DNA from: a bacterium
Lineage (GTDB): Bacteria; Bdellovibrionota_C; UBA2361; RFPC01
Direction of reading: 5' to 3'
Length of the DNA stretch: 49,489 nt
Assembly: GCA_022763385.1 (NCBI GenBank)
Contig: JALEGQ010000033.1
Location: 1 to 49,489 of the forward strand
Shown: in pieces, positions 1 through 49,489 of the stretch
How the letters are laid out: every line of letters begins with the position of its first letter
Numbering within the stretch: the stretch's first letter is position 1
Position numbers and translations under genes: made by a program
Notes under the pieces: generated by a model
What the model saw: only the letters and a program-made list of their open reading frames with translations
Database searches by the model: none
What the model was told of the DNA's origin: nothing

Positions 1-2
1 CT

Positions 3-671
3 CCAAGTGCCTCCCTTTCGGAGCTTGAGCGACGGGCGCTGCGGAAAGTAGAGCTCATTTCCACCTTGGAGGACCTTCCTCCGGGAGCGAACGGGGTGCT
101 TCATCCCCTGATGAGTCCTCTCTTTTCCCCGAGCGGTGGTCCAGCTCTTCGGGGGCTTTTTCTTCGAGCAGCAAAAAGAGAAACGCTCTCGTCTTTCGCA
201 CTCTGTCAGGGAAGGCTCTGTGCCCGCCTGCTCGTTTCCCGACGAGGAGCGGCACACTATCACGTTGAGCTGTTTCGACGGACTCCGACTGCTCCTCTCG
301 GAACGATCGAAGCGCTTCTTCTCAATGTGATCACCGTGCTCGCTCGACGAGAGGCGCTGACACTCAGCCTCGGCGAGGTCCCTTTTGCTCCGGAAGGGGT
401 GACTTTCGGAGTGCCTGGTAATGCGCGCTCTTCTGCGATGAGAGCCTTTGAACGATCGTTTTCCAGTGGCGGAAGAGCACTCCTTGAATGTGGATACTCC
501 GTTCAGGGGCTCTACGAGTTCAAAAATAAATTCTCTCCTCACTGGGAACCGACTTTCTGGTGTTTCCCCTCTTCAAGCTCTCTTCCAACTTGGTGGGCAA
601 TTCTTCGTGCGACCCGAATCGAAGCGCTACTTCGCTATGGACTCCGACGAAGACTAAAAAAACTCTCGTAG
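3..671 (+). CDS. Phosphatidylglycerol lysyltransferase-like C-terminal (DUF2156/MprF-type) domain protein, 5'-truncated by window
   Basis: Frame is open from base 3. C-terminal 'YSVQGLYEFKNKFSPHWEP' and 'GTIEALL...LSLGEVP' resemble the LPG synthase C-terminal motifs. Confidence 0.65.
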   Translation, partial: PSASLSELERRALRKVELISTLEDLPPGANGVLHPLMSPLFSPSGGPALRGLFLRAAKRETLSSFALCQGRLCARLLVSRRGAAHYHVELFRRTPTAPLGTIEALLLNVITVLARREALTLSLGEVPFAPEGVTFGVPGNARSSAMRAFERSFSSGGRALLECGYSVQGLYEFKNKFSPHWEPTFWCFPSSSSLPTWWAILRATRIEALLRYGLRRRLKKLS

Positions 672-1280
672 AGATCGCATCGCCCGGGTTCCGAGTTTAT
701 GTCCAACCGGATCGGCAACAAATTGTACCGAATATCCAAGCCCTTGAAGACGTGAACGGTCTCTTTCTGCTCGATCAATGGGAACTATCTCGTCGTTTTC
801 CCCATGCCCCCAAAAAAATGCCGGATAGGCATGTGGTGCTGTAGCCGGGAGGGGATTCTCCGGCCACTTCACAAAACCTGCAAGAATAGCGAGCTTTTGA
901 AGAGAGAGCTTCCCGGACAGGACCAGAGAGCTAAGCATGGCAGAGCCTTGTGAAAAACCGAGTGCTGAGCGATACGGCGGTTTTAGCCGCTGCTCGTTCT
1001 CTACCTGCTGGACGGTTTCACAGAGCGCCTGCTGTGCCTGTCGAAATGATTCTTGCGGAAAGGGATCGGCGTCGGTGTCCCACCAGCTCCATCCTCCCCT
1101 CTTATCTTGGTACGGAGCCTGGATAAAGAGTTTGTTCGCTTCCTTCGGGAGAGAACGGAGAAAGATCTGCATAATATCGAGGTGTCCGGCTTTCCCGTGC
1201 ACGAGAAGTATCAATGGTCTTGCTGAACGGTCCTCCGCAGAAGCACCCTCTCCCTTTTCCAATCGCGTCTGAAGTATCAT
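654..1280 (-). CDS. Phospholipase/carboxylesterase family alpha/beta hydrolase
   Basis: LLVHG, nucleophile elbow GFSQG, HGENDEIVP (Asp) and GH (His) give a full triad. Confidence 0.85.
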   Translation of the reverse strand: MILQTRLEKGEGASAEDRSARPLILLVHGKAGHLDIMQIFLRSLPKEANKLFIQAPYQDKRGGWSWWDTDADPFPQESFRQAQQALCETVQQVENEQRLKPPYRSALGFSQGSAMLSSLVLSGKLSLQKLAILAGFVKWPENPLPATAPHAYPAFFWGHGENDEIVPIDRAERDRSRLQGLGYSVQFVADPVGHKLGTRAMRSLREFF

Positions 1281-1309
1281 AGCAGAAGAAGGATGCCACT
1301 ATTTTCTGG

Positions 1310-1636
1310 CTATGCAAACTTCACTGGGTATGGCTTTCGTTCTCGGTAGGCAAGTGATTCACTTCCATCTACCTCTCGAAGTCCGGTAAGGATAAGCACC
1401 TGCTCAGCATCCAGTTGAAGGAAGCTACAGATCGCTTGAAAAGAGAAGATGTAATCATCTTCTTCTGAGAGAAAGAAGGTCTTGGCTTCCTCTTCAAGAC
1501 GCCCCCCTTTCTGGATATCGTTCAGGGCGGACATGAGGATTGCTCGGAGAAGATTCCGTTCGGGTTCAGTCGGATCCCACGGTACGTGCTCTTCGTGAGC
1601 AACGTAAATGGCGGTATTCTTTTCATCTTTCTTCAT
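1310..1636 (-). CDS. Small conserved hypothetical protein (~108 aa)
   Basis: Likely ATG at 1636 (MKKDEK...). The 'PERNLLRAIL...DDYIFSFQAICSFLQLD' pattern looks like a real helical protein. The ORF extension to 1936 is probably not coding. Confidence 0.6.
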   Translation of the reverse strand: MKKDEKNTAIYVAHEEHVPWDPTEPERNLLRAILMSALNDIQKGGRLEEEAKTFFLSEEDDYIFSFQAICSFLQLDAEQVLILTGLREVDGSESLAYRERKPYPVKFA

Positions 1637-2226
1637 CAATCCGTCCTTCCGGTAGTGCAACGCTCTCTCGAAGAGAGAAACTCCCCTCTCCTCTTCAGAG
1701 ACATCGGCGAAAAAGGGGCGCTCCTTTATTACGATGCGCGCCTTTCTTAAATGGTCTGTCAAAAGACGGGAGTGAGTCGCTCTAGCCGAACAGTGATTCT
1801 TTCGTGAATTTAGGTACTTAGAAGGTGTTTCTCGGCTGATACTCGCATGGAGCTTCAGGAATACCTGCTCCCATCCGATCATAGAGAGAGAGCTGGATAT
1901 CTCCACACGACACACGGAAAGGAAGTGTTGGAGCACTGAATCTTTTCAGAGAGCTCATATAAGCAGTTTGTAACGGCCACGGAGGGCAGACAGATGAAGA
2001 TTGATACGTTACGGGATCCGATCCCGGGATATGACCTGGTTTCCAACCAGAAAAATCGTAAGAATAAGAGTAAACTCGCCGCTTCGATTCAACGCGAAAG
2101 CGATTCCTCACCGAAACACCAGCAACATCACCGTAATCGGAACGGTGATGACGATGAACTTACCGAGCCACGAAACGAAGAGAGAGAGACGAAAGAACGA
2201 GGAGAGCACCTCCTTGATGTGGTCGT

Positions 2227-4224
2227 CTAATGGAGGAGATCATCCACGCCGATAACTCGGCTGGCGCCGATCGAGAGGCTTTTCTTTTTCTCTCCCTGCT
2301 GCTCCGAGGTCGAAACCGTTGTCTCTTGCGAGTGATCCTCTGAGAACTCCGGAAGTGGCTTCTTTTCGATCAGAGCAGCGGCAATTCGGGCGACTTCGAC
2401 AAGCTTTACGGGCTTGATCAGGCAGCGATCTACTCCTTGTCGGAGAAACTCCTCGACGTCGAAGGCGAATGCCCTACTGGTCAGGAGCATGACGGGAAGC
2501 TTTGAGTTCTTTCGCTGAGATCTCTGAAACTGCTGGATAAGCTCTCCCATCTGCTCTCGTTGGTAGGAACTTTCAAAGAGAAAAAGCTCTATAGAGGAGC
2601 TCGAGAAACACTCGATGGCCTCTTCTTCGTCTCGCACGTGGTGCACGATAAAGTTCCTCGATTGGAGGTAGCGCTTGAGGACCAAGCCGTCTCCCTGCTC
2701 GGCGCTCAGTAAGAGCACTGCGGACTCTTTCCCATCAGGAAGCTCATCTTCTTCGATACTCTCCTGCTTCGAGATGCTGGCGTTTGCGATGGCTGGAAAA
2801 CTTACCCAGAAATGAGACCCTTTATCGAGGGCAGAGGTGAAGTCAATTCGGCCACCGTTCTTTTCGGCGAGTCGCTTCGTGAGCGACATTCCGAGGCCGG
2901 TTCCTCCTTGGCTCAGGGCGTAGCTGTGGTCTACCCGCTCAAACGCTTCAAAGACCTTGGCATGGTTCTGGGGGGCGATGCCGATACCGTTATCTTCGAC
3001 GTGGACAGCTACCCGATTGCCTGGCGCCCGCTCACACCATAACTCAATATCTCCCTCTTCGGGGGTATATTTGATGGCGTTCGTGAGAAGATTCAGGATG
3101 ATCTGCCGAAAATGGCGACGATCGCATGAGATGGCAAGGGACTCCGTTTGTGGACGGAGGGTAATCTTGTGCCCCTTTTCTTCGCCAGCTTTTCGAACCA
3201 CAGCAGTGAGCTCGGTGAGAAGCTCTTGAACATGAAGATCCTCACTTCTCGGCTGCATCTTTCCGGACTCGATCTTGGCGTAGTCCAGGACATCGTTGAC
3301 GAGTTCAAGGAGGTGCTCTCCATTTCCTTTCAGCATCTGGAGGGTTTCTTCTTGCTCTCCATTAATTGATCCGCACAGCCCATCCAGCAACACTTCCGTC
3401 CCATTCAGGATGATTCCAAGAGGAGCCCTCAGTTCGTGACTCAGGTTTGCGAGAAAGCCAGTTTTCGCCCGGAGGGATTCATCCGAGGCGCTCTTTAACC
3501 GAAGCAACTGCTCGGTGTATTGCGCATTGGTCAGAGCAAGAGCTGCTTGGGCGGCCAACATGGTTACGACTTTGCGATCGCTTGCATCTGGATATCGACC
3601 AGCAGCGAGCCCAATCCGAAGAGTCCCAAGGATATTTCCGGCGAAGGTTATCGGGTGAATAAGAACGTCAGGACGACTTTCCTGTTCTTCCCCCTTTACC
3701 GCACCGGAGAGCATGGCCTGAGCGCTGATCTGGAAGGGGCGTCCCTTAATAAACGCGGCGTGATACATCCCCGATTCTTGATCGTAGAGCGCGAGCTCTG
3801 CTGATTCCGCTTCGAGAAGCTCGTAGGCAGCGCTTACTACCTCTTCCAGCGCTCCAGCGAGCTCTTCTCTGGAGTGAATTCGCTTCTCAAGGTGAGGCAT
3901 CGAGAGCGCTCGTTCACGACGAGAGAGATCTCGGAGAAGAAGTGAAAGAAGGTCTCCACGAGCAGCAGGCCTCGGTAGTATACCGGAGCGCAGAATAAAC
4001 CTTCGGAGCCGCTGGTCTGCGAGCCGCCGCCGCATCATCATAAGGAGTACCACCGACCAGGCGATGACGTTAAAAAGTGCCAGAACCCGGAGTTCAAACT
4101 CAAGAACGGGTGCACTCCCTTCTCCTAAGGAGTCTCCAGGCTTCGTGACGAGCCAGAGGAGGGGCAGTGCTGCTGCCAGAAGTGCCCCTGCCATGGGGAG
4201 TATCCGTGTCAGGATGTATTGCAT
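2227..4224 (-). CDS. Membrane hybrid sensor histidine kinase (2 TM, GAF-like, HisKA, HATPase, degenerate receiver)
   Basis: H-box FLANLSHELRAPL, N-box NLLTNAIKYT, G1 DNGIGI, G2 GGTGLGM; C-terminal receiver-like segment ending CLIKPV. Confidence 0.9.
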   Translation of the reverse strand: MQYILTRILPMAGALLAAALPLLWLVTKPGDSLGEGSAPVLEFELRVLALFNVIAWSVVLLMMMRRRLADQRLRRFILRSGILPRPAARGDLLSLLLRDLSRRERALSMPHLEKRIHSREELAGALEEVVSAAYELLEAESAELALYDQESGMYHAAFIKGRPFQISAQAMLSGAVKGEEQESRPDVLIHPITFAGNILGTLRIGLAAGRYPDASDRKVVTMLAAQAALALTNAQYTEQLLRLKSASDESLRAKTGFLANLSHELRAPLGIILNGTEVLLDGLCGSINGEQEETLQMLKGNGEHLLELVNDVLDYAKIESGKMQPRSEDLHVQELLTELTAVVRKAGEEKGHKITLRPQTESLAISCDRRHFRQIILNLLTNAIKYTPEEGDIELWCERAPGNRVAVHVEDNGIGIAPQNHAKVFEAFERVDHSYALSQGGTGLGMSLTKRLAEKNGGRIDFTSALDKGSHFWVSFPAIANASISKQESIEEDELPDGKESAVLLLSAEQGDGLVLKRYLQSRNFIVHHVRDEEEAIECFSSSSIELFLFESSYQREQMGELIQQFQRSQRKNSKLPVMLLTSRAFAFDVEEFLRQGVDRCLIKPVKLVEVARIAAALIEKKPLPEFSEDHSQETTVSTSEQQGEKKKSLSIGASRVIGVDDLLH

Positions 4225-4307
4225 AGCCCTTCACTTTCGCCGAGTTCGATACATACCCTTGAGATGTGTTTGCCCTCCACTTCGCTCCGCAAGAAATGGC
4301 GAGAGGA

Positions 4308-5867
4308 CTACTCCCACTCTATGGTGGCAGGGGGTTTGCTCGATATGTCGAGACTCACCCTGTTTATCCCCTTGATTTCATTGATAATTCGGTTGCTCAT
4401 CCGTTGGAGCACCTCGGGAGGAAAAGGGTACCAATCTGCCGTCATCCCATCCTGTGAGGTGACGGCTCGGAGTGCCACTGCGTTCTCATAGGTGCGCTCG
4501 TCGCCCATGACGCCCACGGTTTGGACGGGAAGCAGTACGGTAAAAGCTTGCCAGATCTCGTCGTAGAGCCCCGCACGACGTATCTCTTCGAGAAAGATCG
4601 TATCTGCTCTCCGGAGGACCGCGAGACGCTCCTCATCAACCGCACCGAGCACCCGGACCGCAAGCCCAGGCCCGGGAAAGGGGTGACGCCACAGGAGAGC
4701 CTCCGGAATATCAAGCTCGGCTCCAAATCGCCGAACTTCGTCCTTAAAGAGATCTCGAAGGGGCTCAATCAACTCAAGGTCCATTCGCTCTGGAAGTCCA
4801 CCGACATTGTGGTGGCTCTTGATCGTCACGGAAGGGCCTCCACTCGGAGATACGCTCTCGATAACATCAGGATAAAGCGTTCCTTGCACGAGATATTTGA
4901 CGTTCTGAAACCTCTTTGCTTCTCGTTCAAATACTTCAATAAAGACCCGACCAATGATCTTTCGCTTCTGTTCGGGATCACTCACCCCTTTGAGCTGGGA
5001 GAGAAACTCCTCTCTGGCATCGATGCGGTGAAACGGCAAGCCGAGACCCTCTGCTCCAAGGGTTCTTTCAACCTCATCTGCCTCTCCGTCTCGGAGTAGC
5101 CCGTTATCGACGAAGAGACAGTGGAGTCGCTTTCCAATTGCCCGGTGCACGAGCACTGCTGCAACCGTTGAATCCACTCCACCACTTAATCCACACACCA
5201 CCTCGGCATCTTCAGGAACGGAGCCCTCAAGGCTCTCCACCGTGTGATGGATAAAGTGCTTCGCATCCCAGTCTTGCTTCCCTTTTGCGATCCGAAAGAG
5301 AAAATTCTTCAGAAAGAGTGTTCCGTGCTCGGTGTGGGCGACCTCTGGGTGAAACTGTAATCCAAATATCGGTTTCTCCTCATGTGCCATCGCAGCAATT
5401 GGCAATCCCTCACTTTCTCCGAGGACGTGAAAACCGGTCGGGGCCGTTTCGACGTGGTCTCCGTGGCTCATCCAGACCTGAAAACTTTCATCTTGTGGGA
5501 ATCCATGAACGAAATCTCCCGAAGAACACAGTTGAAACTGAGCCCGGCCGTACTCTCGTCGTTGGGACCGCTCTACAGTTCCGCCAAAGTGTTGGGCAAG
5601 GAGCTGCATTCCATAACAGATTCCGAGGATCGGGACGTTAAGAGAGAGCCACTCTTCATCAAACTCTGGTCGCTGTTCATCGAGAACGCTGTTCGGTCCT
5701 CCTGAAAGAATAACCGCGGTGAGCCCCTCTTTCAGATCAGGAGTGAGTGGCGACGTGCACGGGAGTATCTCGCTTCGCACTCCGAGCTCACGAATTCGCC
5801 GTGCAATCAGCTGGGTATATTGGGAACCAAAATCTAAAATGAGAACTCGACTAAAGGTAACGGTCAT
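4308..5867 (-). CDS. guaA: GMP synthase (glutamine-hydrolysing)
   Basis: [54 protein letters not shown]. Confidence 0.98.
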
Positions 5868-7303
5868 GAATGTACTTCCTCATCTTCAAAGTCAATGTCA
5901 TCAAGATCAATATCGTCCTGATCTGGCGAGCCCGCTCCGTTCGCATCCCGGGGAGCGTTTCTCCGCTTTCGGATTTGGATCTTTATATCAGTCCCCAGAA
6001 AAGAAAAATACTCTTGAATCTTACGCTTCAGGTACCGTTCATAGGTTTGTGCGATGCTCTGGGGATGATTTACAAAGAGCAGGAGCGTCGGAGGCATAGA
6101 GGCTACCTGAGTTGCAAAGAGGAGCTTCACGGGGTGTCCGCGGTGCACAGGAGGTGGATTCTTCTGAAAGGCGTCTTGGAGGACACGATTCAGCTCTGAG
6201 GTTTTCAGTCGAGTGCCCGCTGACCGAAAAATCTCCTCTGCGGTTGGAAATATCTTTAGACACCGACGACCGGTTTTTGCCGAGAGAAAGAGGATCGGAG
6301 CGTAACGACAGAAGTTCAATCGATCATAAACCTTCTTCGAGTACTCCTTCACACTCGTATTGTCTTTCTCAAGAGCATCCCACTTATTGAGAGCAATGAG
6401 GAAGGGAACTCCCCGTCGATGGAGGAGGTCGGCGATACGCCGTTCCTGGTCGGTCACCAGCGGGTCAGTCGTCGCATCCAGGACAAGCACGACCACATCG
6501 CACCGAGCAATGGCCTTGAGGGCTCGCACATTTGCGTATCGCTCGAGAGACTCTTCGGGGACCTGACTCTTCCGCCGAAGGCCAGCAGTATCGACGAGGA
6601 TAAACTTCTTTCCGTCTCTTGTGAGTTCCACATCAATACTATCACGGGTCGTACCGGCTAGTTCCGAGGCGATTACCCGCTCAGCACCGATAAGTCGGTT
6701 TATAAGGCTAGACTTTCCAACGTTCGGTTTCCCCACGATAGCGATCCGAATCGGATCTTCTTCATCATCTAGAAGGTCGCTCTTCTCGCCTGCTTCAAAA
6801 ACGGTAATAGCGTCGGTGAGTGCACCGATAAGTTCATGCATATTTTGGCGATGAGCAGCACTGATACAGATAAAGCTTTCTAATCCAAGTTCGTGAAATT
6901 CCACCGCCGCATCGACCGTTGAAGGCTTTTCACATTTATTGATGACATAGAGAATCGGTTTCTCACTCTTTCGAAGCATCTGAACGATCTCAGCATCATC
7001 AGGATGAACTCCCTGAACTCCATCAAAGACCGCGACGATAATATCGGCCTCATTCAGTGCGTGAATGCTCTGCTCATGAACGGCTGCGGCAAGGGGATCT
7101 TCGCTTTCTCCAAGCACTCCGCCAGTGTCAATAATGGTGACGACTTTCTCTTTAAGTGAAACCAGGGCGTACGAACGGTCTCGAGTCACTCCTGCGATGT
7201 CTTCAGTGATACTTTTGTTCTTCTTGCAGAGCACATTAAAGAGCGTTGATTTTCCAACATTGGTTCTGCCGATCAGTGCGATCTTTGGTGGACGTTTTCC
7301 CAT
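5864..7303 (-). CDS. der: Ribosome biogenesis GTPase Der (EngA)
   Basis: Two G domains ([16 protein letters not shown] and [16 protein letters not shown]) plus a KH-like C-terminus. Confidence 0.97.
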
Positions 7304-7305
7304 TC

Positions 7306-8109
7306 CTACTCCTGTTCCTCTGTCTCTCTCTGTTGGCGCTCCATAAGCGGCGCGAGACTTTCTAAAGCTTGTCGGGCGGCATCTTGCTGGGATGACTTCT
7401 TTGTTGACCCTTGGCCACGCCCCAACAGCGCTCCCCCTGCAGAGACAGTAGTGATAAAGGTCAGTAGATGTTCGGGCCCCTCAGTTCCCTCAAGCTCATA
7501 GAGTGGAGGTTCCATCTCCAGCGCATGAAGAGCCTCCTGAAGCTCCGATTTCGGATCGTTCGGATCCACGGAGAGAACCTTATCACCGAAGAGGGCGCTT
7601 ACCACCGCACGGGCTCGGTCAAACCCTGCCTCTCGATACACTGCTCCGATGAGACTTTCCACAACATCTGCGAGCAGAGCCGGCCGTTCATGTCCTCCTC
7701 GAGTCCGCTCGGCCTTACTGACAAGAATATGGTTTGAGAGATTAAGCTTTCGAGCTTGCTTAGCCAGTGACTCCGTATTCACCAGGGCAGCTCGCATCTT
7801 CGAGAGCTCTCCTTCGCGTGCTTCAGGATGCGCATGGAGCAAAAAGTCGGATATCGCGAGATCGAGCACGGCATCTCCGAGAAACTCAAGTCGTTCATAA
7901 TCCTTTCTTCGCTCTTCAGACTCTCCGCCGGAGGTCGCTGCTGAACGGTGCGTGAGTGCATAGAGCAAGAGTTCTCGAGATTCGAAGGAGTATCCGAACT
8001 GTTGCTCTAACGCTCGCAATGGATCTGTAGCCTCGGGTGCCACTGATTTGGTTCGGACGGTCTTTCTCTGAATGGTCCGTGGTTCCTTTTCCTCAGAGCT
8101 CTGTCCCAT
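7306..8109 (-). CDS. rnc: Ribonuclease III
   Basis: ALTHRS, YERLEFLGDAVL, C-terminal dsRBD (DPKSELQE...GPEH). ATG at 8109 follows an AAGGAGG RBS. Confidence 0.96.
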   Translation of the reverse strand: MGQSSEEKEPRTIQRKTVRTKSVAPEATDPLRALEQQFGYSFESRELLLYALTHRSAATSGGESEERRKDYERLEFLGDAVLDLAISDFLLHAHPEAREGELSKMRAALVNTESLAKQARKLNLSNHILVSKAERTRGGHERPALLADVVESLIGAVYREAGFDRARAVVSALFGDKVLSVDPNDPKSELQEALHALEMEPPLYELEGTEGPEHLLTFITTVSAGGALLGRGQGSTKKSSQQDAARQALESLAPLMERQQRETEEQE

Positions 8110-8119
8110 TACCCCCTCC

Positions 8120-9343
8120 TTACCGTACTTCCAGTGGAACAGAGGGGAGTATCTGGAGGCGAGAAGAGGTTTGACGGGGAAGAATTCTTCCACCGCCGAG
8201 GACTTCTCGGTTGTCTCGATCGTAAAATACCGCAGCTTGTCCCGGTGCCGCAGAGGTCCACTCCTCAGAGTAGGTGACGGTAGCAATTCCATCGACCACG
8301 TGGACCTGTGCGGGGACCCCACGGTGCTGATGACGCACCTGAACGGTGACTTCAAGCGGGGTGCTTTCTTCAGAAAAGTCTCGTTTCCAGAGATCTGGAT
8401 GAACCCAATTCAACTCTGCTACCGTAAAACCGGCCACCTCGAGTTCATGTCGGTATCCCACGTACACCGTGCCAGATTCAGCGTCGATCTCAAGCACGTA
8501 CAGTGGCTCGTCGAAGCCAGAGAGCCCAAGCCCCTTCCGTTGTCCCACCGTAAATTCATGAATTCCGCCGTGAGCTCCCACTACCGTACCATCTCGCAGT
8601 GCAAACTTTCCCGGTCGCTTCAGTTTCCCGAGTCGACTCCCCACGAAATCGCGCAGCGGACCTGAGACAAAGCAGATATCCTGGCTCTCTGGCTTATCGG
8701 CGGTGGTGATCCCCGCCTCACGTGCCAGTTCTCGAACCTCCGACTTGACGAGCCCTCCCAACGGGAAAAGAGTCTGCGCCAGCTCGTTCTGCCGCAAACC
8801 GTAGAGAAAATAACTCTGGTCCTTCTCTCGGTCCTCTCCTCGAAAGAGGTGAAATCCATCTCCTTGCTCTTCGACGCGAACATAGTGTCCGGTGGCGACA
8901 GAGGCACACCCGAGTGAGAGGGAACGTTGGCGAAGTTCTCGAAACTTTACGTCGTTGTTGCAGTCCACACACGGATTCGGTGTCTGTCCGGAAGCATAGG
9001 TCCTCAGAAAACGAGAGATGACCTTCTCCTCAAACTTCTTTTCAAAATCGAAGACGTAGTACGGGATACCGATGAGGTCTGCTACCGACCGGGCATCAGC
9101 AAAGTCACTCGGCGCACAACAGGTCGCTTTGCTGTTACAGGTCGGTCCTTCTCCACTTGCAGTGCTGTTTCGGTAGTCCCACACCTGCATCGAGACACCG
9201 ACCACCTCCTTTCCCTCTCTCGCGAGGAGCAACGCTGCCACCGAGGAGTCCACCCCTCCTGACATCGCGACGACCACCTTTCCAGTCAGGTCATCTGTCG
9301 AGGGCAACCCCCTCTCCTCTTTCCTCTCCGCTCCTCCGGTCAC
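8120..9343 (-). CDS. mnmA: tRNA 2-thiouridine(34) synthase MnmA
   Basis: VAMSGGVDSS, TPNPCVDCN, ATGHY, KDQSYFL, ESQDICF, TVGQRKGLG, PGQAAVFY. Start placed at GTG 9343 (uncertain). Confidence 0.95.
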   Translation of the reverse strand: MTGGAERKEERGLPSTDDLTGKVVVAMSGGVDSSVAALLLAREGKEVVGVSMQVWDYRNSTASGEGPTCNSKATCCAPSDFADARSVADLIGIPYYVFDFEKKFEEKVISRFLRTYASGQTPNPCVDCNNDVKFRELRQRSLSLGCASVATGHYVRVEEQGDGFHLFRGEDREKDQSYFLYGLRQNELAQTLFPLGGLVKSEVRELAREAGITTADKPESQDICFVSGPLRDFVGSRLGKLKRPGKFALRDGTVVGAHGGIHEFTVGQRKGLGLSGFDEPLYVLEIDAESGTVYVGYRHELEVAGFTVAELNWVHPDLWKRDFSEESTPLEVTVQVRHQHRGVPAQVHVVDGIATVTYSEEWTSAAPGQAAVFYDRDNREVLGGGRILPRQTSSRLQILPSVPLEVR

Positions 9344-9407
9344 GGCGCCTCTTCTCCCTACTGTGAGTACTCTCCATCTATTCGAAGGACAGAAGTGTAG
9401 CAAATTC

Positions 9408-10616
9408 TTACCGGGGAGTCGCGAGGCCGAGCCGCTCGAGACAGAGAAAAAGTCGATCTCGGAGGAGGGTGAGCTCCTCATCTTCAAAATCTGCCCGAAA
9501 GCTGAGGCGAAGCACCTCCTGACCAGCCTCCGGGGGAAGCCCCATTCCTCCCAAGACATGAGAGCCGAGCTGCTTGCCTGACGAGCACGCGGCTCCTCGA
9601 GAACACGAGACTCCTTCAAGGTCGAGTGCCACGACGAGATCATCGGTCCGAACCCCCTGAATCCAGAGCAACGAGGTGTTCGGTAATCGCGGCACACCTC
9701 GGCCAATAACAGAACAGCCGGGAAAACGGGCGAGGAGTTCAGCTTCGAGTCGGTCCCGGAGTTTACTCACCCGCTCCGCATACCGTTCCCATCGCTCAGG
9801 GAGAGCGGAAAGGGCCGCCGCTACCGAAGCAATCCCGATCAGATTCTCGGTCCCCGGTCTCCATCGAAGCTCCTGTCCTCCCCCGAGGAGGAGGGGGGAG
9901 TGGGGTAGATGCTGCGAGAGAATCGAGACCCCTACTCCCGGAAGGGCTCCAAACTTGTGAGGCGAAAGGGTGAGGATATCAAAGGGAAAGGTACTCAGAT
10001 CGCTCCTCAACTTCGAGAAGCTCTGTACCGCATCCACATGGAGCAGACACTGAGGGAACTGTTCGCGGACGGCGGAAAAGATCTCGGGGATCGGGAAGAT
10101 GACACCGGTCTCATTGTTTGCCCACACCAGTGAGAGCAGCTTCGTGTGAGGTGAGAGCTCGGCGAGGACTCGTTCTGTCGAAAGTGTTCCATCTGGTTCC
10201 GGCGCAAGTCGCACGACTTCTACGCCATATCGCTCAAGCCGGTGAAGCGGGTCCAGGACAGAAGGGTGCTCGACGGTACTCGAGATGACTCGACCGCTAA
10301 AATCAGCCCGGTCTTCCCGAAGAAAAGGCGCAAGAACGGCGGAATTATTTCCCTCTGTTGCACCGCTGGTAAAAACGACGTGATGACGGTGGGCCGTCAG
10401 GCCGGTAGCGGAAAAGACGAAAGATCTTGCCGAATCGATGACGGCTCGAGCCCGCTGGCCCTCCGTATGAATGGCGCTTCCATTCAGGTACGGAGAGACC
10501 GAACGACGAGTCCCTCCATCCGAGGTTTGCCAAGAGCTTTCGTAATCTCTCAGTATTTCTCGTACTTCTGGAAGAATACCGTAGGTGGCATTCGCATCTG
10601 CGTAGACCCGTTTCAC
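9408..10616 (-). CDS. Cysteine desulfurase (IscS/NifS class V aminotransferase)
   Basis: YADANAT, FTSGATEGNN, ANNETG, HVDAVQ, PLP-lysine in SPHKFG, GGGQE, GTEN, catalytic Cys in GAACSSG. Start at GTG 10616. Confidence 0.92.
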   Translation of the reverse strand: MKRVYADANATYGILPEVREILRDYESSWQTSDGGTRRSVSPYLNGSAIHTEGQRARAVIDSARSFVFSATGLTAHRHHVVFTSGATEGNNSAVLAPFLREDRADFSGRVISSTVEHPSVLDPLHRLERYGVEVVRLAPEPDGTLSTERVLAELSPHTKLLSLVWANNETGVIFPIPEIFSAVREQFPQCLLHVDAVQSFSKLRSDLSTFPFDILTLSPHKFGALPGVGVSILSQHLPHSPLLLGGGQELRWRPGTENLIGIASVAAALSALPERWERYAERVSKLRDRLEAELLARFPGCSVIGRGVPRLPNTSLLWIQGVRTDDLVVALDLEGVSCSRGAACSSGKQLGSHVLGGMGLPPEAGQEVLRLSFRADFEDEELTLLRDRLFLCLERLGLATPR

Positions 10617-10683
10617 CCTTTTCCGCCTCAGATCCTTATGAATGGGGACTATTTCTTCGACAACTATATATAAGGAGAATAGT

Positions 10684-10968
10684 ATGCGTTCTGCACTTTT
10701 GACAAACAGTGGAACCGCAGCAGCCAAGGTTGTTCCGAATCCAAATACCGTTGCCACCACCGCCGGACAGGCGGCGTCTTCTCAGCAGGGGGAGACCTCA
10801 AAGGTACAAGATGGAGCCGTGCTCTCGAAAAATCGTGGTCCAAGTAACCCGAAGAAAACCGACGGGATCTTTGAAGGAGAGGAAAGTGATCGTGATGGCC
10901 AGGGTGCTGCCCGTGAAGCGCTTCGTGATCGAGCCGACACCTCGAGAAGTCTTCTCACGGTGGTCTAA
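10684..10968 (+). CDS. Small low-complexity hypothetical protein (94 aa)
   Basis: AAGGAG RBS just upstream of ATG 10684; fills the gap between two minus-strand genes. Confidence 0.6.
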   Translation: MRSALLTNSGTAAAKVVPNPNTVATTAGQAASSQQGETSKVQDGAVLSKNRGPSNPKKTDGIFEGEESDRDGQGAAREALRDRADTSRSLLTVV

Positions 10969-12935
10969 TACGAGAGTAGCTCTTCAATAGTCTGCTCCAG
11001 GCGAGCGCTGGCCAAGTACGCTTGCTCAAGCTCTCGCTGAAAGGGCACCGGTGTTGTGAGACTTCCACACCGCCGAACCGGCGCATCGAGATCTGAGAAG
11101 CAGTGCTCACCGATCAAGGCGGAAAGCTCCCCTCCAAATCCGCCAAACGTACTCGCCTCGTGACACACCAACACCCGACCGGTCGACGCCACGGCGTTCT
11201 GTATCGCGGGCAGATCTAGTGGAGCAAGCCATCTCAGGTCGAGGATGGTGATCGAGAGCTCCGGGTGCCTCTCGGCAAATTCCTGCATCCAGTGGACCCC
11301 GAGACCGTAGGTAATACAGGTAAGGTCCTCCCCTTCCGAGAGGAGCTTTGCGGTTGGAGGAGTCTCATAAATTTCGGAGGGAACCGCCGCGCGCGCTCTC
11401 CGATAGAGCAGCTTATGTTCGAAGAACATGACGGGATTCGGATCTCGAATCGATGTCACCAGCATGCCCTTCGCATCAGCGGCGGAGGATGGATAGGCCA
11501 CCTTCAATCCAGGAGCATGAAGAAACCACGACTCATTCGTCTGCGAGTGAAAGGGACCAGCTCCAACTCCAGCCCCACACGGCATCCGAAGGACCACCGG
11601 CATCGGTTCACCGGTTCGGTAGTGCATTTTTGCGAGGTTGTTCACAATTTGTGTAAACCCAGTCGAAGCGAAGTCCGCAAACTGAAGTTCAACGACAGAA
11701 GGGACCTTCTCGAGGGCGAGTCCGACGGTTGAACCGATAATTGCAGACTCACACAACGGCGTATTGCGAATTCGTTCGCGACCGAATCGCTCCACAAAGT
11801 TCTCAGACGTTTTAAACACTCCACCATACTCGGCGACATCCTGGCCCATCAGGAGGAGTTCCGGATCCTCCTCCATGCACTGAAAGAGCCCCTCTCGGAT
11901 CGCATCAACATAGCGTAACTCCTTCTCCTCGTTCTTTGGCGATGGGGGTTTCACCGCAGGGTGGCGTCGAGCAGCAAATACCCCTTGTTCTTCTCGATGC
12001 TGAGAGACCTGCGGAGGAGAATCAGAGAGGGCTCGCTCGAGTGCCCGCTCGACTTCCCCTGCGATCTCTTGTCTTATCTCTCGAAGATCTTCATCGCGAA
12101 CTGACGGGAACTGGCGAAGTCTCTCCTCAAAACGGAGCAGAGGATCTCGCTCCTGCCACTCTTCGATAAGAGCTGGCGGGACATACTTTACCCCGGACGC
12201 TTCTTCGTGTCCTCGGACGCGAAACGTCTGACACTCGAGAAGCACTGGGTGAGGGTCGCGGAGCATCTCCTTCTTGAGTCGAGAGACCACCTCAAAAACG
12301 GCAAAAAAGTCATTCCCATCGATCCGCTCTCCAGGCATTCCATATGCGGCACTCCGTTCCGAGAGATGGGTGCAGGCATACTGCTCGGAGGTTGGAGTTG
12401 AAAGGGCATACCCGTTGTTCTCAATGAGAAACAGGACCGGGAGTTTCCAAACGGAAGCAACATTCAGCGCCTCATGAAAGTCCCCTTGGCTGGTCATACC
12501 ATCTCCGCCAATAGCGAGTACTACCTTTTTTTGTCCTCTCTGCTTCGCCGCAAGGGCGAGTCCAAGGGCCGTACAAAAGTGCGGGCCAAGATGAGAGATC
12601 ATCCCGACAATGTGGTCCTCAAGGGAGGTGAAGTGAAACGAGCGGTCTCTGCCCGAAGTGTATCCCCGTTCCTTTCCCATAAACTGAGAAAAAAGACGAT
12701 CAAGTGGAAGTCCACGGGTCGTAAAAACACCCAAATTTCGGTGGAGGGGTAAAATATACTCGTCCTCAGCCAGAGCGGAGGTGGCTCCCACCGCGATCGC
12801 TTCCTGCCCGATCCCAGAGAACCACTTTGAGATTCCCCCCTGCTTCAGGAGGAGCAACATTCGCTCCTCGATGACCCTTGGAGTCAGAAGCGCCCGGTAC
12901 CAGGAGAGCAGTTGATGGAGAAGATATTTCTTCAA
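10965..12935 (-). CDS. Fused 2-oxoacid dehydrogenase E1 alpha/beta (branched-chain type)
   Basis: SGIGQEA, TPP motif GDG...ENN, RVRGHEE (alpha); GQDVAEYGGVFK, NTPLCESAI, QFADF, GPFHSQ (beta). Confidence 0.93.
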   Translation of the reverse strand: MKKYLLHQLLSWYRALLTPRVIEERMLLLLKQGGISKWFSGIGQEAIAVGATSALAEDEYILPLHRNLGVFTTRGLPLDRLFSQFMGKERGYTSGRDRSFHFTSLEDHIVGMISHLGPHFCTALGLALAAKQRGQKKVVLAIGGDGMTSQGDFHEALNVASVWKLPVLFLIENNGYALSTPTSEQYACTHLSERSAAYGMPGERIDGNDFFAVFEVVSRLKKEMLRDPHPVLLECQTFRVRGHEEASGVKYVPPALIEEWQERDPLLRFEERLRQFPSVRDEDLREIRQEIAGEVERALERALSDSPPQVSQHREEQGVFAARRHPAVKPPSPKNEEKELRYVDAIREGLFQCMEEDPELLLMGQDVAEYGGVFKTSENFVERFGRERIRNTPLCESAIIGSTVGLALEKVPSVVELQFADFASTGFTQIVNNLAKMHYRTGEPMPVVLRMPCGAGVGAGPFHSQTNESWFLHAPGLKVAYPSSAADAKGMLVTSIRDPNPVMFFEHKLLYRRARAAVPSEIYETPPTAKLLSEGEDLTCITYGLGVHWMQEFAERHPELSITILDLRWLAPLDLPAIQNAVASTGRVLVCHEASTFGGFGGELSALIGEHCFSDLDAPVRRCGSLTTPVPFQRELEQAYLASARLEQTIEELLSY

Positions 12936-13027
12936 GGCAACATTTTCCTCGGTTGAGACGATAAGAGAAGGAGAGTTCTCCCCCGGATTACTCGTTCAGA
13001 ATTCGGGCTGTACCACGGTGCTGATGT

Positions 13028-13498
13028 ATGCAAAGTAAACGGTATTCCTCCCTCTTCCAAGTCCTTATCGGCGCCTTTGGGGTCGTGGGCCTCACCGTGC
13101 TCTCTCATCACCTGGGAGAACGGAGGTCGGGCCTCACAGCGCCTCAGATGCCCCCTCTGCTCCTGAAGGAGGAGAGCGCCCTCGCTCTCGGCATCTCGCT
13201 TCCGGTCGATCTCGTTCCTGACGACCTCCTGGAGGAGTTTCCCGGCATCTCAGGGAAAACCGTTCAAAAGATTCGAACGACTACCGAGCACTTCTGCACG
13301 GAACCTACATCAGCCACCGAGCACATAGCAGCGCCCTTTCAGTGGGAATCAGTTCCAGGAATAGGCGAGAAGAAGGGAGCTCTCCTCTCTCGATTTCTCG
13401 CTCCACCAGCGTGTGCAGAGCCCCAGCTGCTTCCACCGACACCGTTGTGGAGCACTCCCGGAGCAGAAGAAGCCATTATTGGTGTCGTAGATCCGTAA
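13028..13498 (+). CDS. Membrane-anchored helix-hairpin-helix (ComEA-like) protein
   Basis: N-terminal hydrophobic segment and two HhH-like motifs, LEEFPGISGKT and ESVPGIGEKK. Confidence 0.55.
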   Translation: MQSKRYSSLFQVLIGAFGVVGLTVLSHHLGERRSGLTAPQMPPLLLKEESALALGISLPVDLVPDDLLEEFPGISGKTVQKIRTTTEHFCTEPTSATEHIAAPFQWESVPGIGEKKGALLSRFLAPPACAEPQLLPPTPLWSTPGAEEAIIGVVDP

Positions 13499-14015
13499 TC
13501 GAGAGCGTTCGCGGCGAATCGCCAGCCCCCGTCAGGTGAACGGTGATATCAAGATACCCCTTCAGCACGGGGTCCCTCTCAGGCCACTCAATAAGGATGA
13601 AGGCTACCTCCGGTTCCTCCCGTGCCTCAAAGAGCTCTGGAGGAGCAGCACCTAGCCGATAGAGGTCCCAGTGGTGGATCTCCCCTCTGGTGAGATCGGT
13701 GGAGTAGATGTGTTGCAAGGTATAGGTCGGTGAGCTTACGGGGTCTCGGCTTCCGAGCTGATGCACCAACTCTCGGATAAAGGTGGTTTTTCCGCTTCCA
13801 AGTTCCCCGGAGAGTCCCACCAGAACCGGCCCCGGCGATACGCTCTCACGGGGCGCGAGCGGCCGGGTCTGGAGAAAAACCGGAAGTACTCTCTTTACCA
13901 CCGCAGGAAGCTCGGATTGCACGAAAGAATCGCACACCTTCCCCTGCTCCTCCGTGCAGTCCACCCGAAAATCTCTCCTATACGGTTCCGATCTCTCGCT
14001 CGATCGCCGAAGCAA
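13476..14015 (-). CDS. tsaE: tRNA t6A biosynthesis ATPase TsaE
   Basis: LSGELGSGKTT, VSSPTYTL, HWDLYRL, LIEWPE. Confidence 0.92.
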   Translation of the reverse strand: MLRRSSERSEPYRRDFRVDCTEEQGKVCDSFVQSELPAVVKRVLPVFLQTRPLAPRESVSPGPVLVGLSGELGSGKTTFIRELVHQLGSRDPVSSPTYTLQHIYSTDLTRGEIHHWDLYRLGAAPPELFEAREEPEVAFILIEWPERDPVLKGYLDITVHLTGAGDSPRTLSITDLRHQ

Positions 14016-15345
14016 TGGTCGTCGCTAACTCGTTGCACTTCTCAGACTCTTCACACTCGACCATCACTCGAGCTTTATTCTCCGTTCCAGAGTATCGCAC
14101 GAGCACACGCCCCTGATCGCCCAACTCTCCCTCGACCTTACTCACGGCCTCCGTCACCGATGGAAGGCTCTCAAGGTCGGGCTTTTTGCGAACCGGAACG
14201 TTCAATAACTTCTGTGGGAATCGCTGAAAAGGAGCAGCCAGTTCCGATAGCGGCTTCCCCGTGCGCTGCATCACCTCAACGATCTTCAGCGCCGAGAGGG
14301 TTCCATCCCCTGTCGTAGAGACATCCGCAAAGATGGTGTGTCCTGACTGCTCTCCTCCGAGCACATAACCGTGCTTCGTCATCTCTTCCAGCACATAGCG
14401 ATCCCCTACGGGAGCCCGTACCAGAGCGATGTCATTCTCCTGAAGTGTTTTCTCGAGACCAAGGTTCGACATCACCGTGGCGACGACCGTATTTCCGGTA
14501 AGGAGACCTCGACGGGCGAGATCGCTCGCACAGATCGCCAGCACGACATCCCCATCAAGTACATTGCCCTTTTCATCGACAAAAACAGCCCTATCAGCAT
14601 CGCCATCCAGAGAGACACCGAGATCAAGGTTGTTTTCGAGCACGAGTTCTCGAACAATTTGAGGATAGAGACTTCCAAAACCAGCATTTATATTTCGTCC
14701 ATTTGGACTGATTCCCCTCGCCATGACCTCGGCGCCGAGCTCTCGAAAGGTTTGTGGCGCGAGCTGATAACCAGCTCCGTTGGCACAGTCAAAGCCGATA
14801 CGCATCCCTTCGACGGAGAGATCTCTCGGAAAGTTCTCCTTCAAAAACACCGTATAACGCCCAACAGCATCATCGATCCGTTGGGCCTTTCCGACCTTGC
14901 CAGGCTCTGCTCGAAACTCTGCCGAAACTCCCTTAACGAGCAGCTCCTCGATTTCGAGCTCCTTTTCATCAGCCAGCTTGAAGCCATCTGCCCCGAAAAT
15001 CTTTATCCCGTTATCCTCAAAGGGATTGTGAGACGCCGATATCACGATTCCGGCATCGGCTCGCATGCTCTTCGTCAGGTAAGCCACCCCCGGAGTCGGA
15101 ATGGGGCCGACGAGGAGAACATCAGCTCCCATCGACATAATTCCTGCGGAGAGCGCCGTCTCAATCATATATCCAGAGAGTCTTGTATCCTTTCCGATCA
15201 GGATCCGGTGACGTCCCTTCTTCGAGATAAAGATCTGTGCAATCGCCTGTCCGAGTCTCACGAGTGTCTCTGGATCAAGCGGTTTCTCGGTCGCTACCCC
15301 ACGGATGCCGTCGGTTCCGAAGAACTGTCTCTCTTCACCGGCCAT
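13978..15345 (-). CDS. glmM: Phosphoglucosamine mutase
   Basis: FGTDGIRG, ISASHNP, DGDADR, GGEQSGH, RYSGTE. Confidence 0.97.
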   Translation of the reverse strand: MAGEERQFFGTDGIRGVATEKPLDPETLVRLGQAIAQIFISKKGRHRILIGKDTRLSGYMIETALSAGIMSMGADVLLVGPIPTPGVAYLTKSMRADAGIVISASHNPFEDNGIKIFGADGFKLADEKELEIEELLVKGVSAEFRAEPGKVGKAQRIDDAVGRYTVFLKENFPRDLSVEGMRIGFDCANGAGYQLAPQTFRELGAEVMARGISPNGRNINAGFGSLYPQIVRELVLENNLDLGVSLDGDADRAVFVDEKGNVLDGDVVLAICASDLARRGLLTGNTVVATVMSNLGLEKTLQENDIALVRAPVGDRYVLEEMTKHGYVLGGEQSGHTIFADVSTTGDGTLSALKIVEVMQRTGKPLSELAAPFQRFPQKLLNVPVRKKPDLESLPSVTEAVSKVEGELGDQGRVLVRYSGTENKARVMVECEESEKCNELATTIASAIEREIGTV

Positions 15346-15391
15346 ATACTTCCCTTATTTATTCATAGTGAAAAACTTTTCTGACGAGGCA

Positions 15392-16351
15392 CTACTTTGG
15401 GGCTCCATTTCCGGACCCCCCGTTCTCTGAAGATCCCGTAACACGCACCTCACTCGGCTGTACCTGGACGAGCTCGATTCCTTCGGGAAGACGAACTCGA
15501 ACCGGTAACAGTATAGCCGGAGAAGTAGATTTTGTCTCGGGTGCACTCTCGACTTGAGCGGGAATCTCCACAGAAACGCGAATGGCGCTCTCCTCCAGTT
15601 TCTGAACATCAGGTCGAGGGCCAACGATCTTCAGCTCAACCGATGCGGGTTCGGGGGTCCACTGACGTTTGAGATTCTTTCCGAGCACCACAATCGGGAG
15701 ATCTTGAAACCGTCGCTCTCGTTGGATCGCCCGAACCTTTACCGAAACCTGAACCTCCTCCGGAGCAAAGCGAACAAATCTCCCCTGAACCCTCAGGGGA
15801 AGAGCAAAGGTCTCGGAGGTGGTCAGCGGACGGAGGTCAATCTGCTGAGTGTTAACGGTTTCGAGGAGAGAAACCTCGGTCCTCGGTCCCTTCGCGAGTA
15901 CCTTTGCAGGAGAGACTCGGATCTCTTCAAGACGGTAGTCTTTCTGGAGCGAACCAATTCGCGGAACCTCCACCTGTAGCTCTTTCTCCATGAGCGTGTC
16001 GAACACAAATTCGAGTTTTGCCGGCTCGACCCGCACAATCTCGATTGAGGGTGGAAGAGAGAGTGAGCCTGCTGAGAGCGAAGTTTCCCAACGATCCTCG
16101 GTGTCGCTCGGAATACGAACCCGAAAGACCAATGGGTTTCGGGTCACTTCAGAGAGCACATACGATGGACCTCGCAGCGTCACCTGCGCCTGAGGCGATT
16201 GTGGAAGGAGTACTACCCGTTCTGGCGGCAGGTTCTGAAGCTCGACGGGGACGATCAGCGACATCACTGAGCTATTTCCCTGACTATGCACGAAATAGGC
16301 GAGCGCGACCGCGATGAGGAGAGACCACAACTTGAGGCTAACGTTTCGCAC
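15392..16351 (-). CDS. cdaR: CdaR/YbbR-like protein
   Basis: N-terminal TM (LKLWSLLIAVAL), repeated beta-rich 'P..V.V.GP' YbbR-like units; located between cdaA and glmM. Confidence 0.85.
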   Translation of the reverse strand: MRNVSLKLWSLLIAVALAYFVHSQGNSSVMSLIVPVELQNLPPERVVLLPQSPQAQVTLRGPSYVLSEVTRNPLVFRVRIPSDTEDRWETSLSAGSLSLPPSIEIVRVEPAKLEFVFDTLMEKELQVEVPRIGSLQKDYRLEEIRVSPAKVLAKGPRTEVSLLETVNTQQIDLRPLTTSETFALPLRVQGRFVRFAPEEVQVSVKVRAIQRERRFQDLPIVVLGKNLKRQWTPEPASVELKIVGPRPDVQKLEESAIRVSVEIPAQVESAPETKSTSPAILLPVRVRLPEGIELVQVQPSEVRVTGSSENGGSGNGAPK

Positions 16352-17244
16352 TACTCCTCCTCTCCTTCGCTTTCATTTGTGGAAGGCGCCGTTGAAGCTT
16401 TCGAGCTCGAAGGTGAGGAACCTCCTTTTCCGGATGGTTTAGAGGTCTTCGGTTTCTTTCCTGGAGCCGAAAGCAGGCGGTGAAGCTCTTCTCGAAGCGA
16501 AGCCGCGTCAAGGTGGCGATGAAACTTCCCATCGTGAACGAGGGAAATCGCACCATTTTCTTCAGAGACCACTACGACCACCGCGTCACTTACTTCACTA
16601 ATCCCGAGGGCCGCACGGTGTCGGGTTCCAAGGGTCGGATCAAGGTCGGGGTTAAAGCTCAACGGCAGAACACACCCCGCAGCCCGAATCCGATTTCCTT
16701 CAATAAGTAGTGCGCCATCGTGCAGGGGCGAACCCTTTACGAATATTCCATAGAGCAGCTTCCGATTCAGGTGAGCGTCAAGCACGATGGCCTCTTCGAG
16801 AAAGTCATCGAGACCAACCTCTCGTTGAAAAACGAAGAGTCCACCGAGCTTCTCATCCGCCATACGAGCACACACAAGAGTAATATCCTCAATCGCACGG
16901 TCGTAGATCGTCTTCTTCCCCTTCCGAAAGATCGGTTGTAGTCCGAACTTCGTCAGTCCTTTTCGAATCTCATCTTGAAAAATGACGATTACGACGAGCA
17001 GGATAGAGCTCAGAAAGTTCCCGAGAATCCACCCGAGCGTTACGAGACCAAGGGGACGGGAAAGAAAGTAGAGCACCACGATAATGCTCAACCCGCCCAA
17101 CATCGGCGCGGCTCGGGTTCCTTTAATGATCAGCAAGCCACGGTATACGAGGTAGGCAACGATCAGAATATCGAGCAGGAAGCGGATGACTCCTCCCGAC
17201 ATCATCTGTTCACCCGCAAAGCGCATGCCGAGTATGGCGTCCAC
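16351..17244 (-). CDS. cdaA: Diadenylate cyclase CdaA (DacA)
   Basis: Three N-terminal TM segments, IFQDEIR, SPLHDGA, GTRHRAALG, VVSEE. Confidence 0.95.
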   Translation of the reverse strand: MDAILGMRFAGEQMMSGGVIRFLLDILIVAYLVYRGLLIIKGTRAAPMLGGLSIIVVLYFLSRPLGLVTLGWILGNFLSSILLVVIVIFQDEIRKGLTKFGLQPIFRKGKKTIYDRAIEDITLVCARMADEKLGGLFVFQREVGLDDFLEEAIVLDAHLNRKLLYGIFVKGSPLHDGALLIEGNRIRAAGCVLPLSFNPDLDPTLGTRHRAALGISEVSDAVVVVVSEENGAISLVHDGKFHRHLDAASLREELHRLLSAPGKKPKTSKPSGKGGSSPSSSKASTAPSTNESEGEEE

Positions 17245-17264
17245 TCCTCTATCCCCTTTCGGCG

Positions 17265-19190
17265 TTAGGCTTCGCTCGGTTCGGGAGTCTTTCCAGGCCC
17301 CCGCTCCTCTTCTTCGTCCTCATTGGGACGGTGAAGCGACTCTTCGTCTGAACCCGTGGAAGATTCCTCGTCCTCAGAGACCCGCTTCTCGAACGGAGGA
17401 AGCTCCTCTCCCCGGATAATCTTCTCGATATCATCAGCATTCAAGGTCTCTCGCTCGATAGCGGCCTGAGCGAGGGAATGAAGGGTATCGAGGTTCTCAT
17501 GGATCAGTTTTTCAGCGATCTTGTACTGCTCATCAAGAATACGTCGAATCTCTGCGTCCAAACTCTCCTGTATAGACTGCGAAAAGTCAGAAGATTTTCC
17601 GACCTCCTTGCCAAGAAAGACCTCCCCTTCGCTCGTCGCGTAGTGAACAGGCCCCATCTTCTCACTCATCCCCCATTCGCACACCATGCGGCGCGCAATA
17701 TCAGTGGCACGTTCGATATCAGAGGAAGCCCCAGTGTTCATCTCTCCAAAGATCGCCAGCTCTGCGACCCGTCCACCAAAAAAGACCGCCAATTGATCCA
17801 ACCAGTAGGATCGCGAATAGGTGTGCTTATCGTTCTCTGGAAGTTGTTGCATCAAGCCGAGCGCCATTCCCCGTGGGACGATGGTGAGCTTGTGAACGGG
17901 GTCCGCGTTCGGAAGGAGTTTTGCCACCAGAGCGTGGCCAGCCTCATGGTAGGCAGTCGTCTCCTTTTCTCGGTCGGTCAAGAGCAAGGAGCGCCGTTCT
18001 GCTCCCATCATCACCTTATCCTTGGCATACTCAAAATCTTCTCGATCGACCTCATCCTTGTTGTTTCTTGCTGCCCATAACGCTGCTTCATTGACGAGAA
18101 TCTCAAGCTCAGCCCCGGAAAAGCCTGGTGTTCCCCGAGCAACGATCTCGAGATCCACGTCATCAGCCACCGGGATCTTCTTCGTATGCACTTTGAGAAT
18201 GCCGTGACGGCCCTGGACATCGGGACGTTGTACGACCACACGTCGGTCAAACCGTCCAGGACGAAGAAGTGCCGGGTCGAGAACATCCGGACGGTTGGTG
18301 GCGGCGATGAGGATCACCCCCTCGTTACTCTCAAATCCGTCCATCTCGACGAGGAGTTGATTGAGGGTTTGCTCACGTTCATCGTGTCCCCCTCCGATTC
18401 CTGCCCCCCGGTGTCGACCTACCGCATCGATCTCATCGATAAAGATGATGCAAGGAGCGTTCTTTTTCCCCTGGATAAAGAGGTCCCGAACTCGAGAGGC
18501 ACCTACCCCCACAAACATCTCTACAAAATCTGAACCGGAAATACTGAAGAACGGAACCCCTGCCTCGCCAGCAATAGCACGAGCGATCAAGGTTTTTCCC
18601 GTTCCGGGAGGACCTACGAGGAGTACCCCCTTTGGAATCCTTCCTCCGAGCTTCGTGAACTTCTTTGTATCTTTGAGAAATTCGATAATCTCCTGAACTT
18701 CCTGTTCGGCTTCCTTCGCTCCGGCAACATCTGCGAAGGTTACCTTTCGCTGATCTTCTGTCAGCAACTTGGCCTTAGATTTTCCGAAACTCATCCCCTT
18801 GCCGGCACCGATCTGTACCTGTCGCATGAAAAAGATCCAAAGCCCCACAATCAGGAGCATCGGAAGGAGGTTGATGAAGACCACGAGGTACCACGGCTGC
18901 TCTGCGGGCCGCTTCACTTCGAAGGAAACCCCACGCTGGAGGAGATAATCGGTGATATCGTGATCGTCAGTCCGAACGGTTTGAAAGTGGTGATTGTCGG
19001 TGGTGACTCCCTTTACGATATCTTCGTCGATCGTGACACTCTCGATCAGCCCTTGGTCTACGACCTCGAGAAACTGGGAGTACGGATAGGTGTTCTTTTC
19101 TTCGTCTGACTGTTTTATGACTCCATAGAGCGTCATAAAAACGAAAAAAAGTACGAGCCAGAAAACGGCGTTCTTCGATATTTGATTCAA
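17265..19190 (-). CDS. ftsH: ATP-dependent zinc metalloprotease FtsH
   Basis: Two TM segments, [42 protein letters not shown]. Confidence 0.98.
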
Positions 19191-19324
19191 CGGGTACCCC
19201 CACTAACATTACAGAGCTCTTCGAGCAGCTATCCTCTATAGTTACCTATGTTGAGTAAGCCCTCAAGGCCCTGCACCTCCTCTCTAAGATTCGATAACAG
19301 GCTCCTCTGTTGCGGCTTTTCTCG

Positions 19325-20362
19325 TCACTCTCGGTGAACAACGGCTCTTCCGGCGATAGAGACGGTAATTCCCCCTCCCCGACGTCGAATTTCCACCTTC
19401 TGAGGAAGCTGCACGGCGGTCTCTCCAGAGAGAAAAAATTCCCGAAGTTGTCCCGCAGATCTCCGCCCGAGGGGGGCTCCAAGGAGGGGGAGGAAGAGCT
19501 GCTGAAGCATTCGCTCCCCTACCGGCGCTGGGGCTGCTTGCAGCAGTTCTCGAAGTCGAGCACACCACGATCGCTCCCCAAACTGACATTCACTCAGGGA
19601 TTCAACTCGCTCTGCGGCGACCTCCTCAAGGGCAGCAAGCTCCTGATGAATCGCCTTCGCCTGGGAGGCGAGGGTCTCCTCTATCCCTCTTCCGAACGTC
19701 TGTCTGAGAAAGCCAAGGGCATATCGCACCGCATTGCGGAGATAAGAGAGGTCGTCATTACTCGGGTCCGAGAGAACAGAGAGCTGCTGTTCGGTGGCAT
19801 ACTCCACGATCTCTTCACGGGTGCAGGAGAGCAGCGGTCGAAGAGAACGAAGTTTTGGATTGTACACCGGCAAGCAGTGAGGAGTCTTATTCGAAAAGAG
19901 CCGCATGAGGAAGGTCTCAACGAGATCTCTCTGGTGGTGCGCCGTAAGCACCGTCTCAAGTTTACGCCCCTCGAGCAGGGAGCGAAAAAACGCGTACCGC
20001 TCCTCTCGTGCCCACTGCTCCTCGTTTGTTCCCGGAGGACGCTCGGGGAGCCGCTTCAGGTGAAATGGGATCTGATCTGCTTCACAACGCTCCTGGAGCA
20101 GCCCCGCCTCCCGTCCGCTCTCTCGCCGAAATCCGTGGTCGACATGTGCGACCTCTACCGTAAGCGAAAGCTCATTTCGCAGCGCGAGCAGTAGGTGAAG
20201 GAGAACAGAACTGTCGACACCACCCGAAAATGCCACAAGATACTTTCCCCCGACCGCAAGGTGTTCTCGAACGGCGCAAAGGAGTGAGCGCTCCGCACTC
20301 TGCTCGTTTTTCTTGCGAAGAGGAAAGAAATTTCCCGGTGGTAGCTGCTCAAAGAAGGACAT
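19325..20362 (-). CDS. tilS: tRNA(Ile)-lysidine synthetase
   Basis: AFSGGVDS, HVDHGFR, AREERY, TAHHQRDLVETFLMRL, RPLL, DPSN, RNAVR; upstream of ftsH. Start at ATG 20362 (uncertain). Confidence 0.9.
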   Translation of the reverse strand: MSFFEQLPPGNFFPLRKKNEQSAERSLLCAVREHLAVGGKYLVAFSGGVDSSVLLHLLLALRNELSLTVEVAHVDHGFRRESGREAGLLQERCEADQIPFHLKRLPERPPGTNEEQWAREERYAFFRSLLEGRKLETVLTAHHQRDLVETFLMRLFSNKTPHCLPVYNPKLRSLRPLLSCTREEIVEYATEQQLSVLSDPSNDDLSYLRNAVRYALGFLRQTFGRGIEETLASQAKAIHQELAALEEVAAERVESLSECQFGERSWCARLRELLQAAPAPVGERMLQQLFLPLLGAPLGRRSAGQLREFFLSGETAVQLPQKVEIRRRGGGITVSIAGRAVVHRE

Positions 20363-20461
20363 CTCTGCTACGCTATCGCGCATCAGATAAATTGACAAAG
20401 GACTGGAGGCTCTCTCAGGTGGAGGCCACGCCCCCATATGTCCTGAAACGTGCACGTAGTC

Positions 20462-21367
20462 ATGACCGTTCAGAGGGAAGCGAGAGAGGAGAAACGCATT
20501 ATCGGCGAGATCGGGCCGGTCGACTCTGAGTGCGTCTTTGTCTGTGTCGGGGGGCTTCATGGAAATGAGCCCGCAGGGGTTCGTGCCATAGAATCGCTCT
20601 TTGAGAAGCTCGATCCGCTTCGAGACCAGCTCTCCTCTCGGATAATCGGACTTCGTGGCAATATCGGGGCCCTTGAAGCCAACCTCCGCTACCTTGATAC
20701 GGATCTCAATCGAAGCTGGAAAGAGCCCCAGGACTCACCCGAGAGCTGCCGCGAGGAGCAAGAGAAGGCCGCCATTCAGGCGATCATTCTTCCGCTTCTT
20801 GCGGAGAAGAAGAAGGTTTTTCTCGCCGATCTTCACACCACCTCCTCTGAGAGTACCCCGTTTTTATGGGATCAGTGCGTTAAGAAGATCTTACCGGAGG
20901 ACACACCAGTTCCGATTCTCCGTGACGACGTGGAGCGTCTCACCGGTACGATGGCCTGTTATTTTTCGTCCCTCGGGGTTCCCGTGATCTGCGCCGAAGG
21001 GGGTTCACACTACTCCCCGGCATCTGCCCGCCATCTTGAAGATATCGTCTGGCTCGGCTTGCGAGCGGCGGGGGCACTGCCGGAGCTCGAGATCATCGAG
21101 GAAGCGGAGGGGAGACTCCGAGCCGTAACAGAGGAGGTTCCAGGTCTTCTCCACATCTTCCATCACCACATGATCTCTCCTGAAGACCGCTTTCAGATGG
21201 AACCAGGATTCAAGAACTTCGATCCTCTGAAAAAGGGAACGCTGATTGCCCACGATCAGAATGGCGAAATCCGAGCCCCCCAAGACTGTTTTCTGCTGCT
21301 TCCTCTCTACCAACCACAGGGAGATGACGGATTTCTCCTCGCATCGGCCGAAGAGCGGCGGTCCTAG
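20462..21367 (+). CDS. Succinylglutamate desuccinylase/aspartoacylase family (M14-like) protein
   Basis: GGLHGNEPAG, DLNRSW, DLHTTS, EGGSH. Confidence 0.88.
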   Translation: MTVQREAREEKRIIGEIGPVDSECVFVCVGGLHGNEPAGVRAIESLFEKLDPLRDQLSSRIIGLRGNIGALEANLRYLDTDLNRSWKEPQDSPESCREEQEKAAIQAIILPLLAEKKKVFLADLHTTSSESTPFLWDQCVKKILPEDTPVPILRDDVERLTGTMACYFSSLGVPVICAEGGSHYSPASARHLEDIVWLGLRAAGALPELEIIEEAEGRLRAVTEEVPGLLHIFHHHMISPEDRFQMEPGFKNFDPLKKGTLIAHDQNGEIRAPQDCFLLLPLYQPQGDDGFLLASAEERRS

Positions 21368-21465
21368 CCTCTGTCAAAAACCTTTGTCAGAAAAGGAGCA
21401 CGTCGACGGCTCGGCTCACTTGCGGCAGGTCGTGTATCGAGACAGAGGATGGCAAAATACCGATC

Positions 21466-21876
21466 CTACCCAGTTTCTCGAAAACGATCGACACTGAACG
21501 CGCCAGCACCGCTGTACAGAACCGAAAGGGCTGCCGCGAGGAAGATGAGATCCTTGCTGAGGAGCTGTCCCGTTGAGGAGAACAGTCCGAAGGCGTAGAT
21601 GAGCGTAACGCCGTGAAACGCGGCGAGGAATGCACCAAGGGTGGTGAGAAATCCGAGCACGAGCAGACCTCCGGCCAGAATCTCCCCGTATGGCAAAATA
21701 ATAGCGTATACGGTGGCGAAGTGTTCGGGCAGGACATTCAGCTTCTGAAACTCTCCGATAAATCCTTTCAGATTCTCAAGCTTCACGATTCCGGAAAGAA
21801 TGAGATACCATCCGAGAGCTTGCCGGAGAAAAAGCGGTGCATAGAGAGCATTTCCAACAGGTCTGTTCAGTTTCAT
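21466..21876 (-). CDS. DoxX family membrane protein
   Basis: Four TM segments; LR..LG, EILAGGLLVLGFLT, KD, GAGAFSVD. Confidence 0.85.
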   Translation of the reverse strand: MKLNRPVGNALYAPLFLRQALGWYLILSGIVKLENLKGFIGEFQKLNVLPEHFATVYAIILPYGEILAGGLLVLGFLTTLGAFLAAFHGVTLIYAFGLFSSTGQLLSKDLIFLAAALSVLYSGAGAFSVDRFRETG

Positions 21877-22055
21877 AGCTTTTCAATCCTCACAGTGAAG
21901 CCATCTCATATTCTAGGGGGACCGAAGCTCGCTGGAAAGGGGGAAAATCTGCCGTCTCTTGTCTGAACCTCGCAGACTCGGTAAAGAATGAGGAGAGAGG
22001 GCCAGACCGCCTGTCCTCGGAACCGCCCGAACCTCTCAGATGGAAAGGAGAAGAG

Positions 22056-23063
22056 ATGGAAGGAACGCCCCCAGAAAGTGCTTTGGAGAGTGGAGCTTTG
22101 AGAGGCGGGATCGCTCAACGCCATCCGTTCCTAGAGCAGCTGCTCGAACGATGCTCCCCCTACATTATCGGTCAGGATCACTTAATCGAACGGATCCTCG
22201 TAGCCATGCTCTGTGGCGGACACGTCCTTCTTGAAGGAGTCCCCGGTCTCGCCAAAACTCGTCTCCTGAATGTCGTGGGCGCGCTTCTGCATTGCAGCCT
22301 CAAGCGGGTGCAGTTTACCCCCGACCTCCTCCCCGCAGATGTTATTGGAACCGAGATCTACCAACCTGCCACGGGAACCTTTCGGCTTCGGAAAGGCCCG
22401 GTCTTTGCCAACATCGTTCTTGCCGACGAAATTAACCGTGCACCGGCCAAGGTCCAATCCGCCCTCCTCCAGGCCATGCAGGAAAAAATCGTCTCGATCG
22501 GAGAAGAAACTCACCCGCTTCCCCATCCCTTTTTCGTTCTCGCGACCCAGAATCCGATCGAACAGGAGGGGACGTACCCCCTTCCGGAGGCTCAGCTCGA
22601 TCGATTCCTCTTTAAGGTGGTCGTTGACTACCCATCGCTTCAGGATGAGGTGGAGATTCTCCGAACGGTCGGAAATGATGTGCGAGATCATCCCCTTCCG
22701 GAGGCTTGTTTCTCACTGGAAGATCTCCTGGAGCTCTCCGAGAAGAGTCGCACCCTCTACGTGGATGAGAAGCTCGACGAATATATCGTGCAGCTCGTGC
22801 AAGCAACGAGGAAGCCCGCGGAGTACGGACTCGGAGAATTGGTAGAATGGGGAGCATCACCCCGAGCGGGACTCGCGCTCAAGCGGGCAGGGCGCGCGCT
22901 CGCACTCCTTCGCCATGAAGAGTTCGTTCGCCCCCTCCATATTCAGGAGCTTGCTCCAGACGTGCTTCGTCACCGCATTTTGCTCTCCTTTGAAGCAGAG
23001 GCCCGCGGCATCACTGCTGATGAGGTCATCGCCCGCATCGTTCAGGGAGTTCCGGAGCCGTGA
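22056..23063 (+). CDS. moxR: MoxR family AAA+ ATPase
   Basis: LLEGVPGLAKT, RVQFTPDLLPAD, LADEINRAPAKVQSALL, ATQNPIEQEGTYPLPEAQLDRF, GASPRA. Confidence 0.96.
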   Translation: MEGTPPESALESGALRGGIAQRHPFLEQLLERCSPYIIGQDHLIERILVAMLCGGHVLLEGVPGLAKTRLLNVVGALLHCSLKRVQFTPDLLPADVIGTEIYQPATGTFRLRKGPVFANIVLADEINRAPAKVQSALLQAMQEKIVSIGEETHPLPHPFFVLATQNPIEQEGTYPLPEAQLDRFLFKVVVDYPSLQDEVEILRTVGNDVRDHPLPEACFSLEDLLELSEKSRTLYVDEKLDEYIVQLVQATRKPAEYGLGELVEWGASPRAGLALKRAGRALALLRHEEFVRPLHIQELAPDVLRHRILLSFEAEARGITADEVIARIVQGVPEP

Positions 23064-24103
23064 GCAGCGCCCCTTCTCCACGCTCCGAAGGCGTGGTCGG
23101 CAAACACGATATCTCTGCTCCGCGCCGTTTGGGGAGATGGATTCGTGCCGTCTGGAAGGGGCCGCCGGCGTTCTCTTTGGATGAGCCTCAGAGGGATGAA
23201 CTGCTCTCCCGAGTAAACGAAGCAAAGAGGCTTGAGCTCCGCTCTCGTCGACTCGCCCAAGCAGAGCTGAGTGGTGACTATACTTCTGCCTTCCTCGGTC
23301 ACGGACTCTCTTTTTCCGAGCTCCGTGATTATCAACCCGGAGATGATCCGAGAAACATCCAGTGGAACGTGACCGCTCGATTTGGAAAACCGTATGTCAA
23401 GGTCTTTCACGAGGAGCGACAACTCCGGGTGATGCTCGTGATTGATGTCTCTCCCTCTGTACTCCTTACTCACCGCTTCACCGCCCTTCAAGAGTTTGCA
23501 GCCCTTCTGATCGGTGTCTGTGAACGAAATCGTGACCGGGTGGGCCTCTCTCTCTTTGGAATGGATGATGCGAGCGCCTCGTCTGCTCTGTATATTCCAC
23601 CGAGTCAGAGTCGCCCCCACTACCGGAGACTCCTCCTCCGGCTCTCTGAGCTCCGGAGGGAGTTCACACCGCAGCCGCCCTTCCAGGCTTCAGAGACGCG
23701 GCTCTCTCTTGGAGCTCACGCCCACTCACTCGTAAAAGAGCTTCCAAAGCACTGTCTGGTGTTTCTTCTTTCGGATTTCGAGGAGGAGATCGACCCAAAC
23801 TCGGTGTCCGTACTCGCCAAGGCGCACGACGTTACCGGTATCTCCCTTCTCAGCGCAGGGAGAGAGGAGAAAACCCTCCCCTCCGGGCTCCTCTCTGTTC
23901 GAGAGCCTGAGAACTTTCAGCACTCCTTCCTCCGTGCGAGCGCCACAGCGCGAATTCGGCAAGTCGAGGAGCATGAGAAGAGGATGTGGAGAGAGCGTCG
24001 AGAAGCGCTTGCGCGAGAAGGAGTACGTGGGTTTTCCTACGACACCTCCGCGCTCCTGACCCTTCGACAGGTGATTGCGCAACGGATGAAGGAGCGGCGA
24101 TGA
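23060..24103 (+). CDS. DUF58 domain protein
   Basis: G.GLSFSELRDYQPGDDPRNIQWNVTAR, IDVSPS, LSDF; follows moxR. Confidence 0.92.
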   Translation: MSSAPSPRSEGVVGKHDISAPRRLGRWIRAVWKGPPAFSLDEPQRDELLSRVNEAKRLELRSRRLAQAELSGDYTSAFLGHGLSFSELRDYQPGDDPRNIQWNVTARFGKPYVKVFHEERQLRVMLVIDVSPSVLLTHRFTALQEFAALLIGVCERNRDRVGLSLFGMDDASASSALYIPPSQSRPHYRRLLLRLSELRREFTPQPPFQASETRLSLGAHAHSLVKELPKHCLVFLLSDFEEEIDPNSVSVLAKAHDVTGISLLSAGREEKTLPSGLLSVREPENFQHSFLRASATARIRQVEEHEKRMWRERREALAREGVRGFSYDTSALLTLRQVIAQRMKERR

Positions 24104-24537
24104 ACGAATCGATTTCCCCCTCACCGACTCCGTACGATATCATTCTTCCCCCAGTGGCTCCCTACTCGGTGAGCACCGAGCAGTGGTCCCTCTTCATCGT
24201 CGCCCTGCTGGTCGTGCTTATGATCGCTTTTCTCTCTTACTGGCGAGCAAGACGCATTCGGTTTGTGAACAGGACTTCTTCCTCTTCGAGGAATACGTGG
24301 GAAGAGCTGTGCCGGATAAAGAATCGCTTCTCCGAAGCAGAAGAGCTCTCCGAAAGGCGAGAACACCTTCATCTCTTCCTGAAGATCGTGAGGAGAATGC
24401 CGATCGACGAGAACGCTCTTCCTCTGACCACGCTCCACAACGCGGCCTATTCTAGAACACCGCAGAGAGGGCTGGTAACCGAGATGGAGCGACTCCTCAC
24501 GTCATTGCAGGGAAACCAAACGGGAGGTCGCTCATGA
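24100..24537 (+). CDS. Single-pass membrane protein of the Bat operon (DUF4381-like)
   Basis: ATGA overlaps at both ends; DIILPP followed by a TM helix and basic residues. Confidence 0.65.
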   Translation: MNESISPSPTPYDIILPPVAPYSVSTEQWSLFIVALLVVLMIAFLSYWRARRIRFVNRTSSSSRNTWEELCRIKNRFSEAEELSERREHLHLFLKIVRRMPIDENALPLTTLHNAAYSRTPQRGLVTEMERLLTSLQGNQTGGRS

Positions 24538-25571
24538 GAGAGCTCTTGTCTGCTCCCTTGGGAGGCCAGATCACCTTTGCCACACCGGAGCTCTTCCTGC
24601 TCTTCCCGATCATGGTGGCACTTCCCTTTCTTCGACGGTGGTGGGCGAAACCACCCTCTAGACCATCTCTTGTCCGCACTCGGGCGGAGGTAGAGGTCGC
24701 CCGGCGTGACTCGTTTCACCAGCTCTCTCGTGTCTTTCCCACTCTTCTTTTTCTGGTGTTCATCGGCTGCCTCGTTGCCGCAGCGGCGCAACCCCAACGG
24801 CAAAACATCCTCGACCTCAGTGAACACCGTCGTCGCAATATCATGGTAGCAATGGACGTCTCTCGGAGTATGGATGCTCCTGACTTTCGGACTCCTGATG
24901 GTCGGACGAAACGGATCGAAGGGGTAAAGTCGGTGACAAAGGATTTTATCGCTCGACGAACCGGGGATCGGATTGGACTCGTGCTCTTTGGTTCCCGTGC
25001 ATACCTTCAGGCGCCCCTCACTATTGACTATCTTTTGCTCTATCAGCTCGTTGATGCTATCTCCCTCGGGGTCGCTGGAGATGGAACTGCTATTGGCGAT
25101 GGACTTGGTGTTGCACTGAAGAAGGTAGAGGCGCTTCCCGCCGAGGCTCGAGCGATTATCCTGCTCACTGATGGAGTGAGCAATTCAGGTCGCATCGAAC
25201 CGATGAAAGCCGCTCGAATTGCAGCCGACCTCAATGTGAAGGTCTACACCATCGGAATCGGTTCACCTGAGGGAAGTACGGTCCAGATTCCTCAAGGAGG
25301 GCTGCTCCGGTACCAGCAGGTCAGGGCCGAGTTTGATGAAGAGACCTTACGAGAGATCGCCTCACTCACCGGCGGGAAGTATTACTTCGCCAGTGACCTC
25401 AACGCTCTCGACCTGATCTATCGTGAAATCGATGCACTGGAGCACACCGAGGCAGAGGAACGGAGCTTTGCTCAAACGGAGGAGCTCTCTTCTCCGCTGG
25501 TGACGGCAGCGCTGATCTCTTTTCTGCTTCACCTCTTAATAACTCAGACGATAATTCGGGTGCTGCCATGA
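24534..25571 (+). CDS. batA: VWA domain protein BatA-like
   Basis: MIDAS DVSRSM, DRIGLVLFG, PLTID, GTAIGDGL, ILLTDGVSN, YTIGIG. Confidence 0.9.
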   Translation: MRELLSAPLGGQITFATPELFLLFPIMVALPFLRRWWAKPPSRPSLVRTRAEVEVARRDSFHQLSRVFPTLLFLVFIGCLVAAAAQPQRQNILDLSEHRRRNIMVAMDVSRSMDAPDFRTPDGRTKRIEGVKSVTKDFIARRTGDRIGLVLFGSRAYLQAPLTIDYLLLYQLVDAISLGVAGDGTAIGDGLGVALKKVEALPAEARAIILLTDGVSNSGRIEPMKAARIAADLNVKVYTIGIGSPEGSTVQIPQGGLLRYQQVRAEFDEETLREIASLTGGKYYFASDLNALDLIYREIDALEHTEAEERSFAQTEELSSPLVTAALISFLLHLLITQTIIRVLP

Positions 25572-27550
25572 CGGTGCGTAGCGAGTTGCTTTCCGAAGGT
25601 GTGGTCTACGATCCCTCTTTTTCATGGGGGGCACCAGAGATGCTCGGCCTCTTGATCTTTCTTCTTCCGCTCGGTGCGGTCACCGTGTTCTTTCTCCGAA
25701 GACGGCGCCACGCCAGAGCCCAACTCTCCTTTCCTTTTGTTGCAGACCTACCCCTCCTTCCTCTGGTATCGCTAACGCTCGTCACTCTTTTGATCGGTGC
25801 CCTTGCCAGACCATCCGCCGGCACCTTTACCGTTCAGATCCCGCAGGCTTCACACTCCCTCTTTCTCGCTATAGATGTGAGCCGCTCAATGCGAGTGCGC
25901 GACCTCCCACCAGATCGAATAACGGTTGTTCAACGGCGAATACTGGATTTTCTCTCTGAAGTTGAACAGCGGCGACTCTCGGCACGGATTGGTATCCTCC
26001 TCTTTGCCGGTGAAGCCGTGATGTACTGTCCCCTCACCTCCGACCTTGAAACGCTGAGGCTCTACATGCGCGAGCTCTCTCCGGAACTCCTTTCAGCTCG
26101 AGGGTCTTCACTTGAAGCGGTGCTCCGACTGGTGAATGACACCATGAGTACTCTCCAGCGAGAGAGCTATTCAGTCGCCATTTTCTCTGACGGAGAGTTC
26201 TCAGATGAAGGAGACCTCGCCTCTCTGACACGGGGAGAGCTGCGTACGCGACTGCTGACCTTTGGTGTCGGGACGGCAGAGGGAGGGCCCATTCCACTGG
26301 CGCGAGGAGCGCTCCAGAAAGATCGTTCCGGGGAGATCGTCATCTCCCGGCGTGAGAGCAGGTGGCTCGAACAGCTTGCGCGTGAGTCCGGCGGCAGCTA
26401 CCACCCTCTCTCGCAGGCTCCCGCGCAAACCCCGCTGGAGCCTCTGATCCGATTGATCACGAGTGACTTGGAGGAATTCGGCGAAGGAGAACATACTGTT
26501 GTTCAACCCGTAGAAGTCGGAGTATATCTGATCTGGGCGGCACTTCTCGTCGTTGCTCTCACGACACTGCTCCCACTTCGGGCCGGACTCTTCCTCCTCT
26601 TGCTGGGGGCGCCTGTTCTTGGTTCTGCTCTGCTCTCTCCCACGCCTGTTTCTGCTTCTGACACCGAGAAGAAGGAGTCGGACAGCACACTCCTCTCTCG
26701 TCTCGAGCGAGCGAACGCCGCTTTTCACGACAAGAACTACAAGGCCGCCCTCTCGCTGTACCGCCAAGAGCTCCAAGAGCGTCCAGAGGCCTTTTCCGCG
26801 GCACTCGGGAAGGGAGCCACCCTCTTCCGATTGGAACGGTATACCGAAGCAGAAGAGGAGTTCTTACAGATTGCCCGTCAGAGTGACGAGGGACGGACGG
26901 TATTTCAAGCACTCTATAATGCAGGAAATAGCGCTTTTGCGGCGGACCGATTTCGTGAGGCGGTCCAATACTACGACCGGGCACTCTCCCTCTTTCCAGA
27001 GAGTCGAGAAACACGATTTAATCGAAAACTCGCTCAGGAACGACTCCAAGAGCAAGAGGACAGCTCAGAAGAGAACGACTCACCGGAGAACCGATCGCAG
27101 GAAGAGAAGGAACAAGAAGAAACGGAAGAACAAGAGGATGGCAACTCTCAGAAGGAGGAGCAAGGTGAGGGACAAGAACAACGCTCACGGGAGGAGAATT
27201 CAGACGAGGGCCAAGAAACCGCAGAAGAGAGATCTTCTTCAGAAAACAACGAAGAAAAGGGAGAGTCAGAGCAGGAGCCGTCGTCCGGGAAGGACGGTTC
27301 AGAAGGCGACCATAAACAGAAGGAATCCGAGCGCAAAAGTGCCGAAGAACGGCAAGAGAATGCACCAGGGGCTGACGGAGAAACTTCTCCAACGGAAGGA
27401 ACCTCAGCTCAGGAAACCGAAGGAGGGGCTGAGTTGAGTATAGAGGAACGAGCTGCTCAGACGTGGTTACAGTCTCTCCCCGAAACTCCACTCCTCCTTC
27501 GCCGTTATCAGGGCAAGAGCACGTCACAGAACGAGGAACACACATGGTGA
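25568..27550 (+). CDS. VWA plus TPR protein (BatB/BatC-like fusion) with acidic low-complexity linker
   Basis: DVSRSM, FAGEA, PLTSD, SDGE, GVGTAEGGPIP; TPR motifs (ALYNAGNSAF...YDRAL, FNRKLA); E/Q/S-rich tail ending in Trp. Confidence 0.88.
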   Translation: MTVRSELLSEGVVYDPSFSWGAPEMLGLLIFLLPLGAVTVFFLRRRRHARAQLSFPFVADLPLLPLVSLTLVTLLIGALARPSAGTFTVQIPQASHSLFLAIDVSRSMRVRDLPPDRITVVQRRILDFLSEVEQRRLSARIGILLFAGEAVMYCPLTSDLETLRLYMRELSPELLSARGSSLEAVLRLVNDTMSTLQRESYSVAIFSDGEFSDEGDLASLTRGELRTRLLTFGVGTAEGGPIPLARGALQKDRSGEIVISRRESRWLEQLARESGGSYHPLSQAPAQTPLEPLIRLITSDLEEFGEGEHTVVQPVEVGVYLIWAALLVVALTTLLPLRAGLFLLLLGAPVLGSALLSPTPVSASDTEKKESDSTLLSRLERANAAFHDKNYKAALSLYRQELQERPEAFSAALGKGATLFRLERYTEAEEEFLQIARQSDEGRTVFQALYNAGNSAFAADRFREAVQYYDRALSLFPESRETRFNRKLAQERLQEQEDSSEENDSPENRSQEEKEQEETEEQEDGNSQKEEQGEGQEQRSREENSDEGQETAEERSSSENNEEKGESEQEPSSGKDGSEGDHKQKESERKSAEERQENAPGADGETSPTEGTSAQETEGGAELSIEERAAQTWLQSLPETPLLLRRYQGKSTSQNEEHTW

Positions 27551-29337
27551 TGCGAAGCGTACTTCTTCTCTCTCTCTTTCTTTTCATTAGCGAGCTCCGT
27601 TGTGCAACAGCGCAGAGTCCTGTCGGCAGTCCCGCGGTAGAGGTGGATGTCACGCCGGTCAGTGGCACTCGTGACGAAACCTTCCGGCTAACGATCTCGG
27701 TCTCCTCTTCCGATGGGCGAGAGCCGGTGCTTGAATCCTCGCCTGACTTTGAAATCGCCTCTATTGGCACCTCGTCGCAGATCCAGATCGTCAACGGTCA
27801 GACCACGGCAGAGAACTACTTTCTCTACGAGCTGACACCGAGAACCACCGGAACCTTGCTTTCCCCTTCCGGTACGGTGACCGTTTCGGGCAAGACCATT
27901 TCCCTCCCTCAGAAAGAGATTCGGGTCTCTCGGGGAGCTCCAAGCTCTTCCCCACGGACCCCCCCTGCCATCAAGGGAACCTCGCTGACAAGAACACTCT
28001 CTGCAGAAGAGGTGTTCGAAGGGGAGCAGGTAATTACTACCCTTCGACTTCTCTCTCAGGAGCGGATTGAAAAGGGAAGTTTCGACAGCCTCGTCTATAA
28101 CGGCTTTTGGAAGGAGAACCTCGGGGAGCCCACCGTACGCTCGGTCCGGAGGGGGCAAGAAACCTTTCGCCTCCATGAAGTTCGGCACGCACTCTTTCCG
28201 CTTTCGCCGGGCGAACACTCGCTTCCACCAGCTCGGCTACAACTTCTTATTCGAGAACGACTTTCCCGCTCAAGTCCCTTTCCTCGCTTTCGTCTCTTCG
28301 ATCCCGATTTTTTTGGCTCCGGCTCCCTGAAGAAGGTCTCGGTGTTCTCGAACGCGTCCTCCCTCCAGGTTCGACCGCTTCCACCGGTGCCCGACGAGTA
28401 CCGTGGGCAGAGTGCTCATTCCCATATCCCCGTCGGAGAGGTGACCCTCTCACTTGGGGTCGGAACAGACCCTGTTCAAGCGGGCGCCGGAAAGACCGTC
28501 GTGGTGACGGTGGAGAGCGATGGGAATATCCGACCGATCGACACCCTCTCCGTCCAGCTTCCTCCGTTTCTCAAGCGATATGACGATGCCACGGAGGAAG
28601 TACTCTCCTCGCGAGGCGGACGCTTTGCCCTCAAAAAAAGATTTCGTTTCTCTCTCGTTCCGGAGAGGAGTGGTTCGTACGAGATCGAACCGATCTCACT
28701 GCTCACCTTTGATCCGAAGAAAGAGCGCTATACCGTGGTCAGCACCCGACCGATTCGCTTCACGGCTGAGTCTTCTGGGCACCAAGAAGGAAACACCGCT
28801 TCCCCTTCGCCGACGGAAGCCCCCCTGACAGAAGCGAGCCCAGCCCCAGAGGGTCGAGAGCTCTTTCGATATCGGGAAGAGACCCTGCTTGAGTATCTGA
28901 CTCGGACGGTCAGTACGAGCCTCCTGCTCTTTCTTACCGCATGCCTCCTCGCTTTTTGTGCGTTCTGTTGGATCCTCTTTTGGATGATAAAGAAGGCAAC
29001 TCTTCGCCGGACAGTTCTTCGGAGCAAGCGGCGTCACCTTCGGTCTCGGCTCTCAGGAGGAGAAGATTATCGTGGCCTCCGCGAGCGGTTCATTGAGGGC
29101 CTCTCCTTCCTCCTCGGAGCAGACGAGGGAGAAAGCTTTCGAGGACCGCTGCTGGAGCAGAAACTCCAGGAATCCGGCGGGCCTGAGAAGCTCCGAGAAG
29201 AGATACTGCTCCACCTCGACTCACTTGATGCACTCGCCTTTGGGAAGGTTGAAGAGAGCAGCCGTCTCCAGGAGGCGAAGGCGCGCTCCCTCTCCCTTCT
29301 GGAGGAGTTCCTCTCCAGTACTGAGATCAACTTGTGA
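27544..29337 (+). CDS. batD: BatD family protein
   Basis: Signal peptide, SSQIQIVNG, beta-rich repeats, FDP...Y, C-terminal TM; position at the end of the Bat operon. Confidence 0.85.
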   Translation: MVMRSVLLLSLFLFISELRCATAQSPVGSPAVEVDVTPVSGTRDETFRLTISVSSSDGREPVLESSPDFEIASIGTSSQIQIVNGQTTAENYFLYELTPRTTGTLLSPSGTVTVSGKTISLPQKEIRVSRGAPSSSPRTPPAIKGTSLTRTLSAEEVFEGEQVITTLRLLSQERIEKGSFDSLVYNGFWKENLGEPTVRSVRRGQETFRLHEVRHALFPLSPGEHSLPPARLQLLIRERLSRSSPFPRFRLFDPDFFGSGSLKKVSVFSNASSLQVRPLPPVPDEYRGQSAHSHIPVGEVTLSLGVGTDPVQAGAGKTVVVTVESDGNIRPIDTLSVQLPPFLKRYDDATEEVLSSRGGRFALKKRFRFSLVPERSGSYEIEPISLLTFDPKKERYTVVSTRPIRFTAESSGHQEGNTASPSPTEAPLTEASPAPEGRELFRYREETLLEYLTRTVSTSLLLFLTACLLAFCAFCWILFWMIKKATLRRTVLRSKRRHLRSRLSGGEDYRGLRERFIEGLSFLLGADEGESFRGPLLEQKLQESGGPEKLREEILLHLDSLDALAFGKVEESSRLQEAKARSLSLLEEFLSSTEINL

Positions 29338-29407
29338 GGGATCGAAGCGCTTTGTTGTCTCTTTGAAAGTCGGCTATAATCCTACTGGATATTGTGTGGA
29401 GGGTCCC

Positions 29408-29893
29408 GTGGAAGAGAATGTTATCGTCATTACAACTGACCTTTCGGAGAAATCGGTAGCAGCGCTTCGGATCGGTCTTCAACATGCCAGAGCGACTGAT
29501 GCGTTGGTGCGAATCATCTACGTCTCACCTATCTTCGAAATTCCGGCGGCCCTTCAGCGCCAGTTATCTGATCCTCAGGGGTTACGAGAGATGCAAGACA
29601 CCTATGAGGCGGATGAAAAAGTTCGGCTGCAAAACTTTCTCGATGAGCACCAAATTGCCGGAAATATCGAGCCGGTGGTGGAATTTTCAAACTCCACCCC
29701 GAGTAGCATTATTCTCCAACAAGCAGAACAGCAACATGCTCGTCTCATCGTTATGTCGAGTCAGGGGAAGGGGGCGCTCGGAAGGTTTTTTCTCGGGAGC
29801 ACTACCCAAAAGGTCGTGGCACAGTCTCCCTGTCCCGTCCTCATCATCCCTCATGACTATGAAGGAGAACAGAATACCGGAAAGGCGGAGTAA
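29408..29893 (+). CDS. Universal stress protein (UspA family)
   Basis: ITTDLSEKS, LIVMSSQG, FFLGSTTQKVVAQSPCPVLII. GTG start follows GGAGGG. Confidence 0.9.
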   Translation: MEENVIVITTDLSEKSVAALRIGLQHARATDALVRIIYVSPIFEIPAALQRQLSDPQGLREMQDTYEADEKVRLQNFLDEHQIAGNIEPVVEFSNSTPSSIILQQAEQQHARLIVMSSQGKGALGRFFLGSTTQKVVAQSPCPVLIIPHDYEGEQNTGKAE

Positions 29894-29899
29894 GAGACG

Positions 29900-30988
29900 A
29901 TGGCAATAGAAGCAGTTGGCACCGCAGAAACCCTCTCGAAGATGAGAGCCCTTCTCTCTCACGTAGTGCCAGATGCAGAGCTTCAGATCAAAGCAGAACT
30001 CGTTGCTGAGATTAATGCGCTGAAGAAAGAACGAAACGCCCTTATTCTTGGGCACAACTATATGGAACCGGCGCTCTTTCATACCGTACCGGATCTCGTT
30101 GGCGATTCGCTCGGACTTGCTCGCGAGGCAGCTCGTACCCACTACGATACCATTATCTTCTGCGGCGTTCGTTTTATGGCGGAGACCGCAAAGATTTTAA
30201 GTCCGGACAAAACGGTACTCCTTCCCGCCAAGGAAGCAGGATGTTCCCTTGCGGCCAGTATCACCGCAGATGACGTTCGAGCGCTGAAGGAGCGTTTTCC
30301 CGGTGTTCCCGTTGTGGTGTATGTAAACACCTATGCAGAGGTAAAAGCTGAGGCGGATTACTGTTGTACCTCGAGTAACGCGGTTGAGATCATTCAATCC
30401 CTCAAATCTGACCGAGTGCTCTTCCTTCCCGATGAGTACCTCGCCAAGAATGTCGCGGAAGAGACCGGAAAAACAATTATCGTCGCAGGAAAAGAGGACT
30501 CTGGAGCGCTGACGGTGAAAGACGCCGGTGGCGCTCCCCTTCCAGCACACGATAATGGAGAGAGTGATCTGATCGGATGGCACGGTCGGTGTGAAGTCCA
30601 TGAGCAGTTCACCGTTGAAGATATCACCAACGCACGTGCCCAGTTCCCCGGCATTGAGGTGATCACCCATCCCGAGAGCTCTCCGGAGGTGGTTGCCGCT
30701 GCGGACTACTCCGGAAGCACCACGCGGATGGTACAATACGTCAAGGATTCCCCAAAGAAGCACTTTCTGATCCTCACCGAGTGCAGCATGGGAGATAATA
30801 TTATCGCGGAAAACCCAGAAAAAGAGATCGCCCGGATCTGCTCCGTTCGATGCCCACACATGAATGAGATCACCCTGGAAGATCTTCTCCTCTCGCTACG
30901 GGAAAACGTCACTGAAATCGAGCTGGAGGAGTCTCTCCGAAAGCGCGCTTTGACCTCAGTAGAACGAATGATCGCAGTTGGTCGGTAA
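29900..30988 (+). CDS. nadA: Quinolinate synthase
   Basis: ILGHNY, GDSL, FCGVRFMAE, AGCSLA, YVNT, CTSSNA, CEVH, HPE, CPHM. Confidence 0.97.
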   Translation: MAIEAVGTAETLSKMRALLSHVVPDAELQIKAELVAEINALKKERNALILGHNYMEPALFHTVPDLVGDSLGLAREAARTHYDTIIFCGVRFMAETAKILSPDKTVLLPAKEAGCSLAASITADDVRALKERFPGVPVVVYVNTYAEVKAEADYCCTSSNAVEIIQSLKSDRVLFLPDEYLAKNVAEETGKTIIVAGKEDSGALTVKDAGGAPLPAHDNGESDLIGWHGRCEVHEQFTVEDITNARAQFPGIEVITHPESSPEVVAAADYSGSTTRMVQYVKDSPKKHFLILTECSMGDNIIAENPEKEIARICSVRCPHMNEITLEDLLLSLRENVTEIELEESLRKRALTSVERMIAVGR

Positions 30989-31073
30989 TGCTGCTGCTGA
31001 GGAGTTCAACAGCTCATTTGCTCAATATGGCGGTCTTCAGAAATCAGGAGCTAAGTAATCAGGAAGTACATTG

Positions 31074-31205
31074 TTTTCGAGGGAGTGCTCTGTGTCTTCC
31101 GTGCTCAAACAGGTCCTCGCGCGACTTCTTACGTAGCGGGCCTTGCACTATTTCTGGCGCGCTGCGGATACTGCGCGCGGAAAACACAGAGCACTCCCTC
31201 GAAAA
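31074..31205 (-). repeat. Hairpin element copy 1 (28-bp terminal inverted repeat, two 23-nt conserved boxes, 30-nt variable loop)
   Basis: Arms 31074-31101 and 31178-31205 pair with 1 mismatch. Boxes 31102-31124 and 31155-31177 are exact reverse complements of the boxes in copy 2. Confidence 0.9.
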
Positions 31206-31315
31206 GTACGTTGGTAATTCGAAGCTCTCTTCTCTCGCTATCCAACAAGGAGCGGCAAGCACCTAAGACACTCCCCGGGAAAGAATGTTGCCTTACAGAT
31301 ACCTCTGCTCTTCTT

Positions 31316-31449
31316 CTTGCGGGAGGAAAGGTTTTTCCTTCCACGCGCAGTATCCGCAGCGCGCCAAGGTCATTTCAGCCATCACCAATGCCAGTACTCG
31401 CGCGAGGACCTGTTTGAGCATGGAAGGGAAAACCTTTTTTTCCCACAAG
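31316..31449 (+). repeat. Hairpin element copy 2 (different outer stem, same two 23-nt boxes, 31-nt variable loop)
   Basis: Arms 31316-31343 and 31421-31449. Box A CGCGCAGTATCCGCAGCGCGCCA at 31344-31366; box B TCGCGCGAGGACCTGTTTGAGCA at 31398-31420. Confidence 0.9.
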
Positions 31450-31567
31450 CCAATAATCACTCACACCGCCTGCCCTTTGGAAACACGGCATCACCAAGAA
31501 TTCATCGGATCAGGGACGACCTTCATCCTCCCTCCAATCGCTGCGTATTGTTGAAGGACGCTATAAC

Positions 31568-34240
31568 TCAGTGAGCCGGTAACTGCTCCGGCTGGACGAT
31601 ATCGAGTACCAGCGGTCGTGCGCCGTCTTCTTCTTCCCCGAGTGAAACGGTGAGGTGAGACTGATCTGGGACCTCATCCCGGATTAATGCACGAGCGATC
31701 TCTGTTTCGAGCTTTCTCTGGAGATACCGCTTCAGCGGCCGTGCCCCGAATACCGGATCGAATCCCTCTTTCGCCATATACTCAATCACCGCATCGGACA
31801 CAGAGATCGTAATACCTCTCTCAGCAAGCCTTTTTCCGATATCAACGATCAAGAGCTGGACGATCTGCTCTATCTCTTCAAGACGGAGTGGTGAGAAGAG
31901 TACCGTCTCATCTACTCGGTTAAGAAACTCAGGTCGAAAGTGGCCTCGCAACTCCTGCTCGACCGCACTCCGGGCGGTTTCAGTGATATCGCCCTTCTCA
32001 TCAAGACCTTCGAGGAGGTGGTGAGAGCCGATATTCGAGGTCATGATGATGACCGTATTCTTGAAGTCGACCGTACGCCCCTGTGAATCGGTGATCCGGC
32101 CGTCGTCTAACACCTGAAGCAAGATGTTAAACACATCGTTATGGGCCTTTTCGATCTCATCAAAGAGCACGACTGAGTACGGTCGACGTCGAACGGCCTC
32201 TGTTAGCTGCCCTCCCTCTTCATATCCGACATATCCTGGAGGGGCTCCGATCAACCGAGAAACGGAGAACTTCTCCATATACTCGGACATATCGATACGG
32301 ACAATATTGTCTTCAGAATCAAAAAGCGTCTCTGCGAGGGTCTTTGCGAGCTCGGTCTTTCCTACTCCCGTGGGGCCAAGAAAGATAAACGAACCAATCG
32401 GGCGATTCGGATCCTTGATTCCCGCTCTCGCACGGATCACCGCATCCGTCACGAGCTGTACCGCCTCGTCCTGTCCGATCACCCGGTGGTGAAGGATATC
32501 TCCAAGCTTCAACAACTTCTCCTTCTCGCCCTCAACAAGCTTCGTCAACGGAATTCCAGTCCACTTCGCAATAATCTCGGCGATCTCCTGTTCCGTAACT
32601 TCTTCACGGAGCAACTTCTCTGGGGTGCTTCCGGCAGACTCAGAGGCCCCCTCATCACGCTTCTGGGTGAGCACCTGCTCGGCAGCCTTTAACTTCTTCT
32701 CGAGCTCAGGAAGAGTGCCGTGCTTGAGTTCTGCAGCTCGATTCAGATCGTACTCCCGCTCTGCCTGTTCAATAGCGAGCCGAGTCTGTTCGATCTGTTC
32801 TCGGAGGTGCTGAAGTTGGTCGATACTCCCCTTCTCCAGCTCCCACTGGGTTCGCATGGTGGTCTCTCGCTCCCGAAGATCCGAGAGGTCTTTCCGAAGC
32901 AAGGCGAGACGATCTTGACTCGAGGAATCCTTCTCTTTCTTGAGCGCAGCTTCTTCAATCTCGAGCTGCATGATTCGTCGCGTGACCTCATCGAGCTCAG
33001 CTGGCATCGAGTCGATCTCTGTCCGGATCATGGCACACGCCTCATCCATAAGGTCAATCGCCTTGTCCGGGAGAAATCGATCGGAAATATACCGGTGAGA
33101 GAGGTTCGCCGCCGCAACGAGTGCGTTATCTTGGATCGTCACCCCGTGGTGAACTTCAAACCGCTCCTTAATCCCCCGCAAGATCGAGATCGTATCGTCT
33201 ACGTTTGGCTGCTCGACCATCACTGGCTGAAAACGACGTTCAAGTGCCTTGTCCTTCTCGAGATACTGCCGATACTCGTCAAGAGTAGTTGCCCCAATGC
33301 AGTGGAGCTCTCCCCGAGCCAACATCGGCTTCAAAAGATTCCCGGCATCCATAGCTCCATCGGTTTTACCAGCGCCGACGATAGTGTGGATCTCATCAAT
33401 AAAGAGAATAATCTCCCCTTCCGACTGCTTCACCTCCTGGAGCACTGCCTTGAGCCGTTCTTCGAACTCTCCGCGGAACTTGGCTCCTGCGATCAGTGCT
33501 CCCATATCGAGAGAGAATACTGTTTTCTCTTTCAATCCTTCCGGCACGTCTCCCCGGACGATTCGCTGCGCCAAACCTTCCACGATCGCGGTCTTTCCCA
33601 CTCCCGGTTCTCCGATTAGGACCGGATTATTCTTGGTCTTTCGTGAGAGAATCCTGATGGTTCTGCGAATCTCCGAGTCACGACCGATCACGGGATCCAT
33701 TCGCCCAGAACGAGCTTCTTCTACGAGGTCTTTCCCGTACTTCTGAAGCGCCTCGTAGGTCCCTTCTGGGTTTGCACTCGTGACCCGTTGGTTCCCACGG
33801 ATCTCCGAGAGGGTGGAAAAGAAATCCTCTCGGGAGATTCCTCGCTCTGAAAAAAGCGCCGTGAGAGCGGAACTTCCCTCATCAAAGAAGGCCAGCCCTA
33901 AGTGCTCCACCGAGATATAGTCATCCCCCAACCGCTTCGCTTCCTCTTCGGCTGCCACACACAGTTTTCCCAGCTGCGGTGTGAGAAAAACCTTTCCTGA
34001 TTCAATCCCTGGTCCACTTACCGATGGCTTACGAGAAAGAATATTCTCCACCGCGACACCGAGTTCCGCGGTATCAACATCCATCTTTTCAAATATGCGG
34101 GGCAGGACGCCATCACCTTGTTGTAAGAGCGCGAAGAAAAGGTGCTCGACATCGACCTGCTGGTGCCCAAGCGAAACCGCTTTCTTCTGAGCGGCAGCAA
34201 ACCCCTCCTGAGACTTTTCGGTAAATCTGTTCATATCCAT
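31568..34240 (-). CDS. clpB: Chaperone ClpB
   Basis: Two AAA modules ([16 protein letters not shown]), coiled-coil M domain, [21 protein letters not shown]. Confidence 0.98.
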
Positions 34241-34304
34241 GGCAATTTCTCCCTGTATTTCTCATAACCATGAGTGAAGAAGAATACGAGTCCCAATCAC
34301 CCCT

Positions 34305-35354
34305 TTACGAGGAAGCCCTCGGGTTAAAGGAAGAGCTTTCTTGAAGCTCCACAAACAGTTCCCGCTCTCGCGTACTTAACTCTTTCGGCACAGCGATCTT
34401 CAAAACGGCAAAGAGATCACCGCGTTCTCCCTTCTCAACATACCCTTTCCCGCGGAGTCGCAACTTCTGACCACTCTGGGAAGATGGAGGAACCTTGACC
34501 GAGACCGTTGTTCCGTCGATCGTCTCTACCGGAATTTCAGCACCGAGTGCGGCTTCCCACGGAGTAAGTTTTATCTCTCGCTCAACGTTCTTCCCCTTCA
34601 GTAGGAATCGAGGATGTGGCGCGATATGAACCTTGATGCGGAGATCTCCGTTTTCTCCCCCCTGTGGAGAAGGCGCACCCTGCCCAGCAAGTCGAATCGT
34701 TTTTCCACTCTGAATCCCAGCAGGAACTTTTACCTGATAACTCTTCCGTTCCTTTTGTCTTCCTCCCTGCGGATCGGTCGAGATAAGGTCAAAGGAGATC
34801 TGCTTTTTTGCCCCATGAAGTCCCTCTTCAAGAGTAATGGTGACCTCCGTTTCGAGGTCCCCGCCCTTCTGTGGCGCACGTTGCTGAAAGCCGCTTGAGC
34901 CAAACGGGCTAGCCCCACCACCTGCCTGGTGTTGAAAAGACGCACCACCGCCGAAGATTGACTCAAAGAAGTCGCTGAACCCGCCAGCGCCCTGCTCAAA
35001 GGAGAAAGAAGCTCCACCGGGTCGGGCACCGGCCTGCTGTTGAAATCCGCCGTACTGTCCACCCCCGCCGCGAAACTGCGAGCCAAAGACCTCTTCCCAG
35101 TTTGGTGGCGGACGAAACTCCTGTCCGTTCTTCCAGTTAGCCCCGAGAGCATCGTACTGCTTCCGCTTCTCTGCATCTCCCAGCACCTCATAGGCTTCAT
35201 TAACCTCTTTAAAGCGATCTTCGGCACCACTCTCCTTATTAATATCGGGGTGATACTTCCGGGCAAGCTTCTTAAAAGCCTTCTTAATCTCATCAGCCGA
35301 AGCTCCTCGCTCAACACCGAGGGTTTTGTAGTAATCTTGAAACTTTACCGACAC
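34305..35354 (-). CDS. Class B J-domain protein (CbpA/DnaJ-like, no zinc finger)
   Basis: [11 protein letters not shown] motif, G/F-rich region, DnaJ C-terminal domain (PWEAALG). GTG start follows AAGGAG. Confidence 0.93.
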
Positions 35355-35499
35355 GTGGCTCTCCTTTATCCGCTCTCCTCTCTTAACCATTCCCAACCGA
35401 GATTTCTAGAGCTGATTTCAGTAGCTTAGCGCATTTTCTTCTCCGGGAACGTTGCATCACTCCCCGTTTCTCGGCATTATTTCGTTTCTCCTACGAGAC

Positions 35500-35573
35500 G
35501 GCCATGTAGCTCAGCTGGTTAGAGCGCAGAACTCATAATTCTGAGGTCGGTGGTTCGAGTCCACCCATGGCTA
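35500..35573 (+). tRNA. tRNA with CAT anticodon, most likely elongator tRNA-Met (Ile2 not excluded); CCA not encoded
   Basis: Acceptor stem GGCCATG/CATGGCT with discriminator A, D-arm GCTC/GAGC, anticodon stem CAGAA/TTCTG with loop CTCATAA, T-loop GTTCGAG. Lacks initiator features. Confidence 0.95.
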
Positions 35574-35577
35574 TTGA

Positions 35578-35674
35578 TCCCTTTGGGGAGCGTTTCGGGC
35601 TCGCTTTGCGACCCTGCACGCAGCTTGTCCCTTTGGGGAACGTTTCGGGCTTGGTTTGTGGCACTGCATGCGGC
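35578..35674 (+). repeat. Imperfect tandem duplication, 50-bp period
   Basis: 35578-35624 vs 35628-35674: 39 of 47 positions identical by manual alignment. Confidence 0.85.
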
Positions 35675-35693
35675 GGGGGTTTTTGATGGCTTC

Positions 35694-37289
35694 ATGTTGA
35701 CTTTTCTCTCTTCTCCCTCTTTTTTGCTTCGCGTTCTTTTTCTCTCTTCCCTTCTTTTTTTTCTCATTCTTGGTGGGCTGCTTCGGGTTGAGGATACGAC
35801 CTCTCGAACCTTTTGGGGGGATGAGGCGTGGCGGACGCAGCAGATTCTTCATGCGGAGAGTTACCATACCCTACTCCGCGGCGAGTACTTTGGTATGGAG
35901 ATGCCGGTGCAGTACGGGGAGTATCTTCTCGGAAAGGCTGGCCTGATTATTTTTGGAAAATCTGAGTGGGCTTTTCGGATCTGGAGCATCCTCGCTTCGC
36001 TGCTGACCCTTGGGGTCGCAACCGCACTTGGGTGGCGGGCGCATCAACGGGGAGAGCTTTCTCGGTTTGGATGCTCTCTCTTTGTCTTGCTGTGTGCGCT
36101 CAGCTCTGGATTCGTAGAGCACACCCATGAGTTTAAGCCGTATGCCGTTGAGTCGGCGCTCTTTCTCTTGCTCACCTACTTTTTTACCGCAGAGCGATTG
36201 GAAGGACGCTCCGTTCTCTTGCTCGGCATGTTCTTTACGCTCGCCTCTTTTTTCGGTTCGGTATGGCTCTTTGCTGGATGCATCCCTCTTTTCCTCCTTC
36301 CTCGTGCCCTCTCATTGCCGTGGCGCCAGCGCCTGATGCTCTTGCTCTTTGCGGTTCTCTCTCTCACCGGCATCGCTCTTTTTCTCTTTTACAAGAACAT
36401 GGTTACCGCACGGGGGGTGACGGACTTCTGGTCGCCGTACACCCTGGACTCCTTTGAGAAGATTCACCACGCGCTCTTCCAGATCTTCCCGTCAACACTC
36501 CAGTGGTATCTCTTTGATCCCCTCGTTCACCTCGGACTTCCGATCTCCCTTCTGGCGCTCTTCGCAGCGATAAGTGTTTTTGGTTTCAGCACCTCTCTTC
36601 TTTTCCGAGAAGGACGATTTCGACGAATGGGAATAATGATTCTCTTTCCCCTCGGAGTGATGATTCTTCTCGGATTGCTGGGAGAGTACCCCTTCTTTAT
36701 GAGAGTCTCCTCCTTCTATTATCCACTTTTTCTCTTTGGTGCGATCAGCGGTGGCGACGGTGCCGTGCGATTCCTCACGAGAAAATACCTCTCTCCTCAG
36801 AGCAGGAACGTTCTTCACGGGACGGCTCTCTTCGCCGTGCTCCTCACACCGATATTTCTCCCGATCTGGGATGGAGCTCCCGAGCGGGGGCAGCTTGTCC
36901 GAAATCACGGCTCTCATCGCCGAGATCAGAATATCAAGGGGTATCTTGAAGTGATCTCGGAGGCAGCTTCACCGCATGCCGTGTTTCTCAACTATCAAGC
37001 AAAGCTCGCACTGGCCTTCTATACACCAGAGCCGCTTTTTGCCGGAGAATACGAAGAGCTCCACACGCCCAAAAATCCTCAGAGACGAAAGACCTGTCGA
37101 GAGGTTCGCAGCGAATACGCGGTCCTCCAAGAAGCGTGGCTTCTCGCTATTGACCGGGTAGCGAACTATGAACTTCTCAAGAGTTGCTGTCAGCGGAGTC
37201 CCTCTTGCGAGGTGTTCTTTGAGGACAAGCAGCCCAAGGCTTTCCTGCTTGGCTTTCGCTATAGCGAGGACCCACCGAATACTAACTGA
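35694..37289 (+). CDS. Multi-pass membrane GT-C (PMT/ArnT-like) glycosyltransferase
   Basis: First-loop acidic motif FWGDEAW, SEWAFR, EFKPYA, about 11-13 hydrophobic segments, soluble C-terminal domain. Confidence 0.7.
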   Translation: MLTFLSSPSFLLRVLFLSSLLFFLILGGLLRVEDTTSRTFWGDEAWRTQQILHAESYHTLLRGEYFGMEMPVQYGEYLLGKAGLIIFGKSEWAFRIWSILASLLTLGVATALGWRAHQRGELSRFGCSLFVLLCALSSGFVEHTHEFKPYAVESALFLLLTYFFTAERLEGRSVLLLGMFFTLASFFGSVWLFAGCIPLFLLPRALSLPWRQRLMLLLFAVLSLTGIALFLFYKNMVTARGVTDFWSPYTLDSFEKIHHALFQIFPSTLQWYLFDPLVHLGLPISLLALFAAISVFGFSTSLLFREGRFRRMGIMILFPLGVMILLGLLGEYPFFMRVSSFYYPLFLFGAISGGDGAVRFLTRKYLSPQSRNVLHGTALFAVLLTPIFLPIWDGAPERGQLVRNHGSHRRDQNIKGYLEVISEAASPHAVFLNYQAKLALAFYTPEPLFAGEYEELHTPKNPQRRKTCREVRSEYAVLQEAWLLAIDRVANYELLKSCCQRSPSCEVFFEDKQPKAFLLGFRYSEDPPNTN

Positions 37290-40200
37290 CCTCAGTAGAG
37301 TGCTCGCGAGCCTTCTGCTTGGGGAGAACCCGCGCCTGATAATGAGCCTCAGGAGCATTGCTTCCGAACTGAAGATGTTCAATGCGGAAATCTCGAAAGG
37401 TGATCTCTTTCACCGGAGTGGTAATCTCTCGGCAGGAGAAGATACCATCTTCAGCAAAGTGTGGAATGAATCTTCGGAGTGTGTTCGGAATGGAGTCGAA
37501 CTCTGCGGCACCTCCTGCACCAGCGGCACAGGAGTGCACGATCCCCTGGGCCCCAATGGCGATAGCACGCTGGAGCTGCTCAAGAGGAACCTGGTTAAAA
37601 TCCTCGGCAGTCAAGGTCTGATCATCGCCGCTCTGGGTCGCCACGATAGAGTTCTTCCCTCCGTGTCCAGCGATATACACGAGTTGGGCCGGTTGCTCCT
37701 GCTCGCTCCCAAGTCGGGCGGCGGCGATAATCTGCTCTAGATATCCGACACCGTTCTTAGCTTCGTACACCTCCATACGAAAACCGGTCTCGTGCGCTGC
37801 ATGGAGTACGGTGAGAAACTCCGGATCTGCCCACGCCCCGTTCCAGTCATCTCTTGGGAGAACAAACACTGCCTTTGGCCGATCATCTCGTTCTGGATTC
37901 TTCAAATTTTGATAGAGCTCTTCGCGCAGGTCCTTTGGAAAGCGATACGGATGTAAGATCCCCACTGTCTCAAACTTCTTCATAAGGAGAAGAAACTGCT
38001 CTGCAACGTACTTTTCCCTCTTTGACTCTGATCCTGCAACGGTCCGTTCCGCGGCAGCAACGGCAGCCTCTCGGCCGGCTACCGTAGAACACCCTCTTCG
38101 AAAGAGCGGCACTTCATCTACCGGGGCATCGGAGGAGCGAAAGCTCTCTTCAAAAAAGGCCGTTCGAGCGATATCGAGGTTAAGGCTCGAAAGGAATACG
38201 AGAAGCTTTCGAGAGAGAACGCTCTCCTTGAGAGAAGACTTCTGAGAGGAGTTCCCTGCCTCTCGGAGACGCTGGAGGGACCGTACCGACGGCTGAACAT
38301 ACGCTTCATACTTCTTGCTCTGACGAAAAAGGAAGGGTTCATTGTTGAGAGCTCTCAATGCGACATCTAGCCCTTCTCCTTTCTCAAGGAGAGCACAGAT
38401 CTCCTGCTGTACTGAGGGTTCACGACTCGGAGCAAGCACCTTTATGAGAAGAGCCCTACGGTGATCTCCCTCGTCGATAACGCTACGACAGTACTCAAGT
38501 GCATCTTCATCTCCCTCCCGAGCAAGGAAAAAGCGCAACCGATCGCTCAAACCCTTATCTGGTGCCAGGGGCATCAATTCTCGAAGGATGGCGCGTCTGC
38601 GCTCGCTACACCGGCCGGGTTCCGTCTCCATCAGAGTATCGATCAGAACACCAAAATGTTTGTCATCCTCAAGAGCAGCGGTACAGAGTGAAGCAAAGAG
38701 ATCCTCTCTTTCAAGGAGAAGAGAAAGCGACCAACGCGGACTATACCGTATCCTCGGTAAGATACTGGCAGCAGTTGGTGAGACACGTTGATCAGGACAG
38801 GTGACAAACGCCATCCATGCCGAGTAACTCCCCTGCTCGAGAATGGCCTCACTCAGTTGCTGCACTACCTGTTCTCCCCAATCCGCTCCTTCGGCCTCCT
38901 GCCGTTCTTCCAAAAAGACAGTGAGAAACGGGGGGAAACAACGAAGGTACGGATCCTTCAAGACCCTCTCGAGAATCTCAGCAACCCCTTCTGGCCGAGC
39001 ATACGGAAGGTAGAGTCCAGTGAGGGACGGAGCACACTCAAGAAACTCGAGATGACGAAGAATAAACTCACGAAGCGACTCCTCTAACCCCTCATCTCCT
39101 CGGAGAGCCGAGAGCAGGAGAGCAATATCCGGATCATCACTCTCTACTTCGTCGATCACGGCTCGATGTGCTGAGCTCTCTGCGCTCCATTGCATGCACT
39201 GTTCGAGGAGTCGAAAACGATCTTTCAGAGAGAAAGAAAGCGCCCCGCCATTCCCATTACCGATTACTGAGATCGCCATCTCTTTTGCGGAGTCATATCC
39301 ATAGATGAGCCCCGAAAAAATCAGGGTCATTGCTTCCGAGGACTTGCTCGCCTCGGCGAGTTGCCCTTCATAGTATCGCTCTGCTCGAGGATTGTGAGCC
39401 TGATGGAGAGCGCTAAGGGCGAAGTCCAGAGGGTACGGAAAGGTGAGCGACGGATTTTCGTCGAAAACGGCGCGCTCGAGAAAAGTCTCCGTCGCGCGAC
39501 TTTTCAGGGCGAGGAGGCCAAAGGGGAGGCAATTTGGGGCTCCATCAACCGGCTCCTCCTCTAAGATCTCAACAACACGGGAACCGAAACGCTCTCCATC
39601 ATACTGGAGAAGAGTCTTGGCAAGCTGAATGCGGCACCGTCGAGATTTCGGGAGGAAGGTGGACACATGCGACTCTGCGACCTCCTGAAGCTCAGGATCA
39701 CTGCCATTTAGAAGCGAGTGAATGCCAGCACACACGACCTCTTCATCCCCATGCTCCAGGCAGGAGAGCCCTACTCCACCTAGACCGCTTCGGAGCAACG
39801 TAAGGGCAACGGCTCGAGACTCCTGCCGCTCTATAAAAGCGAAGACCCTTTCCTGATCTTCCTGGTTGGCATGAGCTGCGAACTGCTCCGTCATTGTGGG
39901 TGGGATGTACCTGAGATCTGGTGGCAAAGTATCCAGCAGTACTGAGGGAAATTCCTTTGGAGCCTGAGCAGCGTAGCCTTGTAAAAGCTCGAAGTAGAAA
40001 GGACGAAACTCGACATCACCCGCCAATTCAACGAGCACTTCAGGGAGAACCGGAAAGGATGGCTCGAGAAGGAGGAGCAGTGCCGCCCGCCGAATATCTT
40101 CATCTCCCTCGAGGAGCAGTTGATAGAGGAGCGCCGGATCTCCCTGAAACCGTTCGCGAAGCTCTTGTCCCAGGTCAGATCGAGCAACGGAGGGCTCCAA

Positions 40201-40413
40201 AGCCATCAAGCGCAGTCCAGAACGGAGCTCTGCTCGAATCCGCAACGGGTCCCGCTCCTCAAGAGCCACCGTGAACGGCTCCTCACTCAGAGAGAGCGAG
40301 CGAGGAGTACCTCCTTCCGTGGTTGAGCATCCAGAGAGAAGCACCGCCAAAGCCACCGCGTGGGCACTTTCACCTCTTCCCCTCCCCCTGAACGGAGCCC
40401 CTCCGTGAACCAC
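37282..40413 (-). CDS. Large hypothetical protein: putative lipoprotein, helical HEAT-like region, C-terminal clan-CD-like peptidase domain
   Basis: 1043-aa ORF; VALAVLLSGC lipobox-like; Leu/Glu-rich helical body; YIAGHGG and IVHSCAAG near the C-terminus. Confidence 0.6.
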   Translation of the reverse strand: MVHGGAPFRGRGRGESAHAVALAVLLSGCSTTEGGTPRSLSLSEEPFTVALEERDPLRIRAELRSGLRLMALEPSVARSDLGQELRERFQGDPALLYQLLLEGDEDIRRAALLLLLEPSFPVLPEVLVELAGDVEFRPFYFELLQGYAAQAPKEFPSVLLDTLPPDLRYIPPTMTEQFAAHANQEDQERVFAFIERQESRAVALTLLRSGLGGVGLSCLEHGDEEVVCAGIHSLLNGSDPELQEVAESHVSTFLPKSRRCRIQLAKTLLQYDGERFGSRVVEILEEEPVDGAPNCLPFGLLALKSRATETFLERAVFDENPSLTFPYPLDFALSALHQAHNPRAERYYEGQLAEASKSSEAMTLIFSGLIYGYDSAKEMAISVIGNGNGGALSFSLKDRFRLLEQCMQWSAESSAHRAVIDEVESDDPDIALLLSALRGDEGLEESLREFILRHLEFLECAPSLTGLYLPYARPEGVAEILERVLKDPYLRCFPPFLTVFLEERQEAEGADWGEQVVQQLSEAILEQGSYSAWMAFVTCPDQRVSPTAASILPRIRYSPRWSLSLLLEREDLFASLCTAALEDDKHFGVLIDTLMETEPGRCSERRRAILRELMPLAPDKGLSDRLRFFLAREGDEDALEYCRSVIDEGDHRRALLIKVLAPSREPSVQQEICALLEKGEGLDVALRALNNEPFLFRQSKKYEAYVQPSVRSLQRLREAGNSSQKSSLKESVLSRKLLVFLSSLNLDIARTAFFEESFRSSDAPVDEVPLFRRGCSTVAGREAAVAAAERTVAGSESKREKYVAEQFLLLMKKFETVGILHPYRFPKDLREELYQNLKNPERDDRPKAVFVLPRDDWNGAWADPEFLTVLHAAHETGFRMEVYEAKNGVGYLEQIIAAARLGSEQEQPAQLVYIAGHGGKNSIVATQSGDDQTLTAEDFNQVPLEQLQRAIAIGAQGIVHSCAAGAGGAAEFDSIPNTLRRFIPHFAEDGIFSCREITTPVKEITFRDFRIEHLQFGSNAPEAHYQARVLPKQKAREHSTEVS

Positions 40414-40667
40414 CGCGTTGTACTCCTCAGTCTCTCACACCACCCTACAGGAGAATTATGAAGGGCTCTCCCCCCTCTGTTGCATACATGCCCTCCCACA
40501 CCTCCGAAAATACACCATTTTTTAGGAGAAGCCGTCCCTGTGCAAAGCTCACCGAAATGAGCTTCAGCCTCCCGGAATTCCTGTCGACCCTCACCCATGA
40601 AGCACGAAGCTTCGCTCACCAGGCGTCCCCCAGGGGCGTGGGGTGTACCGGATCAGGGAAGAATATC

Positions 40668-40868
40668 ATGAGCAGTCCGATCGGCAACGTTGCCTCCTAC
40701 TCCACCGAGCAAAAGTTGAGAGAAGTCCAAGATAAAGGCTCCGTCTCCGTCTTCAAAAAGCAGCTCGACCAGACCGAAGCCGTCGTCGGAAAACTCCTCT
40801 CCGGAATAGAAGCAACCGCTCCCCGAGCCCCCGAACAGAGCGGCCAAACCCTCAACACCATCGCCTAG
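40668..40868 (+). CDS. Small YjfB-like (putative motility) protein, 66 aa
   Basis: 'SVSVFKKQLDQTEAVVGKLL...GQTLNTIA' resembles the YjfB pattern (V.KK.LD...LL...G..ID..A). Confidence 0.6.
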   Translation: MSSPIGNVASYSTEQKLREVQDKGSVSVFKKQLDQTEAVVGKLLSGIEATAPRAPEQSGQTLNTIA

Positions 40869-40900
40869 CCCAAAAAAGCATTCAATCTCAACACCTTACC

Positions 40901-41027
40901 GTTTCACAAGGTGTCTGACACCCGCGGAAGCCTCGTGCAGACTGGAGGTGCCACGCACCATTCGGGAGACCGCTCTGGAGGTGCCACGCACCGTTCGAGG
41001 GGGTGGTTTCACGAGGTGTCTGACACC
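40901..41027. repeat. REP-like short palindrome cluster (A-B-B-A)
   Basis: GTTTCACRAGGTGTCTGACACC at 40901-40922 and 41006-41027; CTGGAGGTGCCACGCACC at 40942-40959 and 40975-40992. Confidence 0.85.
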
Positions 41028-41076
41028 TTGTGGGGGGTGGGTTGCGGGGGGTATGGTGGGGGCTGGAGGGCGCTCG

Positions 41077-42102
41077 GTGTCTATTACGGTGATTGATTTT
41101 GAGGAGGGGGAAGAGGTTCGGATATACGAGAACCTCGACCAGGTTGGCGAGCTGACGCCCAACCGTTCGCTCTGGGTTGATGTGCAGTCTGATGACGTTG
41201 CGGAGCTTTCTCAGGTGGCGGCAGCCTTTGATTTTCATGAGCTGACGGTTGAGGACTGCCTTACCCCGGGCCATTTTCCGAAGATCGATGATTATGGCTC
41301 GTATCTCTTCATTCTTCTCCGAGGACTGAAGTCCTGGGGGGAGGTTGAAGAGGTGTGGGAGGAGGAAGAGGAGGATGGGGGCTCGGGCGAAGAGAAGGCC
41401 GAGCAGGAGTCGTATACCCGGAAGATCGCAATTTTTCTCTCGAAGAACCTGATCGTGACCTACCGGCGTCGCGAGGTGGCGTGGTTGGATGCTCTCGTTC
41501 GGAAGGCTCAAGCTAAGCCTGAAGCAACCCTTGCAGAGGGTACTGAGGGGGTCGCTCACCGGGTTATTGATGTCCTCACCGACCGTTTTCTTCGCGGACT
41601 GGGCTTTTTTGAGAATGTGGTGGAGTCCTTTGAGGATGTCGCTCTTGAAAAGCCGGAGGAGTTCGAGGTCCAGGAGCTCTTTGAGGTGAAACGAGAGCTC
41701 GTTTACCTCCGGCAAGTGGCGCGAAATCAGCGGAGCATCATCTCTCAGCTCGCCAGCGATCCTACTCTCATCTCCGATAGCCAACGGCGGCGGTATTTTA
41801 AGGATATTGACGATCACAATGTGGCGATTGTGAGAGGACTGGATAAGCAGATCCAGGCTGCCATCAGTATTCGTGATAGCTATCTCGCCGTGGCCAATAT
41901 TCGACTTGGTGATACGATGCGCATCCTTACGGTGATCACCACGATCACTGCTCCACTAAATCTCCTCGTCGGATTGTACGGAATGAACTTTACGGTGATT
42001 CCTCTCCTTGGAAACCCGAACGGATTCTGGTTTGTCCTCGGTGCGATGCTCCTGGTGGGCATCCTCATGCTGCTCTACTTTCGAAAGAAGCGGTGGATTT
42101 GA
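41077..42102 (+). CDS. corA: CorA family Mg2+/Co2+ transporter
   Basis: LWVDV, FHELTVEDC, PKIDDY, YFKDIDDH, MRILTVIT, signature YGMNF, two C-terminal TM segments. GTG follows GGAGGG. Confidence 0.93.
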   Translation: MSITVIDFEEGEEVRIYENLDQVGELTPNRSLWVDVQSDDVAELSQVAAAFDFHELTVEDCLTPGHFPKIDDYGSYLFILLRGLKSWGEVEEVWEEEEEDGGSGEEKAEQESYTRKIAIFLSKNLIVTYRRREVAWLDALVRKAQAKPEATLAEGTEGVAHRVIDVLTDRFLRGLGFFENVVESFEDVALEKPEEFEVQELFEVKRELVYLRQVARNQRSIISQLASDPTLISDSQRRRYFKDIDDHNVAIVRGLDKQIQAAISIRDSYLAVANIRLGDTMRILTVITTITAPLNLLVGLYGMNFTVIPLLGNPNGFWFVLGAMLLVGILMLLYFRKKRWI

Positions 42103-42105
42103 GCC

Positions 42106-44280
42106 TTACCCCGCAGGAAGTGTCAGGTCAGAATGTGTCTTCAGCTGAATGTCTCCATTCATCTCTGGAACGAACCGGCGAAAGATCTCCTCCCACTCTT
42201 GAGCACATCGTTGCCAGGAAAATCTCTGGATGCGGTCTCTTCCCCTGCGTATCAATGTTCTTCGGGTACTCGGCTTTTGTACTTCACAAAGAGCATCACA
42301 CAGGGATGACGGGTCCGAAGCATAGAGCGCAGCTTCACCTGCAACTTCCTGGGCTGCTGCACTTGGATACGCAACGACAGGACAGTGACATGCCATGGCC
42401 TCAATAAGTGGAAGGCCAAATCCTTCATAAAGTGAGGGGAAAACAAGGCTGACAGCCCCGGTATAGGCGGCAGAGAGCTCTGCTTCTGAAAGCCGACCGG
42501 CATATATCTCACTGCCGGTCTTTGCCCTGCCATACTGTGCTACTCCTTTATCGTTACCGGTACAAAACACTCCGTACCCATGCTGAGCAGAGAAAAGTGA
42601 AAGGGCATCGAAGAGCAACTGTCCGTTTTTATAGTCAAGTCGAGGTCCGACTAAAAGGAAATATGGCTTGTCGATCTCGTACTTTTGGTGAAAGTGCATG
42701 AGTTCCTTCACCGAAGCTGGAGTAAAACGGTCTTGGTCATATGCGATTGGAACGGCGATGACCTGTGATGGTGGAATTTTAGGATAAAACCGGTGGAGAT
42801 CGGCCTTGGTGTTCTCTGATATACAGATAATCTGTGAAGCATACTCAATGGCATCTCTCTTCTGCCTCCAGTGAGGCTCATTAAGATTCCAACCAAGGTG
42901 CTCGGGGATCATATCATAAAGATGTAATACTGATGGGGTCGAGAGCGGCGTGGTGTAATAGGTAGAACAGAAGAGTGCTGCTTGTTCTTGTTGGCATATC
43001 GATTCAAGGAGAGCTCGATCCGAGAGTGGGTCAGATGCATCGTATCCGGGAATATCTCTCTTCCGAATTCCTGAAATACTTGGCGCCGTACGATCTCTAT
43101 CGAGCAGGACGATCTGATCCCTCAGTGGCCCCTGTGACCACTCTTCAAGCAGTGTCTGCCAAACCCTAGCAATTCCTCGGTGCTCTTCTGCAAAGTACAC
43201 TCCGTCAATGACTATCGATGGGCACTGAGAGGTTGTTATCTCAATAACCGTACTCTCCCCTTTCGAAGATTGCGCTGCTGGGAGTGCCACGGAATTGCCG
43301 AACCTCCATCCGCTGCTCTCTCTCTTTGCAAGCGGAGTCAATGGAAATCGCTCTACAGGTTCCACAACGGCACTATCTTTCACCCAGGGGAAGTAGTCCC
43401 TCAGGAGGACTGGAAATGTATTTTGCTCCTGAAGCTCCTTCCACTTTTTCAGTGCATCTTCATATCCGTAATACTGCTCCTTAAAGAGAAGTTGCTCCTC
43501 AGTTACATAGCTATAGTGCTGAAAAACAAGTCCTGCCTCTTCGGTTTCAAAGTGTGAGAAAGGATTCTTCCTTCCGAGATCTTCTCCGAGACTATTCTGA
43601 AGGATTGGTGGCTCATGAGCTATCCAACGAGACCCAGGTGTAAAACGCCAAGCTCGATGCCATTCATAGCTCGGGTTGGCCGCATAGCAGTTTCTTGAAC
43701 TGAGTATTAATTCAGGACCGACAAAGTACCAACACCAAAACCACGCAGCAGACTTCTCTGGATTGTTACAGAACATTTCATGCAGTGTGGTAAGTTGTTC
43801 TGCGGTCCACAGCTCATCACTATCAACTTGAAGAAGCAGGACTTCACTCGAGATGGTAGAAAGTGGAGCATTTACCATTTCCCGCTTTCCATCCCAAAAT
43901 TCACCTGGCGGCTTTCTGTACAACGAAATGTTCTCTGGATACTGTGCCTGAAGCTCATCGAGATACTGCGAAGTCCCATCACGAGATCGTCCCTCATGAT
44001 GAAGATGTGCTGGAAGCTTTCCTCCATTCTCGAGAGACCAGCTCGTATCATGCTTTAGCTCTGCAACGCCCTCAATAATATGCCAGTGCCAAGGAATCTG
44101 AAGGCGCTGGAGCATCTCGATGTGATAGCGAATAAACGGTTCACCATTGAGAACAATAGTGAAGAGGTGAATGGGAAGCTGTTGCATCTCTCTCAAAGTC
44201 TCCGGAATGAAGGAACTCCAGCTCAAACGGTGAGAGTTCCCCACTATAGATTCGAATCTCGGAAAGAACGGTGCGGACAA
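42106..44280 (-). CDS. Two-domain glycosyltransferase (GT-A-like N-terminus plus GT4 C-terminus)
   Basis: N: FTIVLNG, SRDGT, QVDSDELW. C: GIARVW, YDMIPE, ISENT, YKNG, FPSLYEGFGLPLIEAMAC. Start may be at ATG 44187. Confidence 0.85.
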   Translation of the reverse strand: MSAPFFPRFESIVGNSHRLSWSSFIPETLREMQQLPIHLFTIVLNGEPFIRYHIEMLQRLQIPWHWHIIEGVAELKHDTSWSLENGGKLPAHLHHEGRSRDGTSQYLDELQAQYPENISLYRKPPGEFWDGKREMVNAPLSTISSEVLLLQVDSDELWTAEQLTTLHEMFCNNPEKSAAWFWCWYFVGPELILSSRNCYAANPSYEWHRAWRFTPGSRWIAHEPPILQNSLGEDLGRKNPFSHFETEEAGLVFQHYSYVTEEQLLFKEQYYGYEDALKKWKELQEQNTFPVLLRDYFPWVKDSAVVEPVERFPLTPLAKRESSGWRFGNSVALPAAQSSKGESTVIEITTSQCPSIVIDGVYFAEEHRGIARVWQTLLEEWSQGPLRDQIVLLDRDRTAPSISGIRKRDIPGYDASDPLSDRALLESICQQEQAALFCSTYYTTPLSTPSVLHLYDMIPEHLGWNLNEPHWRQKRDAIEYASQIICISENTKADLHRFYPKIPPSQVIAVPIAYDQDRFTPASVKELMHFHQKYEIDKPYFLLVGPRLDYKNGQLLFDALSLFSAQHGYGVFCTGNDKGVAQYGRAKTGSEIYAGRLSEAELSAAYTGAVSLVFPSLYEGFGLPLIEAMACHCPVVAYPSAAAQEVAGEAALYASDPSSLCDALCEVQKPSTRRTLIRRGRDRIQRFSWQRCAQEWEEIFRRFVPEMNGDIQLKTHSDLTLPAG

Positions 44281-44377
44281 TCACCGTCCGCCGGAACGGA
44301 GAGAAGGCTCCCTGCATCTCAAATGGGAGAACATTCTGATAACCGAACGGCAGCGCCCTCACAGGCTTTTATAACAT

Positions 44378-45046
44378 ATGGGAATTACAGAGATTATCCA
44401 GCCTGAGATTAAGGATGATGAGTTCTACGCAGTCATCTCCCAGATAGGGGCACAGCTGCCAGCTCGCCACATTCTCGAAATTGGTTCCAGCTCAGGTGCT
44501 GGCAGTACTGAGGCCTGGGTAAAAGGAATTACTCAGAATTCAGCTCAACCAACCCTGCACTGCATTGAAGTCAGTCGACCACGCTTCGAAGTACTCCAAA
44601 GAACCTACGCCTCGAATAAGCAGGTAAAATGTCACTGGACCTCTTCAGTTGACCTCTCACGCTTCCCGTCAAAAAAGGAGGTCATCGACTTCTACCACTC
44701 CGTTCCATCAATTCTCAATCAATATTCCCTGGAACAGGTCCTCGGCTGGCTTGAGCAGGACATCGACTACATCGCGAGTGCAAAGGCGCCAACAGATGGG
44801 ATACGAAAGATTCTGCGAGATGAGCAGATATACACCTTTGATGCCGTACTCATTGATGGAAGTGAATTCCTCGGTGCCGCCGAATTCAGTGAGATATACG
44901 GTGCACCAATCATTCTCCTTGATGACATCTGCGGCTACAAGTGCCACTTTCCCTATCAATGGCTCAAGAAAGACCCCTCATATAAGTGTGTCGCCGAGAA
45001 TACGGGCCTCCGAAACGGTTATGCGGCCTTTCAGAAAATTCAGTAG
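44378..45046 (+). CDS. Class I SAM-dependent methyltransferase-like protein
   Basis: ILEIGSSSGAGST motif I, CIEVS, FDAVLIDG, LLDD. Confidence 0.65.
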   Translation: MGITEIIQPEIKDDEFYAVISQIGAQLPARHILEIGSSSGAGSTEAWVKGITQNSAQPTLHCIEVSRPRFEVLQRTYASNKQVKCHWTSSVDLSRFPSKKEVIDFYHSVPSILNQYSLEQVLGWLEQDIDYIASAKAPTDGIRKILRDEQIYTFDAVLIDGSEFLGAAEFSEIYGAPIILLDDICGYKCHFPYQWLKKDPSYKCVAENTGLRNGYAAFQKIQ

Positions 45047-45172
45047 GAGAGAGCACTGCAGCTCACCTGTTTTTTAGCTCCTCATGCACCCCTCACTCTT
45101 ATTTCTTCATCAAAAGAATGACTCCCAGAGAAAGCAATTGTTCTCGGGAGAACCGTATTCTGCGAGGGCCGC

Positions 45173-45610
45173 ATGACTGAAGACGAGAAGGTTGATGGAA
45201 CGAAAGTAGCAGCGGAGATTCTGAAGCGGATGGATGGTCCGGCTCAGACTCGGATTGTTGCAAATATTGAGGCAGCAGCACCGGAACTGGCAGAGAAGAT
45301 ACAGGAAAATCTCTTTCGATTTGATGATATTGCGGAACTTCCCGACCGCGGCGTACAGGTCCTGGTGCAGTCAGTCAACCACCACGATCTCGTGCTCTCT
45401 CTAAAAACAGCGGCTCCCACGACAAAGCAACGTATTCTGGAGAATGTTTCAGAGCGAAAGAAAAACCTTATCGCTGCGGATGAAGCGAGCCAGGGGCCGA
45501 TTAAGCTCTCTGAGGTTGAGAGCGCCCAAAAGCGCATCCTCAACACACTCGACGAACTCCGAAGCTCCGGAAAAGTCCGAACCGGCTCTTCTCACGATAT
45601 CTGGGTATAG
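45173..45610 (+). CDS. Standalone FliG C-terminal domain protein
   Basis: 'PELAEKIQENLFRFDDI...L..SLK...ILENVSER...GPIKLSEVESAQKRI' matches FliG-C. Only 145 aa. Confidence 0.8.
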   Translation: MTEDEKVDGTKVAAEILKRMDGPAQTRIVANIEAAAPELAEKIQENLFRFDDIAELPDRGVQVLVQSVNHHDLVLSLKTAAPTTKQRILENVSERKKNLIAADEASQGPIKLSEVESAQKRILNTLDELRSSGKVRTGSSHDIWV

Positions 45611-45618
45611 GGACTTCC

Positions 45619-46488
45619 CTACTTGAGAAGTCCCTGAATCTTCTCACCGAGCATTGCAGGAGAGCGACTTACGGTTACTCCAGCAGCTTCAAGCGCCGCA
45701 AACTTTCCTTCAGCCGTCCCCTTTCCGCCGCTCACAATCGCACCGGCGTGACCCATCGTCCGGCCTGCAGGAGCAGTGGCACCAGCGATAAAAGAGACTA
45801 CTGGCTTTTTCATATTCTCCTGAATCCAGGCAGCAGCCTCTTCTTCAGCGGTTCCTCCGATCTCTCCGATCATCACCACCGCTTCGGTGTCGGGGTCCGC
45901 CTCAAAGAGCTCAAGACAATCGATAAAGTTCGTTCCATTCAACGGATCTCCCCCGATTCCCACACAGGTGGATTGTCCAATCCCAAGCTCGGTGAGTTGG
46001 AACACGGCCTCATAGGTGAGCGTTCCACTCCGAGAGACCACTCCCACATTTCCCGGCTTATGAATCTGCCCCGGCATAATACCGAGCTTCGCCTCTCCTG
46101 GGGTGATCACTCCAGGACAGTTTGGCCCAACAAGCCGAGTGCGCTTGCCCTTCATGAAGGTGTTCACCTTGAGCATATCGAGGACCGGAATCCCCTCCGT
46201 GATACAGATCACCAGGTCAAGGTCTGCATCGACCGCTTCCATGATCGCATCAGCCGCAAACGGCGGCGGTACGTAGATAATACTCGCGTTCGCTCCAGTC
46301 TTGTCCTTGGCCTGCTCAACCGTATCAAAGAGTGGAATACCGAGATGCTCTTTCCCCCCTTTTCCCGGCCCCACACCAGCAACCATCTGTGTGCCGTACT
46401 CAAGACACTTCTCCGTGTGAAAGCTCCCCGACTTCCCCGTCATTCCCTGGGTGAGAACCTTCGTGTCCTTGTTTACGAGAATACTCAT
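45619..46488 (-). CDS. sucD: Succinyl-CoA ligase alpha subunit
   Basis: [38 protein letters not shown]. Confidence 0.98.
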
Positions 46489-46536
46489 CGCCTGCTCCTC
46501 ATCTCTCTTTGTGTTTTGATCTGCTATCGTTCACCG

Positions 46537-47697
46537 CTACTGAGCGGCACGAACTGCCTTCTCTGCCGCGTCTCCCATCGTGTCAGCTGGCTGAATATTC
46601 AGCCCAGAGTCTGCAAGAATCTTCCGACCTTCATCCACGTTGGTTCCCTGGAGTCGAACCACGAGCGGAACCTCAAGGCTCAGCTCCTTCGCTGCCTCAA
46701 CAATCCCTCCAGCAATAACATCGCACTTCATAATGCCGCCAAAGATATTCACTAAGATTGCTTTCACATTGGAATCATCAAGCAAGATCTTAAATGCTTC
46801 GGTCACCGTCTCCTTCGTGGCGCCCCCACCAACATCGAGAAAGTTCGCCGGCTCACCACCGAACTCCTTGATGATATCCATGGTACCCATCGCCAGACCG
46901 GCTCCGTTGACCATACACCCGATGTTTCCATCGAGACCGACGTAACTTAACCCGTGCTTTCCCGCCCGGAGATCTCTCGGATCCATCTCGTCGTAGTCTT
47001 GATACTCCTTCAGATCGGGATGCCGAAACATGGCGTTGTTATCTACGGTGCACTTGGCATCGAGCAAGACAAACTGCCCCTCCTTCGTGAGTACCAGTGG
47101 ATTAATCTCGAGGAGCGAGAGATCATTCTCCACAAAAAGGTCATAGAGGCCGTCAAGGAGCGAGGCAAACTCTCTGGCGAGCGGAGCAGTGAGCCCAAGT
47201 CGAAAGCCGACCTGAAGGGCCTGAAAACTCTGCAACCCAACACTCGGATCTACCAGCTCGGTGATGATCTTGTCCGGGGTCTTCTCTGCGACCTCCTCAA
47301 TATCCATCCCCCCTTCAGTAGAAACAACGATCGCAATTCGCTTTGCCGCTCGGTCTACGAGCATCGAGAGGTAGAATTCCTTATCGATATTACAGCCCGC
47401 TTCCACGTATACCTTGCGCACGAGCTTTCCGTCCTTTCCCGTCTGCGGAGTGACGAGCTTCATCCCAAGAATCGCTTCGCCGTGCTCTCTCGCCTCTGCC
47501 GCGCTCTTCGCGAGCTTTACGCCACCTCCCTTTCCGCGACCACCGGCGTGCACCTGAGCCTTTACCACACACACGCCTCCGCCAAGAAGGTCGGCTGCTG
47601 CCTCGACCTCTCCGGGGGTGTAACAGCAGTATCCCGGGAGAACGGGAAGTCCGTAGGCGGCCATCAGCTCTTTCGACTGGTATTCGTGCAGGTTCAT
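46537..47697 (-). CDS. sucC: Succinyl-CoA ligase beta subunit
   Basis: [45 protein letters not shown]. Confidence 0.98.
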
Positions 47698-47804
47698 AAC
47701 ATTCTTTCCATTGGTTTATCGGTGCTGCTCTCTGAGCGTAGCCTCGAGAAGACGTTCACATACTCATGAACGTTGTTCAAGTGAGGAGTTTTTCCGAAAC
47801 GACC

Positions 47805-48581
47805 TCACTGCGCTGAAACATCATCTCGCGGATTTTCAACATTGGCGAGGGTCGCCTTTAGATAATCTCTATTCATCTGGCCAATATAAGTAATACTGAT
47901 TCCTTTCGGGCATGCTTCCTGACACTCGCCGTAGTTGGTGCATGAGCCGAAGAGCTCGTCATCCATGGCTTGAACCATCTGCTTTACCCGCTTGGTTCGC
48001 TCGGCCTCTCCCTGCGGAACCGCACCGAGATGAGAGATCTTTGCCGCGGTAAAGAGCATTGCTGAGCCGTTCGGACAAGCGGCAACACACGCCCCACACC
48101 CGATACACGCAGCAGCATCCATGGCACGCTCTGCATCTTCTTTCGCAATGGGAATTGCATTCGCATCGGGAGCGGATCCCGTTCGAACACTGATATATCC
48201 TCCCGCCTGAATAATCCGGTCAAAAGCGGCGCGGTCTACCATGAGGTCCTTCACGACAGGAAAGGCAGACGCCCTCCACGGCTCGATGTAGACCGTGTCC
48301 CCGTCCTCAAAGCTCCTCATGTGGAGTTGGCACGCCGTTGTATTTTGGTGTGGGCCGTGAGGTCGTCCGTTGATGACCAAAGAGCAGGTCCCGCAGATCC
48401 CCTCGCGACAATCGCTCTCGAATACGACCGGTTCCTTCCCCTCAGCCTCTAGTCGCCCGTTCAGTACATCGAGCATCTCAAGGAAGGACATATCTGGGCT
48501 CACATCGTCGACGGTGTGATCTTCAAAAGCCCCCTTCGACGAAGCAGAAGATTGCCGCCAGATCTTTAGGTGTAATTTCAT
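47805..48581 (-). CDS. sdhB: Succinate dehydrogenase/fumarate reductase iron-sulfur subunit
   Basis: [33 protein letters not shown]. Confidence 0.95.
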
Positions 48582-48589
48582 CTCATCCC

Positions 48590-49489
48590 CTATTTATAAC
48601 TGCGTTGCGTGAGCTTTACGTTCTCGAAGTCCAACTGTTCTCGGTGAAGATCCGGCTCCTTCCCGACGCCGTTAAACTTCCACGCCGCAACATAGCTGTA
48701 CTCCTCATCATTCCGGAGCGCTTCCCCTTCAGCGGTCTGATACTCCTCGCGAAAATGCCCCCCACACGACTCATTTCGGTTGAGGGCGTCAACACACATG
48801 AGCTCACCAAACTCGAGGAAGTCCGCCACCCGACCAGCTCGCTCAAGTACCTGATTGACTCCCTCAGCACTTCCTGGAACGGAGGCATGCTGCCAAAACT
48901 CCTCTCTGAGCTCCCTGATATCGGCAATGGCACTCTTCAGGCCCGCCTCTGTTCGCGACATTCCACACTGATCCCACATAATCCGACCAAGTCGCTTGTG
49001 AAAATCATCAACAGAACGGTTTCCGCTCAGTCCTAAAAGTGAACCGATCCGCTCTTCCACGGCCTCCTTCGCCTGTTGAAACTCCGCTCCGGAGGGATCT
49101 ACGCCCCCCGGTTCAGTCTGCGAAAGATAGTTTCCGATCGTATACGGAATCACGAAGTACCCATCTGCCAGCCCCTGCATGAGAGCGCTCGCCCCGAGTC
49201 GATTCGACCCGTGGTCGGAAAAGTTCGCTTCGCCAATGGCATACATCCCCGGAATCGTCGTCATCAGGTTGTAGTCAACCCAGAGCCCCCCCATGGTATA
49301 GTGAGGAGCCGGAAAGATCCGCATCGGAACCTGATACGGATTCTCATCCGTAATCCGTTCATACATCTCAAAGAGGTTGCCGTACCGCTCTCGAACCGCG
49401 TTCTCTCCCATGCGCTTGATGGAATCAGCGAAGTCGAGATACACCCCTAAGCCAGTGGCACCGACCCCATACCCCGCATCACACCGCTC
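48590..49489 (-). CDS. sdhA: Succinate dehydrogenase/fumarate reductase flavoprotein subunit (C-terminal part; 5' end outside window)
   Basis: [31 protein letters not shown]; frame open to the window end. Confidence 0.95.

Follow-up and report, generated by a model that had tools for sequence, protein, structure and literature searches.

The paired structured elements found between nadA and clpB in the analysed stretch of DNA (49,489 nucleotides, referred to as the window), here called e1 and e2, are unexceptional representatives of a structured-hairpin family that is not yet catalogued. This family is real and widespread, with a locus-specific outer stem, a nearly invariant two-strand core and a variable apex, and its copies are placed preferentially behind the genes that they follow. 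We give a probability of about 0.5 to the reading that the family represents REP-like RNA hairpins at gene ends and between cistrons, with a putative protein-recognised core, and that it has also spread as DNA.

The spacer between the convergent nadA and clpB genes is 579 nt long and contains two long hairpins, as shown in Table 1. An earlier description made from the letters of the window alone (the sequence-only reading) had claimed two elements of opposite orientation in this spacer, with constant 23-nt boxes, unrelated loops and outer stems that differ and still pair, and all of these features were recovered. Both boxes are identical between the copies (two exact matches each in the window, compared to 0.00 expected in 100 shuffles at up to 3 mismatches), whereas the loops of 30 and 31 nt are unrelated in sequence. 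The outer stems differ between e1 and e2, yet each of them pairs, as judged by the inverted repeats I2 (e1, 34 nt, 91% complementary) and I4 (e2, 23 nt, 87% complementary). The change at the top of the stem (TTCCG/CGGAA versus TTCCA/TGGAA) is a true compensated pair, the corresponding column pair 16/96 being GC in 14 sequences and AU in one. The pairing proposed between the two boxes was also seen, and it comprises the helices GC/GC, GCAG/CUGU, UCC/GGA and GCGC/GCGC. With regard to folding, e1 reached -75.1 kcal/mol (z -9.3 versus shuffled sequences, and z -10.0 for the opposite strand) and e2 -49.6 kcal/mol (z -5.4, and z -4.3 for the opposite strand). The 110-aa and 92-aa ORFs running across e1 and e2 gave no Pfam match, and a scan of the spacer revealed no promoter-like site and no further terminator-like site. 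e1 and e2 are the only copies in the window's genome (G000; 3.07 Mb in 228 contigs, 86.5% complete).

Table 1. Features of the nadA-clpB region; positions are those of the window
Feature	Position	Strand	Evidence and remarks
nadA (quinolinate synthase)	29900-30988	+	Pfam NadA, 370.6 bits; stop codon 85 nt before e1
e1, whole hairpin	31074-31205	boxA-to-boxB sense on -	covariance model R1, 92.2 bits, E 1.2e-17; inverted repeat I2
e1, outer stem, boxB-side arm	31074-31101		pairs with 31178-31205; locus-specific sequence
e1, box B (TCGCGCGAGGACCTGTTTGAGCA)	31102-31124	-	box match search
e1, variable apex, 30 nt	31125-31154	-	no target-like matches
e1, box A (CGCGCAGTATCCGCAGCGCGCCA)	31155-31177	-	box match search
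e1, outer stem, boxA-side arm	31178-31205		inverted repeat I2
e2, whole hairpin	31322-31442	boxA-to-boxB sense on +	covariance model R1, 86.0 bits, E 3.4e-16; inverted repeat I4
e2, box A (CGCGCAGTATCCGCAGCGCGCCA)	31344-31366	+	box match search
e2, variable apex, 31 nt	31367-31397	+	unrelated to e1 apex
e2, box B (TCGCGCGAGGACCTGTTTGAGCA)	31398-31420	+	box match search
clpB	31568-34240	-	Pfam AAA_2, ClpB_D2-small, Clp_N; stop codon ~125 nt from e2

A pattern consisting of the two boxes matched four loci in a MAG of Candidatus Aphodovivens avicola (G061; Coriobacteriia, Actinomycetota), and it also matched eight metagenome contigs, which are strain variants of these four loci. The covariance model R1, built from 15 sequences, gave 31 matches in G061 (E <= 1.5e-5 for 28) and two in the window's genome. 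At E <= 0.001, 67 of the 151 Coriobacteriia genomes were positive, with copy numbers from 1 to at least 25 matches per genome among the matches listed. An Actinomycetota-wide sample of 151 genomes contained four positive ones, all of which were already among the positive Coriobacteriia. In the window's own class, R1 matched 6 of 124 genomes. The phylum-level and class-level genome sets for the window's organism consist of the same 124 genomes, indicating that it comes from a phylum that is small, comprises a single class and is distinct from Actinomycetota. The R1 search of this class showed no element in three genomes of the window's own genus (G001-G003) or in G005, and in G003 only ~57 nt separate nadA and clpB. 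Moreover, the boxes of e1 and e2 belong to the subtype of G061 (AGTATCC) and not to the one found in G006, a member of the window's own family.

Comparison with Rfam 15 assigned the element to no known family: for window positions 30900-31650 the best matches were Guanidine-II (E 0.62, outside the elements) and mir-2068 (E 2.7), and the only matches for 20 loci taken from 18 genomes were a tRNA and look-alikes of miRNA hairpins that stayed below threshold. In 60 genomes of the same order, BLAST of the boxes gave matches in unrelated contexts, never together with the partner box, and the phages, plasmids and viral contigs searched held nothing similar to e1 or e2. We found no such Coriobacteriia element in the literature searched, including passages of the motif surveys PMC8040213 and PMC5737381, whose supplementary lists of thousands or hundreds of motifs may contain it.

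The members of the family have a common anatomy. The outer stem is locus-specific, usually 22-31 bp long and nearly perfectly paired (1522 Watson-Crick pairs at 1668 positions in 73 copies). The core is near-invariant and two-stranded with fixed bulges, CGCGCAGU.UCCGCA / AGGA.CUGUYUGAGCACG; read from box A to box B, this is CG-C-GC-GCAG-U(U/A)-UCC-GCA(G) ... (CG)A-GGA-(C)CUGU-YUGA-GC-A-CG. The apex is free in both length and sequence, and in most members it is itself a hairpin with covarying stems. Several subtypes were distinguished, with a GAA-type loop in type 1 and a CAGUG-type loop in types 2 and 3, of which type 3 carries an extra hairpin as well. Whole R1 matches, including 13 stem pairs per side, ranged from 61 to 142 nt, the 61-nt minimal forms being found in G006. 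Since apex length varies throughout the family, the 30/31-nt "loop" seen in the window is merely the apex of two of its members, and the near-equal length in e1 and e2 is a coincidence. The stems differ among copies in G061, G000 and most other genomes, and the conserved part is the apical core. In G061, some copies carry (C/T)GTCCG beside the stem, on the side of the gene, a motif that is not universal and that neither e1 nor e2 has.

Covariation was evident throughout the structure. Pairing was observed in 98.5% of the cells, compared to 68.7% in shuffles (0 of 500 as high) and 37-48% in slid controls, and 21 of the 28 pairs vary on both sides (34 distinct sequences from 29 genomes), in an alignment of 34 sequences that was fitted to the model itself and is thus biased towards structure. 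Compensated changes occur even within the core (GC/GC to CC/GG, GCAG/CUGU to GCAC/GUGC and GCGC/GCGC to GCCC/GGGC). The same behaviour was seen between orthologous copies in G061 and G279, genomes of two species that are 84-97% identical at matched loci: the four elements found in 400 kb of G279 all have orthologues in G061, with hardly any change in the core, and the stems and apical hairpins differ at about one quarter of their positions, almost all of these differences being compensated (at least five at the DegV locus alone). Strain variants repeat this pattern of compensated change on a small scale. These results bear out the view that the structure is constrained and that the pair in the window is not a simple duplication, and the covariance search yielded both further copies and covariation. 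The strong conservation of the core, together with free-running stems in which changes are always compensated, points to a specific molecular partner. Two other interpretations of the element were discarded. A coding reading of one G061 subtype, based on a 25-codon open frame noted by eye, would be broken by length variants that differ by 2 nt (104 versus 106 nt). Likeness to K-turn, loop-E, hammerhead and hairpin-ribozyme structures was a poor fit by eye, and Rfam ribozyme models gave no match.

The copies are placed in a characteristic manner relative to genes. When e1 is read from box A to box B on the minus strand, the nadA mRNA would carry the reverse complement (S orientation), and similarly, with e2 being read on the plus strand, the clpB mRNA would carry its reverse complement. 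In S orientation, a long ORF ends 2-114 nt upstream in 40 of 74 distinct copies as judged by a crude ORF test, mostly at 16-45 nt from the model boundary, which corresponds to ~5-30 nt from the base of the stem. In the other orientation such an upstream ORF was found in 24 of the 74 copies, at scattered distances. Box B is usually nearest the preceding gene. All 20 upstream ORFs tested in G061 are real genes, with Pfam domains reaching their C-termini and no shared function; among 10 further upstream ORFs a Pfam match was obtained for six, and four of the five from the window's phylum had none. On the downstream side, 19 of 20 tested ORFs proved to be real genes, many of which form an operon with the gene preceding the element. 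The copies are dispersed over many contigs beside housekeeping genes, and no cassette arrays were seen.

Close pairs of copies (less than 600 bp apart) were seen in the (-,+) arrangement in 11 of 11 cases; the close pair in G061 is located between convergent malic-enzyme and CmpB genes. Placement at gene ends, mostly in one orientation, accounts for the head-to-head pair between the convergent nadA and clpB. The orientation bias is not absolute, since a few G061 copies are reversed (e.g. L084 and L094), and the distances of e1 and e2 from the stop codons (85 and ~125 nt) exceed the typical distance in the family. Placements within operons include aroB>aroQ, smc>ftsY, prfA>prmC, argJ>argB, larB>larC, amt>P-II and moeA>mog, as well as ABC permease>ATPase and Dus>radical SAM. 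The positions behind upstream genes and within operons indicate that the elements are gene-end and intercistronic and are not confined to terminator positions. The copies inside textbook operons, such as prfA-prmC, argJ-argB, smc-ftsY and aroB-aroQ, are likely to shape the relative expression of the genes within them.

The sequence-only reading had further noted that stem mismatches mostly become G-U pairs on the boxA-to-boxB strand. This is the case in the window, where the three stem mismatches of e2 are all G-T on that strand (scored by script) and the single mismatch of e1 is T-G by eye, but it does not hold for the family, as 57 independent distal stems contained 17 G-T and 16 A-C mismatches besides 37 others (non-wobble). 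A bias seen in a first count (51 versus 21) arose from the conserved proximal stem and from non-independent copies, and it disappeared in the distal stems. Wobble pairs are what selection acting on one RNA strand would favour, and their lack of preference is equally compatible with a palindrome at the DNA level, with both strands being used, and with RNA. An RNA role on the strand of the gene is favoured, on the other hand, by the bias in orientation relative to the upstream gene and by the locations within operons. In four of four runs from four studies, RNA-library contigs span one copy and both flanking genes unbroken, these contigs being strandless and possibly including DNA. Compared with an intrinsic terminator, the position after the stop codon agrees, the U-tract is weak (on average 2.7 U per 10 nt on the S side versus 1.4 on the other side), and many copies are inside operons. 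In the window, the right arm of e2 includes a run of seven T's, which lies on the strand opposite the clpB sense, and neither copy has a U-tract on its gene-sense side.

Based on this placement and conservation, the preferred reading can be outlined as follows. A copy is placed directly behind a gene's stop codon, in most cases with its box B side facing that gene, so that the mRNA would carry the reverse complement of the boxA-to-boxB sequence, and each gene of a convergent pair has its own copy, giving the head-to-head arrangement. The element would be transcribed within the mRNA of the upstream gene and could act there in a REP-type manner at the 3' end or between cistrons, the long stem blocking exonucleases, attenuating read-through or serving as a target for a double-strand RNase. 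A conserved protein or RNA of the cell may dock at the invariant core.

A different reading, which is possible although we hold it to be rather less than an even chance, is that the family is a selfish mobile hairpin at the DNA level, REP- or MITE-like, whose core would be a recombinase or transposase site on folded single-stranded DNA and whose sites after stop codons would be tolerated or targeted. One sign of mobility comes from G221, in which five copies at unrelated loci share a unit of ~170 nt, stems included, with sharp ends; these copies, however, show no target-site duplication. The patchy distribution over two phyla points in the same direction, as do the box subtype of the window's genome, the relatives in its genus that lack the element, with their short nadA-clpB gap in G003, and the stems without wobble bias. 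Furthermore, orthologous loci in G061 and G280 have the same distal stem and different apex and core subtypes (one locus), and the apex subtype also differs at orthologous loci of G061 and G279 that share a distal stem. Against mobility as the whole explanation, the copies are stable and orthologous over ~85% nucleotide identity and, at the Dus and DegV loci, across genera: copies after Dus (before the radical-SAM gene) and after DegV are present in G061 as well as in the distant genomes G107 and G185, and the DegV stems are still recognisably similar between G061 and the distant genomes. In addition, the conservation of the core far exceeds that of REP families between genera. It follows that many copies are old and retained, which argues for function.

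The DNA-level reading also requires that a cognate enzyme be considered. The Y1_Tnp domain (PF01797) is present in 47 of the 151 Coriobacteriia genomes, and the element was found in 33 of these 47 compared to 34 of the 104 negative genomes, an association that was counted by hand and ignores kinship. However, the four genomes with the most copies among the matches listed (G179, G105, G115 and G143, with at least 19, 17, 16 and 12) gave no Y1_Tnp match, and the RAYT-like genes of G000 and G061, which match NF047646 below the cut-off, are flanked by their own unrelated repeats. Taken together, the copy-rich genomes without Y1_Tnp and the RAYT-like genes with other repeats leave the RAYT link without support, and the proposal of the sequence-only reading that the hairpin is a substrate of an HUH enzyme is not supported for RAYT/Y1 enzymes; another kind of DNA enzyme may act on it. 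No enzyme gene adjoins any copy examined, the neighbours being housekeeping genes. Another proposal of the sequence-only reading, an undescribed MITE or REP-type element, survives in part: the ~170-nt unit in G221 and the occurrence in two phyla agree with it, whereas the many old, orthologous and conserved copies speak against a purely selfish element.

It was also of relevance whether a site without the element could be recognised. At the malic-enzyme locus, G279, G281, G277 and G278 have plain hairpins of 10-14 bp and G276 has none; a clean empty site, in which the same stem carries a plain loop, was not found there in the relatives examined, and this counts against the DNA-level reading. 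The idea that the element had inserted into the loop of an existing terminator was rejected, because none of these relatives shares the stem of the G061 or the G280 element and because the G221 flanks are unpaired. Overall, the family appears to have spread as DNA as well, inside individual genomes and across the two phyla.

We would go further only tentatively, with a pair of possibilities that we regard as rather unlikely. Either the core with the proximal stem would be a small RNA module in 3' or intercistronic parts of mRNAs, freed or displayed by cleavage of the long stem, binding a conserved cellular protein and moved between phyla; or the element would be the substrate of a hairpin-specific DNA mobilisation system other than RAYT. 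The small-RNA-module alternative, if true, would make the element a bacterial analogue of small RNAs embedded in host transcripts.

A conditional terminator or attenuator, in which a ligand- or protein-sensing module within a terminator hairpin would tune read-through to the next gene of the operon, appears improbable. Many copies are indeed flanked by co-directional genes of an operon, at 5-150 nt from the start codon that follows, and the conserved bulges of the hairpin resemble the terminator-embedded aptamer of PMC6478431, as far as the accessible part of that paper describes it. However, the genes next to the copies do not share a function, many copies, e1 and e2 among them, are located at convergent ends without a downstream gene, the U-tracts are weak, and the 61-nt minimal forms leave no room for alternative anti-terminator pairing. 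Hardly any credence can be given to a scaffold-plus-guide small RNA, which the sequence-only reading had put forward with the boxes as scaffold and the 30/31-nt loop programming a nuclease or recombinase: the constant boxes and the unrelated loops of nearly equal length suggest it within the window alone, but the whole element varies from 61 to 142 nt, its middle part is mostly self-paired and covarying, the e1 and e2 loops gave nothing beyond chance matches of 13-15 nt in the genome, phages, plasmids and viral contigs, and the copies have neither an adjacent enzyme gene nor, in the spacer, a promoter-like site. The outer stems likewise gave only chance matches of 13-17 nt elsewhere in the genome, inside unrelated coding sequences (e.g. 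C15:20099-20115).

The Coriobacteriia, among which are many gut bacteria, have one to about thirty copies per carrier genome, and a core of ~35 nt that is nearly invariant across the class, recurs in a second phylum and is absent from Rfam. In genome annotation, the family accounts for long palindromes at gene ends that are otherwise puzzling. Cultured carriers with public RNA-seq data exist, and direct testing is therefore possible.

Among known systems, REP/BIME elements provide the closest parallel. According to the accessible text of PMC3733652, these are multi-copy extragenic hairpins that follow coding sequences in unidirectional or convergent gene gaps, often as head-to-head pairs, and they have been proposed to stabilise mRNA 3' ends and to act in termination. 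In the same text, REPs measure 20-40 bp; their stem, of 8-9 bp or similar, is conserved, the loop is small, and a GTAG or CGTC tag stays unpaired (PMC3733652). The likeness to the REP/BIME elements of Proteobacteria, which are linked to RAYT, lies in the multi-copy hairpins just after genes and in the head-to-head pairs, as far as that description reaches. In contrast to the conserved REP stem, the stem of the present element (22-31 bp) is the non-conserved part; conservation resides in a bulged two-strand core near the apex of elements of 60-170 nt, and the RAYT-like genes in carrier genomes are flanked by repeats other than this element. REP/BIME is the closest known kind, and the present element inverts its logic, the stems being variable and the bulged core near the apex conserved. 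As regards MITEs such as ERIC and Correia, the likeness is in small repeats without coding function that form RNA hairpins upon co-transcription, and in copies with sharp ends at loci that are unrelated, as seen for G221, where the hairpin arms act as inverted repeats. In the present element, however, no target-site duplication was seen and no parent insertion sequence is known, and since the arms are unique to each locus in most genomes, there are no family-wide terminal inverted repeats as in MITEs.

Two further systems share part of the design. The integron attC site is an imperfect hairpin with two conserved box pairs, fixed bulges and a terminal structure of variable length, located directly after an ORF. 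The element has the same plan of boxes, bulges and variable terminal structure and the same position after an ORF, but its copies are scattered on different contigs instead of forming cassette arrays, an informal look revealed no R box of the GTTRRRY type, and it has a long extra outer stem and a much stronger sequence conservation than attC. Intercistronic RNase III or stabiliser hairpins, such as the R sites of phage T7 and the malE-malF REP, are long irregular hairpins with an internal loop that lie between cistrons on a single transcript. Whereas these are single-locus signals, the element forms a dispersed family with an invariant core over a class and two phyla. As a separate observation, the long perfect stems of the family are long enough for a double-strand RNase.

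The window's source genome (G000) encodes a RAYT-like protein (RAYT, REP-associated tyrosine transposase) on another contig, which scores 57 bits against NF047646, under the cut-off of 80. On its flanks the gene has a 30-nt repeat of its own, AATTCGTCCCCGGGATGACTATCCCATTTT, in at least four copies; this repeat has no relation to the conserved boxes A and B of the gene-end hairpin family. The gene and its AATTCGTCCCCGGGATGACTATCCCATTTT repeats look like a separate REP/RAYT-like system within a genome that also carries the hairpins. A homologous RAYT-like gene is present in the Candidatus Aphodovivens avicola MAG (G061), where the inverted repeat that brackets it is unlike both the 30-nt repeat of G000 and the hairpin family.

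Positions of the RAYT-like features and of two minor features in the window
Feature	Genome, contig	Position	Strand	Remark
RAYT-like protein, 224 aa	G000, C111 (outside the window)	L150:1195-1869	-	NF047646, below cut-off
Perfect 27-nt inverted repeat bracketing RAYT-like gene	G061, C5	L149:1345-1371 and 2223-2249		
22-nt direct copy of 31192-31213	window	31269-31290		
Guanidine-II (mini-ykkC) look-alike	window	31508-31561	+	

The G061 MAG carries, at locus L074 on contig C9, a 1.1-kb segment with both elements of a pair and a convergent CmpB-like gene, in place of which its relative G279 (L138) has about 53 nt with a plain 10-bp hairpin. The difference is an indel, with its edge at the gene end.

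In the one-contig Coriobacteriia genome G115 (C1), 6 of 7 copies below about 1.2 Mb lie on the minus strand and 7 of 7 above about 1.46 Mb on the plus strand, among the matches listed. Element orientation switches with the chromosome arm, as gene orientation would, and the bias may be replication-linked or transcription-linked.

Two of the five element copies in G221 (L131 and L132) adjoin a common second palindrome, CTCTGTGCCTCTGTG ... CACAGAGACACAGAG, about 60–130 nt past the box-B side of the element; this palindrome may represent a further repeat family or a common terminator. Just past the clpB stop codon in the window, the weak Guanidine-II look-alike scores 17.2 bits, short of the gathering score of 32 (E 0.62), and is most likely due to chance. 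Between the window's two elements, e1 and e2, the 22-nt copy (77% identity) repeats part of the e1 right arm and its flank 77 nt downstream, and may be a partial-duplication relic or the arm of a third, decayed hairpin.
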